From a virus (lineage: Duplodnaviria; Heunggongvirae; Uroviricota; Caudoviricetes): a DNA stretch of 5,324 nucleotides. Positions 1 to 5,324 of this stretch are shown here, piece after piece. The notes beneath the pieces are model-generated. The model did not search any database and was not told the origin of the DNA. It saw only the letters and a list, made by a program, of their open reading frames with translations. The stretch is taken from the IMG/VR virus record IMGVR_UViG_2667527595_000014; one strand, 5' to 3'. The position numbers and the translations under genes are program-made. The stretch's first letter is position 1; every line of letters begins with the position of its first letter.

Positions 1-3000
1 CGTTAATCGTGACGTTGTTGAGCGTCCCGGAATTCGCATTCACGTTACCGCTGATATCAGCATTTCTTGCGGTCAGCCTGCCCTCCGGCGTCAGGGAAAA
101 CGTCGGGGGATTGCCGGACGAGGTGATACTCACCGCAAACAGCCGCTTCAGGAACACATCGTTCATGAACAACTGATTCCCCTGCGCCACAAATAACGGC
201 GTGGTGTTGCCGTCCTCCGGGTTAATCATCGCAATACGGTCAGCCAGCAGCAGTATGTTGCTCAGGGGCTGGCCATCAGTATCCTCAATCCCCGCTCCAA
301 TACCGGCAACATAGGGTATGCCATTTTTTGTTTTCTGTACCTTCAGCATGTAAAGTGCAGCAAGGTCATCATTTGTGTCCTTCTGCACGCGCTGTATCTG
401 CTGTATGGTGGCGCTCTGGTCCTCCAGCGTTTTACTGACCGTCTGTGTGATTTCATTGCGGGTTTCTGTGATGGTGGTCTGCATTTCCGCCATCTCGTCC
501 TTCAGCTGACTGTTGTCAATCTCTGCCCACAGCGCCTCTGCCAGATGCGTTTTTCCTATCTTTTCCCGGAAAAGTTCCAGATAGCCCGCAGCATCATTGC
601 TCGCCCGTCCACTGGCTTCCACAAAAGCAGATTTACCCACCAGGTTGACGCTGCGCACATAAAACCAGAAATCCTTTCCGGGCTTAATGTGCGGGCCGGA
701 GACACTCCACTGACTGCCGGTCCCCAGATAACGGGCAGAGGTTTCCACCTGTGCGGCGTCTGCAATTTTTGCCTCCGAAAACCAGAACTCAAACTGCACC
801 GTCGGGTCATACACCGCAAGACGCGGTACCGCCGTTATCTGAAAATACCCCGGCGTCAGTTCAACACCGGCAGGCGCTGCCGGTGCGTTAATCCGGAACG
901 TGGTGGTGGCGGGTTCGCCCTGCTGGCCATAGCTGTTAATCGCCCTGACCGTCAGGGTGTATTCCCCGAGAGGCAGGCCACTGAAACGGTGCTCCGTATC
1001 GGCAGTGATGGCGGTGGTCAGCAGGCGGCTGTTCTCACCGCTTCCACTGGTCAGGCGCAGACTGAAGCGCACGCCCTTCACCACCCGCGGCGTGTCCCAT
1101 TTCGCCAGCGCCAGATACTGGCCGTCAGCTGCGCTCACCTCCACCGTCAGGTGCTGCACTGCCGGTGGGATAACGCTGTTCAGGGTGCCTGACTGCGGCT
1201 CAAAGCGGGCTCCGTTATCCACAATGGCTTCTTTTTCCGGTACGTGCTGCACTGCCGTGATGGCAAAGGTGCCGTCCGTGTTTTCCCGGATGGAGACACA
1301 GCGGAACAGGCGACGGCGCAGTGACGGCAGGGAGAGTCCCCACACCCCGTATGTCTCCACACCATCAGGCAGGGTACTGACCTGTATCCGGTCCGGCGCG
1401 GGGTGTGCGGTGATGTCCACACTCACCGGCTTACCGCTGCCGTTAATCAGGTTCACCGTCGATGTACCTGTCCCCGGAAGTGTCACTTCACGGTCCAGCG
1501 TCAGGGTGCGGGTGGCAGCATCAATGGACAGGACACGTCCGCCGGTCAGGGTTCCGGCATAGTCGTTATCACAGATTTCAATGATGTCACCGGGTGTGTG
1601 CCGCAGCCCCTGTGACCCGAGTGTGAAATCCACCGTCTGCGTTTCCAGCAGTTCTGTCTTTATCACCCACAGCCCGGCACGGTGGGCCTGACCGCGACTG
1701 GTGCAGCCGAACGCATCCATCTTCAGCAGGTTGCGTCCGTAGCGCAGTATGGCTTCCGGGTCTTCCACCAGTTCCGTGGAGGTCTGCCAGCCGTTCTGCG
1801 GGTCGGTGTAATTCACCTCCACCGCCGTGTGCCGGTCCTTCAGGGCACTGAAGCTGTAGCGGAACCCCACGCCGTTATCATCCACCACCACATCGCTGTT
1901 CGTGTACGGCCACACCACATCCGACTGGCGGTCCTGAACGAACGTCAGCGTCTGGCCGTTCCATACCGGCATACAGCGCATCGCCGAGCAGAAATCACTG
2001 AGAACGTCCCACGCCTTACGCTGTTGTGCCAGGTACGCATTAAAGGTCATCCGCGGCTCTGTGCCCCCGAAACCATCCGGGACCGTCTGGTCGCAGTACT
2101 GCCCGATGGCATACAGCGCCCACTTGTCCACATCCGCCGCCCCCAGGCGTTTTCCCATCCCGTAGCGCGGGTGAGTCAGCATGTCCCACAGGCACCAGGC
2201 CGGGTTGTTGCTGTATGCCGGTTTCAGACTGCCGTCCCAGATACCGCTGTAGGTGCGTTTTTCCGGGTCATAGTTTGACGGCACCTGGATGATGCGACCG
2301 CGGATATGGTAGTTCACCGTCATCTGCTGACCACCGAACTGCTCCGCATCCACCTGCAGCCCCACAATCGCCGTGTTCGGGTAGCACTGTTTCACATCGA
2401 TGATTTCGGTGTACGATGACCAGAGTGTTCTGTTCTGCAACTGGTCCGTGGTGCTGTCCGCCGTCTCCCGGACCATCCGGATGTTAAAAGGACGGGGAGG
2501 CAGATTATCCAGAATCACCGACGCCAGAAACTGCGAGGTGGTCTTGCCGTTAATGGTGACATCCTTTTCTGTCACCCAGTTACCGTTACGCTGTAACTGA
2601 ATCAGCAGGCGGACGGATGTCGGGTTTCGGTCACCCTTTGACGTGGTCTGCACCAGTGACTGCACCCCGAAGGTAACCCGCAGGCGGTCAATGTTCGCGG
2701 ACGTAATGGTGCGTGTCACCGGTTTTGCCTTCGTCACTTCCACACCCAGTACAGTTTCAGCTCCGGAGGACTCAAAGCCTTCCGGTGGTGTCTGCTCCTG
2801 CTCCCCGGCACGCCAGACGGCGGTCACACCGTGTATCACGGGATTACCGTCCGTGTCCGTCAGCGGGGTTTTGTTCACCAGAATACTCTGCAGTCCCTTC
2901 ACCGGACCTTCCACCGGTCCCTCACCAATGGCATCAATCACGCTCATCATCTGCGTGGATTTGAGATTATCCTTCGCCTCACGAGGTGTGTGCGCCTTGC

Positions 3001-3016
3001 CGCCACCTTTACCCAC
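1..3016 (-). CDS. J: Tail tip central fiber / host specificity protein J (gpJ homologue), 3'-truncated by window edge; ~1005 N-terminal codons present
   Basis: Manual reverse-complement translation from GTG at 3016..3014 gives [52 protein letters not shown]..., which I recognise as the lambda gpJ N-terminus ([21 protein letters not shown]...). The frame stayed open and lambda-J-like through my read to position 2 (e.g. ...[39 protein letters not shown]..., ...[30 protein letters not shown]..., ...[13 protein letters not shown]...). Shine-Dalgarno-like AGGAGAGGGGG at 3022..3032 (minus), 5 nt upstream of GTG. Absent from the ORF track, presumably because no stop lies in the window. Position downstream of I matches lambda gene order. 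Confidence 0.92.
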
Positions 3017-3055
3017 TCTGTCCCCCTCTCCTGTCTGATGTCTGAATCTGTTTAT

Positions 3056-3090
3056 GCCCAAAAAACAACAGGCACCCCGGAGGGTGCCTG
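3056..3090 (-). terminator. Rho-independent terminator on minus strand, between the small ORF and J
   Basis: Perfect 9-bp GC-rich inverted repeat CAGGCACCC (3069..3077) / GGGTGCCTG (3082..3090) with a 4-nt loop. On the minus strand the stem is followed directly by TTGTTTTTTGGG (plus 3056..3068). Lies 2 nt after the stop of the 31-codon ORF and about 40 nt upstream of the J start. Confidence 0.6.
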
Positions 3091-3092
3091 CA

Positions 3093-3188
3093 TCATGACG
3101 GAATAAAAATTCTGAATATCTTCACATTTTCACAAACTGACTGTGGCGCGTATAATTTCGCTGCGTTAGTGTTTTTTTGCCGTGACAT
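3093..3188 (-). CDS. Hypothetical small protein, 31 aa ([31 protein letters not shown]), moron-like ORF in the I-J spacer
   Basis: ATG at 3188..3186, TGA at 3095..3093. Canonical SD AAGGAG (plus 3199..3204) 10 nt upstream of the ATG. Stop is followed at once by the minus-strand terminator. Too short for codon-usage judgement and no homologue recognised. Start and SD sit inside an inverted repeat (3166..3173 / 3205..3212). Confidence 0.3.
3129..3156 (+). promoter_or_regulatory. Candidate sigma70-type promoter on the plus strand (antisense to the tail operon)
   Basis: -35-like TTCACA (3129..3134), 16-nt spacer, consensus -10 TATAAT (3151..3156). Predicted transcription start about 3162..3164. 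Located in an AT-rich intergenic island, facing away from J and toward the plus-strand terminator at 3232..3270. Confidence 0.4.
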
Positions 3189-3268
3189 AAAAAAACAACT
3201 CCTTAACACTAATCTTCATTTGTCCGAATCTCCCGCAGCTCCGCGATCACTGCGGGATTTTTTATTCT
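3163..3268 (+). ncRNA. Candidate ~100-nt small RNA, cis-antisense to the SD and start codon of the 31-codon ORF and to the I-J spacer
   Basis: Bounded by the predicted promoter (3129..3156) and the plus-strand intrinsic terminator (3232..3270). Contains an internal imperfect hairpin: TTAGTGTT (3166..3173) pairs with AACACTAA (3205..3212), with T-run/A-run complementarity inside. No convincing plus-strand ORF; the track ORF 3169..3417 runs through the terminator hairpin and is antisense to gene I. Ends are predictions, not mapped. Confidence 0.3.
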
Positions 3269-3270
3269 TT
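3232..3270 (+). terminator. Rho-independent terminator on plus strand, abutting the stop codon of gene I
   Basis: Inverted repeat CCCGCAG (3232..3238) / CTGCGGG (3250..3256), extendable by a T:A pair at 3231/3257, with an 11-nt loop. Followed on the plus strand by ATTTTTTATTCTTTTT (3257..3272). On the minus strand there is no U-tract after the stem, so it is directional for plus-strand transcripts only. The loop is rather long, which lowers confidence. Confidence 0.5.
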
Positions 3271-3951
3271 TTACCCCTGCCGTCCGATAACCACCACTTT
3301 CCCGCCCCCGCCTTCATCACGGGTACTGATGTCCTGGGATATACGGCGGGAGCCAACCAGCATTTCCCCGTAAGGCACCGGCATCGGGTTACCCTGGGCA
3401 ATCATGTTGTCCAGTGACGAAAAGTACGTGTTCTGTCTGCCGTTATCCGTTGCGCGGTAATCCGGTGTTTTTGCCTTCGGGGCCAGCATCTGGGCCACAC
3501 CGCCCAGAATCATACTGGCACCCAGTGAAAACAGCATCGTGGTGGCAGAAAAACCACCGGCTGCCAGGGCTGAACCCCATAACGCCATTGATGCTCCGGC
3601 AGTGAAGAAAGACCCCACAATGGCAGCTGCCCCCAGCACAATCTGTAGTCCGCCCTTTCCGGCCCCGGCCAGTCGCGGCACAATATGGATAACCGTTCCC
3701 TCACCCAGTGGTTCGTGAAGGCGGGCATACACCGCCTCCGGTGCCGTATCCTCACCGGCAATGCGTATCTGGTACCAGCCTTCGTTCATCTGACGGCGAA
3801 AGCCCGGCACCTGCAGCGACAGGGCGCGGATGGCTTCCGCCGCCGTGTTCACATACAGGCTGAAGCGGCGGCCAAATCGTTGTAAATCCCCGTGAAGGCA
3901 GATGCGTGCCAGTGGCGGTGACGCCAGACAGAATGCGTTCGTCGTTGCCAT
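3271..3951 (-). CDS. I: Tail tip assembly protein I (gpI homologue), 226 aa
   Basis: ORF-track protein MATTNAFCLASPPLARICLHGDLQRFGRRF...GEMLVGSRRISQDISTRDEGGGGKVVVIGRQG is, by my recollection, closely similar to lambda gpI (223 aa), including the ARICLYGDLQRFGRR-type N-terminus and a Gly/Ala-rich hydrophobic central segment. ATG at 3951..3949, TAA at 3273..3271. Overlaps the 3' end of K by 103 nt out of frame, as in lambda. Confidence 0.92.
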   Translation of the reverse strand: MATTNAFCLASPPLARICLHGDLQRFGRRFSLYVNTAAEAIRALSLQVPGFRRQMNEGWYQIRIAGEDTAPEAVYARLHEPLGEGTVIHIVPRLAGAGKGGLQIVLGAAAIVGSFFTAGASMALWGSALAAGGFSATTMLFSLGASMILGGVAQMLAPKAKTPDYRATDNGRQNTYFSSLDNMIAQGNPMPVPYGEMLVGSRRISQDISTRDEGGGGKVVVIGRQG

Positions 3952-4592
3952 TTTTCGGAATACCTCTCCCGTTTACTCAGTTGTTCAGGCAGATGGTGAA
4001 GCAGTTCACCGTTGCCGCAGTAAATGGCGGCATGATTAGCCACCGATGCGCCGAAGCAGCACAGCAGGATATCGCCCGGCAGTGCAGAGGACAGGGGCAC
4101 CCGGTAAAAGCCCGTTTCCTCCATATTGTCCAGGTAAAGGTTCTGACCGTTGCACCACCAGTCATCCTCACGGTGAAAATCCGGCATATCAATGCCTGCC
4201 AGATGGTATGCATCCCGGAACAGCGTGTAACAGTCCGTCACCCCGTGCGCAAAGCGCCGTCCTGTCAGATGTGGCACACAGCGGAATTTGTGAATGTCAC
4301 CCCGGCTGACCAGCCACCAGGGCAGTGCGCTTTTTATCTGCAGCCGCCGGTCAGCCTCGCTCAGCCAGGGCAGACCACCGGGATGACTGTGGACCAGTGC
4401 CACAATCTCCCCCTGCATCTCTGCCCGCAGCCAGTCTTCCGGTGCGATACGAAAATACGCCTCAGGCTCTGCAGAGATATTCACGCACGGCTGGTACTGG
4501 TTGCCCTCCGGCGTGCTTATCACGAAGCCGCACGACTCCGCAGGCGCACACCGCCGGGCATGCGCCAGAATCGCTGATTCAGTCTGTGTCAT
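3849..4592 (-). CDS. K: Tail tip assembly protein K (gpK homologue), predicted 247 aa, with JAB/MPN (JAMM) and NlpC/P60 domains
   Basis: Open frame 3849..4853. The upstream 87 codons overlap L and are rejected. ATG at 4592..4590 (MTQTESAILAHARRCAPAESCGF...) begins 10 nt after the L stop and keeps the N-terminal JAB-like segment. JAMM signature H-x-H-x7-S-x2-D present as HSHPGGLPWLSEAD (codons at 4350..4391). NlpC/P60-like Cys in GVTDCYTL (Cys codon 4230..4232) and His in NHAAIY / ELLHH. No strong SD before 4592, so the start is less certain than the gene identity. TGA at 3851..3849. Confidence 0.85.
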   Translation of the reverse strand: MTQTESAILAHARRCAPAESCGFVISTPEGNQYQPCVNISAEPEAYFRIAPEDWLRAEMQGEIVALVHSHPGGLPWLSEADRRLQIKSALPWWLVSRGDIHKFRCVPHLTGRRFAHGVTDCYTLFRDAYHLAGIDMPDFHREDDWWCNGQNLYLDNMEETGFYRVPLSSALPGDILLCCFGASVANHAAIYCGNGELLHHLPEQLSKRERYSEKWQRRTHSVWRHRHWHASAFTGIYNDLAAASACM

Positions 4593-4602
4593 AAACCGGG
4601 AT

Positions 4603-5301
4603 TTACTGCGAAAGTTTATTAATGGAAAGGAAACCGCCAAAATTGCCGACATTCCTGCGCAGTTCACACCCGCGCATGCACTTGCTGCATCTGTCCTTAC
4701 GGATATCCGTGGTGGGTTTATCGAACTCATCCGCCACAGCCCCGCCCGTGTAACCACACTCATCAGAGCGGTAGGTCCACATACAGGTGTTCGCCAGCAT
4801 GATACGACCGGGAAACAGCGCCCCGTCCGTCTCGGTCGGTGTGGCCAGCACAAACGAGGCCGTCATGGCTGTCAGCTGCGACATCTGCTCCACCACCCAG
4901 CGGTCACTCAGCTCCTGCTCCGGGTCCGCTTCCGGATTGCCCGCAACGAAATTCACCGCATCCAGAAAACGGGCATACACCCGGCGGCGGACCACCGTGG
5001 CCCCCACCAGGCTCTGCAAATCCTCCGCCATTCCGGTGACAAGACCAAACAGATTGGACACCGTCAGCAACGGTCTGGCACTGCTGCCCTTCCCGCTCAT
5101 CTCAAAACCGCTACCGTCAATCGGGTATGCCTGATATTGCCGCCCCTGCCAGGTGACCGGCTCCCCTTTTTCATTCAGCTCATTGCAGAAAAAATACCGC
5201 TCACCGCCCTGCACCGTCAGGTCGATTTCCCAGAGCACCACCCGCGGTGACTGCTCTGATTTAACCGACTCGTTCAGACTTTCTTCGTGAATATCCTGCA
5301 T
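4603..5301 (-). CDS. L: Tail tip protein L (gpL homologue), 232 aa
   Basis: Translation MQDIHEESLNESVKSEQSPRVVLWEIDLTVQGGERYFFCNELNEKGEPVTWQGRQYQ...NVGNFGGFLSINKLSQ is recognised as closely similar to lambda gpL, which I recall as 232 aa beginning MQDI. ATG at 5301..5299 chosen over the track's upstream ATG at 5313 because it matches the lambda N-terminus and length. TAA at 4605..4603. C-terminal Cys cluster (C173, C182, C205, C208, C212) present. Confidence 0.93.
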   Translation of the reverse strand: MQDIHEESLNESVKSEQSPRVVLWEIDLTVQGGERYFFCNELNEKGEPVTWQGRQYQAYPIDGSGFEMSGKGSSARPLLTVSNLFGLVTGMAEDLQSLVGATVVRRRVYARFLDAVNFVAGNPEADPEQELSDRWVVEQMSQLTAMTASFVLATPTETDGALFPGRIMLANTCMWTYRSDECGYTGGAVADEFDKPTTDIRKDRCSKCMRGCELRRNVGNFGGFLSINKLSQ

Positions 5302-5324
5302 ATATCCGCCCATAAAAAAGGGGC

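Follow-up and report, generated by a model that had tools for sequence, protein, structure and literature searches.

All four tail genes present in the 5,324-nt stretch of viral DNA analysed here (the window), L, K, I and J, are encoded on the minus strand. K and I overlap by 103 nt, as they do in lambda. The stop codon of I lies at 3271 and the start codon of J at 3016, and the I-J spacer therefore occupies 3017..3270. The genes, the spacer and the minus-strand features within it are as follows.

4603..5313, minus strand: tail gene L
3271..3951, minus strand: tail gene I, 226 aa
3016 leftward, minus strand: tail gene J, with a GTG start at 3016 and running off the left end of the window
3017..3270: I-J spacer, 254 nt, 43% GC
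3093..3188, minus strand: 31-codon open reading frame (ORF), with ATG at 3188 and a Shine-Dalgarno (SD) sequence AAGGAG at 3204-3199
3058..3091, minus strand: sense-strand hairpin and T-run just upstream of J, with its stem at 3091..3068 followed by TGTTTTTT

A preliminary description of this DNA had set a spacer of about 250 nt against about 60 nt in lambda, and our measurements agree. The spacer is 254 nt long, and in the lambda record I ends at 15444 and J starts at 15505, leaving 60 nt. The spacer was also said to be AT-rich amid GC-rich tail genes, and this was borne out. Its GC fraction is 0.433, compared to 0.598 for I and 0.584 for J, and falls to 0.396 in the inserted part (3100-3263). 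This segment is the best conserved core of the spacer, and partial-spacer BLAST matches span query positions 84-247. The stop codon of I lies to one side of the insertion and the sense-strand hairpin that precedes J to the other. In distant I-J pairs from Enterobacter, Rahnella and Pantoea the two genes are approximately 90-100 nt apart, as read from tblastn hit coordinates alone. The module had been placed inside the tail operon, which is correct as to location; its orientation, antisense to the tail genes, is a correction.

The minus-strand terminator of the preliminary description likewise exists, at 3091..3068, but does not belong to the insert. Lambda carries a counterpart before J at the same position, AAACCGCC-TGCG-GGCGGTTTTG. 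Because lambda has a hairpin and T-run there, this terminator is ancestral and lies outside the inserted DNA. The remaining features lie on the plus strand.

3100..3263, plus strand: inserted sRNA cassette (upstream element, promoter or promoters, sRNA and terminator)
3111..3126, plus strand: CRP-like imperfect palindrome TCTGA-N6-TCACA (extending to 3129 with the TCACATTT flank)
3129..3156, plus strand: promoter candidate P1, TTCACA-16-TATAAT, 11/12 match
3167..3172, plus strand: promoter candidate P2, -10 element TAGTGT (TAnnnT), start at G3179
3179..3263, plus strand: predicted mature sRNA of the PasB/EcOnc22 family, ~85 nt
3197..3219, plus strand: assigned seed region AACUCCUUAACACUAAUCUUCAU, variable at its core and conserved on either side
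3231..3263, plus strand: intrinsic terminator of the sRNA, arms TCCCGCAG and CTGCGGGA, 11-nt loop, U6

Simple motif scans by themselves were not above chance. The window holds two promoter-like sites compared to 2.3 ± 1.5 in shuffled sequences, and nine terminator-like sites compared to 4.8 ± 1.9. The module was judged real on homology and conservation, not on motif counts. The intrinsic terminator proposed for the plus strand was confirmed, with arms at 3231-3238 and 3250-3257 and a T6 run at 3258-3263. A terminator hairpin beside a T-run was present in 64 of the 66 unique modules retrieved by the upstream element alone. Variants of the arms (CCCACAG/CTGTGGG and CTCCCGT/ACGGGAG) preserve pairing.

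BLASTN searches against phage and enterobacterial genomes, which had been suggested as a check, located the spacer in E. coli phages and genomes. Matches were obtained in 147 phage records, nearly all of them Stx-converting or other E. coli phages, and in ~1840-1890 of 5426 complete E. coli genomes (about a third). The median is two copies per E. coli genome and the maximum 11-13. Modules were then collected from IMG/VR in two independent ways, via the terminator and via the upstream element, which yielded 180 instances representing 103 unique sequences. Both flanks are visible for 156 modules, and every one of these sits between I and J in antisense orientation, with none elsewhere. One module is present in 127 loci, two in five and four in a further five; the four-module arrays run head-to-tail and their bodies differ. 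At one locus the module is split by an IS3-family element. A separate protein I scan of genome contigs returned 12 loci, and several of the contigs involved are assigned to unrelated organisms. A common spacer devoid of conserved signals had been named beforehand as grounds for abandoning the proposal. The spacer is indeed common, but its promoter and terminator signals are conserved, so this objection does not apply.

Judged by sequence and position, the plus-strand unit is a homologue of validated Hfq-dependent sRNAs, namely PasB of EPEC and EcOnc22, EcOnc23 and EcOnc24 of EHEC. PasB (pathogenicity-associated sRNA B) is an 83-nt RNA of prophage PP6 in EPEC E2348/69 (NC_011601 1466343..1466261; Pearl Mizrahi et al. 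2021, PMC8550237), with a further source in Zhu, Shabalina and Storz (2026 preprint, 10.64898/2026.05.13.724894). We found its locus to be the I-J spacer of E2348/69. Window positions 3238-3260 and the PasB Northern probe, AATCCCGCAGTGATCGCGGAGCT, are exact reverse complements. Over the predicted window RNA, identity is 84% with the 83-nt PasB and 76% with EcOnc22, and the spacer matches that of Sakai Sp15 at 81%. Both PasB and EcOnc22 are Hfq-bound, Hfq-dependent and visible on Northern blots (PMC8550237; PMC4104026). PasB changed by log2 fold values of -6.8 and -2.4 in a delta-hfq background, took part in 37 RIL-seq interactions and was the second RNA in 99-100% of its chimeras (PMC8550237). 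EcOnc22 runs at ~85 nt on Northern blots and is destabilised in a delta-hfq strain (PMC4104026).

EcOnc22 (Sp15), EcOnc23 (Sp14) and EcOnc24 (Sp11) were reported as homologous plus-strand Hfq-CRAC peaks (Tree et al. 2014, Table S2, PMC4104026). Those coordinates refer to an older Sakai record and are shifted by approximately +140 according to the AgvB1 anchor and by +137 according to CLASH reads. In the current Sakai record the three sites fall in the I-J spacers of Sp15, Sp14 and Sp11. In RNase E-CLASH data, where their hybrids have low counts, the EcOnc22/23/24 reads have the sequence GCCTGAAAAATAACTCCATAACGTTAATCTTCA (Waters et al. 2017, PMC5286369). This is the plus strand of the Sakai I-J spacers and is homologous to the window from 3179 onward. 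The J-proximal hairpin was considered as the EcOnc22-24 site and proved to be an artefact of the old coordinates; the CLASH read sequences decided against it.

On sequence and site, then, PasB and EcOnc22-24 are one family at one exact position, the I-J junction. Neither PMC8550237 nor the text of the 2026 preprint links them ('EcOnc' is absent from the latter), and Table S6 of PMC8550237 gives EHEC homologues for PasA and PasD only. No function and no validated target is assigned to any family member in reviews or in the 2026 survey, and a literature keyword search for tail-gene sRNAs gave no match. An Rfam search of the window, also suggested in the preliminary description, was unproductive; at permissive thresholds (E <= 1) it matched no relevant family and returned a chance snoRNA match inside J. 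Identity with AgvB/AsxR was ruled out, as these RNAs lie downstream of PR', have no sequence similarity to the window unit, and their models RF02702/RF02703 gave no match. HnrS (EcOnc10-12) was also ruled out, being a different 66-nt RNA. The window copy has the homology, the antisense I-J location and the Rho-independent terminator with a U-tail after a single-stranded seed that mark the family. For the homologues, Hfq binding, Hfq-dependent stability, size and mRNA chimeras have been demonstrated. By analogy, the window copy would be expected to behave likewise, as a discrete RNA of ~83-85 nt bound or stabilised by Hfq.

Two promoter candidates lie upstream of the sRNA. The TTCACA-16-TATAAT promoter named in the preliminary description (P1) is present with 11 of 12 consensus positions, but published RNA 5' ends are better explained by P2, whose TAGTGT -10 element lies 16 nt downstream of the P1 TATAAT counted start to start, with 10 nt separating the two hexamers. 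In both the window and PasB, P1 comes close to consensus. Its -35 element is poor in most relatives (TTCCGG in Sp15, for example), and a nAnnnT hexamer is found at its -10 position in 94 of 103 unique modules. The P2 TAnnnT is found in 102 of 103. T8, A9 and T13 of this hexamer are the sole invariant columns in the 5' third of the 33-member alignment A2. G3179 lies 7 nt past TAGTGT, and the CLASH reads of EcOnc22, EcOnc23 and EcOnc24 all begin exactly at its equivalent. The annotated PasB 5' end is a T equivalent to 3178, one base upstream. An RNA running from G3179 through the U-run would measure 85 nt, compared to 83 nt for PasB and ~85 nt for EcOnc22, while use of P1 would give a primary transcript of ~101 nt from ~3163.

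Since TAnnnT conservation, published 5' ends and RNA sizes agree, we lean towards P2 as the start of the mature RNA over a P1 start followed by processing. The RNA could nevertheless start at P1 near 3163 and then be processed. The conserved ATAAT (94/103) would lack an explanation if only P2 were used. Likewise, the PasB 5' end was set by RNA-seq coverage and Northern sizing (PMC8550237), which differs from TEX-based start mapping, so it could be a processing site of a P1 transcript.

Upstream of both candidates, TCTGA-N6-TCACA matches 9 of the 10 core bases of the CRP consensus TGTGA-N6-TCACA, and TCACATTT agrees with the consensus flank. It is the sole match in the window at <=1 mismatch, which is not significant alone (chance 0.26; a match in 49 of 200 shuffles). 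In all 31 terminator-retrieved modules the half-sites are invariant and the N6 is variable, and the distance from the palindrome to the -10 elements is fixed. Conserved half-sites around a free N6 are the trace left by a dimeric regulator. The palindrome is centred at -60.5 from G3179 and at -44.5 from the P1 start. A CRP site at -44.5 is in a non-activating position, and the class I position is -61.5 (Busby and Ebright). The centre is thus 1 bp off the canonical value. Overnight growth in LB gives more PasB than the virulence-activating condition does; CRP-repressed Spf shows the reverse, being ~5-fold lower in overnight LB (PMC8550237). This condition dependence of PasB fits CRP activation and stationary phase equally. 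CRP control of the sRNA promoter is a tentative candidate, to which we give somewhat less than even odds.

The predicted fold of the RNA combines an almost unstructured, A-rich 5' half with the terminator hairpin (z = -3.0), the usual build of Hfq-dependent base-pairing sRNAs. RNAalifold found no consensus structure for 33 diverse members because the two terminator types misalign, and per-sequence folds were used instead. Pairing of a 5' GUUAGUG with the seed was dismissed, as it occurs in the window-type copy only and is not conserved. Across the family the seed block has fixed flanks, AAYUCC ... UAAUCUUC, around a variable core of 5-7 nt. Approximately 30 seed variants occur, and that of the window is found in 6 of 180 instances.

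The seed was located using PasB partners. RIL-seq partners of PasB include E2348C_2648 (a Mu-like prophage gene), the napF 5'UTR, map, yhhX, hflX and fabR, as well as bfpB, espC, cesD2, tolC and raiA (PMC8550237). Six partner regions were scored by ungapped helices against shuffled sRNAs; RNAduplex was set aside as it allows huge loops and overstates energies. The strongest pairing, with the napF 5'UTR, spans 16 nt (CUUCACAUUGAUCUUC with GAAGGUCAAUGUGAAG) and was equalled by 0.003 of shuffles. With fabR, 11 perfect pairs form (0.013 of shuffles as good), and the yhhX and map pairings are near 0.05. Ungapped pairings with hflX and E2348C_2648 were not significant against shuffles. The best pairings fall at PasB nucleotides 20-40, equivalent to window 3197-3219, from which we infer the seed location. 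The seed core is UUCACAUUGAUC in PasB and UUAACACUAAUC in the window, and these three substitutions abolish all four PasB pairings (napF, fabR, yhhX and map) for the window RNA. Its targets therefore probably differ from those of PasB.

We conclude, with a probability of about 85%, that a lambdoid prophage acquired an antisense sRNA gene of the PasB/EcOnc22-24 family horizontally and that this gene occupies the spacer separating I and J. Its own sigma-70 promoter would drive transcription in the lysogen without any need for the late operon, which is silent there. The tentative start is G3179 from TAGTGT, and cAMP-CRP bound at TCTGA-N6-TCACA (-60.5) may activate transcription. The product would be an RNA of ~85 nt (3179-3263) whose unstructured 5' half is rich in A, with the seed at its centre (3197-3219), ending in a Rho-independent terminator and U-tail. 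This RNA is predicted to bind Hfq and then to pair in trans, via its seed, with host and virulence mRNAs. The moron-like insertion and prophage regulatory RNA of the preliminary description are supported by the homology to PasB and EcOnc22-24.

A different account would make the functional product a small protein read from the sense strand, either the 31-codon ORF or its 39-41-codon ancestor, expressed from the late transcript or its own promoter, with the plus-strand signals secondary. The ORF noted earlier is indeed present, with an ATG and the consensus SD AAGGAG, and corresponds to the 3' portion of a frame of 39-41 codons, MKI(N/S)VKELF...NVKxFRxFIPS. This longer frame is intact in Sp15-, PasB- and L062-type copies despite indels between them, and one phage record annotates a hypothetical protein here. 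Yet it is intact in just 16 of 103 unique modules. It is out of frame in the window owing to a T7 run; the run is T6 or T8 in nearly identical copies, and the frame changes from one copy to the next. Abundant variants have lost the start codon (for example u020, 14 instances), and the inner modules of tandem arrays are without the ORF. Variable columns are spread 13/15/14 over the codon positions, with no third-position excess, and median dN is 0.27 vs a dS of 0.32. The peptide is not hydrophobic, and a minus-strand promoter scan of the window found none. The SD is also the complement of the sRNA seed CUCCUU. As the SD mirrors the seed and the frame is poorly conserved, the ORF is probably fortuitous, and it shows no coding constraint; we consider a functional small protein very unlikely. 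The plus-strand RNA does overlap the SD and start codon of this ORF, as would the antitoxin of a type I toxin-antitoxin-like pair in which the gene for a small toxic peptide has its SD and start covered by an antisense RNA. This arrangement is extremely improbable here: the 31-residue peptide has no hydrophobic helix, whereas a conserved hydrophobic toxin ORF is expected, and the ORF is not conserved. The window scan yielded no promoter for it, and Rfam gave no match to Sok, Sib, Rdl or similar RNAs.

The antisense position also raises the possibility of a chiefly cis-acting RNA that targets the late I-J mRNA through RNase III cleavage or transcription interference and so tunes the host-range protein J, with trans effects incidental. 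One fixed site and antisense orientation at 156 of 156 loci would suit this role. Its perfect complementarity extends over ~85-100 nt of late transcript preceding the J leader, and convergent transcription with the late operon is unavoidable in lytic growth. However, the homologous RNA is expressed and Hfq-loaded in uninduced lysogens, where the late operon is silent, and it forms many chimeras with unlinked mRNAs. A duplex would stop short of the J ribosome-binding site, from which it is separated by the sense-strand hairpin. Lambda does without the module, and the distant I-J pairs, at ~90-100 nt by tblastn coordinates, also argue against such a role. The hypervariable seed core suits changing trans targets and would be neutral for a cis antisense RNA. 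We therefore regard a mainly cis-acting RNA as improbable. A wider proposal would combine both modes of action in a site-locked, tandemly amplifiable sRNA platform. On a fixed scaffold tied to host catabolite status, a hypervariable seed core of 5-7 nt would give the RNA new targets in each phage lineage, while cis action on the late I-J transcript would couple metabolism to J. The scaffold would consist of the CRP-like operator at -60.5, TAnnnT, the A-rich Hfq-binding stretch, the seed flanks (including the anti-Shine-Dalgarno-like CUCCUUA) and the terminator. We consider this full combination unlikely, if a little less so than the purely cis role.

As a discovery, the antisense sRNA gene has little value, since two independent studies had already detected the family, one in EHEC (2014) and the other in EPEC (2021), and a survey followed in 2026. 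New here are the equivalence of PasB and EcOnc22-24, the exact I-J site, the tandem arrays, a better-supported start site, a candidate CRP operator, the mapped hypervariable seed and the rejection of the small ORF. These provide testable leads on the family, of which the window copy is a rare seed variant.

Compared to PasB, the window copy has the same antisense I-J locus and promoter region, an identical terminator stem, loop and probe sequence, and the same unstructured 5' half followed by a terminator. Besides the three seed-core substitutions, indels in the A-rich 5' segment and ahead of the terminator set it apart. With EcOnc22-24 it shares locus, orientation, upstream element, TAnnnT, a GCC 5' end, seed flanks and terminator arms; the EcOnc22-24 RNAs differ in a shorter A-rich part, the seed core AUAACGU and a poor P1 -35 element. 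AgvB/AsxR and HnrS (EcOnc01-03 and EcOnc10-12) are likewise short, Hfq-binding, multicopy sRNA morons of lambdoid prophages in EHEC, with a conserved scaffold and a variable seed. In contrast to the window unit, they are located downstream of PR' and stx or at other late-gene positions, and their sequences are unrelated.

The unit also resembles the morons of lambdoid phages (Juhala et al. 2000, as cited in PMC4104026), being an autonomous promoter-gene-terminator unit of deviant composition (GC 0.40 compared to 0.58-0.60) between genes that are adjacent in relatives, at a junction of 60 nt in lambda. Unlike these, its cargo is an RNA instead of a protein and the unit runs antisense to the operon. 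Tandemly duplicated sRNA genes are known from OmrA/B, PrrF1/2 and Qrr, and the 2026 preprint refers to such genes as well. Some relatives similarly carry two or four head-to-tail modules with the same promoter architecture and different seeds, whereas the window has a single module. The copies of PasA and PasD, by comparison, were acquired by separate phages and not by tandem duplication (2026 preprint, 10.64898/2026.05.13.724894).

The promoter region of the sRNA module in the I-J spacer contains two conserved -10-like hexamers, nATAAT and TAnnnT, lying 10 nt apart at positions 3151-3172 of the window. The nATAAT position is kept in 94 of the 103 unique modules, and it is TAnnnT that agrees with the published sRNA 5' ends. 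The T-run at 3172-3178 was variable in length, with seven residues in the window, six in the retrieved loci L062 and L072, and eight in phage PhiR12_1. Each such difference shifts the small sense-strand ORF into another frame and makes the discriminator of the sRNA promoter longer or shorter by one base.

The I-J spacers of some prophages, 418-926 nt long, were found to hold two or four sRNA modules in tandem.

Tandem sRNA module arrays in I-J spacers
L063:12150-13100, L042, L066, L089 and L134: four modules
L132, L143, L156, L192 and L210: two modules

Within these arrays the upstream element is common to all modules and each has a separate terminator, while body and seed differ from one module to another. 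One array module type carries a degenerate -10 (GTGCAT) of promoter candidate P1. A lone I-J spacer of 1599 nt (L184; IMGVR_UViG_2534681940_000025) owes its length to an IS3-family transposase gene (MTKNTRFSPEVRQRAVRMV...) inserted in its module, u033, directly after the promoter element.

The left flank of the seed, CUCCUUA (3200-3206), is conserved, and has the same sequence as the 7 nt that end 16S rRNA at its 3' side (...CACCUCCUUA). In homologue L179 (module u029: ACCUCCUUA) the identity extends to the final 9 nt. CUCCUUA is an anti-Shine-Dalgarno-like motif within the seed, and strong ribosome-binding sites could be favoured as its pairing partners.

I-J DNA of the E. coli type, with 91-98% protein identity, also occurs on contigs L007, L009 and L015, which are filed as Streptomyces flavalbus, Parendozoicomonas haliclonae and a Clostridiales MAG. 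The I-J pair of L011, a 'Geobacteraceae' MAG contig, equals Enterobacter loci in identity and coordinates (39-40% identity to I). All four probably reflect contamination or mis-binning in public assemblies. Between the EcOnc sRNA coordinates in Table S2 of PMC4104026 and the current Sakai RefSeq record, NC_002695.2, there is an offset of about +137 to +140 nt, at least for 1.94-2.90 Mb; used unshifted, the published coordinates point to the wrong feature.

The closest phage record, PhiR12_1, has two additional annotated genes just upstream of K (L001:4621-5738), whereas L and K abut in the window.

Extra genes upstream of K in PhiR12_1 (L001:4621-5738 region)
Gene 1: antirepressor-like, 915 nt
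Gene 2: ORF, 141 nt

This region looks like a second moron site within the same tail module. In lambda, the 60-nt I-J spacer (15445-15504; L140:746-805) holds a GC-rich hairpin followed by TTTTG. This terminator-like element within the late operon lies directly upstream of the J ribosome-binding site, and it corresponds in position to 3091-3058 of the window.

Follow-up and report, generated by a model that had tools for sequence, protein, structure and literature searches.

A late-sense terminator-shaped hairpin before tail gene J adjoins the small RNA gene PasB and has counterparts at the I-J junctions of other lambda-like phages

The DNA analysed here (the window) is a stretch of 5,324 nt from the Caudoviricetes record IMGVR_UViG_2667527595_000014, and it carries part of a lambda-like tail operon on the minus strand (Table 1). 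Genes were assigned by comparison with Escherichia coli NCTC9112 (99.3% identical over the spacer), phage PhiR12_1 (95%), and E2348/69, and the N-terminus of the J product, MGKGGGK..., matched the annotated gpJ of all three. Homologs of gene I that were 96-100% identical were present in 80 IMG/VR loci, and in RefSeq relatives a shorter form of the gene, equivalent to 3271-3852, is annotated. The spacer between I and J covers 3017-3270 (254 nt). Between the terminator and the ribosome-binding site of J, the heptamer CAGACAT (window 3030-3050, minus strand) occurs in one to four copies among relatives.

Table 1 Features of the window, listed from its left end
Feature	Position	Strand	Details
Gene J, 5' part (tail tip / host specificity)	1-3016	minus	start GTG 3016-3014; runs off the left end of the window
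J leader	3017-3056	minus	GGAGAGGGGGA Shine-Dalgarno region and CAGACAT repeat; read from the sequence
Intrinsic terminator, late (tail-gene) sense	3057-3091	minus	stem 3091-3082 / 3077-3068, loop UCCG 3081-3078, tail UGUUUUUU 3067-3060, then GGG
A+T-rich block	3092-3128	plus	nearly invariant, upstream of the PasB promoter; contains TCTGAATATCTTCACA (3111-3126)
PasB promoter	3129-3156	plus	TTCACA, 16-nt spacer, TATAAT; 11/12 matches; also called in a class B locus
PasB sRNA gene, EcOnc22-24 family	3163-3263	plus	antisense to the tail operon; 5' end predicted from the -10 element
PasB own terminator	3232-3263	plus	CCCGCAG / CTGCGGG stem and six U; ends 8 nt from the I stop codon
Gene I (tail assembly protein)	3271-3951	minus	TAA stop 3273-3271; match to annotated records
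Gene K	~3849-4592	minus	match to annotated near-identical records
Gene L	~4603-5301	minus	match to annotated near-identical records

The hairpin nearest to J is formed by the arms GCAGGCACCC (5', 3091-3082) and GGGUGCCUGU (3', 3077-3068), which make 10 pairs, nine of them Watson-Crick and the outer one G.U, with G-C at 7/10; its GC content is 62%. The U-tract stands directly 3' of the stem on the minus strand and ends 43 nt before the GTG of J, and together with the GGG the tail occupies 3067-3057. Folding of the RNA from 3100 to 3050 gave -22.5 kcal/mol with a z-score of -3.45, a stability that was reached by one of 200 dinucleotide shuffles. In a scan of the window, this hairpin was the best of 9 terminator-like matches, the remainder being weak and located within coding sequence. 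As 4.8 matches are expected by chance from such a loose scan, the hairpin is notable for its quality and not for the number of matches. A G+C-rich stem in the range of about 5-14 bp with a short loop, an adjacent U-tract, and above-chance stability with conserved pairing, which are the marks of an intrinsic terminator, were thus all found here. Judged from the sequence, the hairpin is a genuine canonical Rho-independent terminator in shape, and we infer that it terminates transcription in vivo. On the plus strand, the stem is followed by CATCATGAC, which holds no T-run, indicating that the hairpin is one-directional and of the late sense only; the A- and T-tracts that flank the stem of a bidirectional terminator were not found at the window hairpin. 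A sequence-only reading had placed a strong terminator in the late direction about 40 nt before J, and the stem, the U-tract, the fold, and the 43-nt distance bear this out.

To see how the module is kept in its own family, we searched IMG/VR with a degenerate pattern and obtained 120 places. The module lay 35-60 nt before the J start in 118 of them, and in the other two the sequence ends short of J. It followed the PasB promoter block in 117/120, the rest including a locus disrupted by an insertion sequence and a locus too short to contain the block. Stem pair 8 was C-G in 65 places, U-A in 42, U.G in 11, and C.A in 2. Over the 17 distinct sequences, 98% of the cells were paired, and the observed covariation was reached in 7 of 500 shuffles. 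Since the covariation concerns a single stem pair, the evidence from within the family is modest. After the same hairpin, relatives carry at least three alternative J leaders.

The insert that shares the spacer with the hairpin could be identified from published data. The northern probe for PasB, an EPEC sRNA (Table S6 of Pearl Mizrahi et al. 2021, PMC8550237), has the sequence AATCCCGCAGTGATCGCGGAGCT, which is the exact reverse complement of window 3237-3259. In E2348/69, PasB (NC_011601, 1466343..1466261) is flanked by the same I and J genes and is antisense to them, and the I-J region of the window shares 88% mean column identity with that locus. The RNA-seq-based 5' end of E2348/69 PasB maps to about 3178 of the window. 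Relatives contain compensated variants of the stem of the PasB terminator, for example CCCACAG...CTGTGGG.

In EHEC Sakai, EcOnc22, 23, and 24 are sRNAs of about 85 nt detected by Hfq-CRAC and destabilised without Hfq (Tree et al. 2014, PMC4104026, Table S2). We found that they map to the I-J spacers of the prophages Sp15, Sp14, and Sp11, where they are encoded antisense to the tail genes and fall within PasB homologs. This mapping needs a shift of about +135 from NC_002695.1 to NC_002695.2, which was calibrated on the 3' end of StxS (2,925,944 to 2,926,079) and on AgvB. With the coordinates of NC_002695.1 taken as they stand, EcOnc22 had appeared to be an RNA overlapping the hairpin; the shift rules this out and places EcOnc22-24 inside the PasB homologs. 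Once it is applied, EcOnc22-24 are the Sakai copies of PasB, and the insert of the window is the already published Hfq-dependent sRNA PasB/EcOnc22-24. An EPEC table of EHEC homologues has entries for PasA and PasD and none for PasB. When the window and related loci were scanned against Rfam 15, no family was found, and a lone weak snoRNA match was regarded as noise; PasB is absent from Rfam 15, which explains why family scans of the window return nothing.

PasB also has the properties of a moron, an element that by definition brings a promoter and a terminator of its own (Juhala et al. 2000; Cumby et al. 2012, PMC3594210). Besides these two signals, it is extra DNA between late genes, with a 254-nt spacer here vs 60 nt in lambda and 42-54 nt in phi80-type junctions, and its base composition is deviant, the cassette having 38.5% GC vs 58-60% in the flanking I, J, and K-L. 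PasB homologs have been detected by northern blot in lysogens (PMC8550237; PMC4104026). The prediction that the hairpin borders a moron-type insert was correct, and in phi80 the record gives the equivalent hairpin as the terminator of a late-sense moron, MorF. The hairpin as the terminator of PasB itself was ruled out, because the two are on different strands and the hairpin precedes the PasB promoter.

The A+T-rich block upstream of this promoter is kept in all spacer classes described below as far as ...TTTTAT, the point at which the classes diverge; it is the most conserved part of the spacer and may be an UP element. It contains TCTGAATATCTTCACA, a 9/10 match to the CRP consensus TGTGA-N6-TCACA, whose centre lies about 44.5 nt before the predicted start of PasB. 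This putative CRP site may relate to the higher PasB level reported in non-activating medium.

Some phage records give a different content for the spacer. On the minus strand, a 31-aa ORF with an AAGGAG Shine-Dalgarno sequence runs from an ATG at 3188 to a TGA at 3093, ending at the terminator, and is annotated as hypothetical in PhiR12_1. The ATG is absent in E2348/69 and most variants, and in others a stop follows after 6 codons. As the start is absent or the stop early in most related spacers, this ORF is probably not a gene.

We compared the I-J spacers of the 80 loci in which gpI was at least 96% identical, and they fell into three classes. Class A, the type of the window, measures 234-260 nt and combines the PasB cassette with the window hairpin and a J leader of one of three or more kinds. 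The commonest is class B (338-344 nt), which has the same PasB cassette as far as ...TTTTAT, followed by unrelated sequence with a different, 13-bp hairpin. In class C (about 850 nt; loci L039 and L080), the PasB promoter is replaced by a sodC-like gene that lies on the PasB strand shortly before the PasB body; there, PasB may form the 3' end of the sodC transcript. The mosaic breakpoints fell exactly at both edges of the hairpin module, that is, after ...TTTTAT and after the T-run that precedes the J leaders. No late-sense terminator was found before J in the class C relatives. That some relatives are without a clear late-sense terminator indicates that the terminator, although common and conserved among enterobacterial lambda-like lineages, is useful but dispensable.

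The 13-bp hairpin of class B, AAACCCCGGTATC...GATACCGGGGTTT (locus L018, 1950-2090), has T-rich tracts on both sides; interruptions in its U-tracts kept the terminator scan from calling it. Upstream of it, on the PasB strand, is a promoter-like site (TTGCCA-18-TATCCT), and a further small antisense RNA may be encoded between PasB and J. In one further relative (L112), an IS3-family element, recognised from the start of its transposase OrfA, replaces the PasB body, and the promoter block, the hairpin, and J are retained.

Whether a hairpin of this kind stands before J in other lineages was examined with a strict terminator rule on 12 junction types. In the late sense, 11 of the 12 had such a terminator and in the antisense none, with 0.1/12 expected from dinucleotide shuffles, and the stems were unrelated in sequence between lineages. 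The 60-nt I-J spacer of lambda, which reads ...gaaACCGCCtgcgGGCGGTtttgtcatttATGGAGcgtgaggaATG, contains the hairpin ACCGCC-TGCG-GGCGGT followed by TTTGTCATTT, and this is kept, with variants of loop and tail, in 80 lambda-type loci. Modules of Enterobacter, Pseudocitrobacter, Rahnella, Pantoea, and the phi80/mEp043 type, whose gpI is 34-45% identical, have spacers of 42-55 nt with at least 8 different stems, in which a run of six to seven T comes after the hairpin and precedes the ribosome-binding site of J. In the T1-like virulent phage IME-JL8, AGCCCGC-CTTG-CGCGGG and eight T come after gene I, followed by a TATAAT-like element. Cargo-bearing junctions of the phi80 type have a late-sense lipoprotein gene between the I stop codon and a hairpin. 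In one phi80 record the MorF moron is annotated at this place; its listed features are a promoter, the start of transcription, and, 7 nt before J, a putative rho-independent terminator. Hairpins of this kind also occur at cargo-free junctions (lambda and the phi80-type 42-nt spacers), indicating that the hairpin predates the insert. It is not universal to phages with I and J: in Mannheimia, Moraxella, Burkholderia, and Serratia phages the two genes abut or overlap, and no hairpin was found between them.

Of these counterparts, the MorF terminator of phi80 (GenBank FN582354.1, 16718-16746, between gene 20 (I) and gene 21 (J)) resembles the window hairpin in its position, its orientation, its combination of hairpin and T-run, and the cargo that adjoins it after I. 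However, the two have no sequence similarity, and they lie 7 and 43 nt from J, respectively. Their cargo also differs, as that of phi80 is a late-sense lipoprotein gene that ends at the hairpin, whereas the PasB gene occupies the other strand and is closed by a terminator of its own. The lambda hairpin (NC_001416, ~15466-15495, unannotated) is alike in its place, its orientation, its GC-rich stem with a tetraloop, its T-rich tail, and its setting in a Q-antiterminated late operon. It differs in a stem of 6-8 bp, an interrupted T-run (TTTTGTCATTT), and a cargo-free spacer, and a simple scan did not call it. PasB (PMC8550237), which is EcOnc22/23/24 (PMC4104026), is the neighbour of the hairpin in the same spacer but a distinct object, located on the plus strand at 3163-3263 with its own terminator.

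A late-sense intrinsic terminator is also present in tR', downstream of PR' in lambdoid phages, which is overridden by Q-modified polymerase, forms the 3' end of StxS / lambda 6S RNA, and delimits transcription in the lysogen (PMC7547250). It is a few hundred nt from PR' and yields an abundant short RNA, whereas the window hairpin lies many kilobases downstream, with no known lysogen promoter or RNA product. The literature searched gave no usable 3' end data for the site in the window and no experimentally described lambda I-J terminator. In the late operon of lambda (NC_001416), terminator-shaped hairpins occur at E-FI (7163-7180), I-J (15466-15495), J-lom (18920-18935), and after lom (19612-19633), none of them annotated in the stretches of the RefSeq record that were viewed.

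Terminators inside Q-antiterminated late operons and at the borders of morons are established. The hairpin of the window is probably the Rho-independent terminator of the I-J boundary and not that of the inserted sRNA, stopping polymerase without Q and being read through with Q. In a lysogen, polymerase without the Q modification that arrives in the late sense via I or the cargo slot would release its transcript at 3060-3067, and J would not be transcribed. After induction, Q-modified polymerase from PR' would read through, and the hairpin would become part of the J leader. Read-through by Q-modified polymerase is established lambda biology, as summarised in PMC7547250. From textbook lambda biology it also follows that J expression would depend on antitermination, as the sequence-only reading predicted. 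A terminator that was already in place would, moreover, make the I-J junction a tolerant landing site for cargo expressed in the lysogen. The known cargo, namely PasB, the lipoprotein gene, and sodC, sits between the I stop codon and the J-proximal side of this slot, and the hairpin follows in the case of PasB and of the lipoprotein gene. For late-sense cargo such as MorF, the J-proximal hairpin doubles as the terminator of the cargo, which is not so for PasB. In RNA-seq of E2348/69, the normalised counts (DESeq-style base mean) were about 5-15 for I and J and 480-1080 for PasB.

It had also been suggested that the hairpin acts as an insulator that lets the insert be expressed without making J. 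This did not hold for PasB, which is on the other strand, is transcribed away from J, and has its own promoter and its own terminator by the I stop codon, so that the hairpin is not needed to express the insert without making J. A scan of the window for sigma-70-like promoters called none on the minus strand, and as PasB is transcribed away from J, no source of late-sense, Q-unmodified transcription was identified in the window. The possibility of a late-sense promoter, either within the conserved block or divergent to the -10 element of PasB, was considered and rejected; by eye, the candidates had only 2-4/6 matches per hexamer, and the scan called none.

Other explanations of the hairpin were weighed against its action as a boundary terminator. 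It could serve the late mRNA as a processing or stability element, protecting the 3' end of the ...K-I segment or the 5' end of the J mRNA after cleavage in the spacer, possibly by RNase III on a duplex of PasB and late mRNA. The late transcript necessarily holds the perfect complement of PasB just upstream of the hairpin, the hairpin persists at cargo-free junctions, and in lambda a comparable hairpin follows directly on the major capsid gene E (7163-7180), all of which would suit such an element. However, what all the lineages retain is a hairpin with a T-run directly behind it. Such a T-run marks termination, and an exonuclease barrier does not need one. The spacing between the T-run and the ribosome-binding site of J is also variable, from about 0 to 40 nt. 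We consider a role in mRNA processing or stability unlikely. The exact coincidence of the mosaic breakpoints with the edges of the module would, on the other hand, suit a relic or recombination joint left by past gain and loss of morons at a mosaic boundary, with no role under current selection. Consistent with a relic are the phi80-type hairpins, which differ between cargo-bearing and cargo-free junctions, and class C, which is entirely without the hairpin. A relic would be expected to decay, yet in many lineages pairing of the stems persists through compensatory differences and the T-runs are intact, and none of the junctions has the reverse orientation. Such an origin would thus have a small chance of accounting for what is observed.

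The weakest of the three rivals is that the hairpin forms the 3' end of a small RNA of the late strand, which would start in the A+T-rich block or would be an anti-PasB sponge derived from unmodified late-sense transcription or the 3'UTR of I. A hairpin with a U-tail is the usual Hfq-binding module, the sequence upstream of it, AUUUUUAUUCCGUCAUGA, is single-stranded, A/U-rich, and conserved, and any late-sense RNA that ends at the hairpin is fully complementary to PasB. Nevertheless, no sigma-70-like promoter was called on the minus strand, the Hfq-CRAC peaks at the three Sakai spacers (Sp15, Sp14, and Sp11) are those of EcOnc22-24 only, antisense to the tail genes, and no RNA of the I 3'UTR or the I-J intergenic region is among the EPEC RIL-seq entries listed; the CRAC and RIL-seq negatives rest on published lists from a few growth conditions. 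For these reasons, the suggestion that the hairpin is the 3' end of a spacer sRNA, which had been made from the sequence alone, is very unlikely.

The reading as a Rho-independent terminator of the I-J boundary can be extended to the evolution of the operon. Rather than a by-product of morons, the terminator might be a checkpoint that is ancestral to enterobacterial lambda-like tail operons and under selection in them; it would make J strictly Q-dependent and provide a safe slot that different lineages repeatedly filled with lysogen cargo (PasB, the MorF-type lipoprotein, and SodC). This extension is tentative and, in our judgement, somewhat doubtful. In a sharper variant of it, late-sense RNA ending at the hairpin would be a natural anti-PasB sponge. 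If the reading as a boundary terminator is right, it would explain why lysogenic-conversion cargo has landed repeatedly at the I-J junction of E. coli prophages, Stx phages among them, as cargo upstream of a ready-made terminator could be expressed in the lysogen without switching on the tail-tip gene.

The hairpin in itself opens no new mechanism and is a correct but ordinary finding. What the analysis contributes is the identity of the insert as PasB/EcOnc22-24, the rejection of the small ORF, and the recurrence before J, in lambda-like phages including lambda, of a late-sense terminator that is older than the cargo. The spacer should accordingly be annotated with PasB/EcOnc22, an sRNA, as its functional insert, in place of the 31-codon ORF of some phage records. 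Near-identical E. coli prophage I-J sequence was also present on short contigs labelled Streptomyces flavalbus, Parendozoicomonas haliclonae, and a Clostridiales MAG, most likely as a result of assembly contamination.

Follow-up and report, generated by a model that had tools for sequence, protein, structure and literature searches.

The closest described relatives of the element analyzed here are two sets of small RNAs from E. coli prophages. PasB (pathogenicity-associated sRNA B) was reported from EPEC E2348/69 as an 83-nt RNA of prophage PP6 (NC_011601.1 1466343-1466261, minus strand; Table S6 in Pearl Mizrahi 2021, PMC8550237). It was validated by Northern blotting with the probe AATCCCGCAGTGATCGCGGAGCT, its stability was Hfq-dependent, its level was higher under non-activating conditions, and it had dozens of Hfq-mediated RIL-seq partners, ranking 15 by number of interactions (Pearl Mizrahi 2021, PMC8550237). 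A later study described PasB as lying inside an operon of phage structural genes, limited to Escherichia and Shigella and frequent among extraintestinal isolates, and put its seed immediately 5' of the terminator (Zhu, Shabalina & Storz 2026, bioRxiv 10.64898/2026.05.13.724894). No common target motif was reported for PasB, nor has a target of any allele been validated. EcOnc22, EcOnc23 and EcOnc24 were described as one family of ~85 nt RNAs, encoded in the Sakai prophages Sp15, Sp14 and Sp11 respectively, confirmed by Northern blotting, crosslinked in Hfq-CRAC and destabilized in an hfq mutant (Tree 2014, PMC4104026). Their targets were given as unknown in a 2021 review, and neither Pas paper drew a link between PasB and EcOnc22-24.

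The stretch of DNA analyzed here (the window, 5,324 nt) was identified by Pfam as a lambdoid tail-gene block on the minus strand, with L, K, I and the 5' part of J. The sRNA unit sits antisense to I and J in the 254-nt gap between them (3017-3270); the same gap measures only 60 nt in lambda. The J gene starts at a GTG codon (3016-3014) with a Shine-Dalgarno (SD) sequence at 3021-3031, and its N-terminus could be aligned with lambda J. The stop codon of I lies 4 nt past the 3' end of the sRNA. The features are as follows.

1..3016, minus strand: tail tip/host specificity protein J gene, 5' part (Pfam J-domain matches)
3058..3091, minus strand: operon-strand terminator-like hairpin, 10 bp (3091-3068) followed by TGTTTTTT (terminator scan)
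3093..3209, minus strand: non-conserved ORF with the ATG at 3186-3188, not regarded as a gene
3103..3128, plus strand: conserved upstream promoter block ATAAAAATTCTGAATATCTTCACATT, about -60 to -35 (allele comparison)
3129..3134, plus strand: -35 hexamer TTCACA (promoter scan)
3151..3156, plus strand: -10 hexamer TATAAT (promoter scan)
3163..3266, plus strand: probable PasB-family sRNA, predicted primary transcript (5' end placed from the -10 box)
3187..3198, plus strand: A-rich tract AUAAAAAAACAA, candidate (ARN)n site for the distal face of Hfq (allele comparison)
3199..3204, plus strand: CUCCUU motif, anti-Shine-Dalgarno-like (column conservation)
3211..3217, plus strand: AAUCUUC motif, just 5' of the terminator (column conservation)
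3232..3263, plus strand: Rho-independent terminator with a 7-bp stem, an 11-nt variable loop and a U6 tail (terminator scan and fold)
3271..3951, minus strand: tail assembly protein I gene (Pfam PF06805, E = 1.5e-15)
Upstream of I in the operon, minus strand: K gene, JAB and NlpC/P60 domains (Pfam)
4603-5313, minus strand: L gene (Pfam)

The feature is very probably an allele of pasB, an sRNA 'moron' that lies between I and J and points against both. It is a real gene but an already known one, the published sRNA of E. coli prophages. The PasB probe AATCCCGCAGTGATCGCGGAGCT is the exact reverse complement of window positions 3237-3259, and PasB in NC_011601.1 is flanked by the tail assembly protein I gene and gpJ and runs antisense to the two. 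Over the aligned I-J region the window and E2348/69 were 88% identical. The -35 and -10 hexamers, terminator stem, probe target, CUCCUU motif, slot and orientation are the same in both, whereas the seed motif reads GAUCUUC in E2348/69, and the window allele has ~12 substitutions and two short insertions (AU near 3188, GAAUC near 3225) in the RNA body, and its tail is one U shorter. The marks of the PasB family were thus found in the window: sequence identity that includes the validated probe target, antisense placement between I and J of a lambdoid prophage, and the RNA's own sigma70 promoter and intrinsic terminator with poly-U. The initial annotation, made from the sequence alone, had proposed a discrete, autonomously transcribed non-coding RNA against the tail operon, and this is borne out by the promoter, the terminator and the PasB match. 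Its fallback suggestion, action in trans on host targets, agrees with the published homologues (the RIL-seq partners of PasB and the Hfq crosslinks of EcOnc22-24). An Hfq-stabilized, mRNA-pairing RNA of ~83 nt has been seen only for the E2348/69 and Sakai homologues, and a comparable RNA would be expected from the window allele.

On the strand opposite the tail genes, the EcOnc22/23/24 coordinates lie between I and J of Sp15, Sp14 and Sp11, each time at an equal offset from J. The coordinates of Tree 2014 refer to NC_002695.1 and are ~128-132 nt lower than those of NC_002695.2, at least from 2.17 Mb on, so that the sRNAs are misplaced if mapped directly onto version 2. The shift was calibrated on HnrS, and the placement of EcOnc22 relies on a correction of +128 nt, after which it spans about 2902842-2902902 and falls within the homologous RNA (2902836-2902926). 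From the I-J placement and the position of the shifted EcOnc22 within the homologous RNA, it was concluded that EcOnc22-24 are most likely the EHEC alleles of the PasB locus. They have in common with the window the slot, the strand, the upstream block, the start region GC(G/A)UUA, the A-rich tract, the CUCC and AAUCUUC motifs and the terminator stem, but the 5' domain and linker are divergent, the gap is ~82% identical and the EcOnc -35 hexamer is degenerate. With PasB and EcOnc22-24 taken as one locus, the EPEC and EHEC data can be pooled, and the family shows more diversity than blastn with an 83-nt query would reveal.

The promoter TTCACA-16 nt-TATAAT (3129-3156, plus strand) matches the sigma70 consensus at 11 of 12 positions and was the sole promoter-like site when both strands of the 5.3-kb window were scanned; an equally good site occurred in 1.9% of 1,000 composition-matched random windows. 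The near-consensus, plus-directed promoter that had been read from the sequence was therefore confirmed. Its -35 hexamer is degenerate in the O157 and u22 alleles, and the -10 hexamer was TATAAT in 68/75 viral loci, the remainder having TATCAT, AATAAT or GATAAA. The most conserved part precedes the -35 hexamer, and a common regulator may act there. Across 11 allele types the block at 3103-3128 had a mean pairwise identity of 95.5% with 23/26 columns invariant, compared with 65% for the -35 and 84% for the -10 hexamer. Within it lies the inverted repeat TGAAtatcTTCA, and a direct repeat, TTCACAttTTCACA, spans the block and the -35 hexamer; these features suggest a transcription-factor or UP-element site. 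A species-wide scan for the block returned 88 matches, about the number estimated by chance, and the whole module accompanied it in only 3.

The stem CCCGCAG (3232-3238) pairs with CTGCGGG (3250-3256) and is followed by T6 (3258-3263), and 75 nt separate the -10 box from the stem. The stem-loop and U-run that had been placed about 75 nt after the promoter thus proved to be an intrinsic terminator at that distance. Conservation of promoter and terminator in related inserts had been put forward as a check on the unit; the terminator was kept in 79/80 related viral loci and the upstream block in 75 of the 79 that retain the terminator, and the unit is therefore more than a chance arrangement. The terminator stem was invariant in 16/16 alleles with a loop identity of 52%, and since the stem never varies it offers no covariation support.

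With a start 7-9 nt after the -10 box (3163-3165) and a 3' end within or just after the U-run (3258-3266), the predicted primary transcript is 101-104 nt in the window, 98 nt in E2348/69 and 91 nt in O157. The ~100-nt RNA of no credible coding capacity in the initial annotation fits this size; the plus-strand ORF at 3169-3417, which runs past the terminator into the antisense of gene I and had no Pfam match, was discounted. These predictions exceed the published lengths (83 and ~85 nt) by 6-15 nt, and the difference reflects either 5' processing or imprecise mapping. The 5' end of EPEC PasB, set from read coverage (Pearl Mizrahi 2021, PMC8550237), corresponds to window position ~3178, the end of a U-run.

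The predicted RNA folds at -21.5 kcal/mol (z = -2.3), and its MFE fold has a 9-bp stem (3165-3173 with 3205-3213) that encloses an open A-rich loop. The long imperfect hairpin at 3166..3212 that had been noted is accordingly present as an outer stem in this one fold, but it is not conserved: across 16 alleles the 5' domain folded differently in each, only a 4-bp base of the stem was retained, and neither these counts nor the 2 pairs with compensatory changes exceeded shuffles. RNAalifold across the alleles retained nothing except the invariant terminator stem.

Conservation within the RNA was uneven. The 80 IMG/VR loci held 27 distinct RNA sequences and 48 distinct gap variants, and mean pairwise identity was 62% in the 5' domain, 34% in the linker, 100% in the terminator stems and 52% in the terminator loop. 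Every allele nevertheless retained the A-rich tract, a CUCC-type motif (3199-3204) and AAUCUUC (3211-3217). Although the sequences diverge, an A-rich run stands at 3187-3198 in every allele, and most of the 5'-domain columns that never vary are A. In CUCCUU, columns T38, C39 and C40 were nearly invariant and T42 invariant, with a mean predicted unpaired probability of 0.70 across 16 alleles. In AAUCUUC, columns A50-T54 were invariant and the predicted unpaired probability was 0.72 in the same alleles. This motif is the probable seed, in the region to which Zhu, Shabalina & Storz 2026 assign the seed of PasB. The conserved parts fit a trans-acting Hfq-dependent sRNA with anti-Shine-Dalgarno-like seeds, the function of each element being putative.

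In a lysogen, host sigma70 RNA polymerase would start at ~3163 and stop at the intrinsic terminator at ~3263, giving an RNA of ~90-100 nt that may be shortened at its 5' U-run to the ~83-85 nt found by Northern blotting of the homologues. Hfq would be bound by the terminator hairpin, the U-tail and the internal A-rich tract, and CUCCUU and AAUCUUC would base-pair in trans with host and prophage mRNAs at purine-rich stretches, which are typically ribosome-binding regions. The exact 5' end, the choice of seed, the regulatory outcome and the targets are the parts of this scheme that we infer.

Matches to the gap were found in 1,814/5,426 complete E. coli genomes (median 2, and up to 10, places per genome) and in 147 phage records, mostly Stx-converting phages. 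The module adjoined the I stop codon in 80/80 IMG/VR loci retrieved with protein I. Its antisense I-J position is invariant, with 4-6 nt between its 3' end and the I stop codon. Among GTDB species representatives only E. albertii carried the module, apart from two tiny, contamination-like contigs. The latter hold complete E. coli-type PasB modules, in a 460-nt contig of Parendozoicomonas haliclonae (L111) and a 3.4-kb contig of Streptomyces flavalbus (L132), for which contamination of the assemblies by E. coli or phage DNA is the likeliest explanation. No RNA was annotated at the gap among the similar records listed, and a scan of the window against Rfam 15 at E <= 1 (AgvB, AsxR, Esr41, STnc100 and Sok included) gave no relevant match; the sole match (sR32, E = 0.31, inside gene J) was noise. 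The module is a validated prophage sRNA gene that was spotted from sequence although genome annotation misses it and Rfam has no model for it, a result of mainly calibration value. It is present in a third of complete E. coli genomes, often in multiple copies.

The I-J slot also carries other cargo. A sodC gene for a 175-aa Cu,Zn superoxide dismutase (PF00080, E = 8e-32) occupies the slot in L079 (2422-2949, minus strand of the locus, the PasB orientation) and in L077. The PasB promoter downstream of it is intact, which makes the slot a multi-cargo moron site. In L078 (~2185-2371) and L037 the sodC gene ends ~85 nt before a PasB-like body that has no TTCTGAA..TTCACA/-10 promoter, and the sRNA body and terminator of these loci are possibly a sodC 3'UTR, that is, a 3'UTR-derived variant.

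Several readings were weighed against, or in addition to, a trans-acting pasB allele. One of them, unlikely as a whole, is that the I-J sRNAs form a single modular allelic series (PasB of EPEC/ExPEC and EcOnc22-24 of EHEC), possibly with a role in cis. Such a series may consist of a fixed regulatory block, seed motifs and terminator with swappable 5' domains, and in some phages the sRNA would have been captured as the 3'UTR of a sodC moron. If this were true, the induced, antiterminated tail mRNA would be cleaved between I and J or would titrate the sRNA, tying a host regulon to the lysis decision.

Action in cis on the late tail operon, besides or instead of action in trans, appeared improbable. 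The Q-antiterminated late mRNA holds a perfect ~100-nt complement of the sRNA, so that cleavage by RNase III could uncouple I and J; alternatively, PasB could be titrated at induction by this abundant late mRNA. The invariant antisense geometry, with the 3' end at its short distance from the I stop and convergent transcription inherent in the arrangement, speaks for such a role. However, the RNA ends >130 nt from the J ribosome-binding site (3021-3031), so occlusion of that site is impossible; the slot also hosts the unrelated sodC moron in the same orientation, so the position may be a mere permissive insertion site; and the conserved internal motifs, together with RIL-seq partners elsewhere in the genome, indicate action in trans.

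The reading favored by the initial annotation, in which a cis-antisense RNA masks the SD and start codon of a small minus-strand gene and thereby represses it, in the manner of type I toxin-antitoxin loci, is highly improbable and was already largely refuted by the comparative data. In the window the minus-strand ATG (3186-3188) does lie 10 nt downstream of AAGGAG (3204-3199) and the plus-strand RNA covers both. The perfect complementarity that had been claimed for these two sites is thus true, yet trivial for any antisense pair. The ORF itself is allele-specific, since its start, frame and stop differ among the 48 gap variants and the predicted lengths vary widely. The ATG at 3186-3188 was found in window-type alleles only, and other alleles start at a different ATG, one formed by the seed complement (AUCUUCAU); the commonest alleles have neither ATG. 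Indels shift the frames, and E2348/69-type alleles end at a TAA made by the -10 box. The 31-aa peptide of the window is hydrophilic, with no membrane helix and no Pfam match to its ORF, and AAGGAG is explained as the complement of the conserved sRNA motif CUCCUU. No minus-strand promoter-like site was found in the gap or elsewhere in the window, so the ORF would be transcribed only within the late operon. The proposal of an antisense-controlled small gene was rejected on these grounds.

The seed complement also generates other apparent ORFs. On the minus strand of 3211-3218 (ATGAAGAT) it makes an ATG that opens variable ORFs of 17-41 aa (MKI[NS]V...) in many alleles, and a hypothetical protein is sometimes annotated across the I-J gap (e.g., match H31). 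The sequences indicate that these seed-complement ORFs are artefacts.

The operon-strand hairpin at 3058-3091, which precedes the J ribosome-binding site, is conserved in E2348/69 and Sakai (L083 531-560). Its lambda counterpart is a GC-rich hairpin with a T-run within the short I-J gap (lambda 15445-15504; L178 946-1005), and the hairpin is probably an ancestral element of the I-J junction that lies outside the sRNA gene. A different hairpin (CCCCGGTATC..GATACCGGGG) was present in 50/80 viral loci and the window type in 14/80; the I-J hairpin may be a conserved attenuator passed only by antiterminated polymerase. The least probable reading, that the unit is mainly a transcriptional insulator whose strong promoter, directed against the operon, acts together with this hairpin to bar stray transcription from J in the lysogen and yields the RNA as a by-product, draws on the adjacency of hairpin and module and on the alternative hairpins at the same place in other architectures, but the lambda hairpin occurs without the sRNA module, so that the two are separable, a by-product would not retain its motifs, A-tract and U-tail while other parts diverge to 34-62% identity, and the homologous RNAs are abundant Hfq ligands.

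As a pasB allele, the window RNA was compared with other described sRNAs and antisense systems. HnrS (EcOnc10/11/12) is a 66-nt prophage sRNA that represses hha (Poudyal 2026, PMC13502914). It resembles the window RNA as a multicopy, Hfq-associated prophage sRNA of EHEC/EPEC late regions with the heptamer AAUCUUC, but its locus lies between DNase and endopeptidase genes in the lysis/terminase region and its terminator differs. HnrS maps to Sakai NC_002695.2 2234371-2234436 (L087 ~1172-1237). The O157 allele had been suspected to be HnrS from its copy number and AAUCUUC, and this was ruled out by the actual mazF 3' end and hha leader, by a seed search and by the Sakai locus. The HnrS seed complementary to mazF/hha, CUUCUACCCAAUCAGUAC, was absent from 84 other loci, every I-J locus included, and CCCAATCAGTAC was absent from the window and from the same 84 loci. 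The window RNA thus has neither a lysis/terminase location nor this seed, which in HnrS is complementary both to the hha RBS and to the final 15 nt of mazF. Whole-molecule duplex energies of PasB alleles with hha were discarded, since even the validated HnrS-hha pair was not separated from shuffles, because U-run/A-run pairing dominates these energies. The HnrS and PasB-family RNAs have AAUCUUC in common despite unrelated loci and terminators, and in RNAs so short this could be chance.

The anti-sRNAs AgvB and AsxR (RF02702, RF02703) likewise occupy lambdoid prophage 'moron' sites as short, Hfq-binding RNAs in which the 3' part is conserved and the 5' domain varies. In contrast to the window RNA they lie downstream of PR' and not in the tail operon; the window matched neither Rfam family. 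Nothing points to a sponge function for the window RNA. Type I loci (the hok/sok, ldr/rdl and tisB/istR class) combine a conserved small ORF for a hydrophobic, membrane-active toxin, a toxin mRNA with its own promoter and an antisense RNA over the translation-initiation region. Their likeness to the window is confined to the last of these, an sRNA over an opposite-strand start in this one allele, a geometry that is uninformative without a conserved ORF; the conserved toxin ORF, hydrophobic peptide and toxin promoter have no counterpart in the window. The OOP RNA of lambda, cis-antisense to cII, is also a short phage transcript that runs against a phage operon from its own promoter to an intrinsic terminator. 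OOP overlaps a coding region and acts in cis via RNase III, whereas the window RNA overlaps intercistronic sequence only and its homologues have many partners in trans.
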